Shown here piece by piece: positions 1 through 64,000 of a stretch of 64,000 nucleotides of DNA (positions within the stretch are counted from its first letter, which is position 1; each line of letters opens with the position of its first letter). The DNA is from an uncultured Candidatus Saccharibacteria bacterium. GTDB taxonomy: Bacteria; Patescibacteriota; Minisyncoccia; Phycocordibacterales; PALSA-1337. Made by a program: the position numbers and the translations under genes. A model generated the notes under the pieces. That model did not search any database. It was not told the DNA's origin and saw nothing but the letters and a program-made list of their open reading frames with translations. The stretch covers positions 4,431 to 68,430 of the forward strand of contig CAZVQB010000001.1 of NCBI GenBank assembly GCA_964629235.1, read 5' to 3'.

Positions 1-57
1 AACGATCTAAAATAAGCCTATCATTGTTATTAAACAAAGCAAGTGTCGTGTTAGACT

Positions 58-498
58 TTGTATATGCGAGGTTACAATCTAGATAATTTAGTAAAAAAAT
101 ACTTTAAAGTCAGGGTAAGGGTAGTGAGAAGGCGAATAAGGATAAAAAATAAAAAAGGAAGTAAAAGTGAATATTTAAAATATAAAAACCAAGCTCTAAA
201 ATTGGTCAGAAATAAATTGGAGCATTTTAATAAATCTTATAATTTTAAATACAATAAAGTCACAGTAAGAAATCAAAGCACTAGATGGGGAAGTTGCTCA
301 AAAAGTGGAAATTTAAATTTTAACTATAAACTTTCTTTGCTACCAGAGAATCTTGTTGATTATGTTGTTGTGCACGAACTTTGTCATCTTGGTGAATTCA
401 ATCATTCAAAAAATTTCTGGGATTTGGTCGCAAGAGCGGTGCCAGATTATAAAGAGAGAAGGCAAGAGTTGAGAATAAAATCTATCAATTTATCCTAA
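58..498 (+). CDS. YgjP/DUF45-like metal-dependent hydrolase (HExxH motif VHELCHL)
   Basis: 146 aa ORF whose C-terminal region carries the WGSC...HELCHL zinc-hydrolase motif typical of the YgjP/M48-like family. Confidence 0.55.
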   Translation: MYMRGYNLDNLVKKYFKVRVRVVRRRIRIKNKKGSKSEYLKYKNQALKLVRNKLEHFNKSYNFKYNKVTVRNQSTRWGSCSKSGNLNFNYKLSLLPENLVDYVVVHELCHLGEFNHSKNFWDLVARAVPDYKERRQELRIKSINLS

Positions 499-1390
499 AC
501 TTACCTCCAATTTCTTTTATCATTCCATTTATTTCAAGAATGGATATAGTCTCATTTACTATCTGTGCTTTTAAACCAGTTTTTAATATTAGTGATTCAT
601 GATTCAAAGCTTCTATTTGTAAAAACTCCACAATCATTCTCTCTTCACTGTTTAAATTTATTAATAATTCTTTTTGTATTGGTTTTGACTCCGATGATTT
701 TATTCCAAGCATCTCCAGTATATCTTCTGAACATGTTATCGGTATTGCCCCTTCTCGTATCAATTTATTTGTTTCAATAGACAGTGGCGAAGTTATCTCA
801 CCAGGTAAAGCGCCTACATTTTTATTATAATCAAGAGCGAGTCTTGAGGTTATAAGTGTACCTGATTTTATTTTTGCTTCTATTATTATTACGGATTCAG
901 ATATTCCAGCCATGAGCCTGTTACGTCTAGGGAATGTCCATTCAAAAGCTGGCATAGTGTTGTCATATTCTGATATAAGACCTCCACCAGAATACAGTAT
1001 TTCTTTTGCCAAATCTCTATGTTTGTCTGGATAAAGAACACTCTCGTCCAAACCCGATCCTGGGAAAGCTATAGTCTGTAAACCTGCTTCTATAGCTGAT
1101 CTATGAGCTATACCATCTATACCTATAGCCAATCCTGACACTATACATATATTGTATCCTTTTAAGCCCAAAATAAGCTCTCTGACAGCTTGTTCACCAT
1201 AACTTGAATGTCTACGTGAACCAACAATACAGACTATTTTTGAATTCTTATTCGGTAGGCTACCTTTAATATAAAGTCTTTGGGGAGGTTCAGGTATTTG
1301 GGTAAGTTGAAAAGGGATTTCATCACCTTTTAATATTCGTATTTCATAATCATTCATAAATACAATGTAGCAAAGACTTATGAAATCCAA
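485..1390 (-). CDS. dprA: DNA processing protein DprA (Smf)
   Basis: 301 aa. Rossmann-like core with GSRRHS...GIDGIAHRSAIEAG motifs characteristic of DprA. Its 3-prime end overlaps the convergent YgjP-like gene by 14 bp. Confidence 0.7.
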   Translation of the reverse strand: MDFISLCYIVFMNDYEIRILKGDEIPFQLTQIPEPPQRLYIKGSLPNKNSKIVCIVGSRRHSSYGEQAVRELILGLKGYNICIVSGLAIGIDGIAHRSAIEAGLQTIAFPGSGLDESVLYPDKHRDLAKEILYSGGGLISEYDNTMPAFEWTFPRRNRLMAGISESVIIIEAKIKSGTLITSRLALDYNKNVGALPGEITSPLSIETNKLIREGAIPITCSEDILEMLGIKSSESKPIQKELLINLNSEERMIVEFLQIEALNHESLILKTGLKAQIVNETISILEINGMIKEIGGKFRIN

Positions 1391-1511
1391 ATAAAATTTT
1401 TGTAATTTTCAATTATGATTTCTTCATATTTCCACATGATATACATTGACTTTCTTTTATATAATTTCTTTGTTTTTTATAGACTTTCCAGTATAGACAT
1501 TTTCTGTTATT

Positions 1512-2780
1512 ATGTCTTTTATGTTAGATATTAAATTCATTCGAGAAAATAAAGAGATTGTACAACTTGGTGCCAAGAAGAAACATGTTGATATTAATAT
1601 CGATGAATTGATTTCGCTTGATGATAAAAGAAAAGAACTTCTTTCACAGATTGAAAAAAAGAGAGCTGAACAAAATGCTATAAGTGAAAAGATTCCATCT
1701 GCTTCTCCAGAAGATAGACAAAAGATGATTGATAGTATGAAAGTTGTAAAGGAATCTTTGCAAAAAGACGAAGAGTCTCTAAAGGAAATGATGAAAACAT
1801 GGCATGAAGCAATGCTACGAGTACCTAACGTTCCAGATATGACTGTTCCAGAGGGTGATAGTGATGCAGATAATAAAGAGGTAAAAGTTTGGGGTGAAAA
1901 GCCAGTTTTTAACTTTGAACCAAAAGACCATGTTGAAATAATGGAAAAGCTAAAAATGCTTGATATTGAACGTGGTACAAAAGTTCATGGTTTCCGAGGA
2001 TATTTCCTTACTGGTGAAGGAGCAAGACTTTCTTTTGCAATTTGGAACTATGCTATGGATTTCTTTTCTAGTAAAAAGTTCATACCAGTTATAGCTCCAT
2101 CAATAGTTAGAAAAATAAATCTATACGGTACAGGACATCTTCCTGGAGATATGGAAGATTTCTATACAACTCAAGATGGCGATGTTCTATCAGGAACTGC
2201 AGAAGTTGCTCTTATGGCAATGCATAGTGATGAAGTCCTTGATTCAAATAGTCTACCAATACGATACCTGGGTTTTTCTCCGTGTTATAGAAGAGAAGCG
2301 GGCGCGCATAGTAAAGATGTAAAAGGCCTTATTCGAGTTCATGAATTCTACAAACTTGAACAGTTGATCCTATCTGAAGCGAGCCATGAGACAAGTGTTG
2401 CTTTGCATGAAGAATTGAATAGAAATACTGAGGAATTCATAGAGTCACTAGGTATTCCGTATCATACAGTTCTAAACTGTGGAGGCGATCTTGGTTTGGG
2501 GCAAGTAAAGAAATACGACGTAGAACTTTGGGTTCCAAAGGAGAATAAATATAGAGAGATTTCTTCAGCATCATATTTTCATGATTTTCAGACTCGAAGA
2601 TTCAATACAAGATACAAGGACAAAGATGGTAAATTGCGCTATGCTCATTCATTGAACTGTACAGCTATTCCAACTCCAAGAATCCTTGTTTCTCTTGTCG
2701 AGAATTATCAACAAGCGGATGGATCAATAAAAATTCCTGAAGTTCTACACAAATATTTTGGCAAAGAGTTTATAAAATAA
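1512..2780 (+). CDS. serS: seryl-tRNA synthetase
   Basis: 422 aa class II aaRS with an N-terminal coiled-coil arm and conserved SerRS motifs (FRGYFLTGEGARL, GFSPCYRREAG). Confidence 0.9.
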   Translation: MSFMLDIKFIRENKEIVQLGAKKKHVDINIDELISLDDKRKELLSQIEKKRAEQNAISEKIPSASPEDRQKMIDSMKVVKESLQKDEESLKEMMKTWHEAMLRVPNVPDMTVPEGDSDADNKEVKVWGEKPVFNFEPKDHVEIMEKLKMLDIERGTKVHGFRGYFLTGEGARLSFAIWNYAMDFFSSKKFIPVIAPSIVRKINLYGTGHLPGDMEDFYTTQDGDVLSGTAEVALMAMHSDEVLDSNSLPIRYLGFSPCYRREAGAHSKDVKGLIRVHEFYKLEQLILSEASHETSVALHEELNRNTEEFIESLGIPYHTVLNCGGDLGLGQVKKYDVELWVPKENKYREISSASYFHDFQTRRFNTRYKDKDGKLRYAHSLNCTAIPTPRILVSLVENYQQADGSIKIPEVLHKYFGKEFIK

Positions 2781-2790
2781 TATTTTCTTC

Positions 2791-3627
2791 ATGAAGATAG
2801 GACGTTTGAGTACCTTACAATCAGCAAAGTATTTACAAAAGAAAAAAAAGCAAAGAATATTAACTATCACTATTTATTCTATCGCTTCGCTTATTGTAAT
2901 ACTTGCTATTCTTTTTTCTTTTAAACTATCATTTTTAAGAATCACAAATATTAGTGTAAATGATACATTAAACATCGAATCAGAAGAGATAAAAAATGAT
3001 GTTCTCGATATGATTTCTGGGAATTATTTTTTCTTTATTCCTAAAGATAGCTATTTCTTTTTATCTAAAGAAAAAATAAAAAATAAAATTGTAGACGATT
3101 TTAAAAAGATCAATACTATAGAAATAAAGAATAAAGGAATAACAGGCTTAGAAATAGAAATTACTGAAAGGCAACCTGAGGTTATGATTTGTGATGGATT
3201 TAGAGAAGATGAAGAAGGGGAACACTGCTCTTTTGCTGATAAGCAAGGAATAATTTTTGAAAAAGTGGCTACTAGTTCTGATAAGATTTATTTTAAATAT
3301 TATTCAAGTAATGAAATAAATCAAGATAAATTCATTCAATTACAAAACTTTGTTAAAAATGTAGAAAATTCAGGTATAATAGCTACAGGATTGCTTTTGA
3401 GTGAGGATGGTAGCTATGAATTGTATATAAAAAATGTAGACCAAAGTACTGCTGTCGTCTATTTTGACGATAGGACTAGTCTAGATAAAGTAGTTTCAAA
3501 TCTCTCTGTTTTTTGGAAAAATTCGCTAAATAAAAAAATAGGTTCGGATTTAATACCGAATTTTGAGTATATCAATCTACGTTTTGGTAACAACATTTTC
3601 TACCATATTAAGAATAATAAGGAATGA
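2791..3627 (+). CDS. FtsQ/DivIB-like cell division protein (single N-terminal TM + POTRA-like region)
   Basis: An N-terminal basic stretch and TM helix are followed by an ITNISVNDTLNIESEEI...IEITERQPEVMI segment resembling the FtsQ POTRA domain. The call is weak. Confidence 0.4.
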   Translation: MKIGRLSTLQSAKYLQKKKKQRILTITIYSIASLIVILAILFSFKLSFLRITNISVNDTLNIESEEIKNDVLDMISGNYFFFIPKDSYFFLSKEKIKNKIVDDFKKINTIEIKNKGITGLEIEITERQPEVMICDGFREDEEGEHCSFADKQGIIFEKVATSSDKIYFKYYSSNEINQDKFIQLQNFVKNVENSGIIATGLLLSEDGSYELYIKNVDQSTAVVYFDDRTSLDKVVSNLSVFWKNSLNKKIGSDLIPNFEYINLRFGNNIFYHIKNNKE

Positions 3628-4637
3628 TAAAAGTCTACTACTCGATGTTAAAAGCTTGTATTTGCGGAGCTATTATTGCTTTCGCTTTTATTTTCTTGCA
3701 GGACTATTTATCAAAAAATTTTGGTAAAAATACAATAAAAGTATCTAATTCAAAAACAGTTAATGAATCTCAGTTGGCATTGGCTACGATACCACATACA
3801 GCAATTCTTGAAGAAGCCGATCAAGATCCATCTTTTGTATCTAGATTTTCCCGTGTTTTTATCTATTCTGCTGATAATGGTAAAGAAGTTATAGAAAGTG
3901 CAAAAACCTCTTTAGCAAGAACAACTACTGCACGGAAAATTTCAGCGAAATCTTATGTAGTAATCGATCTAGATCGAAACGCGATTTTGCTTGAAAAGAA
4001 TCCTGAAAAGGCTTTGCCGATCGCTTCAATCACTAAGCTTGTAACAGCAGTCGTGGTGAAAAAACTCCTTAATCAAGATGAAACAATTACTATAACTAGT
4101 AGAGCTCTACTTACTTATGGTAATGAAGCATGGCTTAAGGAAGGCGAAAAATTAAAAGTTAGCGAATTAATGTACCCACTACTTATGGTATCAAGTAATG
4201 ATGCATCTGAAGCTTTAGCAGGTTCATATAAAAAGGGCAGAAAAGAATTCATTAAAGAAATGAATAATTGGGTAAATAGTATTGGAGCATATAGAACGTA
4301 TTTTGATGACCCGTCTGGGCTTTCAAATAAAAATGTTTCAACATCAAAAGATATTTCTATAATAATAAAATGGATTATAGAAAATGAACCAGATATTTTT
4401 AAAATTACTGCTCAGAAATCAAAATCAATACGATTCCATACTTGGACAAACCCGACTCATTTCCTAAACTTATCATCATATGCTGGTGGAAAAAATGGAT
4501 ATACTTTTGAGGCGAATAGAACAAGTGTTGCATTGTTCAAATTAGGTAAAGCAAATAAGCTTTATGGAATAATTTTACTTGGTAGTTCAAATAGAGATAG
4601 TGATATATTGGATTTGCTAGAAGAGGCTTTGAGGTAG
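3624..4637 (+). CDS. D-alanyl-D-alanine carboxypeptidase (peptidase S11, PBP5-like)
   Basis: SxxK motif (ASITK), SxN motif (VSSND) and KTG-like region. The start overlaps the upstream gene by 4 nt. Confidence 0.65.
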   Translation: MIKVYYSMLKACICGAIIAFAFIFLQDYLSKNFGKNTIKVSNSKTVNESQLALATIPHTAILEEADQDPSFVSRFSRVFIYSADNGKEVIESAKTSLARTTTARKISAKSYVVIDLDRNAILLEKNPEKALPIASITKLVTAVVVKKLLNQDETITITSRALLTYGNEAWLKEGEKLKVSELMYPLLMVSSNDASEALAGSYKKGRKEFIKEMNNWVNSIGAYRTYFDDPSGLSNKNVSTSKDISIIIKWIIENEPDIFKITAQKSKSIRFHTWTNPTHFLNLSSYAGGKNGYTFEANRTSVALFKLGKANKLYGIILLGSSNRDSDILDLLEEALR

Positions 4638-4650
4638 TAGTATTCAATAC

Positions 4651-5634
4651 ATGTCAAAAAGTGTTAATAAACAGAGTTCAAATCTATGGGAAAAGCTCAA
4701 AAAACCCATATTTGTCATAGCTCCTATGGCAAATGTGACAGATACAGCATTCCGCTCAATGTTTGCAAAATACGGCAAACCAGACGTTATGTGGACTGAA
4801 TTCGTATCAGCAGATGGGCTATGTTCTCCTGGTAAGAAAATGCTTTTGCGTGATCTAGAATATTCTGAGAATGAGAGACCAATAGTTGCTCAACTTTTTA
4901 CTGGTCATCCAGACAAGATGTTTGAAGCTGCGAAGCTAGTCGAGAGTCTTGGTTTTGATGGTGTAGATATAAACATGGGTTGTCCTGATAGAGCAGTAGA
5001 GAAACAGGGTTCAGGTGCTGGTCATATAAAAGATCCAGAAAATGCAAAAAAAGTTTTGGAAGCAGCAAGAGCAGGTGCACCGAATATTCCAATATCTATT
5101 AAGACAAGAATTGGTTATAACAAAGTTGAGATTGATACTTGGATTAGATTTCTTTTGGAACAAAAGTTACCAGCTTTAACAGTTCATCTAAGAACAAGAA
5201 AAGAAATGTCAGATGTTCCTGCACATTGGGAGCTTATGAATAAAATTGTTAAATTAAGAGATGAGATTTCACCAAAGACATTGATAATAGGGAATGGAGA
5301 TGTATTGAGTATCGAGCATGGTAAAAAGTTAATAGAAGAAACAGGTTGTGATGGTGTTATGGTTGGCCGTGGAATATTCGGGAATCCTTGGTTTTTTTCT
5401 GGAAAAGTTTTGGCAGACATTTCACCCAAAGATCGATTAAACGTGATGCTTGAACATGCAAAAGCTTTTGATAAAAAACTAGGTGATGTGAAGAATTTTG
5501 CAATAATGAAAAAACATTTTAAAGCTTATGTTTCAGGGTGGGATGGGGCAAAAGAATTGCGAGTAAAACTCATGGAGACAGAAAATATACAAGATGTGGA
5601 TAAAGTAGTTAAAGAATACTTGAAAAATATTTAA
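4651..5634 (+). CDS. dus: tRNA-dihydrouridine synthase
   Basis: Dus family motifs FVIAPMANVTD and VDINMGCP in a TIM-barrel FMN enzyme; 327 aa. Confidence 0.8.
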   Translation: MSKSVNKQSSNLWEKLKKPIFVIAPMANVTDTAFRSMFAKYGKPDVMWTEFVSADGLCSPGKKMLLRDLEYSENERPIVAQLFTGHPDKMFEAAKLVESLGFDGVDINMGCPDRAVEKQGSGAGHIKDPENAKKVLEAARAGAPNIPISIKTRIGYNKVEIDTWIRFLLEQKLPALTVHLRTRKEMSDVPAHWELMNKIVKLRDEISPKTLIIGNGDVLSIEHGKKLIEETGCDGVMVGRGIFGNPWFFSGKVLADISPKDRLNVMLEHAKAFDKKLGDVKNFAIMKKHFKAYVSGWDGAKELRVKLMETENIQDVDKVVKEYLKNI

Positions 5635-5639
5635 TGCGG

Positions 5640-6106
5640 GTGTAATCTTTTAGAAGATTAATCATCACATCGTCTATGTGATGCTGTACCTCTGGTTCAG
5701 TTAGCTCGATAGCTATTGATCGTCAACCGAGAATCCTTAACAAAGGACAATAGGTGAAAACAAATCAATACTGCGTGGCATATCATGGCTCCCCGCCATC
5801 GTGTCACGTTCTCTCCCGCCGATTCGTGTTCCCCTGCGTTCCCCTCGCCACCTCGTGAAGGTTTGGTTCGACGGCTTCTTGGAAGCCTCGCGACAAACTA
5901 TGAGTAGTGCCAACTACTCAGGCTGATGATAGAGAAAACAAAGGATATAGTTCTCAACTAGATGAGATAATGGATGTATTGGCAAATACATAGCGCTAGC
6001 CTGCTTTAGCTTAAAAAATAGCCTGTTTTTTAAAAATAAAGTTTTGTTGATGAAGATTAGTGCTCATCGTCTCTATCGCACCCTCCAAGTGGAGGGTGCT
6101 TTTTTA
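5640..6106 (+). ncRNA. GC-elevated structured ncRNA candidate upstream of dnaX (class unresolved: tmRNA/RNase P/SRP-like)
   Basis: About 460 nt with no credible ORF and much higher GC than the flanks, with C-rich/G-rich tracts (ctcccgcc, tcccctgcgttcccctcgccacc). A GGTTCGACGG motif is present. The element ends in a strong intrinsic terminator (gcaccctcc-aagt-ggagggtgc + T6) at 6078-6106, immediately 5-prime of dnaX. Confidence 0.35.
6078..6106 (+). terminator. intrinsic terminator (9-bp GC stem + T-run)
   Basis: gcaccctccaagtggagggtgctttttt. Confidence 0.75.
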
Positions 6107-6118
6107 TTTATGATATAA

Positions 6119-7201
6119 TTGATGTATTATATTTCAGTTATGTCAGACAAAAATTCTACAAATCCAAAATCCTCTTCAGTTTTATATAGGAAATACAGAC
6201 CATACAATTGGTCTGACGTTGTTGGGCAAGATCATATAATATCTGTTTTAGAGAATTCTATTAAACTTGATAAGATCGCTCACGCATATCTTTTTTCTGG
6301 TAGTAGAGGCACGGGTAAGACCTCTATTGCTCGTATATTCGCTCGTGCACTTGGTGTAAGTGACAATGATGTATATGAGATGGATGCAGCTTCAAATCGC
6401 GGTATAGACGATATACGAGAGATTCGTGATGGTGTAAGTGTTCTACCTTTTGAATCAAAATATAAAGTCTATATCATAGATGAAGTACACATGCTTACAA
6501 AAGAAGCATTCAATGCTTTGTTAAAGACTTTGGAAGAACCTCCAGCACATGCGATTTTTATCCTAGCTACAACTGAGACTGATAAAATTCCTGAGACGGT
6601 TCTTTCTCGATGTCAGATTTTTAGTTTTAAAAAGCCGAATAGGGAAGTATTAAAGACTTTGGTAAATAAAATAGCTAAGAAAGAAGGATTCACTATAGAT
6701 ACTGGTGTTGCTGATCTTATCGGTTTACTTGGAGATGGATCTTTTAGAGATACTTTGGGAATATTACAAAAAGTTATAAGTTCATCTTCTGATAAAAAGA
6801 TTTCAATGAAGGAAGTTGAAGAGATAACTGGAGCTCCAAGAGGGGAGTTGGTAAATAATTTTATATCTTCGCTAGCTTATGGTGATAAGGATCAAGCTTT
6901 TTCAATAATATTAAAAGTAAAAGAAGCAAATATTTCAATAAAGACATTTATTTCATTGATTCTAGAAAAAATTAGAATAATTTTAATTCTAAAGAATGTA
7001 AATTCTATATCATCAGTTGAATCGTTGAAACAGAGTGTATCAGAAGATGATTGGGTTATTTTGGAAAAGATTTCAAAAGATGAAAAAAGTAAAGTAGGAT
7101 TAAGTATGCTAAGAGAATTGTTGAAGGCTTATGATTTGACTTCCTATTCTTATATTGAGACTTTGCCTCTAGAAATAGCTATTGTTGACATAGTTTTATA
7201 G
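6119..7201 (+). CDS. dnaX: DNA polymerase III subunit gamma/tau (short form)
   Basis: AAA+ clamp-loader motifs (GSRGTGKTSIARIFARAL, SRC motif LSRCQIF); only 360 aa. Confidence 0.85.
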   Translation: MMYYISVMSDKNSTNPKSSSVLYRKYRPYNWSDVVGQDHIISVLENSIKLDKIAHAYLFSGSRGTGKTSIARIFARALGVSDNDVYEMDAASNRGIDDIREIRDGVSVLPFESKYKVYIIDEVHMLTKEAFNALLKTLEEPPAHAIFILATTETDKIPETVLSRCQIFSFKKPNREVLKTLVNKIAKKEGFTIDTGVADLIGLLGDGSFRDTLGILQKVISSSSDKKISMKEVEEITGAPRGELVNNFISSLAYGDKDQAFSIILKVKEANISIKTFISLILEKIRIILILKNVNSISSVESLKQSVSEDDWVILEKISKDEKSKVGLSMLRELLKAYDLTSYSYIETLPLEIAIVDIVL

Positions 7202-7204
7202 CGT

Positions 7205-7428
7205 GATACTATTCTGTGGACGGGTTCCTTAAATATTATGAAGCATATTATCATTGCTCGGCGTATCGGAGGAAAGCCGGAGAGAGTCGTGAGGTTGATC
7301 GAGATTTCGACACCCCCACCGAACAACGCAGTCGTGATCAATGACCACTGGAAACACAGGGTCATTCGACAAGGCACATAAGAGTCGCCAAACAGCCCTG
7401 TACGTACTATACGTACAGGGTCTTTTTT
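7205..7428 (+). ncRNA. structured ncRNA candidate downstream of dnaX (contains GAGGAAAGCCGGAG; class unresolved)
   Basis: About 220 nt GC-elevated ORF-less segment. It ends in an intrinsic terminator (ccctgtacgta-ctat-acgtacaggg + T-run, 7396-7428). Its motif tcGGAGGAAAGcCGGag resembles the RNase P P4 strand GAGGAAAGUCCGG and SRP domain IV purine-rich motifs, but the element is too short for a typical RNase P RNA. Confidence 0.3.
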
Positions 7429-7439
7429 CCACAATTTTA

Positions 7440-7695
7440 TTTGAAATCAGATTTGGGTTGTGATAATCTAGATTTTGGCTAGTTAATGACTCAAACCTAT
7501 GAATAAAGGTACCGTATTGCATCACCGAATCGGTCAAACCGATTCAATGCGCAAAAACAGGCGGAAGAAGGGATATACTCTTCCTGTCGGAATCAGACGT
7601 CATATGAGGAAGAGTTCTGAGGAAGGAGGTGAACACAAGTAGTGTTTGAAGAGTTCATCGTTCAATCCCCGAGTACATGTACTCGGGGATTTTGT
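7440..7695 (+). ncRNA. second possible small RNA / leader with its own terminator
   Basis: Purine-rich repeats (ggaagaaggg, gaggaagag, gaggaaggagg) are followed by a hairpin atccccgagtacatgtactcggggat + TTTGT at 7665-7695. No convincing ORF is present. Confidence 0.2.
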
Positions 7696-7736
7696 ATACT
7701 TGAGTTTATCTCGTTTTTAATGTATTTTAATAGTAT

Positions 7737-7810
7737 TGCGGGATCGTATAATGGTAGTACAGCGGCCTTTGAAGCCGTGAATCTTGGTTCGATTCCAAGT
7801 CCCGCAGCCA
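7737..7810 (+). tRNA. tRNA-Gln (anticodon TTG)
   Basis: Manual fold: acceptor TGCGGGA/TCCCGCA (7/7 pairs), anticodon stem-loop GCGGC-CTTTGAA-GCCGT with anticodon TTG, T-arm CTTGG-TTCGATT-CCAAG, encoded CCA. Total length 74 nt. Confidence 0.85.
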
Positions 7811-7916
7811 ACATGAGCTAGCTCAAAGATAGCTAGTTTACAAACAAAAACACCTCTTAAATTTGAAAGGCGTTTTTGTTGTTTTATATTGCAACAAAAT
7901 ATGCCATAATCTTTAT

Positions 7917-8090
7917 ATGAAAGATGGTGTCAAAAAGCTGGGAGAAAATATCAAAAAATTTAGGATCAAAAAAGATGTTAGCTAAACAGAACTTGCTCGT
8001 GTGTTGAGCGTTGTTTGATCTTTTGTGAGTAATATCGAGATTATATTGATGATGCAATTAGAGCTAGTTGCTAAGCTATGCAGACTTAAA
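7917..8090 (+). pseudogene. decayed XRE-family HTH regulator gene (in-frame TAA and TGA)
   Basis: Translation gives MKDGVKKLGENIKKFRIKKDVS*TELARVLSVV*SFVSNIEI..LELVAKLCRLK. This matches the XRE/Cro-C1 HTH pattern (..LSQ.ELA..LGVSRS.IS.IE.G....LE.L.KL...L) but is interrupted by two stop codons. Confidence 0.55.
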
Positions 8091-8146
8091 TTTTTATTTC
8101 ATACTCGTGCTAGTAAAAATACTATTTTCTGATAATATCATGGGTA

Positions 8147-8662
8147 ATGAATAAACCATTATTTACTAATGAATATATAGGAAACGCTGGTGTTAAATAT
8201 GTTTTCAAATACTACGATTCAGATAATTTTGACCATTTACCAAAAGACAGAATAAAGCAATCCTACGCTGTAGCTTTTTATAAAGACAAATTTCTAGTTG
8301 TTAATAATATAAAAAATCCTAAACAGCAATACGGGCTAATTGGAGGTAGTGTTGAAGAGGGGGAAGATCCAAATGAAACTTTAATCCGAGAAATTATGGA
8401 AGAATCAAGGATGAAAGTCTTAGAATATAAGTTAATTGGTTATCAAAAGGTGATTGATACTCGAGGAATTCAAAAAGATTTTTATCAACTAAGATATTTT
8501 GCAAGAGTTGAACCTGATGGTTTTTTTATTTCTGATCCTGCAGGTTGTGTTACAGAGATTATTGAGTGCACAAAAGATGACTATAAAAAATATTTTGATT
8601 GGGGTGAGATAGGTGATTATATAATTAAAAGAGCATATGAAATTAAACAACCATCAGCATAA
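8147..8662 (+). CDS. NUDIX hydrolase
   Basis: Nudix box GGSVEEGEDPNETLIREIMEESRM matches GX5EX7REUXEEXGU. Confidence 0.65.
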   Translation: MNKPLFTNEYIGNAGVKYVFKYYDSDNFDHLPKDRIKQSYAVAFYKDKFLVVNNIKNPKQQYGLIGGSVEEGEDPNETLIREIMEESRMKVLEYKLIGYQKVIDTRGIQKDFYQLRYFARVEPDGFFISDPAGCVTEIIECTKDDYKKYFDWGEIGDYIIKRAYEIKQPSA

Positions 8663-9683
8663 TTATTTGATTTCTACTTTTGATGGTTTGGGCGATGGAG
8701 TTATTTACTATCCAATTATTAGGTCTGTTGCAGAAGGCAATCCACGAAATCTATTTTATTGTGCGACAAACTTATTTTTTTCTGATAAAGACATATTAGA
8801 AAAACTAGACTTACCAAAAAATATCAAATTCGTTACTGAAGAATTTAGAAAGTTTCCAGAAGAAAACTATAATTATATATTAAACTTTTTATCTGAAAAT
8901 AATATAAAAAAAATAATAAATTTGAGATTTATCGGTAGAGATTTTGAAAAAGGCTACTTCAAATTCAAAGATCATGCAGAATCTAATAATCTAGATTTAA
9001 ATTTTTATGATAGTGAAAATATTTCTTTTTTTGAGAGCAACCATAACGCTCGGTCTGTGGTTTTAAAGATATTTGAAAATACCCTCGGTGGTGAAATTAA
9101 ATACAATGAATTTATACTGAAAACTATTTTCCCAGTATCTGATGATTCCGATGCTATTTTTATAAATATGCACTCAAGAGGCGATTTTAAATTATGGAAT
9201 ATCAATAAATGGTCTGAAGTTATCTCATCAATGGTTTTTTATGGTAAGAAGGTTTATGTTTATGACGGTTATGATGAAAAGGAAAAGGAATATACACGAA
9301 AAGTATTTGATAACTTAAGCCAAATCGTGAAAGGTAAAATTAATCTTTTGGTTGATAGTAATTTATTAGATTTGATATCTACTCTACAAAAGGCCAAATT
9401 GTTAATCTCAGTTGATTCTGGATTAATACATTTGGCTGATGCTGTCGGAGTCGAGTCTATAGGTATTTATCTAACCACCTCTCCTAGAATGTGGGGAGGT
9501 GTAACTGAAAAATTTCATTTTGTACAAAGTCTCCACATGAGAAATTGCAAAAAATTCTATAAACAATTTGGTATGTGTATGAATGGTAAGAAAAAATGCG
9601 AAGAGATTGAGGGTGAGAGTGACGATATAGACATTCATGAAATTTTTAATATAGTTAATAATATCTATGAAAAAGAAAATTAA
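8637..9683 (+). CDS. glycosyltransferase family 9 (heptosyltransferase-like)
   Basis: C-terminal motif LISVDSGLIHLADAVGVESIGIY matches the GT9 DSGpmHlAaAlg signature. Confidence 0.6.
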   Translation: MKLNNHQHNYLISTFDGLGDGVIYYPIIRSVAEGNPRNLFYCATNLFFSDKDILEKLDLPKNIKFVTEEFRKFPEENYNYILNFLSENNIKKIINLRFIGRDFEKGYFKFKDHAESNNLDLNFYDSENISFFESNHNARSVVLKIFENTLGGEIKYNEFILKTIFPVSDDSDAIFINMHSRGDFKLWNINKWSEVISSMVFYGKKVYVYDGYDEKEKEYTRKVFDNLSQIVKGKINLLVDSNLLDLISTLQKAKLLISVDSGLIHLADAVGVESIGIYLTTSPRMWGGVTEKFHFVQSLHMRNCKKFYKQFGMCMNGKKKCEEIEGESDDIDIHEIFNIVNNIYEKEN

Positions 9684-11505
9684 GCTAGCAGTTTTTGTTG
9701 ATGGAGATTTTATACCATCATATGATGGTGCTTCTAACCGATTTCACTATTTATCTAGGTATTTATCAAAACAAGGTATTGACCTGACTATATTTCATGG
9801 GTATAGAGGTTGGTCTAATATCTCTTTAATAAAAAAAGAGCCCTTTAAGACATACGTTTTTCCGATAGATAATTACTACAATAATCTTGAATTAATAGCA
9901 TCAATTTTGATTAAGGAAGGAGTAAACATTATTCAATTTGATAATCTTGAACCAATTCTCTTACAGGGAATTAAATTATCAAAACTTACTGGCGCTAAAT
10001 TGGTTAGCGAGATGCATTATGTGGTAAGAAGTTTGGCGAAAAGATTAGGCGCAGATAATGAGAGGCTATCTGAGATAGAGAAAATAGAATATGAAGTTGG
10101 TAAAAATATTGATCATTTAATATGTCTGAGTGAGCAAGATAAACCGTCTTTGATTAAGTATTTAAATATAGATGCTGATAAAGTATCGGTTATTCCTAGC
10201 GGGGTAGATATTAATGAGATTAAATACTTTGTTTCAGATTTTAAATCCAGAAATATTGTTTTTCTGGGGAATCTATATTTCAAACCCAATGAGGATGCGG
10301 TTAGGATTATAAAGGAAAAAGTATATCCAAAATTAAAAGATCAAGGTTTTAAATTTACTGTTGGAGGTGATTGTCCTCCGGATATTCAAAAAGAATTAAC
10401 TGATAAAAATTTTACTTTCATAGGCACAGTTCCTAATCTTAATGATTTGTTTAAGAATGCAACTTTTGCTCTGGCCCCCATTTTTGAAGGAACTGGTATG
10501 CGTATTAAATTATTGAATTATTTAGCTGCTGGTATCCCTGTTATAACTACGTCGATTGCTACAAATGGCTTTAACCAAAAAGAAGCTTTTATTGTTGAAG
10601 ACGATGTCTCAAAATACGCAGACATTATTCTAGATTTAGTTAATGATAAGAGGAAATTAAAAAATGTATCTAAAAGAGGACATAAGATTATTAAGAAATT
10701 TTATGATTGGAAAATTGTTGCTAAAAGAACAATTAAGACTTATAAAAATATTTTAAAAGAAAGAAATGTAGAAAAATTTGGTAACCATAGTATATTGAAA
10801 ACTAAAGAACCGGTATGGCTCCAAGAAGCTGTTGCCAAGCAAAGATTTAAACAGATTAAGAATCCTAGTCTACCAAAAGATTTTTCATATTGTGTTATAG
10901 AAAATAATTATATTAAAGATTATACTCTTAAAAAAATAGTTGCTTTGGAAGGTATGCCTGGTGCAGGTAAGACTACTTTTATAAATAGTTATGTAAAAAA
11001 TAATGGTAATATAAAATTCTTACCACAACTAGAGATTAAAAATAGAAAGATTTTAGAGAGAGATAATTTGGAAACAACTAAAATGTTTTTGTCTGCTGAA
11101 AAAGAAAAAAGTGATCTTATTAATCAAATTGCAAAAGAAAATAAGGAAATTGTAATTGATCGAACATTTTTAACTACCTTGGCATATTGTTATGCTAGGT
11201 CGAAAAAACTTAAAAATGATGAATACTCAAAGTTGATAGAGTTTTATAATAAGATTAAAGAAGATATCACTTTCCCTACAAAATTAATTTTCTTAGATGT
11301 TGAGAATAAAAGGAGTCTAGAAAGGAGAAGGCGATTTGCTAATAACCCCGATTACTCTAATTGGTTTGATGAAGAATTTTTAAATCATATGCGCGAATTT
11401 TATAAAAAAGAAATATCCAAATTTATTAACATAAAAGTTGATTATGTCGATACAACAAGTATGTCTATAGAAGAAGTTAGCAATACATTAAAAGAAATTA
11501 TATGA
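9667..11505 (+). CDS. bifunctional protein: N-terminal GT4/GT1 glycosyltransferase fused to C-terminal P-loop (TMPK/dNK-like) kinase domain
   Basis: Residues ~1-360 carry the GT4 signature (GTGMRIKLLNYLAAGIPVITT). Residues ~420-612 carry a Walker A motif (VALEGMPGAGKTTF) and a DR(Y)-like motif (VIDRTFLTTLAYCY) typical of thymidylate/deoxynucleoside kinase folds. Confidence 0.6.
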   Translation: MKKKIKLAVFVDGDFIPSYDGASNRFHYLSRYLSKQGIDLTIFHGYRGWSNISLIKKEPFKTYVFPIDNYYNNLELIASILIKEGVNIIQFDNLEPILLQGIKLSKLTGAKLVSEMHYVVRSLAKRLGADNERLSEIEKIEYEVGKNIDHLICLSEQDKPSLIKYLNIDADKVSVIPSGVDINEIKYFVSDFKSRNIVFLGNLYFKPNEDAVRIIKEKVYPKLKDQGFKFTVGGDCPPDIQKELTDKNFTFIGTVPNLNDLFKNATFALAPIFEGTGMRIKLLNYLAAGIPVITTSIATNGFNQKEAFIVEDDVSKYADIILDLVNDKRKLKNVSKRGHKIIKKFYDWKIVAKRTIKTYKNILKERNVEKFGNHSILKTKEPVWLQEAVAKQRFKQIKNPSLPKDFSYCVIENNYIKDYTLKKIVALEGMPGAGKTTFINSYVKNNGNIKFLPQLEIKNRKILERDNLETTKMFLSAEKEKSDLINQIAKENKEIVIDRTFLTTLAYCYARSKKLKNDEYSKLIEFYNKIKEDITFPTKLIFLDVENKRSLERRRRFANNPDYSNWFDEEFLNHMREFYKKEISKFINIKVDYVDTTSMSIEEVSNTLKEII

Positions 11506-12401
11506 AAGATATAAGTGTTATTATTCCAACATACCAACATAAAGATAGAGACATTCATCTGGGACTACTTCTCGACACCCTCCTAGTTGAAAGTAATCTA
11601 AAATATATTAATGAAATCTTAATCATAGACAATGGGTGTGCTTTAGATGGAAGTTCATTTGAAACTCAAAGTGCAGAAATAAAAATAATTAAAGAGCCTT
11701 TATTAGGTTTAAATAATGCTAGAAATTGTGGAATTTCTAATGCTAGTGGATTTATATTTGCTTTTCTAGATGACGATGTAACTGTTTCTAAGGATTGGTC
11801 TAAAGGAATATATAATGGATATAACAATAGAGGTGTTTTATGTGTTGGTGGCTCCGTCTCGTTGGGTGAGTATAATCTGAAATTGCCAAATTGGTTATCT
11901 GATTATTTCAAAAGGTTTTTGTTTCCTCCGAATTTTCCAGAAAATTCTGGAATACTAAAATTGCCATATTATTTGATTGGTGCAAATATGTCTTTCAAAA
12001 AGGAGGTCTTTGATAAATTTGGTCTATTTAATTCAGAACTGGATCGTAAAGGCAATAATCTATTATCCAATGGAGATACTGAATTTATTATTAGATTACC
12101 CACACAGTCTATATGGTATTCAGATGAAGCTCGAGTATCTACAATTGTAAAAATAGATAGATTTACCAGATTTTTTATGATTAAAAGATTATTTTGGCAA
12201 GGAATATCAGACTATATTATGGTTAAAGAAAATGGTACTTCTAATTTCTATGATAAGAATGAGATATTTTTCAGTAATAAATTTTTAAAGATATTTTTTC
12301 ATAAATTAGTCACACTCAAACTTTTTGAAGTTTTTTGTATTGTAGTTAGAATTGTGGGATTTCGTATGGGAATTTTTTATATTAAAGAAAAGAGGGGGTA
12401 G
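11502..12401 (+). CDS. glycosyltransferase family 2
   Basis: GT2 motifs ISVIIPTYQH, DNGC and FLDDDV. Confidence 0.65.
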   Translation: MKDISVIIPTYQHKDRDIHLGLLLDTLLVESNLKYINEILIIDNGCALDGSSFETQSAEIKIIKEPLLGLNNARNCGISNASGFIFAFLDDDVTVSKDWSKGIYNGYNNRGVLCVGGSVSLGEYNLKLPNWLSDYFKRFLFPPNFPENSGILKLPYYLIGANMSFKKEVFDKFGLFNSELDRKGNNLLSNGDTEFIIRLPTQSIWYSDEARVSTIVKIDRFTRFFMIKRLFWQGISDYIMVKENGTSNFYDKNEIFFSNKFLKIFFHKLVTLKLFEVFCIVVRIVGFRMGIFYIKEKRG

Positions 12402-12419
12402 AATCTTTCTACCCCCTCT
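12391..12419. terminator. perfect 12-bp palindrome hairpin spanning both convergent stop codons (bidirectional terminator candidate)
   Basis: AGAGGGGGTAGA-atctt-TCTACCCCCTCT. The left arm encodes the ...KRG* end of GT2 and the right arm (reverse complement) encodes the ...KRG* end of the TMPK-like gene. Confidence 0.6.
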
Positions 12420-12972
12420 TGATGATCTTGAGTATTTCGTTGACGGCGTTTTGAGGACCATCGACGGTATCGTCAATATGGTGTTGTATTCGTTTTTTAA
12501 ATTCCACAAGGCACCGACGCTCCATCTCTTGTCGAAGATTGAATTTCTCCATGTCCTTGACTGGTCCACCACGGCTGTAAAGTCGTTGTTGTCGCTTTTC
12601 TTCGTCACAAACTATCAGGAAAACATAGTCCGGCATGCGACAAAGGTGCTCGAAAGTTTCCTTGATATCGAGCCCATACACTGTGTGATAGCATATAGTC
12701 GACCAGATGTACTTATCACAGACAACGCTTTGGGTTTCCAGGGTCCTGCTAATCTCCCAGGAGGCATGTGCCACCGAAGAGAGATAAAACAAAAATCTGG
12801 ATCCTAGCGAAAGCCTGAGATCAGCCTCTTCCCGCATCTTACTGAATGGTGCGGGGGGAGTGGCGTAGTACTTGGCTGGTAGTTGTTGAGCCAACATCTT
12901 GGAAACTTCCGTCTTGCCGCTACCAGAAATACCTTCGATCACAATGAACAAGTTTGGATTTTTCTGATCCAT
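12409..12972 (-). CDS. thymidylate-kinase-like P-loop nucleotide kinase (GC-rich, likely horizontally acquired)
   Basis: Walker A motif FIVIEGISGSGKTEV and a DRY-equivalent CDKYIW; 187 aa. Local GC is roughly 45-48% against ~30% in neighbouring genes. Confidence 0.55.
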   Translation of the reverse strand: MDQKNPNLFIVIEGISGSGKTEVSKMLAQQLPAKYYATPPAPFSKMREEADLRLSLGSRFLFYLSSVAHASWEISRTLETQSVVCDKYIWSTICYHTVYGLDIKETFEHLCRMPDYVFLIVCDEEKRQQRLYSRGGPVKDMEKFNLRQEMERRCLVEFKKRIQHHIDDTVDGPQNAVNEILKIIKRG

Positions 12973-13039
12973 TTCATACTCCTTTCTGGTTAGGTGTCTT
13001 CCATAACTATATAACTAATATAGTTATGTGTCAATTTTA

Positions 13040-13555
13040 TTAAAAATAAGATTCTAACTTTTTTGTTAAATCGTATAGTTGATCTTTCCCAGCTAGTCCT
13101 TCGCAGTGTTCAAGAAATGTTCTAATGCTAGTAATATATTTGTCGTTATTAACGAACTTAGGAAACAGATGCTGTTCATTTCTTGCGTATATTTTTATAA
13201 AATTTCTCATATGGGAGGTAAAATCAGCCATCTTTATTAATTTACCGCCATTAGATATGGTTTTGATCCCTTCGTAATATTTAAGTTTTTGTTGTTCGTT
13301 ATAGTTTTTAGGGTGAGATACTTCTTGAACCATATCTGCTACTTCTCTTGAAAAATTTTCGGTTATTTCTTCATATGTTGCTGAAGTGTCTTCGAGCGTA
13401 TCGTGCAGTAATCCAGCTATTAAGACAGTTTCATCTTGGACTTCAAATTCATCTCTTAAAATTTGAAATACATCTAGAAAGTGATTCTTTTTGCTGATTT
13501 CTTCGAATTTTTTTGTTGCATATTCTTTTGCTAATTCTATTTTTGTGTGGTCCAT
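13040..13555 (-). CDS. HD-domain phosphohydrolase of RelA/SpoT type (small alarmone hydrolase-like)
   Basis: Motif IAGLLHDTLEDTSATYEEI matches the ppGpp-hydrolase HD signature (AALLHDvvEDT); 171 aa with no synthetase domain. Confidence 0.55.
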   Translation of the reverse strand: MDHTKIELAKEYATKKFEEISKKNHFLDVFQILRDEFEVQDETVLIAGLLHDTLEDTSATYEEITENFSREVADMVQEVSHPKNYNEQQKLKYYEGIKTISNGGKLIKMADFTSHMRNFIKIYARNEQHLFPKFVNNDKYITSIRTFLEHCEGLAGKDQLYDLTKKLESYF

Positions 13556-13605
13556 ATAATTTATATTGATTGTTTTTTTAAGATATTTTAACTATTATAT
13601 GAGTT

Positions 13606-14385
13606 ATGTCAGATATAGTAAATATATATAGGAAAAATACCACAAATACTGGAGATAAGTTTTCTACTCCAACAAAATATTTTGATTTTTTGAAAGATGT
13701 TGAAACTTTAGATTTCACTGAATTACCCAGAGAAGAGTTGGCTAAATATATAAAAGATAAGATTGTCATATTTGGCGGGGGTGGCTTTCTAGAACAAGAA
13801 TATTTTAAAGAATATATGAAGACTTTATTAGGAGCTGATACGAAAATGCTAGTTGGTTGGGGGGTAGGACATAACATTCATGGAGTTTCAGATGTACTGT
13901 TTAATTCTTATGATTACAAAAAAGAATTTGATCTGCTGGGTGTTAGAGACAGTGTTTCAGAAATGGATTGGGTTCCTTGTTCTAGTTGTATGCATGATGC
14001 ATTTGATAAAAAATATGAAATAAAAAATAAAATTGCAATTTATGAACATAAAAACTTTCCACTAAGAAGAATGAATCAGGATTTCCCAAAAATGAAAAAT
14101 GGGGATTCTTTCGAGGAGATTATAGAGTTTTTAGGTAGTGCAGAACTTGTCGTTACTAATAGTTATCATGGTGCTTATTGGGCAACCTTACTAGGGCGCA
14201 GGGTCATCGTCATGCAACCATTTTCTTCTAAATTTTTTAGTTTTAAACACCCATTAGTTGTTGCTAATAATTTTGATGTAAAAAATATTGAAAATATGCC
14301 GATGTATCCGAACGCTTTGGAAGAGGCAAGGGAAGCAAATCTATTATTTTCCGAGAAGGTTTCCCAATTGTTAAAACTAAGTTAG
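13606..14385 (+). CDS. polysaccharide pyruvyl transferase-like protein
   Basis: GGGGFL near the N-terminus and VTNSYHGAYWATLLGRRVIV near the C-terminus resemble PS_pyruv_trans (CsaB/WcaK) motifs. The assignment is weak. Confidence 0.4.
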   Translation: MSDIVNIYRKNTTNTGDKFSTPTKYFDFLKDVETLDFTELPREELAKYIKDKIVIFGGGGFLEQEYFKEYMKTLLGADTKMLVGWGVGHNIHGVSDVLFNSYDYKKEFDLLGVRDSVSEMDWVPCSSCMHDAFDKKYEIKNKIAIYEHKNFPLRRMNQDFPKMKNGDSFEEIIEFLGSAELVVTNSYHGAYWATLLGRRVIVMQPFSSKFFSFKHPLVVANNFDVKNIENMPMYPNALEEAREANLLFSEKVSQLLKLS

Positions 14386-14394
14386 TAAAACGGA

Positions 14395-15129
14395 ATGAAA
14401 ATAATTTCTCTAAATACTTGGGGTGGTCGAGTAAAGGAACCTTTTATTGACTTTGTAAAGAAGTACAACAATACAGATATATTTTGTTTTCAGGAAATAT
14501 ATGACAATGCCGAAGAAATAATGAAGAGGCATTATCCGGAAGATTCTTTTAATATATTTAGTGAACTTAAAGAATTACTACCTAATCACAATGGTTTCTT
14601 TCGACCAGTTCTACAAGGAGTATACGGTTTGGCTATTTTTATTAAAAAGGAGATTCTTCTTTTGGAGGAGGGTGAAATTTTCATCCATCGTTCTGATAGT
14701 AAATTAGTAACAGATGGACATCATTCAAGAAATCTTCAATGGGTTAAATTTAGTTTTAAAAATGAACTATTTACTGTTATGAACGTACACGGATTATGGA
14801 ATGGAAAAGGTAAAACAGATACTCCAGAAAGAATTGCACAATCAAACTTGATAAAGGAGTTTGTTAATAAAGCAGAAGGTAAGAAAATATTGGTAGGAGA
14901 TTTTAACCTAAATCCTGATACTGAAAGTGTTAGGATTTTGGCAAAAGATATGAAAAATCTCATAGAAGAATATTCAATAGTTTCAACTCGTACCAGTCTG
15001 TACAAAAGACCTGGTAAATTTGCAGATTATATTTTTGTTTCTCCTGATGTCGATGTGAATAATTTTACAGTATTACCAGACGAGGTTTCTGACCACGCCG
15101 CTCTTTCTTTAGAGCTAAAATTGGTTTAA
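14395..15129 (+). CDS. endonuclease/exonuclease/phosphatase (EEP) family protein
   Basis: ISLNTWGG N-terminus, VGDFNLNPD and C-terminal SDHAALSLEL match EEP catalytic motifs. Confidence 0.65.
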   Translation: MKIISLNTWGGRVKEPFIDFVKKYNNTDIFCFQEIYDNAEEIMKRHYPEDSFNIFSELKELLPNHNGFFRPVLQGVYGLAIFIKKEILLLEEGEIFIHRSDSKLVTDGHHSRNLQWVKFSFKNELFTVMNVHGLWNGKGKTDTPERIAQSNLIKEFVNKAEGKKILVGDFNLNPDTESVRILAKDMKNLIEEYSIVSTRTSLYKRPGKFADYIFVSPDVDVNNFTVLPDEVSDHAALSLELKLV

Positions 15130-15170
15130 ACTTCGTACTATACAGTCAGCAAATAAGTTATACTCTAAAT

Positions 15171-15608
15171 ATGAAAAATTTACCTTCAGAAATTCTTGAA
15201 TATCTTAAGACCCAACGAATTGGAGTTTTTGCAATTGAGATGTTGGACGGCTCACCTCATGCTGCAACTGTACACTTTGCACATGCAGAAAATCCATTTC
15301 AATTTTACATCGAGACTGGCATCAATTGTAGAAAAAGTGAACCACTTTTAAAAAATAGTTCTGCGCGGGCGACACTTGTTATCGGTACTGATGAGAATAA
15401 TATGAAGACTCTACAAATGGACGGAATTGCACGTATTGTTAAAGATTCAGAAAACGATTTCTTTATAGACACTTATCTTAAAAAATTTCCAAGCAAAGAA
15501 GGTAAAGTAAAAGATCCTGAAGCAGTTTACATTATTTTTACTCCTACGTGGTATCGATTCACTGACTGGAAAACTTCAGAAGGGAAGAAGATTTGGATTT
15601 CGAACTAG
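15171..15608 (+). CDS. pyridoxamine 5-prime-phosphate oxidase-like FMN-binding split-barrel protein
   Basis: General-stress-protein-26/PNPOx-like pattern (RIGVFAIEMLDGSPHAATVHFA...YIETG). Confidence 0.4.
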   Translation: MKNLPSEILEYLKTQRIGVFAIEMLDGSPHAATVHFAHAENPFQFYIETGINCRKSEPLLKNSSARATLVIGTDENNMKTLQMDGIARIVKDSENDFFIDTYLKKFPSKEGKVKDPEAVYIIFTPTWYRFTDWKTSEGKKIWISN

Positions 15609-15675
15609 GTTCTAGCTTATTAAACATTTTTGCAATATAATAAAAATAGAAACCATATTCTAAAGGATTCACCAA

Positions 15676-15837
15676 ATGAAAAAAGCTCTTACTGCTATCG
15701 GGATGTTGTATGTTCTTGTTGGTATGTTCATTGCAACCGATCTCAACCCTTTGCTTTACTGGAGCTGGTATCGTAACGGTGTGAACGAGTTGCTCAATAC
15801 CATGTTTAGTATTTATCCAGCATTACCACTTCTGTAG
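15676..15837 (+). CDS. small (53 aa) hydrophobic membrane peptide
   Basis: MKKALTAIGMLYVLVGMFIATDLNPLLYWSWYRNG... with an AGGA-like RBS upstream and a terminator hairpin (aaaccacc...ggtggttttt) ~90 nt downstream. It is below the ORF-track size cutoff. Confidence 0.3.
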   Translation: MKKALTAIGMLYVLVGMFIATDLNPLLYWSWYRNGVNELLNTMFSIYPALPLL

Positions 15838-15970
15838 CTCATATCGATATTCATTGTCGCGAATATCGTGACATTCTCAAAAGAAGTAAAGCGATTAATA
15901 CTTACTTAAAATGCGATAGAATTAAACCACCCCGCATAAACTGAGGTGGTTTTTCTGTTATAATTACCGC

Positions 15971-16429
15971 ATGCAAAAAATTCATTTTTCAATACAAATA
16001 AACGCTAAAAAGGAAAAGGTGTGGGATATTATGTTAAATGACACAACATACAGAGAATGGACGAAACCTTTTCATGAAGGTTCGTATTACAAGGGAGACT
16101 GGAGTGAAGGATCAAAGATGCTTTTCTTAGGCCCAGATGAGACAGGTAAAAAAGAGGGAGGTATGGTTAGTAGAATAAAAGAGAATCGTAAATATGAATT
16201 TATTTCTGTTGAACATTTAGGTTTCGTGATGGATGGCATTGAAGATACAACAAGTGAAGATGTTAAAAAATGGACCCCTGCTTTCGAGAATTATACATTT
16301 ATAGATAAGGGCGGTGGTACAGAATTAAATATTGATATGGAAGTAGCAAATGATGAATTTAAAACTATGTTTGAAGAAACATGGCCAAAAGCGCTTTTGG
16401 AATTAAAAAGGGTTGTAGAAAGATCATAA
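15971..16429 (+). CDS. SRPBCC/AHSA1-domain protein (activator of Hsp90 ATPase homolog-like)
   Basis: N-terminal IHFSIQINAKKEKVWDIMLNDTTYREWT is typical of AHSA1/START-like SRPBCC proteins. Confidence 0.55.
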   Translation: MQKIHFSIQINAKKEKVWDIMLNDTTYREWTKPFHEGSYYKGDWSEGSKMLFLGPDETGKKEGGMVSRIKENRKYEFISVEHLGFVMDGIEDTTSEDVKKWTPAFENYTFIDKGGGTELNIDMEVANDEFKTMFEETWPKALLELKRVVERS

Positions 16430-16539
16430 TGTAGTTTCACAATAAAAAATATAAACACACTTTGACTAGTGTGTTTTAATATGGTATTTTATGTATGAAT
16501 TTTTAGTTCTTCAGACATAAACCCATAGAAAAACTTACA

Positions 16540-17256
16540 ATGACGACAAGTGAACTCAGTTGGAACAAGGTTTCGTTTTTGGCCAAACTGCAGTTATATT
16601 TCAAATCAACGAATGACTTTAAAATGAAGGTATGGTCAGCAAATATTCTTGAACGTGCCGAAGCCTATTCCGCACTGTCTAGTTGCTATTATAGTATAGT
16701 TGGAACTGGAATAGCACATTTCAAAAACATCTTCAGAGATGATTGGAAATTTTTCTTATTTCCAGTGCTGACTGTGATTTGGTTTTTAACATGGTTTCCA
16801 TTAGTGCTTGGATGTTATATAAATATGCTTCGCTATTCGAACCAGGTAGTGAAGCTTATTGGTTACGACACCATGACAGTTGATCAGCTTGATATTCGAC
16901 AGAGTATACTACGTTGTACCTTTCAATATAAAGAGGCGAAATCTTGTATATATTTAGCACTTAAGAAAAATCCTGAAAAACCACATACAAGAGGATTGCT
17001 AAATGTTGGACTTGCAGAAATCCTTATAAAAGATGGTGATAGGATGAGCGCGAAATTTGAGTTGGCGCGTGCTGTAACTGAAGCCAAAGTTTCAGAAGAA
17101 GATAATCCCCAACAAGCTGTGCGTATTTACAGACATTGCGCAAGATTATACTTCAGACTTAATGATAACTTCATAATAGATGGGGAACTTTGTCTTCATA
17201 AAGCAAGAACTATTGCTTTAAAAATTGAAGCCATGGACCAAGTGATCAAAATGTAA
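16540..17256 (+). CDS. hypothetical membrane protein
   Basis: 238 aa with central hydrophobic helices (FFLFPVLTVIWFLTWFPLVLGCYI). It is followed by a strong terminator at 17261-17294. Confidence 0.3.
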   Translation: MTTSELSWNKVSFLAKLQLYFKSTNDFKMKVWSANILERAEAYSALSSCYYSIVGTGIAHFKNIFRDDWKFFLFPVLTVIWFLTWFPLVLGCYINMLRYSNQVVKLIGYDTMTVDQLDIRQSILRCTFQYKEAKSCIYLALKKNPEKPHTRGLLNVGLAEILIKDGDRMSAKFELARAVTEAKVSEEDNPQQAVRIYRHCARLYFRLNDNFIIDGELCLHKARTIALKIEAMDQVIKM

Positions 17257-17260
17257 ATCT

Positions 17261-17294
17261 CGCCTCGTGTTTTATACACGGGGCGGTTTTTTTA
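17261..17294 (+). terminator. intrinsic terminator
   Basis: cgcctcgtg-ttttata-cacggggcg + T7. Confidence 0.7.
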
Positions 17295-17330
17295 TTTTGT
17301 TTATATTTTAAAGCATTATAGAATAGCAAT

Positions 17331-17813
17331 ATGAATACAATACCCAAAAATACAATTTGTTTATGGTTTGATAAAGATGCAGAAGAAGCAGCAAATTTTT
17401 ATGCTTCTGTTTTTCCTGATAGTAAAGTAAATGCAATTTTTCGTGCGCCAGATGATTTCCCAGGTGGAAAGAAAGGTGATGTACTCACGGTAGATTTTAC
17501 CGTTTGCGGAATTCCTTGTATTGGTTTAAATGGTGGACCGATTTTTCCACACAGCGAAGCCTTTTCTTTTCAAATAGCTACTGACAATCAAGAGGAGACT
17601 GATAGATATTGGAATGCAATAGTATCAAATGGAGGAAAAGAGAGTGAATGCGGTTGGTGCAAGGATAAATACGGTATATCTTGGCAGATAACACCGAGAA
17701 CTCTAATTGAAGCGTTGGCAATAGGTGGTAGTGAAGCTGAACGGGCCTTTAAAGCAATGATGACTATGAGTAAAATCGATGTGGCGGTTATAGATAAAGC
17801 TAGGAGAGGGTAG
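17331..17813 (+). CDS. PhnB-like VOC-family protein (3-demethylubiquinone-9 3-methyltransferase domain)
   Basis: N-terminus ICLWFDKDAEEAANFYASVFPDS matches the PF06983 signature. Confidence 0.6.
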   Translation: MNTIPKNTICLWFDKDAEEAANFYASVFPDSKVNAIFRAPDDFPGGKKGDVLTVDFTVCGIPCIGLNGGPIFPHSEAFSFQIATDNQEETDRYWNAIVSNGGKESECGWCKDKYGISWQITPRTLIEALAIGGSEAERAFKAMMTMSKIDVAVIDKARRG

Positions 17814-17868
17814 ATTTGTAACAAGATCGATACTTGAATAATGTCACCACTTGATATAACCTAGCGTA

Positions 17869-18615
17869 ATGATAAGCAGTCTTTCGTCTATACAAAACAA
17901 TATCATTTCAAAGTTGAAGAATTCTAAGTCCCTTAGATATAGCGAGCTTCAACCAAGAGATATTCCAAATGATCTTTTTAACTATCATTTGCAACATTTA
18001 GTTAAAAAAGAGCTAATAATAAAAAATCCAAAAGGTTATTCGCTTTCAGAAAGAGGAATCAGATATGTAGCAGACCCATATCCGAATAACAATGTAATCT
18101 CGAGCCTCTTTAAAGTAAATGTTATAACTATTGTTTCTAGAGTCAGAAATGGAAAAATTGAAATATTAAACCAAATTAGAAAATCAAATCCATCATTCGG
18201 TAAGGTTGGAGTAATGGGAGGTGTTGTTTTAAAGGGAGAGCTTATAGAGGACGCAGCAAAAAGAAAGTTTAAACAAGAAACAGGGTTGGATGCGAAATTT
18301 AAACATATTGGAACAGAACGTAGAATCATGTATAAAAATGGAGAATTATTTTCAGATTTACTTTTCCCTATAATGTATTCAAGAAGATATACTGGCGAGT
18401 TGTTGGTCGATTCTGATTTTGGTCATAATATGTGGGTTTCAATAAATCAAGCAATTGAAAACGAATCTGGTGAATTCGATTCAATACGAAGTATAAATAT
18501 CGTTCTAAAATCAATTAAAAATAATAAAATTAAAAATTTGCCAATCTTTTTTAAAGAAGAAATTCAAAGTGACAATATAGAGAATAATAAAAATGATACA
18601 TTGTCTACCGAATAG
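17869..18615 (+). CDS. winged-helix (N-terminal) + NUDIX (C-terminal) fusion protein
   Basis: The N-terminal ~70 aa have a wHTH pattern (LFNYHLQHLVKKELIIKNPKGYSLSERG). A Nudix-like box GGVVLKGELIEDAAKRKFKQETGL follows. Confidence 0.45.
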   Translation: MISSLSSIQNNIISKLKNSKSLRYSELQPRDIPNDLFNYHLQHLVKKELIIKNPKGYSLSERGIRYVADPYPNNNVISSLFKVNVITIVSRVRNGKIEILNQIRKSNPSFGKVGVMGGVVLKGELIEDAAKRKFKQETGLDAKFKHIGTERRIMYKNGELFSDLLFPIMYSRRYTGELLVDSDFGHNMWVSINQAIENESGEFDSIRSINIVLKSIKNNKIKNLPIFFKEEIQSDNIENNKNDTLSTE

Positions 18616-18685
18616 ACACTCTCTTTTTTATTTTTTATGAAAAGTAAATAATACTATCGGACTCATTAAGTCTTTAATAAATATT

Positions 18686-19516
18686 ATGAGAAATATAAAA
18701 AATGAAATAGCCACTAAGGGTCATATAACTTTAGAGTATCCGTCTAACCTCAGAAAAGCTGTAGAAGAAACGAATACGCTTTGGGAGAAATTTTGTGAAT
18801 TGCCTGAAGATGTAAAAAGTAGTCTTGTGTATAGCAACAATTCAGACGGGGTGGGGTATGAACTTAAAGATGGAATAGGGAAAAATGCTGATCGAAAGGA
18901 GAATTTTGATATAACTATAGCTGGAGAAAAATGGTTAGTTGAAAATACAAGTAAAATCAAAGAACCAGTTGTTCTAGATTTCTTAAAGAGTGCAGTATCG
19001 CTTGTTGATATTATGAAATCTACTGTATTTGACTTTGCACTCTATCTTGAACAAGTATACGACATACAAGGATTTCATAATGAAGTAAGAGACAGTAAAG
19101 ACTCGTTCTTTGTAAGGTTCATTCACTATTTCGGTAATAGAAAAGATGGAGAAGAAACAGCTTCTGCACATGTTGATCAAAGTGGTTTTACTTTTCATTT
19201 GTATGAAAGCCAGCCAGGATTGCAGGCATTAAGTTTTAGAGGCGATTGGGAAGATATGCCAGTGTCGTCTGGTGAGACCGTTATAATACCCTCGATGCAG
19301 TTACAACTAAGAACAAAAGGGAAGTTAAAGGCATTGTGTCATAGAGTTGTAGCAACTCAGACTACTGCAAAAACCGGCCGGTATTCAGCAGTTTGTTTTG
19401 TACAATTAAAAAATACTTCAAAATACGATAAAGATAAGCACGGCCGTTTACAAGAAAAGACCCCAGGTTTTAATTATCAAATGGCGTACGAAGAATTCCA
19501 AGAGCTCTTCAAATAA
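18686..19516 (+). CDS. 2OG-Fe(II) oxygenase family protein
   Basis: HVDQSGFTFHLYESQPGLQAL matches the HxD...GLQV iron-binding core. A downstream LKALCHRVV provides the distal His and Arg. Confidence 0.55.
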   Translation: MRNIKNEIATKGHITLEYPSNLRKAVEETNTLWEKFCELPEDVKSSLVYSNNSDGVGYELKDGIGKNADRKENFDITIAGEKWLVENTSKIKEPVVLDFLKSAVSLVDIMKSTVFDFALYLEQVYDIQGFHNEVRDSKDSFFVRFIHYFGNRKDGEETASAHVDQSGFTFHLYESQPGLQALSFRGDWEDMPVSSGETVIIPSMQLQLRTKGKLKALCHRVVATQTTAKTGRYSAVCFVQLKNTSKYDKDKHGRLQEKTPGFNYQMAYEEFQELFK

Positions 19517-19550
19517 AAAACACCCGCACGACTGTCGTGCGGGTGAATTG

Positions 19551-20139
19551 CTATTCTCCAGGGTGATTCCAATCAAAGAAAACCCTACCTTCACGTTTGG
19601 TAATGTCTTCATGATCACCACCACTAGGGTCTCTCAAAGGACCAATGTATTTTCCAGGATAAATAGTAAGAATCGATGCAAAAATGTTATGACTATCATT
19701 AAAAATACCGTAAACAATAGAAACCAGTGAGGTTCTCGGTGCTTTGATATCAATAAGATGTTTTGCAACTCTCAATCCGACACTTCGATTGTTAGGATTA
19801 AAACTTTCGAGATGACCAAGGTTGTAGTGTTCAATCGAATCAGTTGACTCCCAACCGATTGTTTCTTCGAAATCGAGAGTAACTACACCCATTTTGCAAT
19901 CCTTGTTCTCATTGAGTGTACGGACGATACTCCTATACATTTCATCGCCAAAGTCGAAATCACCGTCGTATGCAAATTCCTCAAACGTATTCCATTTAGA
20001 GAAATTACCAGCGAGTTCATGATGAACCCCACGAAAACAGGTTCCATTGAGTCTGAGACGCGTTTTCCTTGTATAAAGGATACCAAATTTATAATGGTCG
20101 ATAGTTTTTCTGTAGAAATTTTCAAGATTTTCCTTTCAT
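19551..20139 (-). pseudogene. GC-shifted gene of unknown function requiring a +1 frameshift near its start (frameshifted/pseudo or slippery start)
   Basis: One reading frame is open from 20135 to 19551 (~195 codons). The only ATG (20139) lies in another frame: atg aaa g|gaa aat.... The ORF track splits it into 19883..20125 and 19551..19940. A terminator hairpin is present at 19521-19545. Confidence 0.4.
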
Positions 20140-20184
20140 TGCAAAATCTTTTTTTATACTACATATATAATTTATTTCTGTCAA

Positions 20185-20208
20185 CAAAAAAGGCCTTTCG
20201 GCCTTTTT
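20185..20208 (-). terminator. intrinsic terminator after typA
   Basis: aaaaaggcc-tttc-ggccttttt (bidirectional). Confidence 0.7.
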
Positions 20209-20210
20209 CA

Positions 20211-22007
20211 TTATTCTTTTCTTCTCGCTTTCGCTCTATCTGTTTCAGTTAAGAATTTCTTTCTCAGTCTTACTGATAGGGGAGTGATTTCTAGATATTC
20301 ATCTTCTCGCATTGTTTCAAGACCTCTTTCGACATCGATCTTCCAAGCCGGAGTAAGCATGATATGTTCATCATTACCTGATGATCTCATGTTTGTCAGA
20401 GCTTTACCCTTACATGGATTTACATCCATATCTTCACCCTTAGATACATCTCCAACAACCATTCCTTCGTATACGTCTGTTGTTGGTTCAATAAATATTC
20501 TTCCTCTTTCTTGTAGATTCCATAGAGCAAAAGCTAAAGCCTTACCTGTCATCATAGATGTCATAGATCCTGTAGTATGCTTCTCAATTTCTCCTGCATA
20601 TTCCTTGAATCCAATAAATCTACTAGCAAGAATTCCTTCACCCTTTGTGTCTATAACGAAAGCACTTCTGTATCCTAGTAAACCTCGTGTAGGAATTTCA
20701 AAAAGCATACGTGTTTGACCATCTTTTGATTTCATATCAACCATAGTCGCTTTTCTTTGCCCTAATTTTTCTATAATAGCTCCTGTGAATTCATCAGGGA
20801 TATCGATAGTAAGCTCTTCGAAAGGCTCACTCTTAACTCCGTCGATTTCCTTTACGATTACTTGTGGTTGAGATACTTGTAGTTCATATCCTTCTCGTCT
20901 CATATTTTCTAGCAGAACAGCGATATGAAGTTCACCTCGTCCAAATACTCTATAGTATTCATTTGATGAGAAATCCACCTTTAGACCTACGTTTATCTCA
21001 AGTTCCTTTTCCAGTCTTTCTCGGATTTGTCTACCTGTTACGAATTTACCCTCACGTCCTGCAAAAGGTGATGAGTTTACCAAGAAGTTTAGAGAGATTG
21101 TAGGCTCATCAATTTTAATAGCAGGAAGAGCTGGAGTTTCAGCTTTATCTGTTATTGTTTCTCCAATATAGATTTGTGGGAATCCAGCGATAGTTACGAT
21201 GTCACCAGCACTAGCTTCTTGTATTTCAACTCTCTTTTTTCCTTCGAAAGTAAATAATTTTGTTACTCTACCACTATTTACACTTCCATCAATTTTCTTT
21301 TCAAATACAGTTTGTCCAGTTTTTATTGTTCCATCGTAAACACGAGCAATAGCAAGACGGCCAAGGAAGTTGTCATATCCTAGGTTAAATACTTGCGCTG
21401 TAAGTGGGTCTGCAGCACTTCGATCTTTGTTTGCTGGTGGAACATGTTCAAGAATCATATCAAGAAGAGGAGTCAGATCTTTTCTTGGATCATCAAGCTT
21501 CTTCATAGCAACTCCTTCACGACCTATAGCGTATATAGTAGGGAAGTTCAATTGAGCATCATTTGCACCAAGTTCCATGAATAGTTCAAGCACCATCTCA
21601 TGACAATTGTCAGGATTTGCAGCTGGCTTGTCTATTTTATTTATAATTACGATTGGCTTTATACCAAGTTCTAGAGATTTCTTTAATACGAATCGAGTTT
21701 GTGGCATTGGGCCCTCTTGTGCATCAACTACAAGTAAAACTGTATCAATAGATCGTAGAACTCGCTCCACTTCTGATCCGAAGTCGGCGTGTCCTGGAGT
21801 GTCCACGATATTGATCTTTGTACCCTTGTATTCTATTGATGTATTTTTTGCATAAATAGTAATACCTCGCTCTTGTTCTAGAGCGTTTGAGTCCATTGTT
21901 CCATCTTCACCATGACCGCATTGTGTCATGATTGCGTCAGTAAGAGTTGTCTTACCGTGGTCCACGTGCGCAATGATTGCAATATTTCTTATATCCATAA
22001 AGGCCAA
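20211..22007 (-). CDS. typA: translational GTPase TypA/BipA
   Basis: 598 aa with an N-terminal G domain (AIIAHVDHGKTTL, DTPGHADF, NKID) and EF-G-like domains II-V. Confidence 0.9.
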   Translation of the reverse strand: MAFMDIRNIAIIAHVDHGKTTLTDAIMTQCGHGEDGTMDSNALEQERGITIYAKNTSIEYKGTKINIVDTPGHADFGSEVERVLRSIDTVLLVVDAQEGPMPQTRFVLKKSLELGIKPIVIINKIDKPAANPDNCHEMVLELFMELGANDAQLNFPTIYAIGREGVAMKKLDDPRKDLTPLLDMILEHVPPANKDRSAADPLTAQVFNLGYDNFLGRLAIARVYDGTIKTGQTVFEKKIDGSVNSGRVTKLFTFEGKKRVEIQEASAGDIVTIAGFPQIYIGETITDKAETPALPAIKIDEPTISLNFLVNSSPFAGREGKFVTGRQIRERLEKELEINVGLKVDFSSNEYYRVFGRGELHIAVLLENMRREGYELQVSQPQVIVKEIDGVKSEPFEELTIDIPDEFTGAIIEKLGQRKATMVDMKSKDGQTRMLFEIPTRGLLGYRSAFVIDTKGEGILASRFIGFKEYAGEIEKHTTGSMTSMMTGKALAFALWNLQERGRIFIEPTTDVYEGMVVGDVSKGEDMDVNPCKGKALTNMRSSGNDEHIMLTPAWKIDVERGLETMREDEYLEITPLSVRLRKKFLTETDRAKARRKE

Positions 22008-22150
22008 ATACTAAAAAGCTATTAAAAATTCGTATAAAGTTGAGAGTCCATTAAAGCATAAAAATTAAATTTAAGCAAGATAAATTCTATTAAATAAGTA
22101 AAAGAAAAACCCGCTTACAATATATGTAAGGCGGGTCTTCGAATGTTGTA

Positions 22151-22501
22151 TTAGGCTGACTCGATAGTACTTCTTCGTACTGAGGTCGAGACCTGCTGGT
22201 GAATAGGGAGAGCGAATGTAAACATTCCGAAATTATTCCCAACCTTCCTACTGTGTATGACCGCCGTAAAACGCTGACCGGTTGATTTGACATAACCATC
22301 AAATCCAATATCTTTGGAATGCTTGGTTCTGGTCACTGTATTTACTACCAAGTTGAAGGTCTGAGATTTTTCCCTGCAACCTCTCTCAATGACTACGACC
22401 TCCAATGTTGTATTGTCGTCACTACTCATGAGCGCTTTTAGTAATTGCTCTCGAACCACCTTTCTGACAATTAAATACTGTCCATCCATATTAACCTCCA
22501 T
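22151..22501 (-). CDS. hypothetical protein (GC-shifted singleton)
   Basis: 116 aa with no recognisable motif. Local GC is well above the flanks. Its own terminator lies at 22103-22136. Confidence 0.3.
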   Translation of the reverse strand: MEVNMDGQYLIVRKVVREQLLKALMSSDDNTTLEVVVIERGCREKSQTFNLVVNTVTRTKHSKDIGFDGYVKSTGQRFTAVIHSRKVGNNFGMFTFALPIHQQVSTSVRRSTIESA

Positions 22502-22550
22502 TTTGTGCTGTTTCAGGATAATCTTTACATCACAAGGGCAGCATTGTCAA

Positions 22551-23015
22551 CTACTTTACCAACTCCTCCACGACTTCTTTTACATGAGCACCATCCGCTT
22601 TTCCCTTTAACTCTTTCATAAGTCCACCTATAAAACCACCAAGCTTTTTTGAATCTGGTTTACCTTCTTTCTCGATCTTTGCTTGAACTATCTTTTTTAT
22701 ATCGTCTTTACTCATTGTCTCTGGAAGATATTTTTCAAGTATAGCCAATTCTTCTTTTTCCTTTTTCGCCAAATCACTTCTACCACCTTTTTCGAATTGT
22801 TCAATAGAATCTTTTCTTTGCTTTACACTTCTTTTTATTAAAGTTAAAGCGCTTTCATCATCTATATATTGTTCTGAACTTTTTTTAGTAATCAATTCAT
22901 AAGAGAAAAGGGAAGTGAGACCTCGAAGTGTTTCTAGGGTAATAGCGTCTTTTGCTCGCATAGCTTCGACTATTTGTCCTTTTATTTTTTCATGTAATGT
23001 TATGTTTTGTGTCAT
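22551..23015 (-). CDS. yqeY: GatB/YqeY domain protein
   Basis: YqeY family pattern (EAMRAKDAITLETLRGL...KRSVKQRKDSIEQFEKGGR). The internal start at MTQNITL is preferred, to avoid overlap with divergent rmuC. Confidence 0.7.
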   Translation of the reverse strand: MTQNITLHEKIKGQIVEAMRAKDAITLETLRGLTSLFSYELITKKSSEQYIDDESALTLIKRSVKQRKDSIEQFEKGGRSDLAKKEKEELAILEKYLPETMSKDDIKKIVQAKIEKEGKPDSKKLGGFIGGLMKELKGKADGAHVKEVVEELVK

Positions 23016-23034
23016 ATACTGTATAATATCACAT

Positions 23035-24087
23035 ATGAATATCCTTATCATAATACTAATTATCTTGGTTGCGGTTGCGATTTTTATAATGTTTTTAAAC
23101 TACAGACGTCTTTCTCCAAAAGAAGAAAAGGATGATATAGGTTTGAAACTTATTTTGGAACAAATAAATGAATTGAACCGCACCGTAGATGAAAAAATCG
23201 GTAGAGGTCATAGAGATATGCGTGAATCTATGCAGATGCAACTATCAGAATCAACAAAGATGATTCGTGAAGTTACTGCGGGTCTAACAAAACTTGATGA
23301 GACGAATAGGCAAGTAGTATCTTTCGCAGATCAGTTGCAATCTTTGCAAGATATATTAAAGAATCCGAAGCATCGTGGAATACTTGGTGAATATTATCTT
23401 GAAACTCTTTTAAACAATGTACTTGCTCCAACTCAATACAAAATGCAATATGCTTTTTCAAACGGTGAAATCGTCGACGCTGCGGTCTTTGTTAAAGATA
23501 AAATCATACCAATCGATTCAAAGTTTTCTCTGGAAAATTATAATAAATTGGTAAATGAAAGAGATCCGGTAGAAAAGGAAAGATTGGAAAAAGCTTTTGT
23601 AAATGATCTAAAACTTCGAATACAAGAAACAGCAAAATACGTACGTCCATCTGAAGGTACAATGGAATTCGCTTTTATGTTTATTCCACATGAAGCAATA
23701 TACTATGATCTATTGATAAATAAGATAGGGGCGGTAACAGAAGAAACCGATAATCTCATCCAGAGAGCAGCCAATAAGTATAAGGTGATAATAGTCTCGC
23801 CAACGTCGTTTTTGGCCTATTTACAGACGGTTTTACAGGGTTTAAAAGCATTACAGATAGAGGAGACAGCAAAAGATATAATAAAGCGTGTAGATGACCT
23901 TGGAAATCATTTAAAAAAGTATGAAGAATACCACGAAAAGCTCGGCGCTTCGCTTGGTACAGTAGTGAATCATTACAACAATTCAGGTAAAGAATTAAAG
24001 AAGGTAGATAAGGATATTTTACGAATTACCGGACAAAATCCTGGATTGGAGACAAAAGTGATTGACCAACCAGACGAGATAGTGTAA
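23035..24087 (+). CDS. rmuC: DNA recombination protein RmuC
   Basis: N-terminal TM (MNILIIILIILVAVAIF), coiled coil, and a C-terminal RmuC nuclease-like core (MEFAFMFIPHEAIYYDL). Start taken at Met41 of the ORF-track frame. Confidence 0.7.
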   Translation: MNILIIILIILVAVAIFIMFLNYRRLSPKEEKDDIGLKLILEQINELNRTVDEKIGRGHRDMRESMQMQLSESTKMIREVTAGLTKLDETNRQVVSFADQLQSLQDILKNPKHRGILGEYYLETLLNNVLAPTQYKMQYAFSNGEIVDAAVFVKDKIIPIDSKFSLENYNKLVNERDPVEKERLEKAFVNDLKLRIQETAKYVRPSEGTMEFAFMFIPHEAIYYDLLINKIGAVTEETDNLIQRAANKYKVIIVSPTSFLAYLQTVLQGLKALQIEETAKDIIKRVDDLGNHLKKYEEYHEKLGASLGTVVNHYNNSGKELKKVDKDILRITGQNPGLETKVIDQPDEIV

Positions 24088-24099
24088 TATAACTCCACT

Positions 24100-24417
24100 A
24101 TGGAATTTGCAGTAATACAAACAGGAGGAAAGCAATATAAAGTAAAAGCTGGGGATGAAATCAAGATTGAGAAAATCCTAGGCGAACACAAAGAAGGCGA
24201 TAAAATCGTTTTCGATAAGGTATTACTAGTAGATAATGGATCTGACACTACAATAGGTACACCTTATATTGAGAAGGCAAAAGTTACAGGAACTATTACA
24301 AAGATTGGAAGACTAGCGAAGGTAAACGTTATAAAGTACAAGCAAAAGAGTAAATACTTCAAGAAAAATGGTCATAAGCAACCATATTTCCAAGTTAAGA
24401 TTGAAGGATTAAAATAA
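24100..24417 (+). CDS. rplU: 50S ribosomal protein L21
   Basis: MEFAVIQTGGKQYKVKAGDEIKIEKI... is the canonical L21 sequence. Confidence 0.9.
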   Translation: MEFAVIQTGGKQYKVKAGDEIKIEKILGEHKEGDKIVFDKVLLVDNGSDTTIGTPYIEKAKVTGTITKIGRLAKVNVIKYKQKSKYFKKNGHKQPYFQVKIEGLK

Positions 24418-24425
24418 AGTAAAAG

Positions 24426-24450
24426 AAAGACCCGAAAGGGTTTTTCTTTT
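24426..24450 (+). terminator. intrinsic terminator after rplU
   Basis: agaccc-gaaa-gggtttttc. Confidence 0.6.
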
Positions 24451-25057
24451 AAACCCTCTCTCTATTCTTCAAAGCATTCTTTATTGTATCCGCATCTGAA
24501 TATTCAAGTTCAGTTCCTGTAGAAAGCCCGCGACCAAGTACACTGATTGTTATATTCCGATCTGGGAATTTATTTTTTAAATAATCTTTTATAAAGTCTG
24601 CAGTGTGTTCACCTTCAGCATTTGCATTTAAAGACAAAATGATTTCACTAAAGCTAGTAGTACTTAGTCTATTAAAAAGTTCATTCAATCTGACTTTTCT
24701 CTCAGGTTCTTTATCAAGTATCGGAATAGTGCCTCCAAGGATAAAGTAATACCCATTATAAAATTTACTTTTTTCAATTGCTTCAAAGTCTATGTCTCTT
24801 GATACGATCATTAATTGATTTTGATCTCGATTTTGATTTGAACAAATACTACATGAGCTTCTATTTTCATCCTGATAAAATCTGAAGCAAAGAGGGCAGA
24901 CCCGAATACTTTTCTTTATAGATAAAATAAGCCTAGATATTTCTTCAAGATAACTAGGATTTTTGGTTAAAAGAAAATAAACAAAGCGTTTTGCTTGTCT
25001 TGGGCCTATACCAGGGAATTCTTTAAAATATTCTGTTAGTTTAGAAATCGGATCCAT
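24449..25057 (-). CDS. recR: recombination protein RecR
   Basis: N-terminal HhH (LKEFPGIGPRQAKRFVYFLL), C4 zinc finger (CPLCF...CSICS) and Toprim domain. Start taken at MDPISKL. Confidence 0.85.
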   Translation of the reverse strand: MDPISKLTEYFKEFPGIGPRQAKRFVYFLLTKNPSYLEEISRLILSIKKSIRVCPLCFRFYQDENRSSCSICSNQNRDQNQLMIVSRDIDFEAIEKSKFYNGYYFILGGTIPILDKEPERKVRLNELFNRLSTTSFSEIILSLNANAEGEHTADFIKDYLKNKFPDRNITISVLGRGLSTGTELEYSDADTIKNALKNRERV

Positions 25058-26465
25058 TGCCTTGCTGACCGTTATTATCGAAATCACCAAAATCACTCTT
25101 TTCAATACTCATGAATGATGTTTTCTTATCATCAAAGTATAGTTCAGCATAGCCGGTTGGTCCATTTCTGTGTTTTTCAATCATAATTTTTGCAATATTT
25201 GGTCTTGCTTGTGAAGTATCTTTATTGTGTTTATCCTCACGATGAATGAACATAACAACATCAGCATCCTGTTCGATAGACCCTGAATCTCGAAGATCAG
25301 AAAGTCTAGGCTCGCCGCCTCTTTGTTCAACTGCTCGACTTAGCTGGGATAGGGCAATAACTGGAACTTCTAGTTCGCGAGCGAGTTGCTTTAATGATCT
25401 AGAGATCTCAGTTACTTGCTGAACAACGTTATCAGAATTCCTACTTTGAGTTGGAACCATAAGCTGTAGGTAATCAACGATGATAAGTCCTAAGCCTTTT
25501 TCACTTTTTAACCTTCTTGCTACAGCACGCATTTTTAGAATATTGTTTGCAGGTTGATCGTCAATGTAAATAGGTGCAGTAGAGAGTCTATCCATAGCAT
25601 CTCGAATTGCTTTGAAGTCATGTTCAACATTTAGATTTTGTCCTGTACGAATCTTCCAAGAATCAACTTGTGATTCAGCAGAAAGCATACGATCGACTAG
25701 TTGTTGCGAACTCATTTCAAGAGAGAATATACCTACAGGAACATTGTGCTTGATAGCTGCGAGACGTGCAAAGTCTAGAGCGAGAGAAGTTTTACCCATT
25801 GAAGGTCGTGCAGCAAGGATTATGAGGTCAGACTTTTGGAATCCAGCGAGTTTATTGTCTATAGCAGGGAAGCCGGTAGGGATTCCACGCATTTCATCTT
25901 TAGTTGCATGCAATTTATCTATTCTTTCCCATGCTTCAACAAGTGTGTCTTTTAGGGCGATGAACTTGTGGGTTCCTGTATAGTTTGTAACTTCAAATAT
26001 TTTCTTTTCTGCTTTATCAAGAGTCTCTTCTATATCCATTTCTTCATCGAAACCGAGGTTACCAACAAACTCTGAGGCATTTATCAATTCACGCATTATA
26101 TGCTTCTTTTGCACAATTTCAGCATAATGCTTTGCATTTGTGGAAGAAGGTACTCCATGCACAAGTTCTGTAAGATATGGCATTCCACCTGCTTGTTCCA
26201 ATAAATCCTTATCTCTGAGTCTCGCAGAAAGAGAGAGTAGATCAATTGGTGTACTTTTACCAAAAAGCTCCATCATAGTTACCCATATAAGCTTGTGTCT
26301 ATCAGAATAGAAAACTTTCTCAGATATGATATCTGTAATGTCGTGCATTACTTCAGGTCGGATCATGATGGATCCAAGCAAAGCTTTTTCGGCTTCAAGA
26401 CTTTGTGGTGGAACTCTTAAATCTTTTGCTTTGAAATATGGTGATGAAGTCGGATTCGAACTCAT
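25041..26465 (-). CDS. dnaB: replicative DNA helicase DnaB
   Basis: 474 aa. N-terminal domain, Walker A motif (ARPSMGKTSLAL) and RecA-like C-terminal motifs. Confidence 0.9.
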   Translation of the reverse strand: MSSNPTSSPYFKAKDLRVPPQSLEAEKALLGSIMIRPEVMHDITDIISEKVFYSDRHKLIWVTMMELFGKSTPIDLLSLSARLRDKDLLEQAGGMPYLTELVHGVPSSTNAKHYAEIVQKKHIMRELINASEFVGNLGFDEEMDIEETLDKAEKKIFEVTNYTGTHKFIALKDTLVEAWERIDKLHATKDEMRGIPTGFPAIDNKLAGFQKSDLIILAARPSMGKTSLALDFARLAAIKHNVPVGIFSLEMSSQQLVDRMLSAESQVDSWKIRTGQNLNVEHDFKAIRDAMDRLSTAPIYIDDQPANNILKMRAVARRLKSEKGLGLIIVDYLQLMVPTQSRNSDNVVQQVTEISRSLKQLARELEVPVIALSQLSRAVEQRGGEPRLSDLRDSGSIEQDADVVMFIHREDKHNKDTSQARPNIAKIMIEKHRNGPTGYAELYFDDKKTSFMSIEKSDFGDFDNNGQQGNGSDF

Positions 26466-26534
26466 GCAGACATTGTATCATGCAAAAAATATAGACACGA
26501 TAGAAAATAGAATAAACAGTGAACAAAGTGTGAA

Positions 26535-27962
26535 TTACTTTTTATTTAGAACAAAACCATCATCAGTATCTTTTAGAGAATAACCTCTATTTTCAATTTC
26601 AAGTCGAAGTGCATCGGCCATTTCCCATTTTTTATTTTTCCTTGCTTGTTCACGAGTTTCGGCTAGAGCAATTATCTCTTTTGGGATACTATCTTTTTCT
26701 CCTTTTTTCATTTCAAGAATAGATTTCAATCCAAAACCAAATACTCTATCAAAATCTAAAAGCAAAGATATTTTTTCTTTAGATTCAAGAGAATGGTCTT
26801 TTATAAGTTCCCAAGCCAAGGCTAGTGCTTCAGGCATATTAAAATCATCATTTATTTTAGTATTAAATTCAGCTTTATAGTCTCTAGGATTAGCACTAGC
26901 GTGGATATGTTCATGCTGTACCTCACCAAGTCTTAAGAATGTCTCTACGAAACGAATGAAAGCAGTTTGTGCGGCTTTTACAGCTTCCAAAGTAAAGTTA
27001 ACTTGTGATCGATAATGAGAAGTTAAAAGCCAATATCTAAAAGCAATAGGGGAGATTCCTGATTCTTCCAGATCAGCAAGTTTTAAGAAATTGCCTTTTG
27101 ATTTTGCCATTTTATCATCATTTACATTCATGAATGCACCATGAATCCAATACTTCACAAAGGTTTTATCAGTTGCACATTCTGATTGAGCAATTTCATT
27201 TGTATGATGAGGGAAAATAAGATCGATTCCACCGATATGGATATCGAAAGTTGGACCCAAGGCCCTAGTAGACATAGCGGAACATTCTATATGCCAACCT
27301 GGACGCCCTTTGCCAAAGGGTGCTTCGTATACAACATCGCCGTCAGTTTCAGTATAGAATTTCCATAGAGCAAAGTCTCTAGGATTTTCTTTTTCATATT
27401 CATCATTTGAAATTCTTTCTTTTAAATTTGAAGAATCTAAAGGATCTATTTTTAGTTTTGCCAATTTTCCATATTCTGGGAATTTCCCGATACTAAAATA
27501 AATTCCATCTTTTGAAACATAAGCAATGTCTTTTTCAAGTAAAATAGAGATCATCTCTATCATATCCTTTATATAGTCGGTTGCTCGAAGGAGTTTGTGA
27601 GGAGTTAGAATATTTAGAGAGTGTAAATCTGCCAAGAACAGAGTTTCATAATGTCTTGTTATTTGTTCTAAACTAGTTTTTTGATTAATACTTTTCTTAA
27701 TCGTCTTATCATCAACATCAGTAATATTCATTACTTGAGTTACGAAATAGTTATTGTATTCAAAAACTCTTCTTACAATATCGTATAAAACATTTGTTCG
27801 AAGATTACCTATATGCGCAGTGTCATAGACAGTAGGGCCACAACTATAGATTCCAACTTTTCCTTCGACAATAGGTTTAAATTCCTCCTTTTTACCTGAT
27901 AAAGTATTTTGGATATGGATTAACATATGTTGTAGTATAGCTTTCATATTGTATGAAATCAA
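26535..27962 (-). CDS. cysS: cysteinyl-tRNA synthetase
   Basis: HIGH motif (PTVYDTAHIGNLR) and KMSKS motif (KMAKSKGN). The likely true start is the internal Met at ~27926 (MLIHIQNTLSGKKEEF). Confidence 0.9.
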   Translation of the reverse strand: MISYNMKAILQHMLIHIQNTLSGKKEEFKPIVEGKVGIYSCGPTVYDTAHIGNLRTNVLYDIVRRVFEYNNYFVTQVMNITDVDDKTIKKSINQKTSLEQITRHYETLFLADLHSLNILTPHKLLRATDYIKDMIEMISILLEKDIAYVSKDGIYFSIGKFPEYGKLAKLKIDPLDSSNLKERISNDEYEKENPRDFALWKFYTETDGDVVYEAPFGKGRPGWHIECSAMSTRALGPTFDIHIGGIDLIFPHHTNEIAQSECATDKTFVKYWIHGAFMNVNDDKMAKSKGNFLKLADLEESGISPIAFRYWLLTSHYRSQVNFTLEAVKAAQTAFIRFVETFLRLGEVQHEHIHASANPRDYKAEFNTKINDDFNMPEALALAWELIKDHSLESKEKISLLLDFDRVFGFGLKSILEMKKGEKDSIPKEIIALAETREQARKNKKWEMADALRLEIENRGYSLKDTDDGFVLNKK

Positions 27963-27990
27963 ATTGTTTGCGATAATTCAGAGATAATTT

Positions 27991-29211
27991 ATGAACAAAG
28001 AAAAATTTTCTAAAATATCTTATACAGCAATTGGAATACTATTAATCGTCATTATATTCTTTATAGGGAACATTTATGGTCAGAATAAAGGCAAAAATCA
28101 GGCACTACTTAGTCTTGCACCTGAAGGAGTAAATATTAAGAATGAACAACTAGAACCATTTTGGAAAGTCTGGGGAATAATAAATGATAAATATGTAGAG
28201 GCAACAACTACAGATACACAAAAGAGGATTTGGGGAGCAATATCAGGTCTAGCAAGTTCACAAGGTGATCCATATACAGTTTTCTTCCCACCTGAAGAGA
28301 GTAAATCATTTAAGAGTGATATAAGCGGTAACTTTGAAGGTGTAGGAATGGAAATCGCTATTAAAGATAAGTTTCTGACTGTTGTAACCCCTATAAAGAA
28401 CAGCCCCGCAGAAAAAGCCGGAGTAAAAGCAGGAGATAAAATCATAAAAATAGATGATAAAGTTGTAGCGGATCAGCCTGTTGATCAAGCAGTAAAGCTT
28501 ATTCGAGGCGCAAGAGGAACAAAAGTAAAGATTGTATTTATGAGAGAAGGAGTTACTGGCCCAATAGAGAAATCAATAGTTCGTGATGTGATAGATATAC
28601 CAACTATAGAAACAGAAGTTAAGTCTGATATATTTATTATAAAGCTATTCAGCTTCACTAGCCAGTCTCCAAATCTATTTAGAGATGCTCTTAGAGAATT
28701 CCTACAATCTGGTAAAAATAAATTAATTATTGACCTGAGAGGGAATCCAGGAGGATATCTAGATGCCGCTTGGGACATAGCTAGCTGGTTCTTACCAGCA
28801 GGCAAAGTGATCGTTACAGAAGATTTTGGCGGAAAAGGGGAGAATAGGGTTTTCCGAAGTAAGGGTTACGATGTAATGAATACATATTTTACTGGAGGTT
28901 ATAAAGTCGCAGTTCTGGTAGATGGTGGTTCAGCATCAGCAGCAGAAATCCTTGCTGGAGCACTGCAAGAACAAGGAGTTGCGAAGCTTGTTGGTACAAA
29001 GACATTCGGAAAAGGTTCTGTACAAGAACTTATAGAGATTACTCCAGAAACTTCATTGAAAGTAACTGTTGCTAGATGGTTAACTCCAAGTGGGCACAAC
29101 CTATCACACGATGGTTTGAACCCAGACTTCGTAATTCCTGTAACACCAAAAGATATCGAAACCAAGAACGATGTTCAGACTCAAAAAGCTATTGAAATTT
29201 TAACTAAATAA
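27991..29211 (+). CDS. carboxyl-terminal processing protease (peptidase S41, Ctp/Prc-like) with PDZ domain
   Basis: N-terminal signal anchor, PDZ domain, and S41 catalytic motifs (GNPGGYLD; ...SASAAEILAGALQE..). Confidence 0.8.
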   Translation: MNKEKFSKISYTAIGILLIVIIFFIGNIYGQNKGKNQALLSLAPEGVNIKNEQLEPFWKVWGIINDKYVEATTTDTQKRIWGAISGLASSQGDPYTVFFPPEESKSFKSDISGNFEGVGMEIAIKDKFLTVVTPIKNSPAEKAGVKAGDKIIKIDDKVVADQPVDQAVKLIRGARGTKVKIVFMREGVTGPIEKSIVRDVIDIPTIETEVKSDIFIIKLFSFTSQSPNLFRDALREFLQSGKNKLIIDLRGNPGGYLDAAWDIASWFLPAGKVIVTEDFGGKGENRVFRSKGYDVMNTYFTGGYKVAVLVDGGSASAAEILAGALQEQGVAKLVGTKTFGKGSVQELIEITPETSLKVTVARWLTPSGHNLSHDGLNPDFVIPVTPKDIETKNDVQTQKAIEILTK

Positions 29212-29226
29212 GTTTAGTATAATCAT

Positions 29227-29670
29227 ATGAAAATAATATTATTGAAAGATGTTGCCAAGGTTGGAAAGAAATTTGATGTTAAAGAGATAAGCGAAGGATA
29301 TGCACACAATCTACTTATCCCAAAGGGTCTAGCTATTGCAGCTACTCCAGATGCATTGAAGAGAATTGATATTGAAAAGGCTCGAGATGAAGGAGAAAGA
29401 AAGATAAGACACGAACTTCTAGTAAAGAATTTAAAGGATCTTGATGGGGTTACAATCACTATGCTTGAAAAGGCAAATGACAAGGGCCACCTTTTTGCTG
29501 GAATTCATAAAGCAGAGATCATCCCTGAAATCCAAAAACAAACTAGAATCCAGATTGATGCAGAGCATATGGTTCTTGATAAACCAATCAAAGAGTTAGG
29601 AATGCATGTTATTGAGGTTAAAGTAGAGAATAAGAGTGCGAAGTTCAATCTAGACGTACAGGCAAAGTAA
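29227..29670 (+). CDS. rplI: 50S ribosomal protein L9
   Basis: MKIILLKDVAKVGKKFDVKEISEGYAHNLLIPKGLA is the canonical L9 N-domain. Confidence 0.85.
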   Translation: MKIILLKDVAKVGKKFDVKEISEGYAHNLLIPKGLAIAATPDALKRIDIEKARDEGERKIRHELLVKNLKDLDGVTITMLEKANDKGHLFAGIHKAEIIPEIQKQTRIQIDAEHMVLDKPIKELGMHVIEVKVENKSAKFNLDVQAK

Positions 29671-29694
29671 TAGGGGATATAGACAAAATATCAA

Positions 29695-29726
29695 AAAGTG
29701 AGTAAAAACAAAAAACCGATTATCTC
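29695..29726. terminator. bidirectional intrinsic terminator between rplI and rpmA
   Basis: aaaaaaccga-ttatc-tcggtttttt. Confidence 0.65.
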
Positions 29727-29739
29727 GGTTTTTTGCTGT

Positions 29740-30009
29740 TTATATTACATTTACGATTTTCTTTCTTTTAATAGTATTATCGAAATGCGTCTTTCTCTTT
29801 GTTCCAAACTCTACCTTACCGTCCTTTAAAGCAAATAGGGTATGATCCTTACCCATACCTATATTCTTGCCTGGGATAACGTCTGTACCTCTTTGTCGCA
29901 CGATAATTGAGCCTACAGTGACTGATTCACCGTGATTTACCTTAACTCCCAGGTATTTGGGATTAGAATCTCTACCGTTTGCGGTCGATCCACCTGATTT
30001 CTTGGTTGC
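29740..30009 (-). CDS. rpmA: 50S ribosomal protein L27
   Basis: [24 protein letters not shown]... Start taken at Met9 of the ORF-track frame. Confidence 0.9.
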
Positions 30010-30073
30010 CATAGTGGGAACAGTATATACCAATATGGGTATTTAATGCAAGCCCATAGGCCTATTTTAGCTA

Positions 30074-30102
30074 TTGACATTTTAGACAATAAATGCTAAT
30101 AT
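30074..30102 (+). promoter_or_regulatory. sigma70-like promoter (TTGACA-17-TAATAT)
   Basis: Consensus -35 box with 17-nt spacing to the -10 box, about 55 nt upstream of the transglycosylase-like gene. Confidence 0.45.
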
Positions 30103-30159
30103 ATATAGCAATAACGAGATTACGTTGATTCATATCAATATAGTCTCGTTTTAAATTAT

Positions 30160-30615
30160 ATGATTGAACTTACAACAGGTATCATGTTTCTTATGTCCTC
30201 AATGTACGGAGCAGGTAGTTATTCGGTAAATGCTGTAAATTTTCAACCATTAACAGCTACTACTTCGAAAAATACTGCTGCAGCTATAGATAGTATGGAT
30301 AGAGCAGCACTTGAAAAATATCTAAGAGAACACTTTGCTGATACACCTATCCTTGTTGAAATCGCTAGATGTGAATCAACATTTAGACAATTCGATAAAG
30401 ACGGTAAGGTTATCAGAGGTAAGGTAAACAGTGCAGACGTAGGTGTTATGCAAATAAATGAAAAGTACCATCTAGAAACTGCAAAGAAACTTGGTTTAGA
30501 CATACACACAGTAGACGGTAACATAGCTTATGCTAAGTATCTTTACTCAAAGTATGGAGCTGAACCATGGAGTGCATCATCACCATGTTGGGGGAATGCA
30601 GTTGCAGTTAAATAA
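30160..30615 (+). CDS. secreted lytic transglycosylase/lysozyme-like protein
   Basis: Signal-like N-terminus. ARCESTF....DVGVMQINEKYH resembles the SLT/GEWL catalytic Glu and GLMQ motifs. Confidence 0.5.
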   Translation: MIELTTGIMFLMSSMYGAGSYSVNAVNFQPLTATTSKNTAAAIDSMDRAALEKYLREHFADTPILVEIARCESTFRQFDKDGKVIRGKVNSADVGVMQINEKYHLETAKKLGLDIHTVDGNIAYAKYLYSKYGAEPWSASSPCWGNAVAVK

Positions 30616-30684
30616 ATATAAACAAAAGCCGGCCTAGCCGGTTTTTGTTTTGTGGGTTATCATGGATATAGAAAGGAGGTAATT

Positions 30685-30796
30685 GTGAAAATCAAATTAT
30701 CTAGAATATTGGCTCCATTGAATCCCGACACAGCTATTGGTATCATCATGCTTTGTATTATCTGCACAATCATATATGCAGTGTTTTATTTTTGAT
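30685..30796 (+). CDS. 37-aa hydrophobic micropeptide with strong RBS
   Basis: AAAGGAGGtaattGTG start. Product MKIKLSRILAPLNPDTAIGIIMLCIICTIIYAVFYF. Bracketed by terminators at 30626-30648 and 30807-30846. Confidence 0.35.
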
Positions 30797-30806
30797 CAGA
30801 AAAAAT

Positions 30807-30846
30807 AAAAACCAGCTACTCTACTGAAGTAGCTGGTTTTGTTTTA
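30807..30846 (+). terminator. intrinsic terminator
   Basis: aaaaccagctact-ctactgaa-gtagctggtttt. Confidence 0.7.
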
Positions 30847-31266
30847 ATCTTGGAATCGTGTAGGTGATTCTGTTGAATCATTATGCAGAAAGTACATTGA
30901 GATCAAGGTCCGTGTTGGACTAAGGATGATGCTACCGTTCTTACCTTTGATATTGACCAGTTTTTTCGGTAAGACTCCTCTCCAGTCGATGATTCTCAAA
31001 AGTGATTTTCTACTGATACCACTTATCAAGAATTTACCATGATCACTTCCGGAAAAAGAGATGAAATCAGTGATTGAAATTTCTCTCCAACAACCGATGA
31101 GTTGCCAGTACCGAATAAGAGACCAGATCACTAATCGATGGAATCTTATCGGCATTAGTTTATCGAAACCCTTAGGTTCGCAACTAGTTGAGAGATGCCG
31201 TGGCAAAATCGGATATTTCTGCACGGTCGATATTTTAATTCGTGGCATATTATTCCTTCTGAACAT
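30844..31266 (-). CDS. hypothetical protein (GC-shifted singleton)
   Basis: 140 aa with no recognisable family. GC is higher than the surrounding sequence. An AT-rich ~290 bp gap lies upstream. Confidence 0.3.
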   Translation of the reverse strand: MFRRNNMPRIKISTVQKYPILPRHLSTSCEPKGFDKLMPIRFHRLVIWSLIRYWQLIGCWREISITDFISFSGSDHGKFLISGISRKSLLRIIDWRGVLPKKLVNIKGKNGSIILSPTRTLISMYFLHNDSTESPTRFQD

Positions 31267-31558
31267 AAACTACCATAGTTATTTTTTATTATCTAGTGCA
31301 AGATATATTGTTGCACACCAGGGCAGGGAATTTAGCTCAAAATTAGACCCAGTCTTCCCCGATTCATTTTTTAATAAAAGGCACATGACATGCAGGGTAG
31401 AGAATAAGTAAATAAAAATGTATTAAATATAAAATATTTGTAGATTATTTTATCTATAGAAATATATTTATTAAATAATTTAATGCATACTAAGTATCAA
31501 TGGGTGATAGGTTTCCAGACCTTTTCTCCTCTATATACAACGTCGCACAATATATCTT

Positions 31559-31882
31559 TTACGCAATGTATAGGGCTAAAATACTGCCCCGATATATAGA
31601 AAAAAGCACCTTATGGTTGGTGCTTAATTCTTCTTTTACTGTTCCCTGCATCTTTTCATCTAATTTCTTTAGTGTTGGACTCCATACATATTTTATAAAT
31701 ACTTCTTTCCAAATAAATTCTGCTGGAATTTTTAAATATTTATTCCAAACAATAACTGTAAGTTCTTTAGCGAAATTAATGTTATTTTGAGCTGCAGTGT
31801 TTTCTAGAGCCTTTTTAACGTCAAAACCAAGGTTACCTAGTATGATGAGACCTATTAAAGCAATTATTAGCCACTTGATCAT
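31559..31882 (-). CDS. hypothetical small membrane protein
   Basis: N-terminal TM helix (MIKWLIIALIGLIILGNLGF). Confidence 0.3.
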   Translation of the reverse strand: MIKWLIIALIGLIILGNLGFDVKKALENTAAQNNINFAKELTVIVWNKYLKIPAEFIWKEVFIKYVWSPTLKKLDEKMQGTVKEELSTNHKVLFSIYRGSILALYIA

Positions 31883-31910
31883 AATATGCGAGTATTATAT
31901 CACTTATTTT

Positions 31911-33215
31911 TTATTTGCAATTAAGAATAGATCTGACAACTTTTCTATCGTCCCAGGGGATTGATTTGCCATCAATAATCATTGATTGTTCAGCTCCTTT
32001 GCCAGTTATAAGGACAATATCATCAGTCTTTGCGAGATTAAAAGCTTTTTCAATTGCTGTTTTACGATCTTCAATTGTAAATAAGTCTTTATTTCTAATT
32101 TTACCGAATTTCTCCGCGACAACGGCGATATCTTCAATAATCTCTTTAGGATCATCTTCATAAGGATCAACGTTCGCAACTATCACATAATCAGCCAGTT
32201 TGGCTGAAATTTCGCCCATAAGAGGTCTTTTTGCTTTATCGCGACCCCCACCTTCAGCACCCAGAAGAACGATTATCTTTGAACCAGGTTTGCGAATAGA
32301 AACTGCGGTTTGTAATAGATTAGTCATACTTTCTTTTTCATGAGCATAATCCACAACTACTGTAAAATCTTGGCCTTCATTTATTATTTCCATTCTTCCT
32401 GGTATAAGTTCAAGGTGTTTTAGACCTTTTCTTATATCAGTTTTATCTATATTAAAGAGCTTCGAAATCGCAATCGCCGGTAGGGCATTGTAAATATTGA
32501 ATTTACCTAGAATTTTTGTTTCATACTCTTCCCCATTTACATCAAATTTTACTCCTGTTTTTGTATTTGAAATATTTTCTGCTTTATAATCTGAATTTTT
32601 ATTTATTGAAAAAGAAATTTTTTCATCAGATTTAAAGCTAGAATAATATTCAGCATGATCGCTATCACTATTTGTGATAATTACTTTCTTAACTTCATCG
32701 CCGGCGACTATTTTTCTAAAACTTGAAATCAAATCTTTAAAAATAATCCCCTTTGTCTGTTTATATTTTTCAAAACTATTATCGTGAGATGGTAAATGTT
32801 CTGGGAAAAGGTTTGTAAACACTAAGATATCGTAACTAATACCTATATTTCTGTGCTGTTTTATACCTTCTGATGTAGTCTCGATAATGCAGAATCTACA
32901 TCCTTGTTTTGCCATATCTGACATTAGGCTTTGTATTACAAATCTTCCAGGCATAGTCATATGATATTTATTCATACTCTCTGTCTCACCGATTCTTATA
33001 TTTGCTGTACTTATTATTCCAGTTTTATATCCTCCAGCAGTTAAACATGACCAAATAAAGTTTATTGTAGAGGTCTTCCCTTTTGTACCCGTAACACCTA
33101 TTACGATCATTTTTTTTGAAGGGAAACTATAGATCAAAGCACTTAGAATTGCTGATGAATAGTAGTAAATATCAAAAATTTTATATGGAATAATTTTTTT
33201 AATTTTATTTTTCAT
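31911..33215 (-). CDS. Mur ligase family protein (MurE/MurF-like, lacks N-terminal domain)
   Basis: P-loop VIGVTGTKGKTST, central and C-terminal Mur ligase domains (DYAHEKESM); 434 aa. Confidence 0.6.
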   Translation of the reverse strand: MKNKIKKIIPYKIFDIYYYSSAILSALIYSFPSKKMIVIGVTGTKGKTSTINFIWSCLTAGGYKTGIISTANIRIGETESMNKYHMTMPGRFVIQSLMSDMAKQGCRFCIIETTSEGIKQHRNIGISYDILVFTNLFPEHLPSHDNSFEKYKQTKGIIFKDLISSFRKIVAGDEVKKVIITNSDSDHAEYYSSFKSDEKISFSINKNSDYKAENISNTKTGVKFDVNGEEYETKILGKFNIYNALPAIAISKLFNIDKTDIRKGLKHLELIPGRMEIINEGQDFTVVVDYAHEKESMTNLLQTAVSIRKPGSKIIVLLGAEGGGRDKAKRPLMGEISAKLADYVIVANVDPYEDDPKEIIEDIAVVAEKFGKIRNKDLFTIEDRKTAIEKAFNLAKTDDIVLITGKGAEQSMIIDGKSIPWDDRKVVRSILNCK

Positions 33216-34240
33216 AATTTTATTCTTTTAATTATTTTTCTAAAATTATATAGATTGTACCAGAATGTCTGTTCAATATGATCATAAAAAACAGAGTGAA
33301 TAACCTCCTCTCCTCCGAATTTCTTTTTAAATGCTGTTATACCCTCCCAGCCTGATTTACTCATCTTTTCATCTGTTATAGCACCAAAATTGTAATGAGT
33401 ACAGCCAATTCTTTTTGATTCAATGATAGCTTTCCATTGAGCGAGATATGCTGGCATTCTATTCCTTTCTTCATTACTTGAAGCGCCAAAAACATAGTTT
33501 GCTATGCCACCAAATGGAATAACAAGATCTATTGCAAGAACTTTTCCATAAAAACTTGCAACTGACAAAAAGGAATTTTGAATCTTCGGTAAGTCATTAA
33601 AGATGATCTGATAATATTGTTTATCATGAATACTAAAACCGTTTCTTTTTGCTGTTACATTCATTAATTCATAGAAATTATCGAAGTATTTTTGGAAATC
33701 CTTATTTATTATTTCGACTTTAATATCTTTTCGCTCTGATAGACGAATAGAATATCTAGTTTTCTCGTGCATATTCATAAGTATTTCATCCAAACTTTTA
33801 TCGAGTTTTAAAAACCATTCAAGTCTCGGTTGGAAATACGCTGAATAATAACTATATTTTGGAGATTTTTTAAAAAACTTTTGTATAGTATTTTCTGGAA
33901 TACTAGGTGTAAAATCAAATCTTGTAAAAACAATATTATTTTCTTTAGATAACTTTGAAATAAAATCCTTCAGAGCTTTCAAGAAATCTTCAGTAATATC
34001 TGTAGTTATAGGGCCGTATGGTATATAGAAATATGATTTATTAAAAAATAACTTGTATTTTATTATTTGAAAATATGCAATTTTTTTATTATTTTTTTTA
34101 ACTATAAACCTTTTTACTTCTCGATTCATTTTTTCTTGCCATTTTCCATAGAAAATTGCTTGGGTAAAGGGCGTACCTTGCACAATAGTATTTGGGTCAA
34201 AATCTTCCTCTTTTAATTCTATAAATTCGTAGGATTTCAT
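33212..34240 (-). CDS. FemAB-family aminoacyltransferase (peptidoglycan interpeptide bridge formation)
   Basis: GNAT-like duplicated fold with FemAB/FemX pattern (RFIVKKNNKKIAYFQIIKYKLFF..YIPYGP). Overlaps the mur ligase start by 4 nt, so operonic. Confidence 0.5.
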   Translation of the reverse strand: MKSYEFIELKEEDFDPNTIVQGTPFTQAIFYGKWQEKMNREVKRFIVKKNNKKIAYFQIIKYKLFFNKSYFYIPYGPITTDITEDFLKALKDFISKLSKENNIVFTRFDFTPSIPENTIQKFFKKSPKYSYYSAYFQPRLEWFLKLDKSLDEILMNMHEKTRYSIRLSERKDIKVEIINKDFQKYFDNFYELMNVTAKRNGFSIHDKQYYQIIFNDLPKIQNSFLSVASFYGKVLAIDLVIPFGGIANYVFGASSNEERNRMPAYLAQWKAIIESKRIGCTHYNFGAITDEKMSKSGWEGITAFKKKFGGEEVIHSVFYDHIEQTFWYNLYNFRKIIKRIKL

Positions 34241-34261
34241 CGTTAAATTATATATTAGAAA

Positions 34262-35533
34262 TTATAGATAAGATAATGGGTTTAGGTAAGCCTTTGTATC
34301 AGAAAGTGGTAGTACAACATTTCTACAATTTATACTTGTTGGTATAGTACCGATTCGAACTCCTTCTGAAGCATACACTCCGAAATGAAGGTGAGGGCCA
34401 GTAGAATTACCGGTATTTCCACTATAACCAATCTTCTCCCCTACTGAAACTTGTTGGCCTTTTACAACAGATATTAGTGATAAGTGACCATAAAGAGTTG
34501 TGAGGCCATTTGGGTGTTTTATCATTATCCATTTACCATAAGAAAGACATCGTCCGATGCTTGTATTACCAGCTCCTAGTACAACACCTTCCATGGCCGC
34601 CTTCACTGGTGTTCCTATGGGCGTTCCAAAATCTATACCATTGTGGCCGCTACCTTTATAGACTTGAGGATTTTTTGTTGCAAATTCTGTATTGCCGAAA
34701 TATTGTGTGATTCTCACATTATCTAAAGGCCATTTTAATATTCCTTTTCCAACACTTGGTATACTACTTGGATCAATTGCAATCTTCAAAGCGGATTCGA
34801 ATTCAAAAACTTCTCTTTCATAAAGTTTTTTCTGTGCTTCTCTAGCTGCTAGTATCTTTTTATAGTTTGCTTCAGTATTTTTTGTCTCAGTTAAAATAGA
34901 ATTTTTTTCTTTTACCGTTTCAGCAACTATCTTTGTTTGATCTTTAAGGTTATTTGTCAAAATTACCAATTCAGATTTTTTCTTTTCAGTTAATTTTTTA
35001 TTTTCCTCAAGATTTGTTTTTAAATCCTCTAACTCTTTTATTTTATCCTGCATATTTGTTTGCAAAGTAACTAGCTCATCTGTATCTTTCCAAAAATCTG
35101 AAAAAGTATTCTTACCCAATAAACTTTCAATTGTTGAAGCTGAATTCATTTGATTTATATCAAAAAAAGATCTTGATATAATTCTTCTTGCATCAACTAT
35201 ACGATCACTTTTATCACCGATTTGGAATGACAATTCTTTTATTTCAAGATTCTTTGCTGCGATTTTGTTTTCAGTTATTTTTGTATCAGCTTCAAGTTTC
35301 TTTTTTGAAATATCGAGAGATTTTACTGTATTACTCAAACTATCTTTCTCTTTACCTAATGCCTCGATATCAGTTTGATATTGTTTTATCTCTTGCTCAA
35401 GTCTATTTATTGCTTCGTTTCTATCTGATATTTTACTTTTTAATTCATCAATTGACTGCGCCTTTACTATTGAGGCACATGGTATTAGAAACGCTATAGA
35501 AAATATTAATATTTTAAAGTAGTTCATAAGCAA
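34262..35533 (-). CDS. M23-family metallopeptidase with N-terminal coiled coil (EnvC-like)
   Basis: Signal peptide, long coiled-coil, and C-terminal HNGIDF...GNTGNSTGPHLHFGVY M23 zinc motifs. Confidence 0.75.
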   Translation of the reverse strand: MLMNYFKILIFSIAFLIPCASIVKAQSIDELKSKISDRNEAINRLEQEIKQYQTDIEALGKEKDSLSNTVKSLDISKKKLEADTKITENKIAAKNLEIKELSFQIGDKSDRIVDARRIISRSFFDINQMNSASTIESLLGKNTFSDFWKDTDELVTLQTNMQDKIKELEDLKTNLEENKKLTEKKKSELVILTNNLKDQTKIVAETVKEKNSILTETKNTEANYKKILAAREAQKKLYEREVFEFESALKIAIDPSSIPSVGKGILKWPLDNVRITQYFGNTEFATKNPQVYKGSGHNGIDFGTPIGTPVKAAMEGVVLGAGNTSIGRCLSYGKWIMIKHPNGLTTLYGHLSLISVVKGQQVSVGEKIGYSGNTGNSTGPHLHFGVYASEGVRIGTIPTSINCRNVVLPLSDTKAYLNPLSYL

Positions 35534-36833
35534 ATTTGAGTCTCTTTATCGTCTCTTGTTTGCCTAGAATTTCTGAAATTATAAATGGGTCTGGCGACTT
35601 TTCTTTTCCTGACAATGCAAATCTCATTGGCCATAAGATATTACCTTTGCCTTTTTCTTCAGCTAAAGGCCATAGAATATTTTTTACACTTTCTTTTGAG
35701 AAGTCATCGATACTGTTTAACTTTTCTATTATCATCTTTAAATACTCTTTTGTATTCACCAAGTCTTTTTCTTGTTTCCACTTTAGTGATTCCTTATCAT
35801 AACTACCAACTCCATCTACAAAAGACAATTCACCATTTAATAGTGCTTCTATTTCTCCAAAATAACTAATTTTTTCTTTTATTAAGGGTAGTATTTTATT
35901 TGGAATATCTTTTGAAATAAAATTCTTTGCATAAACAGAAAATTCTATATCAGACATTTTTGAAATGTATTGTTTGTTGAACCAATTTAGTTTTTCAATA
36001 TTAAAAACTGCTCCAGCTTTTTGTATTTTTGAAATATCAAAAGCTTGTATCAATTCTTCAATACTAAAAATCTCTTGTTCTGTTCCCGGATTCCAACCAA
36101 GTAAAGCAAGATAGTTTATAAGCGCTTGAGGTAGATAGCCATTCTTCTCATATTCAGTAACACTTACAGCACCATGACGACCCGATAGCTTTGACTTATC
36201 TGGGGCTAAAATCAGTGGTAAATGGGCATAAATTGGCTTTGGAGCCCCTATTCCTTGCTGAATGAGGATTTGTCTAGGGGTATTGGAAATTCCATCATCA
36301 CCGCGAATTATATGAGTAATTCCCATTTCAAAGTCATCTACTACCACAGTTAGATGATATAAAGGTTCATCAATATTTCTAGCAATAATAAAATCACCAA
36401 GTTCAGTAGTATCGAATGTAATATCACCTCTTATAAGATCAGTAAAAGTAATCTTTGTATTTGGATTTTTAAAACGGACTACTTCATTTTCTTGTCCTGC
36501 TTTTTCACCTTCCTCTATTTTTTCTTTTGATAAATAGGCTTTATTCTCATCAACCAATTTTCTTAGATATTTTTTATAGATTTCAGTTCTTTCACTTTGC
36601 CTTTCAATAACTTCATTGTCCCAAGAAATACCTAGCCATTTTAAACTTTCAATCATTGAATCTTCATATTCTTTTTTTGATCTAGTTCTATCTGTATCTT
36701 CCAAACGAAAAACCATTTTACCATCATTCTTCTTTGCAAAAAGATAGTTAAAAAGTGCTGTTCTTGCTCGTCCAATATGTAAAAAACCTGTAGGACTTGG
36801 AGGAAATCTAGTTATAACTTTATTATTTTTCAT
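35514..36833 (-). CDS. gltX: glutamyl-tRNA synthetase
   Basis: HIGH motif (PSPTGFLHIGRARTALFNY) and class I GluRS core; 439 aa. Confidence 0.9.
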   Translation of the reverse strand: MKNNKVITRFPPSPTGFLHIGRARTALFNYLFAKKNDGKMVFRLEDTDRTRSKKEYEDSMIESLKWLGISWDNEVIERQSERTEIYKKYLRKLVDENKAYLSKEKIEEGEKAGQENEVVRFKNPNTKITFTDLIRGDITFDTTELGDFIIARNIDEPLYHLTVVVDDFEMGITHIIRGDDGISNTPRQILIQQGIGAPKPIYAHLPLILAPDKSKLSGRHGAVSVTEYEKNGYLPQALINYLALLGWNPGTEQEIFSIEELIQAFDISKIQKAGAVFNIEKLNWFNKQYISKMSDIEFSVYAKNFISKDIPNKILPLIKEKISYFGEIEALLNGELSFVDGVGSYDKESLKWKQEKDLVNTKEYLKMIIEKLNSIDDFSKESVKNILWPLAEEKGKGNILWPMRFALSGKEKSPDPFIISEILGKQETIKRLKFAYELL

Positions 36834-36850
36834 TGGAGACTATTATAGCA

Positions 36851-36878
36851 AAAAAGTACCTTTTACGGTACTTTTTTG
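36851..36878 (-). terminator. intrinsic terminator
   Basis: aaaaagtacc-ttttac-ggtactttttt. Confidence 0.6.
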
Positions 36879-36894
36879 TTTTGAAGAATTTTTA

Positions 36895-37404
36895 TTATCC
36901 CTTTATCTCTGTAACACTTGTACTTGCACGGAATGTCTTCATTATATCATTTCCTGAAGCATCTTTTACAGGCATATCTTTTGCTGAATCAAAAACTTTA
37001 TTTCCATCTGTATCAGCATAGATTACAGCGTAATACAATGAGCCCTCAGTAGTTGAACTCTTTAGAGTTACCTTTCCTGGGTTTATACCCTTATCAAAGT
37101 ATTGAGAACCGATTATATCTCCTGGTGTTCCTGATTTATCCTTCTTGATAACTACGAAACCTGGGTTTGATAGTTGAACTGAAGATAAATAAACTATATT
37201 ACCTGGAAATTGATCTGTTACAACAACTCGATTTGTATTCTTTGCATCAGTTGATGATACATCTTCTGTTGTCTGTGTATCATCCATTACAGTCTTAACA
37301 TCACTTCCTTTAAACATATAATAACCTACTAGGATCAAAGCGATAATTACAATCACTGTAACTACCCATTGCCATGTTTTTACTCCATTTGATTCTGGTT
37401 GCAT
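36895..37404 (-). CDS. hypothetical membrane-anchored protein
   Basis: N-terminal TM (WQWVVTVIVIIALILVGYYMF) followed by a Ser/Thr/Asp-rich extracytoplasmic region. Confidence 0.3.
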   Translation of the reverse strand: MQPESNGVKTWQWVVTVIVIIALILVGYYMFKGSDVKTVMDDTQTTEDVSSTDAKNTNRVVVTDQFPGNIVYLSSVQLSNPGFVVIKKDKSGTPGDIIGSQYFDKGINPGKVTLKSSTTEGSLYYAVIYADTDGNKVFDSAKDMPVKDASGNDIMKTFRASTSVTEIKG

Positions 37405-37456
37405 AATTTTATTTGCTGCGCTGATAATTACTTATGAGGCTATTATACCACAACCA

Positions 37457-38593
37457 CTACTCATGTTTCAAGGCAATTTCTAGTATTGCTTCTGATATTT
37501 TTTGTGCTGCATCCAGGCGACTGAAGGCTTTTGCCTCTTGACTCATCCTTTCTTTTAATCTCTGATTATTTAAAATTCTATCAATTTCTGATATTAGAAT
37601 GTGTGAACTTAAATTGTGTTCTTCGACTACAACACAAGAACCGCTACTTGCATAAGCGAAAGCGTTTTTTACTTGATCATGACTTACCTCTTTTGATAAA
37701 GGTACTATGATAGAAGGCACTCCCCACGCAGCAATTTCAAATATTGTTGAACCAGCTCTTGATATAACAAGACCTGAAATACCAGCAGACATTCTAATCT
37801 GTAAATCATTCATATAGTCGAAAGGATGATATCTAGATGCTAGAGGATTGTCTTTTAAGACGATTGATATGGTCTCTTTTACTAATTCAAAATTGTTACG
37901 ACCTGTTTGATGTATAATTTGATAATTTTTTACTAATTCATTTGCACTATCGATAATCACGTCATTAATAAGTTGTGAACCTTGTGATCCACCCATAACG
38001 AATATCGTTGGTATATTCTCTTCAAGATTAAGAAATTCTGCAGCACCTTGTGTAAGCGGTTGCATAATCTCTTTTCGTATCGGGTTACCTGTGAATGCAA
38101 CCTTGCCTTCTTTCTTTTGTTTTGAGAATGAATCAGAGACTTCTGGATATGAGACTGCGATCTTTTTCGCAAATTTTGCTGCCCACTTATTTACCCTTCC
38201 TGGAGTGCTATCAGATTCGTGAATAATAACTGGAATCTGTAGCAATCGCGCAGCAAATAATGCTGGGAAACTTGCATAACCACCTTTTGCAAACACCACA
38301 TCAGGATATATACTGTAAAGTTTGACAATTGCAATCAAAACTCCATAAATAGTCTTAAAAATATCTGTAAAATTTAAAAAAGAAAAATATCTTCTTATCT
38401 TCCCTGCAGGCACTGGGATAAATTCAATTTCATTATCAAAAAGAGCTCGAGCATTGTATTTTGTTGGAGACATAAAATACAACTTCGGTGGAATAAGTTT
38501 TTTTTCTTTTACTTTATCATTTATTGCTTGAGCAACGGCAATAATTGGATAAAAATGTCCTCCTGTTCCACCTCCTGCAAATAGTATTTTCAT
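37457..38593 (-). CDS. murG: undecaprenyldiphospho-muramoylpentapeptide beta-N-acetylglucosaminyltransferase
   Basis: MKILFAGGGTGGHFYPIIAVAQAI is the canonical MurG N-terminus; GT28 C-terminal domain. Confidence 0.85.
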   Translation of the reverse strand: MKILFAGGGTGGHFYPIIAVAQAINDKVKEKKLIPPKLYFMSPTKYNARALFDNEIEFIPVPAGKIRRYFSFLNFTDIFKTIYGVLIAIVKLYSIYPDVVFAKGGYASFPALFAARLLQIPVIIHESDSTPGRVNKWAAKFAKKIAVSYPEVSDSFSKQKKEGKVAFTGNPIRKEIMQPLTQGAAEFLNLEENIPTIFVMGGSQGSQLINDVIIDSANELVKNYQIIHQTGRNNFELVKETISIVLKDNPLASRYHPFDYMNDLQIRMSAGISGLVISRAGSTIFEIAAWGVPSIIVPLSKEVSHDQVKNAFAYASSGSCVVVEEHNLSSHILISEIDRILNNQRLKERMSQEAKAFSRLDAAQKISEAILEIALKHE

Positions 38594-38602
38594 TTTTTTA
38601 TT

Positions 38603-39700
38603 TTATTGATTTACCTGATATTTTGAAATATTCGCTATGATACCCGTCGCTGCCAGAGTAATTATCAATGCCGTACCTCCATGACTTACAAATAAAAGTG
38701 GCATTCCCGATAGCGGTATAAGTCCAAGCATTGATGAAATATTCATAAACGACTCTATAAGGATAAGTATAGCAATTCCAATTGCAGTTAGTCCACCAAA
38801 ATAATCAGGTGATCTTACAGATATTTTCATAGATTTTATAAAAAAGAACAAAAATAATCCGATGAGAACAATGCTCCCGATGAAACCGAACTCTTCAGCT
38901 CCAACGGCAAATATTGAATCTCCTATCGGTTCAGGCAAATAGTTGAATTTCTGAACACTTTGACCAAAACCTCTTCCGAATATTTTTCCAGAACCGATCG
39001 CTATCAAAGACTGTTGTATTTGATAGCCTGCACCTTGAGAATCTACACCATGATTGAAAAATGTCATAACTCTTTGCATTATATATGGTCTAACCAAGAC
39101 CAATGTCGCAAGTAAAATTATACCTAAACCAAATAGCATTAGAATATGTTTTATTCTCCCACCAGCTATAAAAAGCATTATTAGACCAGTTGTAGCAATA
39201 ACAACAAATGTATCAGTATCTGATTGAATCATAAGTAGTGTACCTAGTATTCCAACAACAACCATATAGGGAACAACACCAAATTTGAATTCTCCAATCT
39301 TTTCTTTTAATCCAGAGAGCCATGCTGCAAAATAAATGATAAAAGCGATTTTAAGAAATTCAGATGGTTGAAATGTTGTAAAACCAAGGTTTATCCATCT
39401 TGAAGCACCTCCATGATCAAAGGATAAACCTGGAACAAATAAAAGTAGATTTATACATATAGCACCTATTAAAATATAAAAAGCATTTTTTCTTAAAATT
39501 TTATAATTTATTTTAGACATTATATAAAAGGAAATAATACCTAAAATAAGTCCAGCGCTCTGACTCATAGCTACTGATTGGAAGCTTGCACCATTACGAG
39601 CAAGTAGACCTAGTGACGCAGAACTAAAAATAAAAAAGCCAACTACGGTAAGTAGAGTAACTGATGCCAGATATATCTTGTCGATCTTAAGTTTATTCAT
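38603..39700 (-). CDS. ftsW: SEDS-family peptidoglycan polymerase (FtsW/RodA)
   Basis: 10-TM protein with FtsW/RodA/SpoVE motifs, adjacent to murG. Confidence 0.8.
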   Translation of the reverse strand: MNKLKIDKIYLASVTLLTVVGFFIFSSASLGLLARNGASFQSVAMSQSAGLILGIISFYIMSKINYKILRKNAFYILIGAICINLLLFVPGLSFDHGGASRWINLGFTTFQPSEFLKIAFIIYFAAWLSGLKEKIGEFKFGVVPYMVVVGILGTLLMIQSDTDTFVVIATTGLIMLFIAGGRIKHILMLFGLGIILLATLVLVRPYIMQRVMTFFNHGVDSQGAGYQIQQSLIAIGSGKIFGRGFGQSVQKFNYLPEPIGDSIFAVGAEEFGFIGSIVLIGLFLFFFIKSMKISVRSPDYFGGLTAIGIAILILIESFMNISSMLGLIPLSGMPLLFVSHGGTALIITLAATGIIANISKYQVNQ

Positions 39701-40268
39701 TACTCTTTATTTGTTCTTTATCTTTTGAAGAATTTTCTTCAGCTTTTTTGAAAGATTCAATGTCTTTTCTAACTGATTCAAAATCTGGTAGATCAGTAAC
39801 ATTTGAAATACCCAGGAATGCCAATAGTTCAAGACTTGGTTTATACAAGAAACTTCTTTGATCTAGTGGATTGTCTACTTTTTCAATAAGACCTCTTATA
39901 AGTAGATTTCTTATAATAAATTGTGAATTAACACCTCTTATATAGTCTATATCTACGCGAGATATTGGTCCTTGATAAAGGATAATTGATAATGTTTCAA
40001 GTCCAGCCTTACCTAAATCTTTTGACAATTCCTCTTTATTTAAGGTCTCTATATGTTCAGAGACTTCTTTGGCAGTTCCAAGAGTAATGTCCTCTTCCCA
40101 TTCAATCAAAGTGATACCTCTACCCTTTAGAGATTCTTTTAGAATTTGGATTGCTTTTTTTATATCTTCAATATCCTTATTCAGAATATTCGCTATTTTT
40201 TTAATAGAAAGGGTTTCTGCTTTCCAGAATAATAGTGCTTCAATTTGTGATTCAAGTGGTAGTGACAT
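39693..40268 (-). CDS. scpB: segregation and condensation protein B
   Basis: Tandem winged-helix ScpB pattern (IEALLFWKAETLSIKKIANIL...). Confidence 0.8.
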   Translation of the reverse strand: MSLPLESQIEALLFWKAETLSIKKIANILNKDIEDIKKAIQILKESLKGRGITLIEWEEDITLGTAKEVSEHIETLNKEELSKDLGKAGLETLSIILYQGPISRVDIDYIRGVNSQFIIRNLLIRGLIEKVDNPLDQRSFLYKPSLELLAFLGISNVTDLPDFESVRKDIESFKKAEENSSKDKEQIKSNE

Positions 40269-40271
40269 AGT

Positions 40272-41003
40272 TTAATTATACCTCGGAACACCGACTTCTT
40301 TTGTTTCCATGTTGATATCCCCAAAATGATTCTCTTGAGTTACATGTATAACTCCCTGTTTTACAAGTTCAAGCATAGCTAAGAAACTTACAATAATATT
40401 CACCTTTTCTTCTTTATGAACACTAGCAAAATCACTGAATTTCATTCTTAGACCAGTAGTTATTCTTTTTGTTAAATTATCTATTGTTTCTTCGAGACTT
40501 ATAACTTTTCTAACAACAGCTTTTGGAATATTTTCTTTTTTCGGAAGAGCGTGAATCATATCTTTTATAGATTGAGCAAGCGATAAAAGATTCATTGATT
40601 CATGTGGAGAAAAAATAGGGTCAATCTTCGGAGTTTGAGATCTTTGAAATATTATTTCTTTTCCAAAAATATCTTTTATATGTACACTTGCATCCTTTAT
40701 TCTTTGATAGATTTTTAGTCTTGTTTCCAAATCGTGAATCTCAACCTCTTCTTCTTCAGTCAAAGTTAAAGCTGGCAATAGAGATTTTGATTTTATCAAA
40801 AGTAGAGTAGAAGCAATTAGAATAAAAGAAGCTGAGTCTTCCATAGGTAATTTCTCAAAATTTTGTATGTGATTTATAAAATCATCCGTGACTTTTGCAA
40901 GAGCGATGTCATTTATAAAAAGTTTTCTTTTTTCAACCAAAGAAAGAAGGAGATCTAGAGGACCTTCGAATACTTCGGATTTAATAATAAAAGATTGAGA
41001 CAT
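40272..41003 (-). CDS. scpA: segregation and condensation protein A
   Basis: FEGPLDLLLSLVEKRKLFINDIALAKVTDDF matches the ScpA kleisin N-terminus. Start taken at MSQSFII; the ORF-track start is 41066. Confidence 0.8.
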   Translation of the reverse strand: MSQSFIIKSEVFEGPLDLLLSLVEKRKLFINDIALAKVTDDFINHIQNFEKLPMEDSASFILIASTLLLIKSKSLLPALTLTEEEEVEIHDLETRLKIYQRIKDASVHIKDIFGKEIIFQRSQTPKIDPIFSPHESMNLLSLAQSIKDMIHALPKKENIPKAVVRKVISLEETIDNLTKRITTGLRMKFSDFASVHKEEKVNIIVSFLAMLELVKQGVIHVTQENHFGDINMETKEVGVPRYN

Positions 41004-41092
41004 GGAGATATTATAGCAGAAATAAAATAGACAAAACAAAAACCCCTCCAATTCGTAAAGAATCAAAGGGGTTAAGAGTTAAAAAACTCAAA

Positions 41093-41581
41093 TCACTCGG
41101 GTAAAACCATGCGATCCAGACATCCAATATCCATGAAATGATCGCTGTGGAAGTGGTCGAGATTTACTCCTAGTTTATTATTATGTATATCAACAACTGC
41201 AACGAAAAATTTTCCAAAAACAATGAATGGAAAGTATGATGAATATCCACTAGGGTGAATATGTTGAGGATAGCTCTCTATCCAAGTCAGGATTTGATCC
41301 TGACTTTTCCAAAGCAGAAGTTCCAGTGAAGTGTTAAAAGAGCCCAATAGCTCTCTATATCCTTTAGCTATCGTAATCTCATATAGAGCTGAGGATGCTG
41401 GGCCTGTAGCAATAGTGGGGACGTTAGTACCTAATTTGCTGAATTTTGAATCGAAAAATCCAGGAAACATGTCACGTTGTGTGTAGAACGTTCGAGTACC
41501 AGTAGTAGCTGGAATGACGAGACCGCTCTCCAACCTGCGGAGGTAAGTCGTTGTTTCAGGCAATGCAGAAATGATAGCCAT
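41093..41581 (-). CDS. hypothetical protein (GC-shifted singleton)
   Basis: 162 aa with no recognisable family and elevated GC. Confidence 0.3.
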   Translation of the reverse strand: MAIISALPETTTYLRRLESGLVIPATTGTRTFYTQRDMFPGFFDSKFSKLGTNVPTIATGPASSALYEITIAKGYRELLGSFNTSLELLLWKSQDQILTWIESYPQHIHPSGYSSYFPFIVFGKFFVAVVDIHNNKLGVNLDHFHSDHFMDIGCLDRMVLPE

Positions 41582-41675
41582 AACAGAATATTGAGTTATA
41601 TTTATACAGAACTATTTACCAAAAAATACCAGATATGTACTACTGTGTCAAATAGTGTATATTAAACTGCAATTA

Positions 41676-43067
41676 CTAGTTCTCCAAACTAATTCCCAAC
41701 TCCTTCAATTGCTTCTTACCCGCCGGTGACGGTGCATTCATCATAAGGTCTCTTCCCTCACCTGTTTTGGGGAAAGCAATAACTTCACGGATATTAGGCT
41801 CACCCATAAGTAACATTACGATTCTATCGATTCCAGGAGCAAATCCTCCGTGTGGTGGTGCACCATACTTGAATGCCTCTAGCATATGTGCGAATTTTAT
41901 CTGTTGTTCTTCATCACTAATATTCAATAGTTTAAATACTTGTTTCTGTACATCTGATTTATGAATTCTTATACTTCCAGAACTCAATTCATATCCATTC
42001 AAAACCAAGTCATATGAATTCGCTCGAATAGACATAAGATCTTCACCCTTCATAAATTTATCCATATCCTCATCTTTTATAGAACAAAATGGGTGATGTG
42101 CTGCTTGCAGGTGACCATCATCTGTTCTCTCAAACATTGGGAAATCTACTATCCAAGCAAAGGCTAGTTCATTCACATCGTTTTTGTCCTTTCTCAGATC
42201 TGGTTTATCAGAACCATATTTCTCCATTGATTCTTTGTATGTAATTCTTGGAAAAGGTATTGAAGAAATTTTCTTTTCAGGAAAAAGAGTCTTCACTAAT
42301 TCTATAAACATTGGTTCTGTATATGACAATATATCCTCTTGATTTACAAATGACATTTCATAATCAAGCTGAGTGAACTCTGGTTGTCTATCTCCTCTTA
42401 GATCTTCATCTCTCATGCATCTTGCAATTTGGAAATATTTTTCAAAACCTGCAACCATAGATAATTGTTTGAATTGTTGTGGAGATTGTGGAAGTGCATA
42501 GAAACTACCTTTATCTATACGTGAAGGTACAAGATATTCTCTTGAACCTTCTGGAGTTCCTTTCATAAGAATCGGAGTTTCGATCTCAATAAAGCCATCT
42601 TTATGCATATAATCACGGAAAAAAGAAATAATCTTATCTCGCATTATAATATTCTTTTGTAGTCTTTCTCTTCTAAGATCTAGATATCTATATTTCAATC
42701 TAATTTCTTCATTGATTTCTTTTCCATCAGTATGTAGATCGAAAGGAGGTGTCATTGCCTCATTCAAAACTTCAATAGTCAAAATCTCAAGCTCTATATC
42801 GCCATTCAATTTGTCTTTTTGAATATTTTTCTCTGGTCTAGGATTTACTTTTCCAATAACTTTAACAACCCATTCTGGTCGAACAGTTGAACCTACAGCG
42901 TGTGCATCTTTAGCATTTGGTAATATCACACCTTGGATTTTTCCAGTAATATCTCTAAAATCAAGGAAAATTAGTTTGCCTTGATCTCGTCTAATATCAA
43001 TCCATCCAGATATACTTACCTCTTTCCCTACATATTCCTTCAAATCTTTTATATATGTTCTTTTCAT
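41676..43067 (-). CDS. aspS: aspartyl-tRNA synthetase, archaeal/eukaryal short type (no GAD insertion)
   Basis: N-terminal OB anticodon-binding domain and class II motifs. FQIARCMRDEDLRGDRQPEFTQLDYEMSF matches the AspRS FRDEDLRADRQPEFTQ motif; 463 aa. Confidence 0.8.
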   Translation of the reverse strand: MKRTYIKDLKEYVGKEVSISGWIDIRRDQGKLIFLDFRDITGKIQGVILPNAKDAHAVGSTVRPEWVVKVIGKVNPRPEKNIQKDKLNGDIELEILTIEVLNEAMTPPFDLHTDGKEINEEIRLKYRYLDLRRERLQKNIIMRDKIISFFRDYMHKDGFIEIETPILMKGTPEGSREYLVPSRIDKGSFYALPQSPQQFKQLSMVAGFEKYFQIARCMRDEDLRGDRQPEFTQLDYEMSFVNQEDILSYTEPMFIELVKTLFPEKKISSIPFPRITYKESMEKYGSDKPDLRKDKNDVNELAFAWIVDFPMFERTDDGHLQAAHHPFCSIKDEDMDKFMKGEDLMSIRANSYDLVLNGYELSSGSIRIHKSDVQKQVFKLLNISDEEQQIKFAHMLEAFKYGAPPHGGFAPGIDRIVMLLMGEPNIREVIAFPKTGEGRDLMMNAPSPAGKKQLKELGISLEN

Positions 43068-43072
43068 AATTT

Positions 43073-44017
43073 TTATATTACACCAATTGCTGTCTTTGCT
43101 GCAAAAAGCTTTTCATCCGCTATCTCTCTCGCTTTTATTGCACCATCTTCTAGTATCTCTTCAACTTTATCAATATCTTTTGCTAACATCTCTCTTCTCT
43201 CTCTAAGTGGTTTTATAAAAGCATCTAGATCTTCTATCAATGCTTCTTTTAGAATCTTATACTTGCCCTTATTCTCATCATATATCTTTTTCAAATCTGC
43301 TTCTGTTCTAAATAGTTTGTGAATATTATAAACATTCATCGGGATTTCTCCGCTTGAATCAGTTACAATTCCCATCACTGCTTTAGTAATCTCTTCGCGA
43401 GTAGAGAAAAGTGGAATAGTATTACCGTAACTCTTAGACATCTTTTGTCCATCTGTTCCAGGAATAATAGCGACACTTTGCATGATGTATGGATCTGGAA
43501 GTTTAAATACTTCACCGAAAGTATTGTTGAACTTCTGTGCTATATCTCTAGTGTATTCAATATGTTGTTTTTGGTCTTGCCCAACTGGAACAATATCTGC
43601 ATCATAAAGCAGAATATCTGAAGCCATTAGAATCGGATAGTTGAATGTACCAACCGAAATCTCTTTGTCTTTTGCTTCAGCGTCCTTGAAAGCATGAGCT
43701 CTCATAAGATATGGCATTGTTGTAATAGTATCGAATATCCAAGTTAGCTCTGTGTGCGCATTTATATCAGACTGTTTAAATATTAGAGACTTCTCAGGAT
43801 CCAAACCTATAGCGAGATAGTCTAGAGCTAGATCTAAAGTATTTTTTCTCATCTCATCACCATTTTGAATGAAGTTCAAAGCATGATAATTGGCAATCAT
43901 AAAACGGCAATCATATTGAGATTGTAAATCAGTGAACTGTTTCATTGCTCCGAAATAATTACCAATATGAGGTCTACCTGTTGGCTTTACTCCAGAAAGT
44001 AATATCTTTTTTGACAT
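43073..44017 (-). CDS. trpS: tryptophanyl-tRNA synthetase
   Basis: HIGH-like motif (KPTGRPHIGNYFGA) and KMSKS motif (KMSKSYGN); 314 aa. Confidence 0.85.
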   Translation of the reverse strand: MSKKILLSGVKPTGRPHIGNYFGAMKQFTDLQSQYDCRFMIANYHALNFIQNGDEMRKNTLDLALDYLAIGLDPEKSLIFKQSDINAHTELTWIFDTITTMPYLMRAHAFKDAEAKDKEISVGTFNYPILMASDILLYDADIVPVGQDQKQHIEYTRDIAQKFNNTFGEVFKLPDPYIMQSVAIIPGTDGQKMSKSYGNTIPLFSTREEITKAVMGIVTDSSGEIPMNVYNIHKLFRTEADLKKIYDENKGKYKILKEALIEDLDAFIKPLRERREMLAKDIDKVEEILEDGAIKAREIADEKLFAAKTAIGVI

Positions 44018-44040
44018 ATCTATATAATAACAAAACTTTA

Positions 44041-47000
44041 CTAATCCGTCTTCTCTTTCATAAGAATCAAATAAAATGCAGGGACAAGGAACAATGTTAG
44101 GAATGATGAAAGTGTCAAACCAAATATCACAGAACTTCCAAGTGCTTGCCAGAATTCATCTGAGAGTGTAACCGGCAATATACCGAATATTGTACATATA
44201 GATGTAATAAATATCGCTTCAAGTCTTGATTTACCAGCATCTATGATTGCATCTTCAAAATCGATTCCACTCTTTAGATTAAGATTTATTTTATCTACTA
44301 GAATGATAGAGTTTTTAACCACAATACCGAATAGCGCCAATATACCGATAAGTGCAGGAAGTCCGATAGATACATCAAACACTGCCATTCCAAGGAACAC
44401 TCCAATCAAAGCAAGTGGTATCGGAACAAGTACGATAAGTGATTTTCTGAATGAATTGAATTGTATAACTAGAGTAGCAACGATAAGAAGTATTGCTATT
44501 ACCATTGCTTTTACTATAGATAAAAATGACTCGGCGTTCTGTTCATTCTCTCCTCCATAACTTATAGTATATCCAGCAGGAACGACATAGTCTTTTATTT
44601 TTTCTTTAAACTGAGCAAGTATCGTTGGTCCATTTGTACTTGAATCTGCGCCAGCTGAAAGTACCACAGTTCTCTTTTGATCGATACGTGTAATCACATT
44701 TACAGCAGGTTTCAATTCTATTTTTGCAACATCTTTTAAGAAAACTGGTTGCTTGAGAGTATTGAGTATTTGAAGATTTTGAATTGATTCCAAATCCGGC
44801 AGACTATCTTTATCAAAAGTAGTTATAAGCTTTATTTCTTTTTCACCCTTTATCACTTTTGCAATTTCAATATCCGATATTGCAGTTCTTAGAACTGTAC
44901 CTACATAAGCAGAACTTAGATAATTTCTTTCCAAAGCTTGTTGATCAAGAGTAAAAGTATATTCTGGAACTGAATCCTTGATAGAAGTATCTATATTTAT
45001 AACACCAGGGATTGTAGAAAGAGGTGCACGGAGATCATTCATAATTTTTGTTAAAACCACTAAATCGTCACCTCCTATATGTGCTTCAAAAGCAGCTCCA
45101 GCTGGTGGACCTCCTGCAGGTGTTGAAACTTTTATTTTTATTCCAGGAATATTCTTACTTTCCAAATCGTCTCTTATCTTATTTGCCAATTCATAAGATT
45201 TCATCGATCTCTCTTTTTTATCTTTCAAAGTAAGACTAATAGATGACATATTAAATGATCCAGTTCCAGCTCCACCAAATTGTCCTGAATTTGGACTTGC
45301 ACGTCCGATAATTGTAGAATAACTTGTTACATCAGGATAAATAGACAATTCCTTTTCTACAAGCTTGGTCTTTGCATCAGTTATATCTAGACTTGATCCT
45401 ACCGGAGTATTTATATCTATATAGACATAATCTTGATCTGATATTGGGAAGAATTCATTTCTAATAACTCCAGTTGGAATTAGCATTACAGAACCAAAGA
45501 AAAGTAGACCTACAAAACCGAGTACCATTCTTCTTCTCTTTTTATCGAAAATATAGTATCTCAAAGTTTTTTCATAAATTGGAATAAATTTATGAAAATC
45601 GACAATTCCGTGTATTAGACGATTTGTAAAATCCTCATGTGTTCTATCCCCTTGTGAAGCCAATTTCTTTTTTATAAGTGATTCATCTTTCCATTCTAGA
45701 TTCATCAATCGATTATTCTCTTTCATCTTCTCTACTCCTCCCTTTTCATACCACCAGATAAGCCAACCTTCTATGATAAGAGCGATAATTCCAAGAATTA
45801 TTTGTATTATTCCTCCGTTATAGAACATTGCTCCAGCAAATACAATAAGTAATCCTTCTATGATAAAGAAGAATCTCTTTGTTAAACGGATTCTCTCAAG
45901 AACAGCTGCAAGAGGGTGATTTATCATCAGAGCGATGATAAGTGATGCAGTAAGTGTTATTGAAATCGTTATTGGAATTGATTTTAGATATTGTCCTACG
46001 ATTCCTGTTGCAAAAAGTAGAGGTAGGAAAGCCCAAACAGTAGCAAGGGTTGTAGTTGTAAGAACCCATTTAAAGTCATTTAGAACCAAAAGAACTGCTT
46101 CTTCAGGTGTAAATTTACCAGTATTTAGATATTGTTTTGTAGCAGAAACTACCACTATAGCATCATCAACTAGAAGTCCCAGTGAAAGAATAAGTGAGAA
46201 AAGTGAGAGGAAGTTTAGCGTCATTCCTATGGCATGCAAAACTCCGAAACTCACAAAGAATACAAGTGGTATAGCCAAACCCGCAACGAAAGCTTCTTTC
46301 AATCCTACAATCAGGAAAAGAATTATTGATACAAGAAGTACAGTTATAAGGAAGTCATGACTTAGTTGGTCGAAACTAACTCTCACCTCTTTTGCCATAT
46401 CCATACTTACACTGTAGGTAATTCCTGGAGCAAAAGTTTTTAGCATTTCATCAACTTTTGCTTTTGCTTGGTCTACTGTATCAAGTACTGAAGCACCTTG
46501 TCTTTTTATAAGAGAAAGAGAAATAGAGTTCTTTGCTTCACTCCCATCTTGAGACAATCGTGAATATGAAGTTTTCTTAATTGCTTTTTCTGTAACTTTT
46601 GCAATATCTTTTAACTGTACTGTGCTACCATCACTCGTATGCATTACAGGAATTCTTGCTATATCATCAACTTCAGTCATTCTTCCATCAACTCTAATTG
46701 GAAAAATCAAACCTTTATTCTCAAAATTTCCAGAAGGTATAGCAATATTTGAAGAAAGTATAGATCTATTAGCATCATCAGTTGTTATTCCATAATAAAG
46801 TAGACGATCACTTTGATATGCGATCTCATAATCAAGTTCATCACCTCCGTAAATTTGGATTTCTCTAACGCCGGGATTTTTCTCTAGTTCATCTTTAATC
46901 TTTTCTATATAGTTTCTTAATGTAAAACCATCGTATGGACCAGTTAGAGAAATAGACCAGATCGGTGAATCGTCTAGTGATATTTCACTTACTACAGGTT

Positions 47001-47463
47001 CTTCAGCATCAGTTGATATATCTTTTTTAACTGTTGAGACTTTGTCACGAAGATTTCTTATAGCATCTTCTAGATTCTCATTTGCATTAAATTCGACTTG
47101 TATAGTTGAAAGTGAATTGTATGAGTTTGAAGTAAGTTTGTTGAGCCCCTTTAGTCCTGAAAGTTTTGCTTCAATCTTTTTTGTAACAAATTCCTCTACG
47201 TCTGAAGGTGATGCTCCAGGATAGAAGGTAGAAACTATTGCAATCGGAATCTTTATTTCTGGGTTTGATTCTCTAGGCAAACTAAAAAATGAAAATAGTC
47301 CCCAAGCAGTTATCATAAGAATCAAAAGGACAACCACTCTAAAATTGGTCACAAAGAAGTTTAACCAAGTATTCCTTAGTTCAGGTCGAAACTCTAGACG
47401 TTCAAGATATCGACTGTCTGAAGATTTTTCATTATTTTTATTATCCATATTTTTATTGAACAA
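44041..47463 (-). CDS. RND-family efflux transporter permease (AcrB/HAE-like)
   Basis: 1140 aa with 12 TM segments in two repeats and large periplasmic loops, characteristic of RND pumps. Confidence 0.85.
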   Translation of the reverse strand: MFNKNMDNKNNEKSSDSRYLERLEFRPELRNTWLNFFVTNFRVVVLLILMITAWGLFSFFSLPRESNPEIKIPIAIVSTFYPGASPSDVEEFVTKKIEAKLSGLKGLNKLTSNSYNSLSTIQVEFNANENLEDAIRNLRDKVSTVKKDISTDAEEPVVSEISLDDSPIWSISLTGPYDGFTLRNYIEKIKDELEKNPGVREIQIYGGDELDYEIAYQSDRLLYYGITTDDANRSILSSNIAIPSGNFENKGLIFPIRVDGRMTEVDDIARIPVMHTSDGSTVQLKDIAKVTEKAIKKTSYSRLSQDGSEAKNSISLSLIKRQGASVLDTVDQAKAKVDEMLKTFAPGITYSVSMDMAKEVRVSFDQLSHDFLITVLLVSIILFLIVGLKEAFVAGLAIPLVFFVSFGVLHAIGMTLNFLSLFSLILSLGLLVDDAIVVVSATKQYLNTGKFTPEEAVLLVLNDFKWVLTTTTLATVWAFLPLLFATGIVGQYLKSIPITISITLTASLIIALMINHPLAAVLERIRLTKRFFFIIEGLLIVFAGAMFYNGGIIQIILGIIALIIEGWLIWWYEKGGVEKMKENNRLMNLEWKDESLIKKKLASQGDRTHEDFTNRLIHGIVDFHKFIPIYEKTLRYYIFDKKRRRMVLGFVGLLFFGSVMLIPTGVIRNEFFPISDQDYVYIDINTPVGSSLDITDAKTKLVEKELSIYPDVTSYSTIIGRASPNSGQFGGAGTGSFNMSSISLTLKDKKERSMKSYELANKIRDDLESKNIPGIKIKVSTPAGGPPAGAAFEAHIGGDDLVVLTKIMNDLRAPLSTIPGVINIDTSIKDSVPEYTFTLDQQALERNYLSSAYVGTVLRTAISDIEIAKVIKGEKEIKLITTFDKDSLPDLESIQNLQILNTLKQPVFLKDVAKIELKPAVNVITRIDQKRTVVLSAGADSSTNGPTILAQFKEKIKDYVVPAGYTISYGGENEQNAESFLSIVKAMVIAILLIVATLVIQFNSFRKSLIVLVPIPLALIGVFLGMAVFDVSIGLPALIGILALFGIVVKNSIILVDKINLNLKSGIDFEDAIIDAGKSRLEAIFITSICTIFGILPVTLSDEFWQALGSSVIFGLTLSSFLTLFLVPAFYLILMKEKTD

Positions 47464-48943
47464 CTACCTTTTCACCTTCTTCTATTTCATAGACTGGAGT
47501 TACTATCATCATATCTGGATTTATTCCACTTATTATCTCTACGAAATCTCCTTGCACTTTTCCAAGTACTACTGGATTCTTAACAATTTTTGATTCTGAA
47601 TCTAGAGTATAGACGAAAGCATCACCTGGAATAATTTTTACATTTTGTATTGGAAGACTGTAATTGTTATTTTTATTATTCAATTGTTCATCTGTAGAGA
47701 TAGACAAAGTTACATTCTGACCAACCACCAATTCATTTGTATTTGAATCATCTACTGAAATTTTAACCTCAACTTTTTTATTTATTACATTTACACTTGG
47801 TGCAACATTCACTACTGTTCCAGTTATTTTACCTTGTATTAGAACCTTTGCACCATTTTTAATTCTTGAGAAATCCTCACCACTTGCATATGCTTTTATT
47901 TGTAATCCTCCGCCACCAACCACTGTAGCGATAAGTTGTCCTGGTTGTGCCAATTCTCCAGTTCTTAGTGGTAATGAAGCGATTTTGCCTGATATTGGTG
48001 ATGTGATAATAGTCTTTGCAAATTGTGCTTCAAGATTTCTAACTATAGCTTGAGCTGAAGAAATCTGTGCCGCTGAACTTGAAAGTCCTGATTCTGTAGA
48101 AGTTAGGCTTTTATTTGCAGTATTTGCTGAACTTCTTGCTTCGTTTACCATTGATTGCCAACTAGCAAACACAGCATAAGTTCCAGGATCCTTTATACCT
48201 TTCACAGCATCGTTTAATGATAGAGATATATCATCAAGAAGAGAGTTTATTTTATTTAAATTTGTTTGAGATAGAGAGATAACAGCTTCAACTTCAGAAT
48301 TCTTTGAATTTATAGTTAAAGAATCGATATTTGCTTTCCAATCTGTAAAACCACTCTTAAGTGCTAAATATTTGTCTCTTATAGACTCACTTAATTTCCT
48401 ATCAGAAATAAATGAAGATAAAGTCGGACTACCTCCTGTACTTTCATACAGAGATTGAGCGATTTTAATATTTATTATTTCATCAGCAGTTAGATAACTA
48501 CTTCTTAAAGTTTCTAAAGAATTCTTTCTAGCTGATTCCAATGAAGCACCTGTACTTGAATATTGACCTTGTGCCAATTGCAAACCCGCTCTAGCTTGAT
48601 CAAGTTGAGCCTTTATATCAGCGTTTTGTAATACCGCTATTGTCTGTCCAACGGAAACACTGTCTCCAACAGAAACATTCACAACAGATATTGGAGCTGA
48701 GATCTGACTTTTTAGATCAACTTGTGATACTGATTCGACGATACCATCTGCTGAGACTTTTGATTGATTATTTCGAAAATCAGATACACTAACTAGTGAT
48801 ACCTTTTTTATATTTGATTGACTATTGTCCACTACCTTATTTCTACCTGCCATTCTACCCGCAACAATCATAGAAATGACTGCTACAATAGCAATACCAG
48901 ACGAAAGAACCGCATGACTACGTATATAGCTAAATATTTTCAT
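47453..48943 (-). CDS. RND efflux periplasmic adaptor (membrane fusion protein, HlyD-like)
   Basis: N-terminal TM, long coiled-coil/lipoyl region and beta-barrel. Overlaps the pump start, so operonic. Confidence 0.6.
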   Translation of the reverse strand: MKIFSYIRSHAVLSSGIAIVAVISMIVAGRMAGRNKVVDNSQSNIKKVSLVSVSDFRNNQSKVSADGIVESVSQVDLKSQISAPISVVNVSVGDSVSVGQTIAVLQNADIKAQLDQARAGLQLAQGQYSSTGASLESARKNSLETLRSSYLTADEIINIKIAQSLYESTGGSPTLSSFISDRKLSESIRDKYLALKSGFTDWKANIDSLTINSKNSEVEAVISLSQTNLNKINSLLDDISLSLNDAVKGIKDPGTYAVFASWQSMVNEARSSANTANKSLTSTESGLSSSAAQISSAQAIVRNLEAQFAKTIITSPISGKIASLPLRTGELAQPGQLIATVVGGGGLQIKAYASGEDFSRIKNGAKVLIQGKITGTVVNVAPSVNVINKKVEVKISVDDSNTNELVVGQNVTLSISTDEQLNNKNNNYSLPIQNVKIIPGDAFVYTLDSESKIVKNPVVLGKVQGDFVEIISGINPDMMIVTPVYEIEEGEKVVVQ

Positions 48944-48976
48944 ATATTGAAATATAACACAAAAATCTAATAAAGA

Positions 48977-49840
48977 CTAGAGACCTTCCTTTTTTAACTC
49001 TTCAACCAGTTTTTGAGCACTTTTTGATAGTTTCTTTGGCATATCTACTCTAGTAACGATAAGCAAATCCCCTCTTCTTCCTCTTTCATCTGGAACTCCC
49101 TTTTGTCTTACACGAAGTATTTCATTGTGTGTTGTTCCAGCTGGAATCTTTAATTCTATTTTTCCATCCAAAGTATCGAGATCTATAGTTGCTCCAAGCA
49201 ATGCTGTTGTTAGCTTTAGATCAAGCTCCATTATTAGATTCATTCCCTCTTTTCTAAAAACATCATGATCAGTCACCCATATTCGAACTATTAGATCACC
49301 TTTTCCTCCAGCACCCTCTTCACCCTTTCCTGATACTCGGAGTCCTTGTCCATTTTCTATTCCTGGTGGAATCTTTATAGATAGTTTCTCCTTATTTACT
49401 GTTACATCTTTTTCAACTCCGAAAATTGATTCTTTAAATGATATTTGAATATCAACTGTAATATTTGCACCCTTTCTCGGACGTCGTCCTCCACCTCCAC
49501 CGAAGAATTCTCCGAATATATCACCTAGATCGAATTCAAACGCTTGGCCGTTTTGACTCTGATATTGTCGAGCGAATCCTGAGAAATCAAATCCATCAGC
49601 ATTGAATCCTCCTTGATTTGGATTAAAACCAGATGGACCATCAGAACCGAATCTGTCATAATTTTGACGCTTTTGATCGTCAGAAAGAGTCGTATACGCT
49701 TCGTTTATCTCTTTGAATTTAGTATCGTTCCCATTATTTTTGTCTGGGTGATATTCATGAGCCAGCTTACGAAAAGCTTTTTTTATATCCTCTTTTGATG
49801 CGTTCTTTTCGACGCCTAAAGTCTTGTAGTAATCTTTCAT
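48977..49840 (-). CDS. J-domain co-chaperone (DnaJ type II / CbpA-like, no zinc-finger domain)
   Basis: J domain with the HPD motif (AHEYHPDKN), G/F-rich linker and two C-terminal beta-sandwich domains. No CxxCxGxG repeats. Confidence 0.75.
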   Translation of the reverse strand: MKDYYKTLGVEKNASKEDIKKAFRKLAHEYHPDKNNGNDTKFKEINEAYTTLSDDQKRQNYDRFGSDGPSGFNPNQGGFNADGFDFSGFARQYQSQNGQAFEFDLGDIFGEFFGGGGGRRPRKGANITVDIQISFKESIFGVEKDVTVNKEKLSIKIPPGIENGQGLRVSGKGEEGAGGKGDLIVRIWVTDHDVFRKEGMNLIMELDLKLTTALLGATIDLDTLDGKIELKIPAGTTHNEILRVRQKGVPDERGRRGDLLIVTRVDMPKKLSKSAQKLVEELKKEGL

Positions 49841-49954
49841 ATAGAGACAAATAATAGCAGAAATTGGGGTTGAGTAGGTCTTGACCTAGACTGTATTTTG
49901 TGATATGTATTTAGTAGATTTTGAGTAAATGATTGCTCAAAAAATATTGATATT

Positions 49955-50371
49955 ATGGATAAAAGTGATCGAACGAAAAGAATTTTGGCTTTGTCTGAAA
50001 GCATACAAAGCAAAATCAACGAACTCCGAGATCTATTGTGTGAGGATGCAAGGAGTCAGAAACTTGTGACTCATGACAATAATCCTTTTAATTGTAATCT
50101 TGGTGTATACATTGGAAGGAAAAGGTTGACACATAGTTATAAGATAAGGGGTCTGCCACTATTTTGTTCAGTAATGAAAAAGGGGTGGGAGATTTATCCC
50201 ACAGACTCAGGTCTCGAAAACAAAGTGTCTTTTCGCGACGTACCGATGGAAGATTTCATGTTAATACCTAAGTCTTGCCTGCTGAAGTACAGGCGAGTGG
50301 GTGAAAAGTCAATTTCTGTACTCAAGGAAATTGTACTGGAAGATGGTGGAAGACCACATTCATCCTGGTAA
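49955..50371 (+). CDS. hypothetical protein with RpoA-CTD-like helix-hairpin-helix C-terminus
   Basis: The C-terminal MEDFMLIPKSCLLKYRRVGEKSISVLKEIV resembles the RpoA alpha-CTD pattern L.VRS.NCLK....GKKSL.EIK. Elevated GC. First gene of the inserted cassette. Confidence 0.35.
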   Translation: MDKSDRTKRILALSESIQSKINELRDLLCEDARSQKLVTHDNNPFNCNLGVYIGRKRLTHSYKIRGLPLFCSVMKKGWEIYPTDSGLENKVSFRDVPMEDFMLIPKSCLLKYRRVGEKSISVLKEIVLEDGGRPHSSW

Positions 50372-50378
50372 CATTTTT

Positions 50379-50513
50379 CGCAAAACCGACCTCCGTAAGG
50401 ACAAGTCGGTTTTCTTTTATACCTGAAAGCTAATAACCGAAATATTGAGAGAATTTAACTAGATTTATTTTTGACTTTATATTCTACTCGTGTTATAAGT
50501 AAATAAACGAATT
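50379..50513 (+). repeat. 135-bp direct repeat copy 1: GNRA-hairpin terminator + TTGACT-17-TATAAG promoter
   Basis: About 94% identical to 51147-51281. Hairpin aaaACCGACcUCC-GUAA-GGAcaaGUCGGUuuuc at 50382-50418. Promoter at 50471-50499. Confidence 0.8.
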
Positions 50514-50602
50514 CGGGACGGATGTCCAAAGTTCTTCGCAACAATACAACAGGTTGGCCTAGAAAGGGCCAGGTTACCTGCATAAGAAAACCACATAAAT
50601 AA

Positions 50603-51127
50603 ATGAGCGAACAAGATTCGGATAGAATTGTGCCCCTCTTTGGGAAAATCAATTACGAGACAATGACGAAAACAATGGAATTGATGCTTGGCCATTGGAA
50701 AAAGGATCGTAATAAGGAAATCAAGCTTATCGTGTGTTCCTATGGAGGAATGTGTGATCCATCCTTCATGTTCATCGATATGATCAAATTTTACAAAATC
50801 AATTTGACCACAATTGCTTCTGGCGGTGTTGGTTCCATGGCTGTGCCAATTTTTGCATCAGGAATTAGGAGGTTTGTATCAAAACATGCAGACTTTTTTC
50901 TACACGACCTTGGTTTCAGTCCAGATAGCTACGAGCGCCTCTCAGTCTCTGAGCTTCAAAGAAAGTCAGACAATCTAGGAGTGTCACAGAGATGGTATGC
51001 GGATTATCTTGAAGAAAGAACTTCTGGCAAATTCAAGGCCTCAGAAGTTCTAAAAAGAATGAAAGCTGAGGTGTATCTATATCCCGAAGATATCATCAAA
51101 TTAGGCCTAGCACATGAGATGATTTGA
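50603..51127 (+). CDS. truncated ClpP-family (S14) serine protease-like protein
   Basis: 174 aa alignable to the ClpP core. The Ser-containing GGVGSMA aligns with GQAASMG, and His in FFLHDL aligns with MIHQP. An acidic residue sits near the Asp171 position. Lacks the N-terminal axial loops. GC-shifted. Confidence 0.6.
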   Translation: MSEQDSDRIVPLFGKINYETMTKTMELMLGHWKKDRNKEIKLIVCSYGGMCDPSFMFIDMIKFYKINLTTIASGGVGSMAVPIFASGIRRFVSKHADFFLHDLGFSPDSYERLSVSELQRKSDNLGVSQRWYADYLEERTSGKFKASEVLKRMKAEVYLYPEDIIKLGLAHEMI

Positions 51128-51146
51128 GATCAGGATTAGATTTAAA

Positions 51147-51281
51147 CGCAAAACCGACCTCCGTAAGGACAAGTCGGTTTTCTTTTATACCTGAAAGCTA
51201 ATAACCGAAATATAGCGAGATTTTAACTAGATTTATTATTGACTTTATATTCTACTTGTGTTATAAATAAATAAGCAAATT
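51147..51281 (+). repeat. 135-bp direct repeat copy 2: terminator + TTGACT-17-TATAAA promoter
   Basis: Same module as 50379-50513. Promoter at 51238-51266, upstream of the 88-aa ORF. Confidence 0.8.
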
Positions 51282-51320
51282 GAAACAAAAACTAAAAGTT
51301 CATCAAAAATAAGGTAATAT

Positions 51321-51587
51321 ATGAGTGAATTCAAGTGTCTCATCAGTCTTGGGGTAAAATCTGAAACAGAAGAAATGGAATTTCTCCGCAAGAGGCTTCT
51401 TTCATTCGTTCCACAATTGGGAATGAGCATACTACTTCTAGGAATGGATTATGAATCAAAGATAGTCCATGTTGGCTATGTTGAGTCAACTCAAGAATCT
51501 TCGTTTGATGTATCTCTTGGTGTTCAAAATTTGAATCAACACCAGATTAATCAATTGATAGAAAATGGGTGGGAAAAAATGAGTTGA
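51321..51587 (+). CDS. hypothetical 88-aa protein (third cassette gene)
   Basis: No recognisable motif. Followed by a third related hairpin terminator at 51612-51650. Confidence 0.3.
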   Translation: MSEFKCLISLGVKSETEEMEFLRKRLLSFVPQLGMSILLLGMDYESKIVHVGYVESTQESSFDVSLGVQNLNQHQINQLIENGWEKMS

Positions 51588-51611
51588 TAATTGCTTGTAT
51601 TTTTTAAATAC

Positions 51612-51650
51612 GAAAACCGGCCTCCTTACGGAAAGCCGGTCTTCTTTTTA
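51612..51650 (+). terminator. intrinsic terminator, covarying variant of the cassette hairpin
   Basis: aaaACCGGCcUCC-UUAC-GGAaaGCCGGUcuuc. The stem changes versus the repeat copies (accgac/gtcggt to accggc/gccggt) are compensatory. Confidence 0.7.
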
Positions 51651-51667
51651 TTTACTATATTTATTTT

Positions 51668-53572
51668 CTACTTCTTCTCTTTAAACTCCGCATCTTTCAC
51701 ATCTCCTTCTGCACCTTGTGGGCCCGCTCCGCCATTTGCTCCTGTATCACCTGGTGGTGTCTGAGCTTGTTGAGCTTTTGACAATATCTCACCTATCTTT
51801 GAAAGTTCTGAAGATAGTGCTTCTGTTGTTGTCTTTAATCTTGCACTATCTGTTCCTTCTTTTGCACTTTTTACATCTGCTATTTTATCTTCAATACTCT
51901 TTCTTAGATCTGCTGGAACTTTGTCTCCTGCATCTTTCAATGATTTTTCTGAAGTGTGGATTAGTTGTTCTGCCATATTCTTTGCTTCAACCATTTCCTT
52001 TTTCTTTGCATCTTCTGCTGCATGCATTTCGGCTTCCTTTTTCATTTTTTCTACTTCTTCTTTTGAAAGTCCTGAACTTGCTGTGATCTTTATACTATTT
52101 GCTTTTCCAGTTGCTTTGTCTTTTGCTGTAACTGAAAGAATACCGTTTGCATCAAGGTCAAAAGTAACTTCGACTTGTGGCATTCCTCTAGGTGCTGGTG
52201 CAATACCGTCTAGTATAAATCGTCCTAGTGACTTATTGTCTGCTGACATTGATCTTTCACCTTGTGTTATGTGAATTTCTACTGATGTCTGATTGTCCGC
52301 TGCTGTAGAGAATACTTGGGACTTCTGAGTAGGAATTGTAGTGTTCTTGTCGATTAGTTTTGTTGCTACTCCTCCCATAGTTTCTATAGCTAAAGAAAGT
52401 GGAGTAACATCTAGTAGCAAAACCCCTTTTACATCACCACCAAGAATACCTCCTTGGATAGCCGCTCCCACCGCAACCACTTCGTCTGGATTTACACCAA
52501 GGTGTAAATCTTTACCGAAGAAATCTTTCACTGCTTTTTGCATAGCAGGCATACGTGTCTGTCCTCCAACCAAGATCACTTCATTTATCTCCGGGATCTT
52601 AAATGGTGAAGCGTCCATAGCACGCTTTGTGATAGTTATAGCTCTATCAATAAACTCTCGTGTAAGCTCTTCGAGCTTCGCTCTAGTCATTGTAACTAGA
52701 AGGTGTTTTGGTCCATCTGCACCTGAAGTTAGGAATGGAATATTCACTTCTGTTTGCATTGCTGTTGAAAGCTCAATCTTTGCTTTTTCTGCAGCTTCAT
52801 CAAGTCTCTGTAGAGCCAATGCATCTTTTCTTACATCTATTCCTTCTTGCTTCCTGAACTCTTCAGCAAGCCAATCGATGATCTTTTGATCGATATCTTT
52901 ACCTCCAAGATGTGCATCTCCATCTGTTGATTTTACTTCTACTACATCGTCTCCAACTTCAAGAACAGAGATATCAAATGTACCTCCACCGAAGTCGAAT
53001 ACTACGATCTTTTCATTCTTCTTTTTATCGAAACCATAAGCAAGAGCGGCTGCTGTTGGTTCGTTTATAATTCTCTTTACATCAAGACCTGCGATCTTAC
53101 CCGCATCCTTTGTTGCTTGTCTTTGTGCATCGTTAAAGTATGCAGGTACTGTTATAACAGCTTCAGTTACTGGTTCTCCAAGTCTTGATTCTGCATCAGC
53201 TTTCATCTTTGCAAGAATCATAGCTGATATCTCTTCTGGTCTATACCATTTATCTCCCATCTTCACTTCAATTCCTCCAGTTGCACTCTTTTGAATTTCA
53301 AAAGGTACAGATGATCTGTCTTTCTGAACTGCTGGATCATCGAAGTTGTGACCGATGAATCTTTTTATTTGATAAATAGTATTTTTAGGATTTGTAACTC
53401 CTTGTCTTTTTGCCAATAGACCTACCATTCTATCGCCAGCTTTTGACATGGCAACTATAGAAGGAGTAGTTCTAGCACCTTCTGCGTTTTCTAATATTTT
53501 AGGTGTACCAGCTTCCATCACTGCGACGGCTGAGTTGGTAGTACCTAGATCAATTCCGATTATTTTACTCAT
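51668..53572 (-). CDS. dnaK: molecular chaperone DnaK (Hsp70)
   Basis: 634 aa with canonical Hsp70 motifs ([18 protein letters not shown], ...). Confidence 0.95.
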
Positions 53573-53726
53573 ATTTTAATTTAGTTTATTTTTTAATTAC
53601 TTTACTTCCTCATAGAATTTATTGTATAATATGTAAGGCATATCAATACCAAATAGAAAGGAGGAAATATGTACGGCGAATAATAAATTTAGCGACGAAA
53701 TCAATTGAGAGTAGTCGCCTTTTCTT

Positions 53727-54023
53727 TTACATAGAAGGCGCCCTAGTTGGTTGACTCATAAAAAAATCTAAATTTATATAAGGAGATAAAATAGAAATAA
53801 AACTAGATGTAGTATCTAGAGCAATATCTTTCTTTGATATTTCTTGAGGAAGAAAAACTACTTCTTCTTTATTTTTAACTAAAGCTTCAGCAGAAATAAT
53901 AACAGGTTGAAACTTCCCGTTATTTTCAACTACAGTAAAACGAATACGAACTAAAATACCATTTTTATCTCGTATTATTCTTTCGAATATGCTATTCAGT
54001 TGTTTAGTTGGAATAGCTAACAT
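53727..54023 (-). CDS. hypothetical 98-aa protein between grpE and dnaK
   Basis: ORF in the conserved grpE-dnaK intergenic position; no recognisable domain. Confidence 0.3.
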   Translation of the reverse strand: MLAIPTKQLNSIFERIIRDKNGILVRIRFTVVENNGKFQPVIISAEALVKNKEEVVFLPQEISKKDIALDTTSSFISILSPYINLDFFMSQPTRAPSM

Positions 54024-54059
54024 AATAGTATTATATAATTAATTTAAATCTTGTCCAGA

Positions 54060-54602
54060 CTATTTAGCTTCCCCAATCTTCACCTTTGGAGCCTTTAAAA
54101 CCTTACCATGAAGCTCGTAGCCTTTTTGGACGACTGTTGTAACGATATCATTTGCCTTACCATCCTCTATTGCCTCATCTCGCATAGGGTCAAAAGTCTT
54201 ACCTATAGGATCTATTTCTTTTAGACCGAATTCTTCTAATACTTTCTTTAGTTGATTTGCTATATATTCAACACCGACTCTCCAGTTTTTATCTGCTTTT
54301 TCCCATACCTCTTTGTTCCCCATCGCCATATTGAAACTATCAAGTACTGGTATAAGTTCAGATATTAGACTTTCATTAGAAAAACGAGCGAAGTCTTTTT
54401 GAGCTTCTTGATCTCTTCTTCTTGCATTCATGAAGTCAGCTTTGTCTCTTTGCCAAGAGTTTAGATACTCTTGTTTTTCTTCAATAGCTTTCTTTAATTT
54501 TTCTTTTAAAACCTTAACAGTTTCAGTTGCATTGTCTTCAACAACAACTGAATCGTCTAGGTTTTCATCTTTTTCAATTGTTATATCATTTTCATCTTTC
54601 AT
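54060..54602 (-). CDS. grpE: nucleotide exchange factor GrpE
   Basis: Long N-terminal coiled coil plus C-terminal GrpE beta-domain (DPMRDEAIE...G..L.KA.V..GE). Confidence 0.85.
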   Translation of the reverse strand: MKDENDITIEKDENLDDSVVVEDNATETVKVLKEKLKKAIEEKQEYLNSWQRDKADFMNARRRDQEAQKDFARFSNESLISELIPVLDSFNMAMGNKEVWEKADKNWRVGVEYIANQLKKVLEEFGLKEIDPIGKTFDPMRDEAIEDGKANDIVTTVVQKGYELHGKVLKAPKVKIGEAK

Positions 54603-54651
54603 ATAGTTTTAGTATATATAAAATCTAGATAAAAGAAAAGTATTAATAAAT

Positions 54652-54680
54652 AAAAAAAAATCCGGTTGCCCGGATTTTTC
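54652..54680. terminator. bidirectional intrinsic terminator (A9-atccgg-ttgc-ccggat-T5)
   Basis: Hairpin flanked by an A-run and a T-run. Terminates rpsI on the minus strand. Confidence 0.7.
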
Positions 54681-54686
54681 TTGAGA

Positions 54687-55109
54687 TTATCTCTTACTCC
54701 ACTGAGGTGACTTTCGAGCTTTCTTTAGACCGAACTTTCGTCTTTCTTTTGCTCTTGGATCTCGCTTTAGAAGTCCTGCTTTCTTTAGTTTTCCTCTTAA
54801 CTCTTTATCATAAACAATAAGTGCTCGGGCAATACCATGTCTCATAGCATCTGCTTGTCCACTTATACCTCCTCCCTTTGCAACTACAGTAACTTTGAAC
54901 TTTGTTTCTGTAAGTTTTGATTCTTTCATAGATTCAACAGCTGTTGATCTTAACTCTGTTGTAGGAAAATATTCTTCTACAGTCTTACCATTTATGTCAT
55001 ATGACATCTTTGAAGATGGTGTGATTCGTACTCGAGCAGAAGCAGTCTTTCGTCTTCCGATCGCTTCAATATATCTCTCTGATGACTTTGTAGTTGTATT
55101 TTTTTCCAT
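54687..55109 (-). CDS. rpsI: 30S ribosomal protein S9
   Basis: C-terminal ...RDPRAKERRKFGLKKARKSPQWSKR is canonical for S9. Confidence 0.9.
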   Translation of the reverse strand: MEKNTTTKSSERYIEAIGRRKTASARVRITPSSKMSYDINGKTVEEYFPTTELRSTAVESMKESKLTETKFKVTVVAKGGGISGQADAMRHGIARALIVYDKELRGKLKKAGLLKRDPRAKERRKFGLKKARKSPQWSKR

Positions 55110-55110
55110 A

Positions 55111-55479
55111 TTATTCTGTAATAGTTAAATTCTTCATTATTTGCTTTCTCAAAGTATTTGAAGGAAGCATTCTGTATACCGCTCTTTCAAAAACTTCCTT
55201 TGTACCCTTTCGAGCAATCAAATGTTCTAGAGATTCTGTATATAGACCACCTCTAAAGCCTGTGAAAGTAATATATTCTTTTTCTTTTAGCTTCTTGATA
55301 TCAAAATCAGCTTTACTTGTATTTATGATACTTACCTTAACTCCTGATGCTTTGTTTCTAGTATAAGAAACAGTTCTCTTTCCATTAAGTAAACTCGCTG
55401 CTTCACTTGCAACTCGTCCTAACTTCTTTCCTTGTGCGTCTATAGTGTGATTCATGTTTTTTATATTATACAAATTCAA
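55111..55479 (-). CDS. rplM: 50S ribosomal protein L13
   Basis: IDAQGKKLGRVASEAASLLNGK matches the L13 N-terminal region. Directly abuts rpsI. Confidence 0.85.
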   Translation of the reverse strand: MNLYNIKNMNHTIDAQGKKLGRVASEAASLLNGKRTVSYTRNKASGVKVSIINTSKADFDIKKLKEKEYITFTGFRGGLYTESLEHLIARKGTKEVFERAVYRMLPSNTLRKQIMKNLTITE

Positions 55480-55816
55480 TCATGGCCATAGGGGCTGCGT
55501 CAAGCTTTCTTGGTGCCATCTTAATAATTCTTATATATCCCCCATTTCGGTCCATATATTTCTTTGCTATTGTATCAAAAAGAACTTTTGTTTCTGATTC
55601 TCCACCTAGCTTAGAAATAACAACTCTTCTTGAAGCGATAGTGCCGGTCTTTGCCTTTGCAACTAGTTTTTCAACATAAGGTCGTAGCTCTTTTGCTTTT
55701 GCAAGAGTAGTTTCGATTTTATTTTCATTTATAAGATTTCGCGCAAGAGAACGCATCAAAGCGTTTCTTTGATCTTTCTCTAGTCCGAATTTTCGTTTTA
55801 CTGAATGGTGTCTCAT
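55466..55816 (-). CDS. rplQ: 50S ribosomal protein L17
   Basis: MRHHSVKRKFGLEKDQRNALMRSLARNLI is canonical for L17. Confidence 0.9.
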   Translation of the reverse strand: MRHHSVKRKFGLEKDQRNALMRSLARNLINENKIETTLAKAKELRPYVEKLVAKAKTGTIASRRVVISKLGGESETKVLFDTIAKKYMDRNGGYIRIIKMAPRKLDAAPMAMIEFV

Positions 55817-55839
55817 AAATTTATTCTTTAATTATTCTT

Positions 55840-56805
55840 TTACTTTAATGTTATACCGTATTGTGAAAGCACTTTCTTGATCTCTTGAATACCCTTACTT
55901 CCTAATCCTTCAATATCTAAGATATCAATTTCCTTCTTTCTTGCAAGTCCACCGACTGTTCTTATGTTTGCACTTGTAAGAGCTTTTGTTGTTCTTGGAG
56001 AAAGTCCGATAGCGTCGATTCTTGTCTTTAGGAATTCAACATCCATCTCTTCCTTTACTCCTGATTCTTTTGAATCTGAAGATTCTTCTTTCTCAGGAAC
56101 AATAACTTCTTCTTCCTTAAATCCTACAATAGACTTAAGTTGCATAATCATAAGTGAAATTGAATTCTCCAAAGCTTCCTTCGCAGTTAGAGTTCCATCT
56201 GTCTCGATAGAGATTCTTAGTCTGTTGAAATCTGTTCGGTCTCCAACTCGCATATTCTCTACTTCGTAGTTTACTTTCTTAATAGGAGTGAAAGTAGCAT
56301 CAAGTGATATAACACCTATATCAACTCTGTCTTTTGTTAATACATCTTTTGAAACATAACCAAGACCCTTTTCAACAGTTATTTCTGCTTCGAAATCTGA
56401 ACTCTTATCTGTAAGAGTAACGATATGTAGATCTGGGTTTAGAATTTCCACTTGTCCAGGAACTTCTATATCCTTTGCTGTAAGAGTTTTAATACCCTTT
56501 GCTTTTAAAGTGATTGTTTGTGGTTCATCAGTTATAAGTCTGATTCTCAATTTCTTTAGACTCAAAAGTAGAGTTATAACATCTTCCTTTACACCTTCAA
56601 TTGTTGAAAATTCGTGTTCAACTCCCTTTATCTTTACTCGAGTAACTGCTGATCCTGGTAGAGATGATAGGATAATTCTTCTAAGAGAATTTCCTAGTGT
56701 ATGTCCATATCCTGGGTATAGACCATCAATTTCATATACACCACTAAAACCCTCCTCTCGGATTATTTTTGGCTTTGATGGAACAATTATTGAATGATTT
56801 GACAT
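55840..56805 (-). CDS. rpoA: DNA-directed RNA polymerase subunit alpha
   Basis: N-terminal dimerisation domain and C-terminal alpha-CTD (LSPRTTKALTSANIRTVGGL); 321 aa. Confidence 0.9.
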   Translation of the reverse strand: MSNHSIIVPSKPKIIREEGFSGVYEIDGLYPGYGHTLGNSLRRIILSSLPGSAVTRVKIKGVEHEFSTIEGVKEDVITLLLSLKKLRIRLITDEPQTITLKAKGIKTLTAKDIEVPGQVEILNPDLHIVTLTDKSSDFEAEITVEKGLGYVSKDVLTKDRVDIGVISLDATFTPIKKVNYEVENMRVGDRTDFNRLRISIETDGTLTAKEALENSISLMIMQLKSIVGFKEEEVIVPEKEESSDSKESGVKEEMDVEFLKTRIDAIGLSPRTTKALTSANIRTVGGLARKKEIDILDIEGLGSKGIQEIKKVLSQYGITLK

Positions 56806-56846
56806 ATATTTTTTATTAAAAATTAATTTGCATTCACTTATTAATA

Positions 56847-57458
56847 CTAACGACTATAAAATTCCAAAACTGATCCTACATTGAATAATAACTCCGTAGA
56901 CGGAACTTTCGGTATACCCTCAACCTTTATCTCATACTTCTCTACATTGAGTTTTAACCATGATGGAACTTTAACAGTCTTTAGTCTGTCACCTAGTGTT
57001 GAAAAAATAGCTTTCTTCTTACTTCCTTCTCTTATAGCAATAACGTCTCCAACTTTAACTTGATATGAAGGAATTGTTACGATCTTACCATTTATTGTAA
57101 GGTGACCATGAGAAGTCATTTGTCTTGCGGCTTGTCGAGTAGTAGCAAATCCAGCTCTGAATGCGATATTATCAAATCGACTCTCAAGTAGACTAACTAG
57201 TATTTCACTTGAATTTCCTTTTGCTTCAGTAGCTTTTGCAACATAATTACCAAATTGCTTACTTGTTACACCGTAACTGTATCTAGCTTTTTGCTTTTCC
57301 AATAGACCAAGTCCATAATCACTTTTTGTTCTAGGTTTTGAAGATTTACTATTTGCTCTCTTTTGTTCTGTTCGAACAGCAAATTTTTGTGTCTGTGTCT
57401 TTTCGAATACAGGCACTCCTAGTCTTCTTGCAATTTTATATCTTGGTCCAATTTTCAT
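56847..57458 (-). CDS. rpsD: 30S ribosomal protein S4
   Basis: Canonical S4 N-terminus (KIARRLGVPVF...) and S4 RNA-binding domain. Confidence 0.9.
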   Translation of the reverse strand: MKIGPRYKIARRLGVPVFEKTQTQKFAVRTEQKRANSKSSKPRTKSDYGLGLLEKQKARYSYGVTSKQFGNYVAKATEAKGNSSEILVSLLESRFDNIAFRAGFATTRQAARQMTSHGHLTINGKIVTIPSYQVKVGDVIAIREGSKKKAIFSTLGDRLKTVKVPSWLKLNVEKYEIKVEGIPKVPSTELLFNVGSVLEFYSR

Positions 57459-57480
57459 AAAAAATTATATATTATATTTA

Positions 57481-57909
57481 TTATACTCTTCGTGGCTTCT
57501 TTGCCTGTGGTCCATTATGAGGCACTGGAGTCTCGTCCTTTATAGATGAAATATTTACTCCTCTTGATATAAAGCCTCGGATTGCTGACTCTCTTCCAGA
57601 ACCAACACCCTTAACAACAACCTTAATATCTTTAAGTCCTAGAGTTTCTGCTTTTAGAGCAAGAGTTTCTCCTACTTTTGCAGCAGCAAATGGTGTACCC
57701 TTTTTTGCACCCTTAAATCCTAGAGTACCACAAGATGACCAGATAACAGCATTTCCATCTTCATCAGTTAGAAGAACTTTAGTGTTATTGTAAGTTGATT
57801 GAACATATAGAATACCAGAGTCTAGTCTTTTCTTACTAGAAGTAGCCGGCTGTTTTACAGCTTTCTCTTTTGCTCCTGCTTCAGTTGTCTCAATTTTTTT
57901 CTTTACCAT
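57481..57909 (-). CDS. rpsK: 30S ribosomal protein S11
   Basis: Canonical S11 (GILYVQSTYNNTKVLLTDEDGNAVIWSS...). Confidence 0.9.
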   Translation of the reverse strand: MVKKKIETTEAGAKEKAVKQPATSSKKRLDSGILYVQSTYNNTKVLLTDEDGNAVIWSSCGTLGFKGAKKGTPFAAAKVGETLALKAETLGLKDIKVVVKGVGSGRESAIRGFISRGVNISSIKDETPVPHNGPQAKKPRRV

Positions 57910-57931
57910 TTTATTCGTTAGTATTTAGATA

Positions 57932-58312
57932 TTATTTCTTTTCTTCCTTCTTTCGTCCTGAACCCATGGTCTTTCTTATGTTTCCTCTTATTGTTCTTGA
58001 ATTTGTCTTCGTTCTCTGTCCTCTAGCTGGTAGTCTTCTCATATGTCTCATTCCTCTGTAGGTCTTTATGTCCTTGTGTCTCTTTATATTTGAAGCTACT
58101 TCTCGCTTTAGGTCTCCTTCGATTTTAAATGTTTCGATAACCTTTCTTATTTCATTTTCTTGATCTACAGTTAGATCCTTTGCCTTTATATCCTTAGGGA
58201 TTTTGGCTTTTTCTAAAATAAATACTGCACGTGATCTACCAACACCATATAAAACTGTAAGTGCAATGTCTAGTCTTTTTGTATCTGGAATTGTTATACC
58301 AAGTATTCTCAT
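57932..58312 (-). CDS. rpsM: 30S ribosomal protein S13
   Basis: MRILGITIPDTKRLDIALTVLYGVGRS is canonical for S13. Confidence 0.9.
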   Translation of the reverse strand: MRILGITIPDTKRLDIALTVLYGVGRSRAVFILEKAKIPKDIKAKDLTVDQENEIRKVIETFKIEGDLKREVASNIKRHKDIKTYRGMRHMRRLPARGQRTKTNSRTIRGNIRKTMGSGRKKEEKK

Positions 58313-58326
58313 AAAATTATAATTAA

Positions 58327-58443
58327 TTATCCTTGTCTTTGCTTATGTCTAGGATTAGCTTTGCATATAACATAAACGTAGCCCTTTCTTCGAACTACTT
58401 TACATTTTGGACAAATTTTCTTTACAGATGCTTTAACCTTCAT
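58327..58443 (-). CDS. rpmJ: 50S ribosomal protein L36
   Basis: Manual translation gives [38 protein letters not shown] (38 aa; C-x2-C-x12-C-x4-H zinc ribbon). Below the ORF-track size cutoff. Confidence 0.85.
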
Positions 58444-58473
58444 TTTCTTTTAATTATTGAAATCTTTTAGCGA

Positions 58474-58722
58474 TTAAAATCTTTTTGTAATACGTGCTCT
58501 ACCTCCATAAGGATCCAATTCAAGCTCGACTTTATCGCCAATAAGTACTCTGATGCGATGCATTCGCATCTTTCCAGCTAAATAAGCAAGCTGTGTTTCC
58601 TCTTTTCCGTCAATTTTAACCTTAAACAAGGTATCTGGTAAAGCTTCGGTTACAACACCAAATGCTGTAGTCGTACTCTTTTGTTTTTGACTACTATTTA
58701 TCTTTGGATTGATTTCAGAAAC
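58474..58722 (-). CDS. infA: translation initiation factor IF-1
   Basis: S1-like OB fold; GKMRMHRIRVLIGDKVELELDPY matches IF-1. Start taken at MVSEINPK. Confidence 0.85.
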   Translation of the reverse strand, partial: VSEINPKINSSQKQKSTTTAFGVVTEALPDTLFKVKIDGKEETQLAYLAGKMRMHRIRVLIGDKVELELDPYGGRARITKRF

Positions 58723-58768
58723 CATTAATTTTCGGTTTATACATACTACTATAACTACCCACAATAAG

Positions 58769-60151
58769 TCAATGCTTATACTCTATTGTAATCTTTTCTA
58801 CAGAATTTGGGAAGGACCTTAGCCAGAAAGGTGTGATTAAAGCATAAGCATTTGCTATTGCAGAATACTTTGCAAAAATAGCATTACTATCCTTCAAATT
58901 TATACCTTTTAATTCATCCTTTAACTTCTCTTCAGAGAAAGTACCAGTTATAGATATTGGCCCCTTAAGAGTGAAAATTAGTGGAGTCGCCTTTTTTGCT
59001 GAAAAATCCTTAATATTTGAAATATTAAATGTTAATTCTTTATCACCAGTTATATTGTAAGTATCAGATGGGAACTTTTTTATCTCTTTACCTGCTATGT
59101 ATTTTATCAATGTATCACTATTAAATATCGCTCCATAAGCTATTCCTTTAACTATAAGATCAGCATCTTCATTTGTCTTCATCACTGGTTCTGATACCTC
59201 GTATTCAATATTGTAAGCACCATCATAAAGTATATGATCTGGGGTAACACTTTCCTTTAATTTTGAAATTAATTGTTCCTTTAGACTATCCTGCATATCT
59301 TTAATAGCTGTCTTTTTTGATTCCTCATTTATAGTCATTTTATTACCAGAGTAACCACCTACCACATCAGTCTTTAATCTAGCATAGAAACCTGCATACT
59401 TTGGTGTACCTTGATATCCAGGAAGTTTAAAATCACCTTTCAAATCAGCAACTTTTAAATTGTACTTATCCCCAGCTTGATCAGCCACGATTGCTACAGA
59501 TACACTACCAGGTGTTGTTTTTTTACCAGGCACCACAACAGTTGATGAGGTTCTGTATACATTCCCTTGTGTATTTGAAAGTCTTGTACCGGCAACTATA
59601 GTCTGGGCTGTTGCAGAATAATTATTGTATATAATGGCTGTCCCTTTTGCTTTTGTCTGAACTAAAGGACCTTTAGTTGCAGGAATAGTTTGACTTAGCA
59701 TATCTGTGACAGAAATTACCTCATAACCAAATTCTTCTGTTGTATTTGATTGTGATTTTTTAGCAGTAAATGTACCGCTTATATCGAAATTTGTAATTTT
59801 AGGAGTAATGGTAACCACTGCTTTAGAATATGATAAAGACAGAGCAATACCTATAACAACCAATGAAACTAATACAATTATAAAAGTTAGTAAATATTTA
59901 TAAGAGCCTCCTCCAGAACTAGGCTTCTTTATTTTTGTTTTTCTTCGGTGAGATTTTTCTTCAACCTCTTCCTCTTTTTCCTCAACTTCGTCGTTTACCT
60001 CCTCTTGTTCTTGTTCCTCTTCTATTTCTTCCTCTTCTTCATCCTCTACTACAGGTCGTCTCTTCTCTTTAGTTATATTGATCTTACGGATAGAGCGTCT
60101 ATCCCCAGGTACAATATCTTGAACAATTTTTTTTCCAGTTTTTATTGCCAT
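58769..60151 (-). CDS. hypothetical membrane-anchored protein with highly acidic N-terminal tail
   Basis: A Glu-rich run (EDEEEEEIEEEQEQEEVNDEVEEKEEEVEE), one TM helix and a ~350 aa Thr/Gly-rich extracytoplasmic domain. It sits where secY-adk-map normally precede infA. Confidence 0.3.
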   Translation of the reverse strand: MAIKTGKKIVQDIVPGDRRSIRKINITKEKRRPVVEDEEEEEIEEEQEQEEVNDEVEEKEEEVEEKSHRRKTKIKKPSSGGGSYKYLLTFIIVLVSLVVIGIALSLSYSKAVVTITPKITNFDISGTFTAKKSQSNTTEEFGYEVISVTDMLSQTIPATKGPLVQTKAKGTAIIYNNYSATAQTIVAGTRLSNTQGNVYRTSSTVVVPGKKTTPGSVSVAIVADQAGDKYNLKVADLKGDFKLPGYQGTPKYAGFYARLKTDVVGGYSGNKMTINEESKKTAIKDMQDSLKEQLISKLKESVTPDHILYDGAYNIEYEVSEPVMKTNEDADLIVKGIAYGAIFNSDTLIKYIAGKEIKKFPSDTYNITGDKELTFNISNIKDFSAKKATPLIFTLKGPISITGTFSEEKLKDELKGINLKDSNAIFAKYSAIANAYALITPFWLRSFPNSVEKITIEYKH

Positions 60152-60171
60152 ACAAATTTGTAAATATTATA

Positions 60172-61335
60172 TCATACTCTGTCCTTTCTTAAAGCAAATG
60201 TGTATATCCTCATCATATTACTAACTTCAACTCCCTTACCAAACTTTATTTGATTACCAATAGATATTGAATCATAAGCTATTACATCAAAGTTTAATTT
60301 ATTTTGAAATATCAAAGCTTCTTTAAAAAGATCAAAATGGCTGTGTGCAGATAAATACACAGTTCTTGGAATACTTGTTATATCCAAAACCCCCTCAAAA
60401 GATTTTATACACAAATCACTCCATTCATGGACCAAGGGGGTAATGATTCTTTGCATATTTTCTTTTTCTTGTTCACTTAATTTATCACCTTGAAATAGAG
60501 ATATTAAAGAATCACTTGTTTCAACACTTTCATTTGATCCATTTGCTACTTTTCTTAAAACAGTTTTAATTCCAAAAGGAAAAGATATTATATGTTTACA
60601 CAATCCATCTTTAACAGCAATAAGGTCGGTCAATTCACTATGTACATGTATATAAAGATATTCATTCTTATTCTTCAAAACCTCTTGCATAGCAATATAT
60701 TGCATCAATAATGCCGAATGAATACTATGTTTCTTAACATGAATATATTTGTTTATCGTATCGTGTACCTTATCTAAAAACTGACTCGAGCCAAATGAAG
60801 TAGACAGAGAAACTTCTAAAGTATGTGCCTTTTTACCCTGAAACATTACTGCCGGATAGCCATTCAGTCTCACCTCAAATATTTTCTGTTCTACAGGTCT
60901 AATATCAGCAACTGCTGAATTGTTTTTTAATTCTTCTTTTATAATATTTTCTAGAATATCTGTAGTGATTTCAGTTTCTTTTTCATAATTAATCCTTACA
61001 GTTTTCAGTTTTGAATTGATCCAAGGATCTGAGAGTGTATAACTTACATAAGATATTGTATTTCTGCCATTATCTCTAGCGAGATGTTCTGCTACTTCAG
61101 CAATCAATTTTAGCATTTTCTTAACTAAATGCTCAGAATTTAATATTTGCGATTTGCCAGATATAGACTTGGTTACAACACAAGTAATAGTCGAGGGTTC
61201 ATTCGGTTTATCAACAACCAAAGCGCCTCTGACAAGACCACTTTGAATATCAATTATAATACTTCTTACTTCCTTTTTTTTATTGGAAAAAAGCGAAAAC
61301 ATGATTGCTATATTATAGCATGGAGAAATATGCAA
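60172..61335 (-). CDS. hypothetical actin-like ATPase fold protein (FtsA/PilM-like?)
   Basis: Two phosphate-like motifs, SIIIDIQSGLVRGALV and YLYIHVHSELTDLIAVKDG, are spaced as in ASKHA-fold proteins. Assignment is weak. Confidence 0.25.
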   Translation of the reverse strand: MHISPCYNIAIMFSLFSNKKKEVRSIIIDIQSGLVRGALVVDKPNEPSTITCVVTKSISGKSQILNSEHLVKKMLKLIAEVAEHLARDNGRNTISYVSYTLSDPWINSKLKTVRINYEKETEITTDILENIIKEELKNNSAVADIRPVEQKIFEVRLNGYPAVMFQGKKAHTLEVSLSTSFGSSQFLDKVHDTINKYIHVKKHSIHSALLMQYIAMQEVLKNKNEYLYIHVHSELTDLIAVKDGLCKHIISFPFGIKTVLRKVANGSNESVETSDSLISLFQGDKLSEQEKENMQRIITPLVHEWSDLCIKSFEGVLDITSIPRTVYLSAHSHFDLFKEALIFQNKLNFDVIAYDSISIGNQIKFGKGVEVSNMMRIYTFALRKDRV

Positions 61336-61382
61336 AAGAAAAGACCCGCATTAGCGAGTCTTTAATCTTGTTAGAAGATTCT

Positions 61383-61718
61383 CTATTTTTCTATTGATGG
61401 AAGTCCTCTCTTCATCTTGTGTTTGATAAAGAAAAGAATACAAACCAGAATGAAACATAAAAGAATATCCAGATTCGAAAAATCGAAATATCTTTTGTAA
61501 AATAATGCGATCAGAACAAACATAATCGCTGAGAATGACACGACCACTATTTTCCTGAAAAACCTGGTAAGATAATCCATTAAAAATGGCATACTTACCA
61601 CGAAACCAATCGTCCCAGCAAAGAGTGTTACAAAAAGTGCAAAGAAGAGCAAGAACGAACCGAGTACAAGACTGTTCAATGTCCATCCTGCAGAACTATT
61701 ATTTTTAGTATTTTCCAC
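61383..61718 (-). CDS. hypothetical small membrane protein
   Basis: Three predicted TM helices. Preferred over the overlapping alternative-frame ORF at 61351..61686. Confidence 0.3.
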   Translation of the reverse strand: MENTKNNSSAGWTLNSLVLGSFLLFFALFVTLFAGTIGFVVSMPFLMDYLTRFFRKIVVVSFSAIMFVLIALFYKRYFDFSNLDILLCFILVCILFFIKHKMKRGLPSIEK

Positions 61719-61765
61719 GAATTCCTCCCTTTTAGATCCGACAAAAATATAACTTAATTTGAGTA

Positions 61766-63541
61766 TTAAGTCAAAATTGCTTTTATCCTCCTTACTCCTT
61801 GCGAACTAGCTTCTTCCTTTTGAATTTTGAATTTTCCAAGCTCACTTGTATTCTTTACATGAGGACCTCCACAGAATTCTTTTGAATATGCAGTCTCTAA
61901 ATCATTACCGATAAAATATATTGACACCACATCACCATATTTTTCACCGAAGAAATGCCTAGCTCCAGTCTTCTCTGCTTCAGCTTTCGGCATGACTACA
62001 TTTTGTACTGGCAAACCAAGTTTTATTTTTTCATTTATTATATCTTCAACTTTTTTCTTTTCTTCATCAGTCATTTTTTTATCATATGAAAAATCAAATC
62101 TTAGTCTCTCTGGAGTTATATTTGAACCCTTTTGTCCAACTCCATCACCCAAAACATCGTGAAGCGCCTGATGTAAAAGATGTGTTGCTGTATGGTACTT
62201 TATAGACATTTCACTTGTATCTGCCAAACCTCCTTTGAATTTTTGTTCTGCTCCAGAACGAGATAGATCTTGATGTTTTTTGAATTCTTCATTGAATTTC
62301 TCTATATCAACAGAAAGTCCTTTTTCTTTTGCCAATTCTAAAGTTAATTCAAGAGGGAAACCATAACTTGAAAATAATACGAAAGCATCAGTTCCCTTTT
62401 CAAATTCTTTTAATCCTTTCTCCAGTGTCTTTCTGAATTTTTCTTCTTCAGTATTTATCTCATTCTTTATATAATCAGACTTTTCAGCAAGTACCGGATA
62501 TACTTCTTTATAGTTATTTACGACAATATCTACTAGATTTTTTAGACTAAATTCTTGCAACTTTATTTTATTTGCATTTACAATAGCTCTTCTTAGAAAT
62601 CTTCTCAATATATAACCTCTATCTGTATTTGAAGGTATTACTCCGTCACCTATTAGAAGTATTGATGATCGTATATGATCTGAAATGATTCTAGCTGATT
62701 TTAGATTCCAATCTCTTGATGAATTTTTTATATAATCCATCAAAGGCTTCAACAGATCTGTATCATAAATATTATCAACACCCTGTAGTGTCATTGTAAG
62801 TCTCTCAAGTCCTGCACCTGTATCTACTGATGGCTTTGGAAGTTTACCAACAATCTTCCCATCTTTCTTTTCATATTGCATGAATACATCATTCCAAACT
62901 TCTATAACATATCTTTCATCATCAGCTTTAATATATTCTTCATGAGTTAATCCTTTACCGTTAAAAGTATTTGAAACATCATAGAACATTTCCGTATCAG
63001 GACCACAAGGACCATTATCTCCCGCTTCCCACCAATTGTTCTTTGCTGGAAGATAAAATATTCTATTTCCTTCTATCCCATTTTCATCAAATATCTTTTT
63101 CCAAATTGAAGCAGCTTCTTCGTCTCTAGGTGCAATATCATCACCTTCAAAAACTGTTACATAAAGTCTCTTTGGATCGAGACCTAATCCTTGCTCTTTA
63201 TCTGTAAGAAATTTATAACTCCAATTTATTGCTTCCTCTTTGAAATAATCACCTAGAGACCAGTTCCCAAGCATTTCAAAAAAAGTTGCATGAGTCTTGT
63301 CGCCAATATCATCAATATCAACTGTTCTTAGAACCTTTTGTACATTTACTAGTCTTTTACCTTCAGGATGAGCTTTACCGAGTAAATATGGAACAAGCGG
63401 TTGCATTCCTGCAGTATTAAAAAGGGTGCTATTTGTAACTCCTTTATCATCACTAGTTACAAGAGAAGCTGAAGGGATAATAGCATGTTCCCTTTCTTTA
63501 AAAAAATTAAGAAATTTTGACCTTATTTCACTTGATTTCAT
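61766..63541 (-). CDS. alaS: alanyl-tRNA synthetase, C-terminally truncated form
   Basis: Class II catalytic core, tRNA-recognition region and editing-domain HxxxH/CxxxH motifs (HTATHLLHQALHDV, CGGPHV). Only 591 aa, with no C-Ala/oligomerisation domain. Confidence 0.85.
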   Translation of the reverse strand: MKSSEIRSKFLNFFKEREHAIIPSASLVTSDDKGVTNSTLFNTAGMQPLVPYLLGKAHPEGKRLVNVQKVLRTVDIDDIGDKTHATFFEMLGNWSLGDYFKEEAINWSYKFLTDKEQGLGLDPKRLYVTVFEGDDIAPRDEEAASIWKKIFDENGIEGNRIFYLPAKNNWWEAGDNGPCGPDTEMFYDVSNTFNGKGLTHEEYIKADDERYVIEVWNDVFMQYEKKDGKIVGKLPKPSVDTGAGLERLTMTLQGVDNIYDTDLLKPLMDYIKNSSRDWNLKSARIISDHIRSSILLIGDGVIPSNTDRGYILRRFLRRAIVNANKIKLQEFSLKNLVDIVVNNYKEVYPVLAEKSDYIKNEINTEEEKFRKTLEKGLKEFEKGTDAFVLFSSYGFPLELTLELAKEKGLSVDIEKFNEEFKKHQDLSRSGAEQKFKGGLADTSEMSIKYHTATHLLHQALHDVLGDGVGQKGSNITPERLRFDFSYDKKMTDEEKKKVEDIINEKIKLGLPVQNVVMPKAEAEKTGARHFFGEKYGDVVSIYFIGNDLETAYSKEFCGGPHVKNTSELGKFKIQKEEASSQGVRRIKAILT

Positions 63542-63674
63542 AAAACAGAGTTTATCACGGAATCCATTTATTTTGAACTATTGCCTATTATGTAGCATTT
63601 GCTAATATTTTAATAGATGTCTGCACGAATAGACGAATCATCAGATTGAAAACTAAAATTGAAAAGGGGTATAA

Positions 63675-64000
63675 ATGAAAGCAAAATCAATATTTAATGG
63701 CAAAATGCCAGCGTTAAGTCACATCGATGGATTGTTGCATTTTGTTGATTGTGTGATAAAAGCAATGGCCACAGATGAAAATATAGACTACGTTGCGACC
63801 TTGAAGTCGAAACTCGAGGCTCAAGCAAAGTGTAGTGATGTTCAAGGTTCTGCGATAACGGCATTACGAATCTTTAAAGTGTTGAGTCCAGTATCTGCCT
63901 CGCAGTACCCAGCAGCAAATAACAAAAATCAACTTGTCTGGAATTGTTTTTTATACGATCGAAATTTAAATCTCTATGTAGGTTGTCTACAATGGTTCGC
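63675..64000 (+). CDS. hypothetical protein, 3-prime truncated by window edge
   Basis: aaaGGGGtataaATG start. Product MKAKSIFNGKMPALSHIDGLLHFVDCVIKAM... The frame is open to the window end. Confidence 0.3.
   Translation, partial: MKAKSIFNGKMPALSHIDGLLHFVDCVIKAMATDENIDYVATLKSKLEAQAKCSDVQGSAITALRIFKVLSPVSASQYPAANNKNQLVWNCFLYDRNLNLYVGCLQWF

Follow-up and report, generated by a model that had tools for sequence, protein, structure and literature searches.

According to PMC3993855, canonical intrinsic terminators consist of a G+C-rich hairpin followed by a U tract of 7-9 nt, and the mycobacterial RNA polymerase requires this U tract. Bidirectional terminators between convergent genes, namely those of Ju et al. 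2019 as relayed in bioRxiv 10.1101/2022.10.23.513370, use one hairpin element that is common to a tail-to-tail pair and that can fold in both transcripts; in E. coli, elements of this kind have a hairpin of weak intrinsic activity that pauses the polymerases, and collisions complete termination (10.1101/2022.10.23.513370). Terminators close to a stop codon can be masked by the lead ribosome: in E. coli, the efficiency of a terminator located 5 bp past the stop codon falls from about 90% to less than 10% (PMC4824070). Uncoupled, or 'runaway', transcription is a concept that applies to bacteria such as Bacillus subtilis (PMC13323073).

Here, we analyze a palindrome located between two convergent genes, in a stretch of DNA of 64 kb (the whole of which is hereafter referred to as the window). 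One of these genes encodes a GT2-family glycosyltransferase and the other a TMPK-like P-loop kinase. Based on sequence comparisons, we estimate a probability of roughly 85% that the palindrome functions as the Rho-independent (intrinsic) terminator for a monocistronic TMPK-like gene, and that this terminator overlaps the stop codon of the TMPK-like gene as well as the final part of the GT2 gene. The coordinates of all features are collected in the Table.

Table. Features of the convergent GT2/TMPK-like locus, in window coordinates.
Feature	Position	Strand	Details and basis
Predicted terminator hairpin, perfect inverted repeat	12390..12420		AAGAGGGGGTAGAA-tct-TTCTACCCCCTCTT; axis 12405
T-rich tract 3' of stem	12380..12389	-	terminator scan (minus strand only); orthologue conservation
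GT2-family glycosyltransferase gene, 299 aa	11502..12401	+	ORF, Pfam
TMPK-like P-loop kinase gene, 187 aa, 564-nt ORF	12409..12972	-	ORF, Pfam
Sigma-70-like promoter of TMPK-like gene	13006..13034	-	TTGACA 13034-13029, 17-nt spacer, TATAGT 13011-13006; 11/12 matches
Shine-Dalgarno AAGGAG	12979..12984	-	6 nt ahead of ATG at 12972

The identities that a previous, sequence-only reading had assigned to the two genes are both backed by Pfam (Glycos_transf_2, 3.5e-14, for the GT2 protein; Thymidylate_kin, 1.4e-19, for the TMPK-like protein, with 71 bits against a cut-off of 27). A profile search of the PDB with the TMPK-like protein returns thymidylate kinases only at 9e-11. Its score against TIGR00041, the NCBIfam equivalog for dTMP kinase, is 64.3 bits, i.e., below the cut-off of 83.25; thus, 'TMPK-like' is the appropriate level at which to name this protein, rather than Tmk. 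Most TMPK-like orthologues have TTGACA-type boxes upstream, and Shine-Dalgarno sequences similar to GAAAGGAGG precede them. With its own promoter and, probably, its own terminator, the TMPK-like gene would thus be a self-contained unit of about 0.6 kb.

The arms of the palindrome had been described as 12 bp long (12391-12402 and 12408-12419). These arms are correct, as confirmed by re-reading the sequence, but the stem is longer, with one additional outer pair (A12390-T12420) and one additional inner pair (A12403-T12407). The resulting hairpin has a 14-bp stem, which includes seven G-C pairs, and a loop of 3 nt. Its folding energy is approximately -24 kcal/mol on either strand (-23.8 kcal/mol on the minus strand), with z-scores of -4.3 and of -4.7, the latter for the minus strand; in a set of 200 dinucleotide shuffles, no sequence is equally stable. 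Perfect stems of at least 12 bp did not occur in any of 30 first-order Markov simulations of the window. These folding z-scores and simulations, together with the covariation among orthologues described below, demonstrate that the hairpin is beyond what would be expected by chance. The only hit among the known RNA families of Rfam is to sraA; it spans the terminator, but its 27 bits fall short of the gathering score, which is 56 (E = 0.25), and we regard this match as due to chance.

The conservation of the hairpin was assessed by comparing 24 loci from different Patescibacteria, namely that of the window, those on contigs of genomes and of metagenomes, and those of four close relatives. Homologues of both proteins are found in metagenome-assembled genomes of Patescibacteria (under the source names Paceibacterota, Zambryskiibacteriota and Parcubacteria), often on shared contigs; exact copies of both are confined to metagenome contigs that belong to the same organism and have an identical layout. 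The sequence identity of the TMPK-like protein across the 24 loci is 47-72%, and that of GT2 is 41-64% in the 19 loci with a GT2 match on the stored sequence. The GT2 gene is convergent to the kinase gene in all 19. Moreover, the gene cluster around this pair, which in the direction of the kinase gene reads PS_pyruv (reverse), HD and TMPK-like (forward), and GT2, GT4::kinase and GT9 (reverse), is kept in 17 of the 17 mapped loci with a GT2 neighbour. In the window, the PS_pyruv gene is located at 13606. A hairpin of 10-16 bp is located on the kinase stop codon, or abuts it, in 24 of 24 loci, with the stop codon either within the 5' arm or immediately before it. In L047 and L048, two distant homologues without a GT2 neighbour, the hairpin was searched for and is absent.

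The sequences of the stems diverge among these loci while their pairing is kept (GAGAGGTAGA.., GGGGGACAGAA.., CAGGAGGTAGG.., TGAGAGCAGG.., GCGAGATAG..). RNAalifold, applied to a MAFFT alignment, predicts 12 base pairs, 11 of which include compensatory changes. Across this alignment 95.1% of the cells are paired, compared with 48-59% when the partners are slid by 1-3 columns, and the covariation score is 0.80, compared with 0.36 in shuffled alignments; although none of 500 shuffles reaches 0.80, the 24 loci are phylogenetically related, and so the shuffle statistics overstate their independence. The slid-column controls retain this relatedness and yet fail to pair. By this comparative evidence, it is the structure of the hairpin, and not its sequence, that is under selection.

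The perfect 14-bp dyad symmetry of the window copy might alternatively reflect a function at the level of DNA, e.g., as a cruciform, as a site bound by a protein, or as a repeat of the REP or MITE type, rather than an RNA structure. Like REP elements and other palindromic repeats, the palindrome has an extragenic appearance and lies at 3' ends between convergent genes. Unlike REP elements, however, it is single-copy in the window, partly coding, orthologous at one locus, and drifting under a pairing constraint. Further copies, for which the sequence-only reading had proposed a search, are absent from the 64-kb window, where the sole match consists of the palindrome's own two arms; that is, the many dispersed copies typical of REP and mobile repeats are not found within these 64 kb. 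Elsewhere, exact matches to the 31-mer are limited to contigs from the same organism, at the same locus, and viral contigs contain no match. We therefore reject a mobile or viral origin of the palindrome. Among orthologues, moreover, pairing is in part kept through G.U wobbles, which are mismatches in DNA as well as on the other strand, the sequence drifts freely while the pairing persists, and the conserved, one-sided T tract described next would have no role in a symmetric DNA site. A DNA-level function is thus highly improbable.

In the RNA transcribed from the minus strand, i.e., in the kinase sense, the stem ends in ...CUCUU and is followed by UUCUUUAAUA / UUCUUUAA, so that the terminal U residues of the stem merge into the tract. 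In the window, this is a short U tract with interruptions, reading UUUUCUUU and then AAUA. On the plus strand, i.e., in the GT2 sense, no U tract is present, the stem being followed there by GAUGAUCU. Averaged over the 24 loci, the T fraction over the 8 nt located 3' of the stem, in the kinase sense, is 0.70. The 8 nt located 5' of the stem are not A-rich, with a mean A fraction of 0.30; in the window, the 6 nt ahead of the stem on this strand read AUCAUC. One locus, L051, has a 16-bp stem and no T tract. The pairing within the stems is similarly one-sided: 24 cells of the alignment are G.U pairs on the kinase-sense strand, compared with five on the GT2-sense strand. The kinase-sense hairpin is the more stable of the two in 17 of the 24 loci, the less stable in one, and equally stable in six, with a mean folding free energy of -19.3 kcal/mol, as against -15.8 kcal/mol in the GT2 sense. 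The T tract, the G.U pairs and the stability, i.e., three independent signals, thus all favour the kinase-sense strand, which argues for an intrinsic terminator of the TMPK-like gene.

Could the same element end the GT2 operon equally well? A true bidirectional terminator of this kind would dispense with a U tract on the GT2 strand, and would rely instead on pausing at the hairpin and on head-on collisions between RNA polymerases, as in the E. coli elements mentioned above. The element is positioned exactly between the convergent genes, and the palindrome in the window is perfect, with a stem that is equally stable on each strand (-23.2 kcal/mol each in one calculation, and -24.3 vs -23.8 kcal/mol in another). 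That is, because of this symmetry, the hairpin folds in the GT2-sense RNA too. Other hairpins in the window have both an A tract and a T tract (29709-29735, 30808-30840 and 54653-54682). At the present locus, however, the GT2 strand lacks the U tract that forms part of canonical intrinsic terminators, and no A tract is conserved on that side among the 24 loci. In 17 loci, the hairpin is destabilised in the GT2 sense by the G.U pairs, down to -4.9 kcal/mol in L044, and in several species the GT2 reading frame is translated right through the hairpin. The layout of canonical bidirectional terminators, namely an A tract 5' of the stem and a T tract 3' of it, is therefore not found here, as reflected in the A fraction of 0.30 and in the terminator scan, which calls the site on one strand only. 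By comparison with the type described by Ju et al. 2019, as that type is relayed in the later preprint, the geometry of the locus, known from sequence alone, is compatible, but the evolutionary signal, i.e., U tract, G.U pairs and stability, is one-sided. Since the GT2 strand has no U tract, the hairpin would act there at most as a pause or as a 3'-stabilising structure, not as a canonical terminator; pausing combined with collisions could nevertheless give it a role on that strand. The earlier proposal that the hairpin terminates both transcripts is thus only half supported, namely for the kinase transcript. We consider a terminator that serves both transcripts equally to be possible but unlikely.

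Our preferred interpretation is that of an intrinsic terminator of the kinase gene. In this mechanism, RNA polymerase would start at the TTGACA-17-TATAGT promoter, and would transcribe the 564-nt ORF. The nascent RNA would then fold into the 14-bp stem, whose 5' arm would be formed by the K-R-G-stop codons of the kinase, and the U-rich UUUUCUUU would release the transcript; we infer both termination itself and the position of the resulting 3' end, near 12381-12385. On the opposite strand, the GT2 gene would read the complement of the U tract as K-E-K, and subsequently the other arm as K-R-G-stop. Compactness of the genome would explain this arrangement, in that the terminator has been pushed back over the stop codon of the kinase, and into the 3'-terminal part of the GT2 gene that faces it. 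The element has what is expected of an intrinsic terminator, namely a stable, G+C-rich stem-loop, a U-rich tract 3' of it, a position at the end of a transcription unit, and structural selection. The notion that the element is a terminator hairpin, which originated with the sequence-only reading, is thus supported by its anatomy, its conservation and its covariation. With canonical intrinsic terminators it shares the G+C-rich 14-bp stem with a short loop, the 3' U-rich tract on the kinase-sense strand, the location at the end of a promoter-to-terminator unit, and conservation by compensatory changes. Unlike in canonical intrinsic terminators, the 5' arm includes the final three sense codons with the stop that follows them, and the 3' arm and the U tract code for the opposite gene.

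As had been observed from the sequence, the GT2 and TMPK-like genes both end in AAG-AGG-GGG-TAG, with one copy in each arm of the palindrome. The GT2 protein ends in ...IKEKRG, with its TAG at 12399-12401, and the TMPK-like protein in ...IIKRG, with its TAG read from 12411 to 12409. In the kinase mRNA, the 5' arm of the hairpin is formed by the last three codons and the stop codon of this gene (K-R-G-TAG, 12420-12409). The GT2 tail, which is not conserved, reads K-E-K-R-G-stop (12384-12401); it consists of the palindrome's left arm, preceded by the complement of the kinase U tract. The codons of GT2 begin at plus-strand positions divisible by 3 (11502, ..., 12390), those of the kinase begin at minus-strand positions divisible by 3 (12972, ..., 12420), and 12390 and 12420 are mirror positions about the axis at 12405. 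The two tails are identical, therefore, because a perfect palindrome has the same sequence on both strands, and because the two reading frames are in mirror register. A TAG in one arm, which appears as CTA in the other, thereby stops both frames. The sole coincidence is the mirror register, a 1-in-3 chance once both reading frames enter the stem. Twin tails in mirror register are also found in L052 (ARG*/KRG*), L051 (ERG*/ERK*) and L045 (AR*/AR*, the asterisk denoting the stop codon). In total, of the 20 loci for which the GT2 stop codon was mapped, four have such tails, which is not above the expectation of one third.

The tails of both proteins are variable. Homology among the GT2 proteins stops at ..G..Y, and is followed by a tail of 3-16 aa that is rich in K and R and has no conserved positions. 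The location of the GT2 stop codon relative to that of the kinase ranges across loci from 19 nt beyond it to an overlap of 93 nt, and in several species GT2 is translated through the whole hairpin. Some GT2 tails are literal translations of the hairpin, e.g., KKRGRIFPPLFR, KRGGQNVTSVPLE, and NRKQEVGIKPTS, the last being GGAGGTGGG..CCCACCTCC; the Lys-rich stretch of GT2 corresponds to the complement of the kinase gene's U tract. The kinase tails differ too, past a conserved ..A..QIL..I motif, reading I, IK, IRG, IRR, ERG, KRG or QEGQK; these last 0-5 residues are not conserved, and covary with the sequence of the hairpin. The suggestion that selection for a shared terminator remodelled both C-termini fits these data, since the GT2 and kinase tails are variable and change together with the hairpin. 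It had also been proposed that orthologues already ending in KRG, in unrelated contexts, would render the match between the two tails coincidental. Several orthologues do end in ..RG or ..KRG, but they do so in the same context, and because of the same hairpin; the match is thus neither a coincidence of two motifs nor a product of a junction. We conclude that the KRG tails are encoded by the hairpin, are evolutionarily labile, and are a geometric by-product of the overlap.

The palindrome had in addition been interpreted as the exact junction between AT-rich, host-like DNA and an acquired GC-rich gene, and possibly as a recombination joint; in that scenario, a foreign kinase gene would have been inserted, and the junction would have created the KRG tails. 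The compositional step is real. The GC content of the TMPK-like gene is 0.45-0.51, compared with 0.25-0.30 on both sides, with a sharp transition exactly at the borders of the gene, and its GC3 is 0.53, i.e., almost five standard deviations above the mean of 50 ORFs in the window (0.237, sd 0.06). However, the convergent pair is found within the same cluster in all 17 mapped loci that have a GT2 neighbour, and the kinase is thus present at this site in each of these clusters. The excess in GC is, furthermore, common to the orthologues: in most lineages, the GC3 of the kinase gene is 0.44-0.57, compared with 0.20-0.30 for GT2, although this excess is weaker in L020-L023 and in L052. The pairwise identities of the kinase and of GT2 are correlated across 120 pairs (r = 0.88), which indicates co-divergence, and four-fold degenerate sites are saturated between species, which implies that the gene arrangement is old. 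Flanking repeats were not found at the kinase gene in the window, nor was a second copy of the palindrome, and, as noted, the viral contigs have no match. The marks of a horizontal-transfer border are therefore absent from this locus, and an origin of the palindrome as a recombination joint is extremely unlikely. The GC-rich block is the coding sequence of the kinase, and the hairpin is simply the end of that coding sequence. The palindrome is an ordinary, conserved feature of a compact genome, and not a scar of gene acquisition.

Several further features of the GC-rich kinase gene were considered. A 151-aa ORF on the plus strand (12352-12807), to which a frameshift within A/G runs could lead from GT2, was rejected as an overlapping antisense gene; an antisense open run of 132 codons is not unusual among synonymous shuffles (p = 0.21), and none of the alternative frames stays open throughout the TMPK-like orthologues. 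A constraint on sequence at synonymous sites of the kinase was also rejected, as four-fold sites are saturated to the same degree as in GT2. A conserved RNA structure within the kinase coding sequence was not found by RNAalifold in a codon alignment of 18 orthologues (-3.8 kcal/mol, 20 pairs). Selection for a compact and stable mRNA could be the source of the GC3 excess. Codon usage typical of high expression is rejected as the reason for it, because the dnaK gene in the window has a GC3 of 0.24.

As a separate observation, in each of 12 orthologues the kinase coding sequence has a more stable fold than its synonymous-codon shuffles, with a mean z-score of -3.05, compared with -0.67 for GT2 segments of equal length (paired Wilcoxon p = 0.002). 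For the whole kinase mRNA the z-score is -7.2, and about two-thirds of this excess stem from the terminator.

The location of the stop codon within the stem bears on how transcription and translation might be related in this organism. The 3' end is predicted to lie about 27 nt from the stop codon, in comparison with a Term-seq peak near 50 nt in other bacteria (PMC13613805). Sites in the window that combine a strong hairpin with a T tract are located 3-19 nt past stop codons, and two further sites of this type, at 24460-24434 and 61363-61340, contain the stop codon. The distance from stop codon to terminator has reportedly been put forward as a signature of runaway transcription, by Johnson et al. 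in 2020. In this regard, the terminators of the window, which lie shortly past stop codons or on top of them, resemble those of runaway-transcription bacteria such as Bacillus subtilis; a second point of resemblance is the purine excess of the coding strands in the window, of approximately 0.52-0.55. Given the masking measured in E. coli, a terminator with an embedded stop codon can work only if RNA polymerase outruns the first ribosome, which we assume here to be the case. The design would thus imply either that, in this organism, no ribosome trails the polymerase closely, or that read-through depends on translation. In a switch of the latter kind, a ribosome close behind the polymerase would mask the 5' arm and thereby permit antisense read-through into the GT2-GT4-GT9 operon, coupling translation of the kinase to repression of the glycosyltransferases. 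In each of the 24 loci, the 5' arm contains the kinase stop codon or directly follows it, the masking of stop-proximal terminators by ribosomes has been measured in E. coli (PMC4824070), and the operon downstream is conserved and convergent, all of which is consistent with such a switch. Stop-proximal or stop-containing terminators are, however, common in the window at unrelated genes, for which a compact genome whose transcription and translation are uncoupled is a simpler account, and no antiterminator, i.e., no alternative structure, is present. A translation-sensing switch is therefore improbable; if it did exist, translation of a small kinase would tune the expression of a glycosyltransferase operon. 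The prevalence of these terminators in the window hints that transcription and translation may be uncoupled in Patescibacteria.

The analysis of this locus has a corrective value, in that a palindrome, twin C-terminal tails and a step in GC content can together mimic a scar of horizontal transfer, while actually being an old, conserved terminator. It also illustrates that a terminator hairpin and its U tract can write the C-termini of two genes, with Lys-rich segments arising from the complement of the U tract, and R-G or E-R from the stem; such tails are thus not to be read as functional motifs. The asymmetry in G.U pairs and the one-sided T tract, in turn, provide a simple comparative test of which strand is served by a shared hairpin. 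Lastly, terminators with embedded stop codons, if found genome-wide, would be a sequence signature of uncoupled transcription in Patescibacteria.

The gene cluster in which the hairpin lies (window positions 8637-15129) is conserved across Patescibacteria (loci L015-L023, L034, L039-L041, L045, L051, L052 and L054). One arm of this cluster encodes, in order, a GT9 glycosyltransferase, a 612-residue fusion between a GT4 and a second kinase domain of TMPK/dNK-like type, and the GT2. This arm is convergent with an HD-domain gene, which resembles RelA/SpoT hydrolases, and with the free-standing TMPK-like kinase; these two genes are in turn divergent from those for a polysaccharide pyruvyl transferase and an EEP-family protein. 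It is unusual for a glycosylation cluster to contain an HD hydrolase and a pair of nucleotide-kinase-like domains.

Besides the hairpin, which spans the stop codons of both GT2 and the kinase, two strong predicted terminators in the window contain a stop codon. Other strong ones lie only 3-19 nt past stop codons, which suggests that stop-proximal terminators are a genome-wide habit. Perfect stems of at least 10 bp number about a dozen in the window, compared with ~1 expected. Five such hairpins are listed in the table; several have A runs to one side and T runs to the opposite side, i.e., the anatomy of a bidirectional terminator. The stem at 19521-19545 separates convergent ORFs, with 4-5 nt between it and their stop codons.

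Features of the window
Feature	Position	Strand	Remarks
Strong predicted terminators	24434-24460; 61340-61363	-	
Perfect hairpins, 10-14 bp	19521-19545; 29709-29735; 30808-30840; 36849-36878; 54653-54682		
Divergent intergenic region, 50 bp only	13556-13605		HD gene start 13555 (-), pyruvyl-transferase gene start 13606 (+)
Perfect 11-bp palindrome, CATAACTATAT-aacta-ATATAGTTATG	13002-13028		Within spacer and -10 box of kinase promoter
Kinase promoter boxes	TTGACA 13034-13029; TATAGT 13011-13006	-	

In the short region between the HD and pyruvyl-transferase genes, a promoter scan revealed promoter-like sites for the minus strand only (13622-13594 and 13612-13585). Transcripts from GT2 that read through the hairpin might therefore reach the plus-strand genes downstream. 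The palindrome in the kinase promoter is placed like an operator; our analysis reported no comparable inverted repeat upstream of the kinase orthologues.

The kinase gene (12409-12972, minus strand) is further distinguished by its GC3, which is 0.53, whereas the window averages 0.24 (sd 0.06). This excess is common to the orthologues in most lineages (loci compared: L015-L046, L051, L052 and L054), and it persists there despite saturation at four-fold sites and co-divergence of the gene with GT2, its AT-rich neighbor. High-expression codon usage does not account for it, as the GC3 of DnaK is 0.24, and neither does an overlapping ORF. An ORF encoding 151 residues does run antisense through the kinase gene (12352-12807, plus strand), in the +1 frame of GT2 and starting just ahead of the A/G runs with which GT2 nears its 3′ end. 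However, GC-rich sequence is expected to yield an ORF of this length, and the orthologues do not conserve it, so we rejected it as a real gene.

To assess mRNA folding, we compared the kinase CDS (12421-12972, minus strand) and 11 orthologous CDSs with synonymous-codon shuffles. The native sequence was the more stable in all 12 species, with a mean z of -3.05 and an extreme of -6.6, compared with -0.67 for GT2 segments. RNAalifold detected no positionally conserved structure in the kinase CDS. Selection for a kinase mRNA that is both stable and compact could lie behind this folding, and might also be the root of the GC3 excess.

Follow-up and report, generated by a model that had tools for sequence, protein, structure and literature searches.

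Results

Genes and features of the locus

The window, by which we mean the whole 64,000-nt stretch of DNA analysed, covers 64 kb of the genome of an uncultured, ultra-small bacterium of the CPR/Patescibacteria. Here dnaJ and dnaK both lie on the minus strand, and the gap between them is occupied by three plus-strand ORFs of 138, 174 and 88 amino acids (aa), as an earlier note on this DNA had described. The features of the locus, with the evidence for each in brackets, are as follows.

48977-49840, minus strand: class-II (CbpA-type) DnaJ-like gene (Pfam PF00226, E=1.7e-25; PF01556, E=1.6e-41)
49841-49954, plus strand: dnaJ-proximal divergent intergenic region with predicted promoter P0 and a 5'-UTR hairpin (conservation, folding)
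49955-50371, plus strand: orf138, a lineage-restricted orphan of 138 aa (homologue clusters, dN/dS)
50379-50513, plus strand: repeat copy 1, comprising putative terminator T1, a 56-nt spacer and predicted promoter P1 (repeat, fold, sequence)
50521-50600, plus strand: conserved, predicted structured leader of the ClpP-like mRNA (folding, covariance model)
50603-51127, plus strand: ClpP-like S14 peptidase gene, 174 aa (Pfam PF00574, fold model, Foldseek)
51147-51281, plus strand: repeat copy 2, comprising putative terminator T1', spacer and predicted promoter P1' (repeat, fold, sequence)
51321-51587, plus strand: orf88, a small conserved protein of 88 aa (homologues, dN/dS)
51612-51654, both strands: putative terminator T3, a bidirectional hairpin common to orf88 (plus) and dnaK (minus) (folding, conservation)
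51668-53572, minus strand: dnaK (HSP70), final gene of a grpE-orf98-dnaK unit (precomputed Pfam HSP70 and GrpE matches, identical contigs)

The DnaJ-like product has a J domain and a DnaJ C-terminal domain, and the zinc-finger domain is absent according to Pfam. Its gene is present in all relatives compared, with a dN/dS of about 0.02, and orf98 is 61-97% identical across relatives. In having grpE, dnaK and a J-protein gene clustered on one strand, the locus resembles the canonical heat-shock operon (hrcA-grpE-dnaK-dnaJ with CIRCE). It differs in three respects: hrcA and CIRCE, the HrcA operator, are both absent from the window's 64 kb (CIRCE at up to three mismatches); an extra, uncharacterised ORF, orf98, sits between grpE and dnaK; and opposite-strand genes with a bidirectional terminator part dnaK from dnaJ, so that dnaJ must have separate transcription. 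A putative extended -10 box, TGCTATTAT, read from the sequence, ends 8 nt 5' of the dnaJ ATG. This arrangement fits the leaderless pattern of the genome, in which a -10 box stands 5-13 nt from the ATG in about half of the genes. We also found a HAIR-like inverted repeat, TTGAG-N10-CTCAA, as a single copy in the window (49921-49940); with one mismatch the motif occurs there at chance frequency, giving no evidence for a common heat-shock operator.

The 174-aa protein belongs to a divergent branch of the ClpP fold

The 174-aa ORF matches Pfam CLP_protease (PF00574) with 58.7 bits (cutoff 20.2; E=9.1e-16) over profile positions 15-178 of 182. An AlphaFold2 model built from 108 sequences reached a pLDDT of 96.7 and a pTM of 0.91 (a nine-sequence input gave pLDDT 46, which was unusable). 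The best Foldseek matches of this model are all ClpP (TM 0.86-0.89, rmsd about 1.5 Å), and for Thermus ClpP 6hwn the TM is 0.88 and the rmsd 1.5 Å over 170 columns. The ClpP-family assignment made in the earlier note is thus confirmed. Its description of the protein as truncated holds for the N-terminus, which is about 18-20 residues shorter than that of mature E. coli ClpP, but not for the core and the handle, a long helix at residues 115-139 of the model, both of which are complete.

With ClpP (MEROPS S14, PF00574; the core of ClpXP, ClpAP and ClpCP) the protein shares the fold, the handle helix and the core length, as well as the catalytic Ser and His in the same motifs (GSMA; hhH). These residues, Ser78 and His101, had been called conserved before and are invariant in 150 relatives. 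The third position is also acidic: Glu156 aligns with E. coli Asp171 (mature numbering) and is invariant in nine close relatives, and across the wider family (n=150) this position is Glu in 71, Asn in 23 and Asp in 13. The predicted triad is Ser78-His101-Glu156, in which Glu156 could serve as the acid in place of the Asp of ClpP. A His in the C-terminal 'GLAHE' was considered as a substitute for the catalytic Asp and rejected, because E. coli Asp171 sits in 'ERDRF', the segment aligned with Glu156.

The differences from ClpP concern the parts around this core. The alignment begins at about residue 40 of the E. coli precursor (mature residue about 26), and just 7-8 residues stand ahead of the first core strand; the family median is 7, compared with 40 in the E. 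coli precursor. The N-terminal loops are absent throughout the roughly 150 family members. In canonical ClpP these axial loops gate the pore and contact the ATPase, ClpX or ClpA, and we take their role, and those of the H-site pocket (for IGF/LGF loops) and the Asp/Glu-Arg oligomerisation sensor, as given in PMC9035409. In the alignment the sensor Arg is also absent, E. coli R170 aligning with Ala155. In the H-site pocket, positions F82, I90, F112 and L189 remain hydrophobic in the alignment, but several others are polar or changed: Y60 to K, F49 to G (E, K or D in the family), M92 to S, and L114 to S (T, G or S in the family). The protein furthermore stops at GLAHEI, without a C-terminal tail. 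Its scores lie 5-10 times under the NCBIfam ClpP cutoffs: TIGR00493 gives 25 bits (cutoff 308.6), the best subfamily model 45.6 (cutoff 228), and all equivalog models together 22-46 bits compared with cutoffs of 228-361. Sub-cutoff scores were likewise obtained for all 108 family members scanned. Because the gating loops and, in the alignment, the sensor Arg are absent, we conclude that the 174-aa protein is a true ClpP-fold protein of a divergent S14 subfamily and not a canonical ClpP. Short ClpP-like proteins of about 175 aa fall into more than 1,000 clusters at 50% identity, a large uncharacterised subfamily without gating loops that is of moderate interest.

The protein might nevertheless be the lineage's housekeeping ClpP, working with the usual ClpX or ClpC partner, with the short N-terminus as a quirk of a reduced genome. 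The score above the Pfam threshold, the complete fold with its handle helix, the triad kept as Ser-His-Glu and strong purifying selection (dN/dS to relatives 0.09-0.13) agree with this reading, and sources already call the protein ClpP. One relative, L013, moreover carries the gene near a gene with Clp_N and two AAA domains. That neighbour, at 892 aa and with a ClpB_D2-small domain, looks like ClpB by sequence, and in L013 and L018 alike the gene lies near a ClpB-like gene. ClpB does not dock to ClpP. No clpX, clpA or clpC was found within the window's 64 kb. The family-wide lack of the loops for gating and ClpX contact, the equivalog scores and the lack of conservation at docking-pocket and sensor positions in the alignment all speak against a housekeeping ClpP. 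So does the absence of the gene from some close relatives, such as L015, which would be unexpected for a sole ClpP and makes the gene dispensable. On balance we consider a housekeeping role unlikely. A literature search on ClpP in Patescibacteria returned nothing relevant, the ClpP of the TM7x papers being that of the host.

A phage origin is far less probable still. The top PHROG matches are head maturation proteases (phrog_94, E=1e-12), and the NCBIfam model Clp_rel_HeadMat matches with E=3e-6, as would be seen if the gene were the remnant of a prophage ClpP-type prohead protease. This similarity extends over the entire S14 core, but it is remote (NF045542 gives 27.2 bits, cutoff 120), and cellular ClpP structures fit the model at least equally well. 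The gene has dnaJ, dnaK and small ORFs as its neighbours, with no capsid, portal or terminase gene nearby; a nine-sequence alignment found no viral relative in 2.9 million viral contigs; and the chromosomal position is kept over deep divergence.

The preferred reading, a divergent S14 peptidase, carries an implication for mechanism. Judging from the alignment positions and the monomer model, the ClpP-like protein would either dispense with an AAA+ partner of the canonical kind or use a non-canonical one, and its substrates would probably be peptides or unfolded chains. If such peptidases are indeed AAA+-independent, they would illustrate the way in which ultra-small bacteria pare down their machinery for proteolysis.

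The gap as a probable variable slot for small genes

The ClpP-like gene recurs at this position among relatives. In L012 (79% identity) and L019/P0007 (53%) it is divergent from dnaJ and convergent with dnaK, and in L030 (60%) it lies divergently beside dnaJ (dnaJ side only). In L009 (89%) it abuts dnaK in the same dnaJ-dnaK gap, with about 6 kb of other genes before dnaJ: in place of the other small genes there are Fic/RhuM, a PemK toxin-antitoxin pair, a glycosyltransferase and a kinase. The L020 copy (37%) lies at a distance of 1.7 kb from dnaJ. The dS of the gene is close to that of dnaJ in the same relatives (0.44 compared with 0.56, and 0.95 compared with 0.86). The other two genes come and go separately. 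The gaps of L012 and L019 hold the ClpP-like gene only of the three; that of L015 holds an orf88 homologue and no ClpP-like gene; and in L024 and L025 the ClpP-like gene is absent from the gap.

The two flanking ORFs have different histories. The homologues of orf88 are 93% and 73% identical, the latter (L015) again between dnaJ and dnaK, as is a 32% tblastn match in L020 (9298-9591); its dN/dS is 0.25, and no family match was obtained in Pfam, PHROG, NCBIfam or PADLOC. For orf138 there are just two homologue clusters, at 99% and 90% identity, and the 90% copy (L016) also adjoins dnaJ. Its dN/dS is 0.46 and its dS 0.11, compared with 0.027 for the adjacent dnaJ; its GC3 is 0.374. Of the three, orf138 alone behaves like a recent, fast-evolving addition. 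An RpoA-CTD-like helix-hairpin-helix had been proposed for it, which sequence searches do not support: there was no match in Pfam (E<=1), PHROG, NCBIfam or PADLOC, nothing below E=0.98 among PDB sequences, and no similarity to the genome's own RpoA by BLASTP (E=98).

The base composition is less unusual than was claimed. Total GC of 49841-51660 is 0.366, a value equalled or exceeded by 15% of equal-sized windows, and that of dnaK is 0.40. What stands of the reported GC shift is the GC3 of the three ORFs (0.41, 0.37 and 0.315), which is raised in each compared with the gene mean of 0.255 (sd 0.075); the shift is real solely at third codon positions.

The earlier note had interpreted these genes as a cassette inserted into, and splitting, the dnaK/dnaJ locus, perhaps as a proteolytic or defence module. 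A recently acquired mobile cassette of three genes would account for GC3 values above the host mean, for the location of the ClpP-like gene between direct repeats, and for its absence from the gap of some relatives. The gap also takes foreign DNA, since toxin-antitoxin and Fic/RhuM genes are found there in relatives. Nevertheless, a three-criterion islet test found the ClpP-like gene at the same site in relatives (53-89% identity), with dnaJ-like dS and no mobility genes; no integrase or transposase lies near the three genes, and these occur independently of each other instead of as one cassette. With PADLOC models none of the three gap proteins, nor orf98, gave a match at E<=1, and viral relatives were found for neither the protein nor the hairpin; there is no phage or defence signal. 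The repeats are a terminator-promoter junction that occurs singly in relatives, not insertion scars. Synteny thus largely refutes the acquired cassette, which we hold to be improbable. The alternative of a possible stress-regulon accretion, also raised in the note, is closer to the evidence.

The note had suggested that relatives carrying the same genes here with ordinary GC would argue against an insertion. Relatives do carry the ClpP-like gene at the site, but its GC3 is not ordinary, being high in all of them; the excess persists instead of decaying, which also weighs against recent acquisition. Such high GC3 is not what one would expect from simple vertical descent shaped by the mutation bias of the host, and current models (amelioration after transfer) do not predict a value that stays high in a vertically inherited gene.

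Collectively, these data indicate that the dnaJ-dnaK gap of this CPR/Patescibacteria clade is a variable slot for small plus-strand genes. Our main reading, to which we give a probability of roughly 60%, is that the slot is long-standing and its main occupant a vertically inherited ClpP-fold peptidase, not a recent insertion. The most persistent occupant would then be a selectively maintained ClpP-fold serine peptidase with a Ser-His-Glu triad. That it recurs beside dnaJ and dnaK, and in one lineage close to clpB, points to a part in protein quality control. The result is mainly corrective, in that an apparently inserted and specially wired cassette turns out to be an old variable slot for genes whose promoters and terminators are ordinary and in which one junction has recently been duplicated.

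Predicted promoters and terminators, and a duplicated junction

Upstream of orf138, predicted promoter P0 consists of TTGACC (49881-49886), a 17-nt spacer with TGn, and TATGTA (49904-49909), and the 5'-UTR hairpin at about 49919-49944 folds with -15.4 kcal/mol (z=-3.6). About 70 nt of this intergenic region are invariant among relatives with a dnaJ dS of about 0.85. One G:C pair of the hairpin is A:T in L012 and L015, and in L012 the P0-hairpin region stands directly 5' of the ClpP-like gene.

The two direct repeats of 135 nt at 50379-50513 and 51147-51281 were confirmed as 94% identical. Each contains a terminator-like hairpin with a U-tract (T1, 50382-50414; T1', 51150-51182) and, as reported, a readable promoter with TGn before the -10 box: TTGACT (50471-50476), 17 nt and TATAAG (50494-50499) for P1, and TTGACT (51239-51244), 17 nt and TATAAA (51262-51267) for P1'. 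The three related hairpins also proved sound, all folding at -15 to -16 kcal/mol (z about -4 to -4.6) with a U-tract after each. For T3 the plus-strand value is -15.9 kcal/mol, followed by the U-tract, and the minus-strand value is -22.7 kcal/mol (z=-5.5), followed by UUUUCGUAUUU. These hairpins resemble intrinsic (Rho-independent) terminators in being GC-rich and followed by U-tracts, and the promoters resemble sigma-70 extended -10 promoters (TTGACT-17-TGnTATAAG) at positions conserved among relatives. Neither class of element departs from the ordinary in kind; what is unusual is solely that one terminator-spacer-promoter junction was recently duplicated and that the leader is long for this genome. 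A consensus scan gave promoter and terminator counts at background level; it missed P1 and P1' because it required T at position 6 of the -10 hexamer, and it also missed bulged hairpins.

Within the 64 kb of the window the hairpin family is not widespread: its 33-nt core is present in exactly two copies (0 expected), and the other CCTCCNNNNGGA matches all lie within coding genes. Nor does the module bracket each gene, as had been stated; only the ClpP-like gene has both copies at its flanks. The 135-nt repeat is found in this lineage only, and relatives have the terminator or the promoter singly. The T1 half occurs alone in L009, L012 (where the hairpin also stands 3' of the ClpP-like gene) and L015, and L009 and L019 keep the P1 half, with the leader, 5' of the ClpP-like gene. 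The orf88 homologue of L015 has a P1-like promoter directly 5' of it, within a continuous 78% alignment to window positions 51239-51660. T3 is kept beside the dnaK 3' end in L009, L012, L015 and L020.

Judged from sequence, the three genes appear to form separate monocistronic units, each having a predicted promoter and a hairpin terminator to itself, in keeping with the insulation proposed earlier. The predicted units would run from P0 through orf138 to T1, from P1 through a 97-nt structured leader and the ClpP-like gene to T1', and from P1' through orf88 to T3. T3 would also end convergent dnaK transcription, and dnaJ would use its own proximal -10 box. We infer that the repeat is a duplicated T1-spacer-P1 junction of lineage-specific origin, probably formed when recombination joined a 'P1-leader-clpP-like-T1' unit to a 'T1...P1-orf88' unit. 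The copies flanking the ClpP-like gene could loop the gene out.

A predicted structured leader precedes the ClpP-like gene

The leader contains a core hairpin at 50550-50580 (CAGGU-UGGCC-UAGAAAG-GGCCA-GGUU-ACCUG), and the leader, taken as 111 nt, folds with -27.3 kcal/mol (z=-3.5). A pattern search that fixed the outer stem and loop matched five further metagenome contigs. Covariance-model matches of 73-94 bits were obtained for the window, L009/L010, L019, L024, L025 and L027/L028; a second copy was found neither in the window nor at other loci, the 233 kb searched containing no further credible one. Two pairs of the inner stem are compensatory, and in three pairs one-sided changes stay paired as G-U, but the loop-closing pair (columns 40/46) is unpaired in three of the six sequences. 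Rfam gave no match over 50514-50602, and only sub-threshold, chance-level matches on the T3 terminator.

It is conceivable, though we lean against it, that the functional unit proper is the conserved element 3' of P1, which would be a cis-regulatory or small RNA of the heat-shock locus, with the genes as interchangeable cargo. The same promoter and leader precede not only the ClpP-like gene but also hydrophobic peptides of 54-62 aa in L024 and L025 and an unrelated 63-aa ORF in L027. The leader and gene-start DNA can be aligned to L019 with 69.7% identity over 343 nt, although the proteins are just 53% identical. Together with the compensatory changes in the stem, and with a genome that is otherwise largely leaderless, these observations favour an RNA unit. 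Against this, there are just six distinct sequences, the pattern used for the search had itself fixed outer stem and loop, the ClpP-like genes of L012 and L020 lack a P1-type leader, and no dependence on a ligand, protein or temperature is known. An RNA unit would also complement, and not replace, the variable slot with a ClpP-fold occupant.

P1 and its conserved hairpin leader of about 75 nt may control a swap-in accessory gene slot at the CPR heat-shock locus, in hosts whose other genes are mostly leaderless and without Shine-Dalgarno sequences. The short ClpP-like proteins may serve protein quality control in such reduced genomes. That both would hold together, P1 with its leader as an undescribed cis-regulatory RNA and the short proteins as a gate-less, unfoldase-independent S14 branch, is a slightly more tentative proposition than the RNA unit itself. 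As a candidate for a new structured leader RNA, linked to the dnaJ-dnaK gap, the element is of moderate interest. The reading of part of the leader as a small upstream ORF, of 26 codons in the window, was rejected: L009 has a 2-nt deletion that brings in a stop early, and the frame is missing from L019 and L024. The loop of the leader hairpin, AGAAAGG, shows complementarity to the 3' tail of a typical 16S.

Organization of the dnaK-dnaJ interval

The window is AT-rich chromosomal DNA (GC content 0.339) with abundant housekeeping genes, including those for aminoacyl-tRNA synthetases, DnaB, TypA and a ribosomal-protein/rpoA cluster. The dnaK gene and the J-protein gene lie 1.8 kb apart, and the interval holds three open reading frames (ORFs) of 138, 174 and 88 codons on the plus strand.

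Features of the locus
48977-49840, minus strand: J-protein gene (dnaJ), with a J domain and a DnaJ C-terminal domain, without the zinc-finger domain
49955-50371, plus strand: orf138
50379-50513 and 51147-51281, plus strand: 135-nt direct repeat, 94% identity between copies
50521-50600, plus strand: conserved structured part (roughly 75 nt) of the roughly 97-nt leader of the ClpP-like gene, 3' of predicted promoter P1; core hairpin 50550-50580
50603-51127, plus strand: ClpP-like gene
51321-51587, plus strand: orf88
51668-53572, minus strand: dnaK
53727-54023, minus strand: orf98, between grpE and dnaK
54060-54602, minus strand: grpE

An earlier note had read this arrangement as a GC-shifted three-gene cassette inserted into the chaperone locus. 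We found that the anatomy it described is real: the ORFs, the 135-nt repeat, the hairpins and the TTGACT-17-TATAAG/TATAAA motifs are all present. Within the chaperone operon, orf98 shows 61-97% amino-acid identity across relatives (dN/dS 0.2), and its GC at third codon positions (GC3) is very low at 0.12. Searches of Pfam, PHROG, NCBIfam and PADLOC returned zero matches for it, and it is possibly a part of the operon that is specific to this lineage.

The 174-aa protein is a short member of family S14

The 174-aa protein matched Pfam CLP_protease in an HMM search (E=9e-16), confirming its proposed place in the ClpP family. Its AlphaFold model, built from a 108-sequence alignment, had a pLDDT of 96.7, and the top PDB matches to this model were all ClpP (TM 0.88, rmsd 1.5 Å). 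Across an alignment of 150 relatives, Ser78 and His101 never vary. Glu156 aligns to the catalytic Asp of E. coli ClpP (Asp171, in the E. coli sequence 'ERDRF') and is invariant in the nine close relatives.

In canonical ClpP, N-terminal axial loops block the pore and make contact with ClpX (PMC9035409). By contrast, only 7-8 residues precede the first core strand of the 174-aa protein (family median 7), and the axial loops are therefore absent. The protein also differs from canonical ClpP in that the oligomerisation-sensor Arg is replaced by Ala155 and, in the alignment, several hydrophobic docking-site residues are polar. All NCBIfam ClpP equivalog models scored 5-10x under their cutoffs for this protein and 108 relatives. 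An exhaustive HMMER search (E<=1e-3) retrieved representatives of 1,129 clusters, mostly of 170-180 aa, indicating that family S14 has a short branch of considerable size that is uncharacterised. The 174-aa protein is an S14 member and not an orthologue of canonical ClpP. This core occupant of the interval is a divergent, gate-less predicted peptidase with the ClpP fold, and it probably takes part in protein quality control.

The interval is a long-standing variable slot

To place the ClpP-like gene, we compared relatives, denoted by contig or locus (L001-L030, P0007) and by the identity of their ClpP-like protein. In the 79% (L012) and 53% (P0007/L019) relatives the gene lies between a divergent dnaJ and a convergent dnaK. 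In the 89% relative (L009/L017) it is again in the dnaJ-dnaK gap but adjoins dnaK, and other genes, about 6 kb in all, separate it from dnaJ. It adjoins dnaJ in the 60% relative (L030), lies 1.7 kb from dnaJ in the 37% relative (L020), and in a 56% relative is found two genes away from a ClpB-like gene. Synonymous divergence of the window from L009 and L012 was 0.44 and 0.95 for the ClpP-like gene and 0.56 and 0.86 for dnaJ, and dN/dS of the ClpP-like gene in these comparisons was 0.09-0.13. No mobility genes were found at the locus, PADLOC models gave no match, and none of the viral contigs searched encodes a ClpP-like relative or carries the hairpin. The same-gap synteny, the dnaJ-like dS and the lack of mobility genes argue against insertion of a cassette into the locus.

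The earlier note had described the region as GC-elevated. This held at third codon positions but not for total GC, which is an unremarkable 0.366 over the whole interval; 15% of equal-sized windows reach or exceed that value, and dnaK itself has 0.40. The ClpP-like gene has a GC3 of 0.41, orf138 of 0.37 and orf88 of 0.315, compared with an average of 0.255 across genes (sd 0.075). In every relative examined (L009, L012, L013/L018, L019, L020) the ClpP-like gene has a GC3 of 0.39-0.52 against 0.21-0.31 in its neighbours, so the excess is a stable gene property rather than the fading trace of a recent transfer. It coexists with synonymous divergence as high as that of dnaJ, and the orf88 family follows the same trend. 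High GC3 (0.36-0.53) was also seen in five other small minus-strand ORFs (7229-7537, 12409-12972, 22151-22501, 30844-31266 and 41093-41581), one of them thymidylate-kinase-like and the remainder without a Pfam match. These and the three gap genes may form one compositional class.

The three genes do not travel as one cassette: the ClpP-like gene is alone in the gap in L012 and L019, and L015 carries an orf88 homologue (73% identity) and a Fic/RhuM gene without it. The L009 gap also holds Fic/RhuM, a PemK toxin pair, a glycosyltransferase and a GHMP kinase, and those of L024 and L025 hold small hydrophobic peptides. We found that orf88 is a real conserved gene, with a dN/dS of 0.25 and a 32% match at the same position in L020. 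Homologues of orf138 were all at 90% identity or more, with a dN/dS of 0.46, and the gene changes more rapidly than its neighbour dnaJ. The suggestion that orf138 encodes an RpoA-CTD-like protein found no support in sequence searches, as the product had zero library matches and no similarity to RpoA; orf138 is an orphan. The gap is thus best described as a variable slot between two highly conserved genes, one that is long-standing and a hotspot of accessory-gene turnover. Accessory content occupies L009 3873-9868, L015 8381-9757 and L024 10066-10744, and the cargo in relatives includes a PemK-type toxin-antitoxin pair and small membrane peptides.

Predicted start signals and terminators, and the duplicated junction

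Among the 51 gene starts examined in the window, Shine-Dalgarno sequences were present in 3, and a -10 box (at least 5 of 6 positions) ended 5-13 nt before the ATG in 24, with a mode of 6. This placement in about half of the genes suggests that leaderless mRNAs are the norm in this genome. The three plus-strand gap genes are exceptions, with leaders of 38-97 nt. Beside the dnaJ start, about 70 non-coding nt (49846-49915) are invariant in relatives whose dnaJ dS is about 0.85, with synonymous sites nearly saturated. This stretch includes a putative promoter, TTGACC-17-TATGTA, and probably also the dnaJ promoter. Downstream of it, a 5'-UTR hairpin (about 49919-49944) shows a compensatory G:C to A:T change in L012 and L015.

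The 33-nt hairpin core of the repeat occurs exactly twice in 64 kb, against an expectation of 0, and a third, related hairpin lies 3' of orf88. Each of the three plus-strand hairpins folds with an energy near -15 kcal/mol (z between -4 and -4.6), with a U-tract behind it. As read from the sequence, each repeat copy also carries TTGACT and either TATAAG or TATAAA, separated by a 17-nt spacer that ends in TGn. The two halves of the repeat, predicted terminator T1 and predicted promoter P1, occur apart in relatives. The T1 hairpin lies 3' of the first plus-strand gene past dnaJ in L009, L015 and L016, and 3' of the ClpP-like gene in L012; P1 lies upstream of the ClpP-like gene in L009 and L019 and upstream of the orf88 homologue in L015. 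Only in the window's lineage is the T1-spacer-P1 junction doubled, flanking the ClpP-like gene; L001-L008, with an identical ClpP-like protein and near-identical repeats, share this arrangement. The duplication of this one terminator-promoter junction is recent, and its simplest origin would be that a 'P1-leader-clpP-like-T1' unit and a 'T1...P1-orf88' unit became joined through recombination. Apart from the duplicated junction and a conserved leader, the wiring is ordinary, and we rejected the reading of an acquired, specially insulated cassette.

The hairpin T3 (51612-51654), between orf88 and dnaK, folds on the minus strand with -22.7 kcal/mol and is followed there by UUUUCGUAUUU. It is predicted to be a good terminator on that strand too, in which case dnaK transcription should end at T3 and dnaJ would need its own promoter. 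Upstream of dnaJ, a TGCTATTAT box ends 8 nt before the ATG.

A conserved candidate leader RNA precedes the ClpP-like gene

The leader was also located at L009 9921-9998, L019 5921-5996, L024 10826-10900, L025 1039-1113 and L027 6492-6566 (minus strand). Its core hairpin and flanking A-rich tracts are kept in L009 and L019, and over the leader and gene start (343 nt) the window and L019 are 69.7% identical in DNA, with proteins only 53% identical. In five more metagenome contigs the leader, again with the promoter, stands before small unrelated genes: ones for hydrophobic peptides of 54-62 aa and, in one case, a 63-aa ORF. A covariance-model search found exactly one leader copy per locus, and nothing resembling it was found in Rfam.

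In the inner stem, two pairs show compensatory change and three more vary on one side only, with pairing kept as G-U, which is thin evidence of covariation as there are six distinct sequences only and the outer stem and loop were fixed by the search pattern. The loop-closing pair, alone in the inner stem, is unpaired in three of the six. The loop of the hairpin reads AGAAAGG, a complement to the 3' tail of a typical 16S rRNA. Two antisense ORFs (window 50455-50695 and L009 9893-10093, both minus strand), 65-72 codons long, overlap both the leader and the 5' end of the ClpP-like gene, and some public contigs (L010, L011) list such ORFs as genes. They are probably spurious, because sense-strand features account for their conservation.

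Other observations in the window

Immediately upstream of infA and the cluster of ribosomal-protein genes, two large minus-strand ORFs (58769-60151, 460 aa; 60172-61335, 387 aa) keep their position in relatives; they have no Pfam domain at E<=1e-5 and only a weak Baseplate_J match. Furthermore, a 612-aa protein (9667-11505, plus strand) is an unusual fusion of glycosyltransferase family 4/1 domains to a thymidylate-kinase-like domain at its C-terminus.
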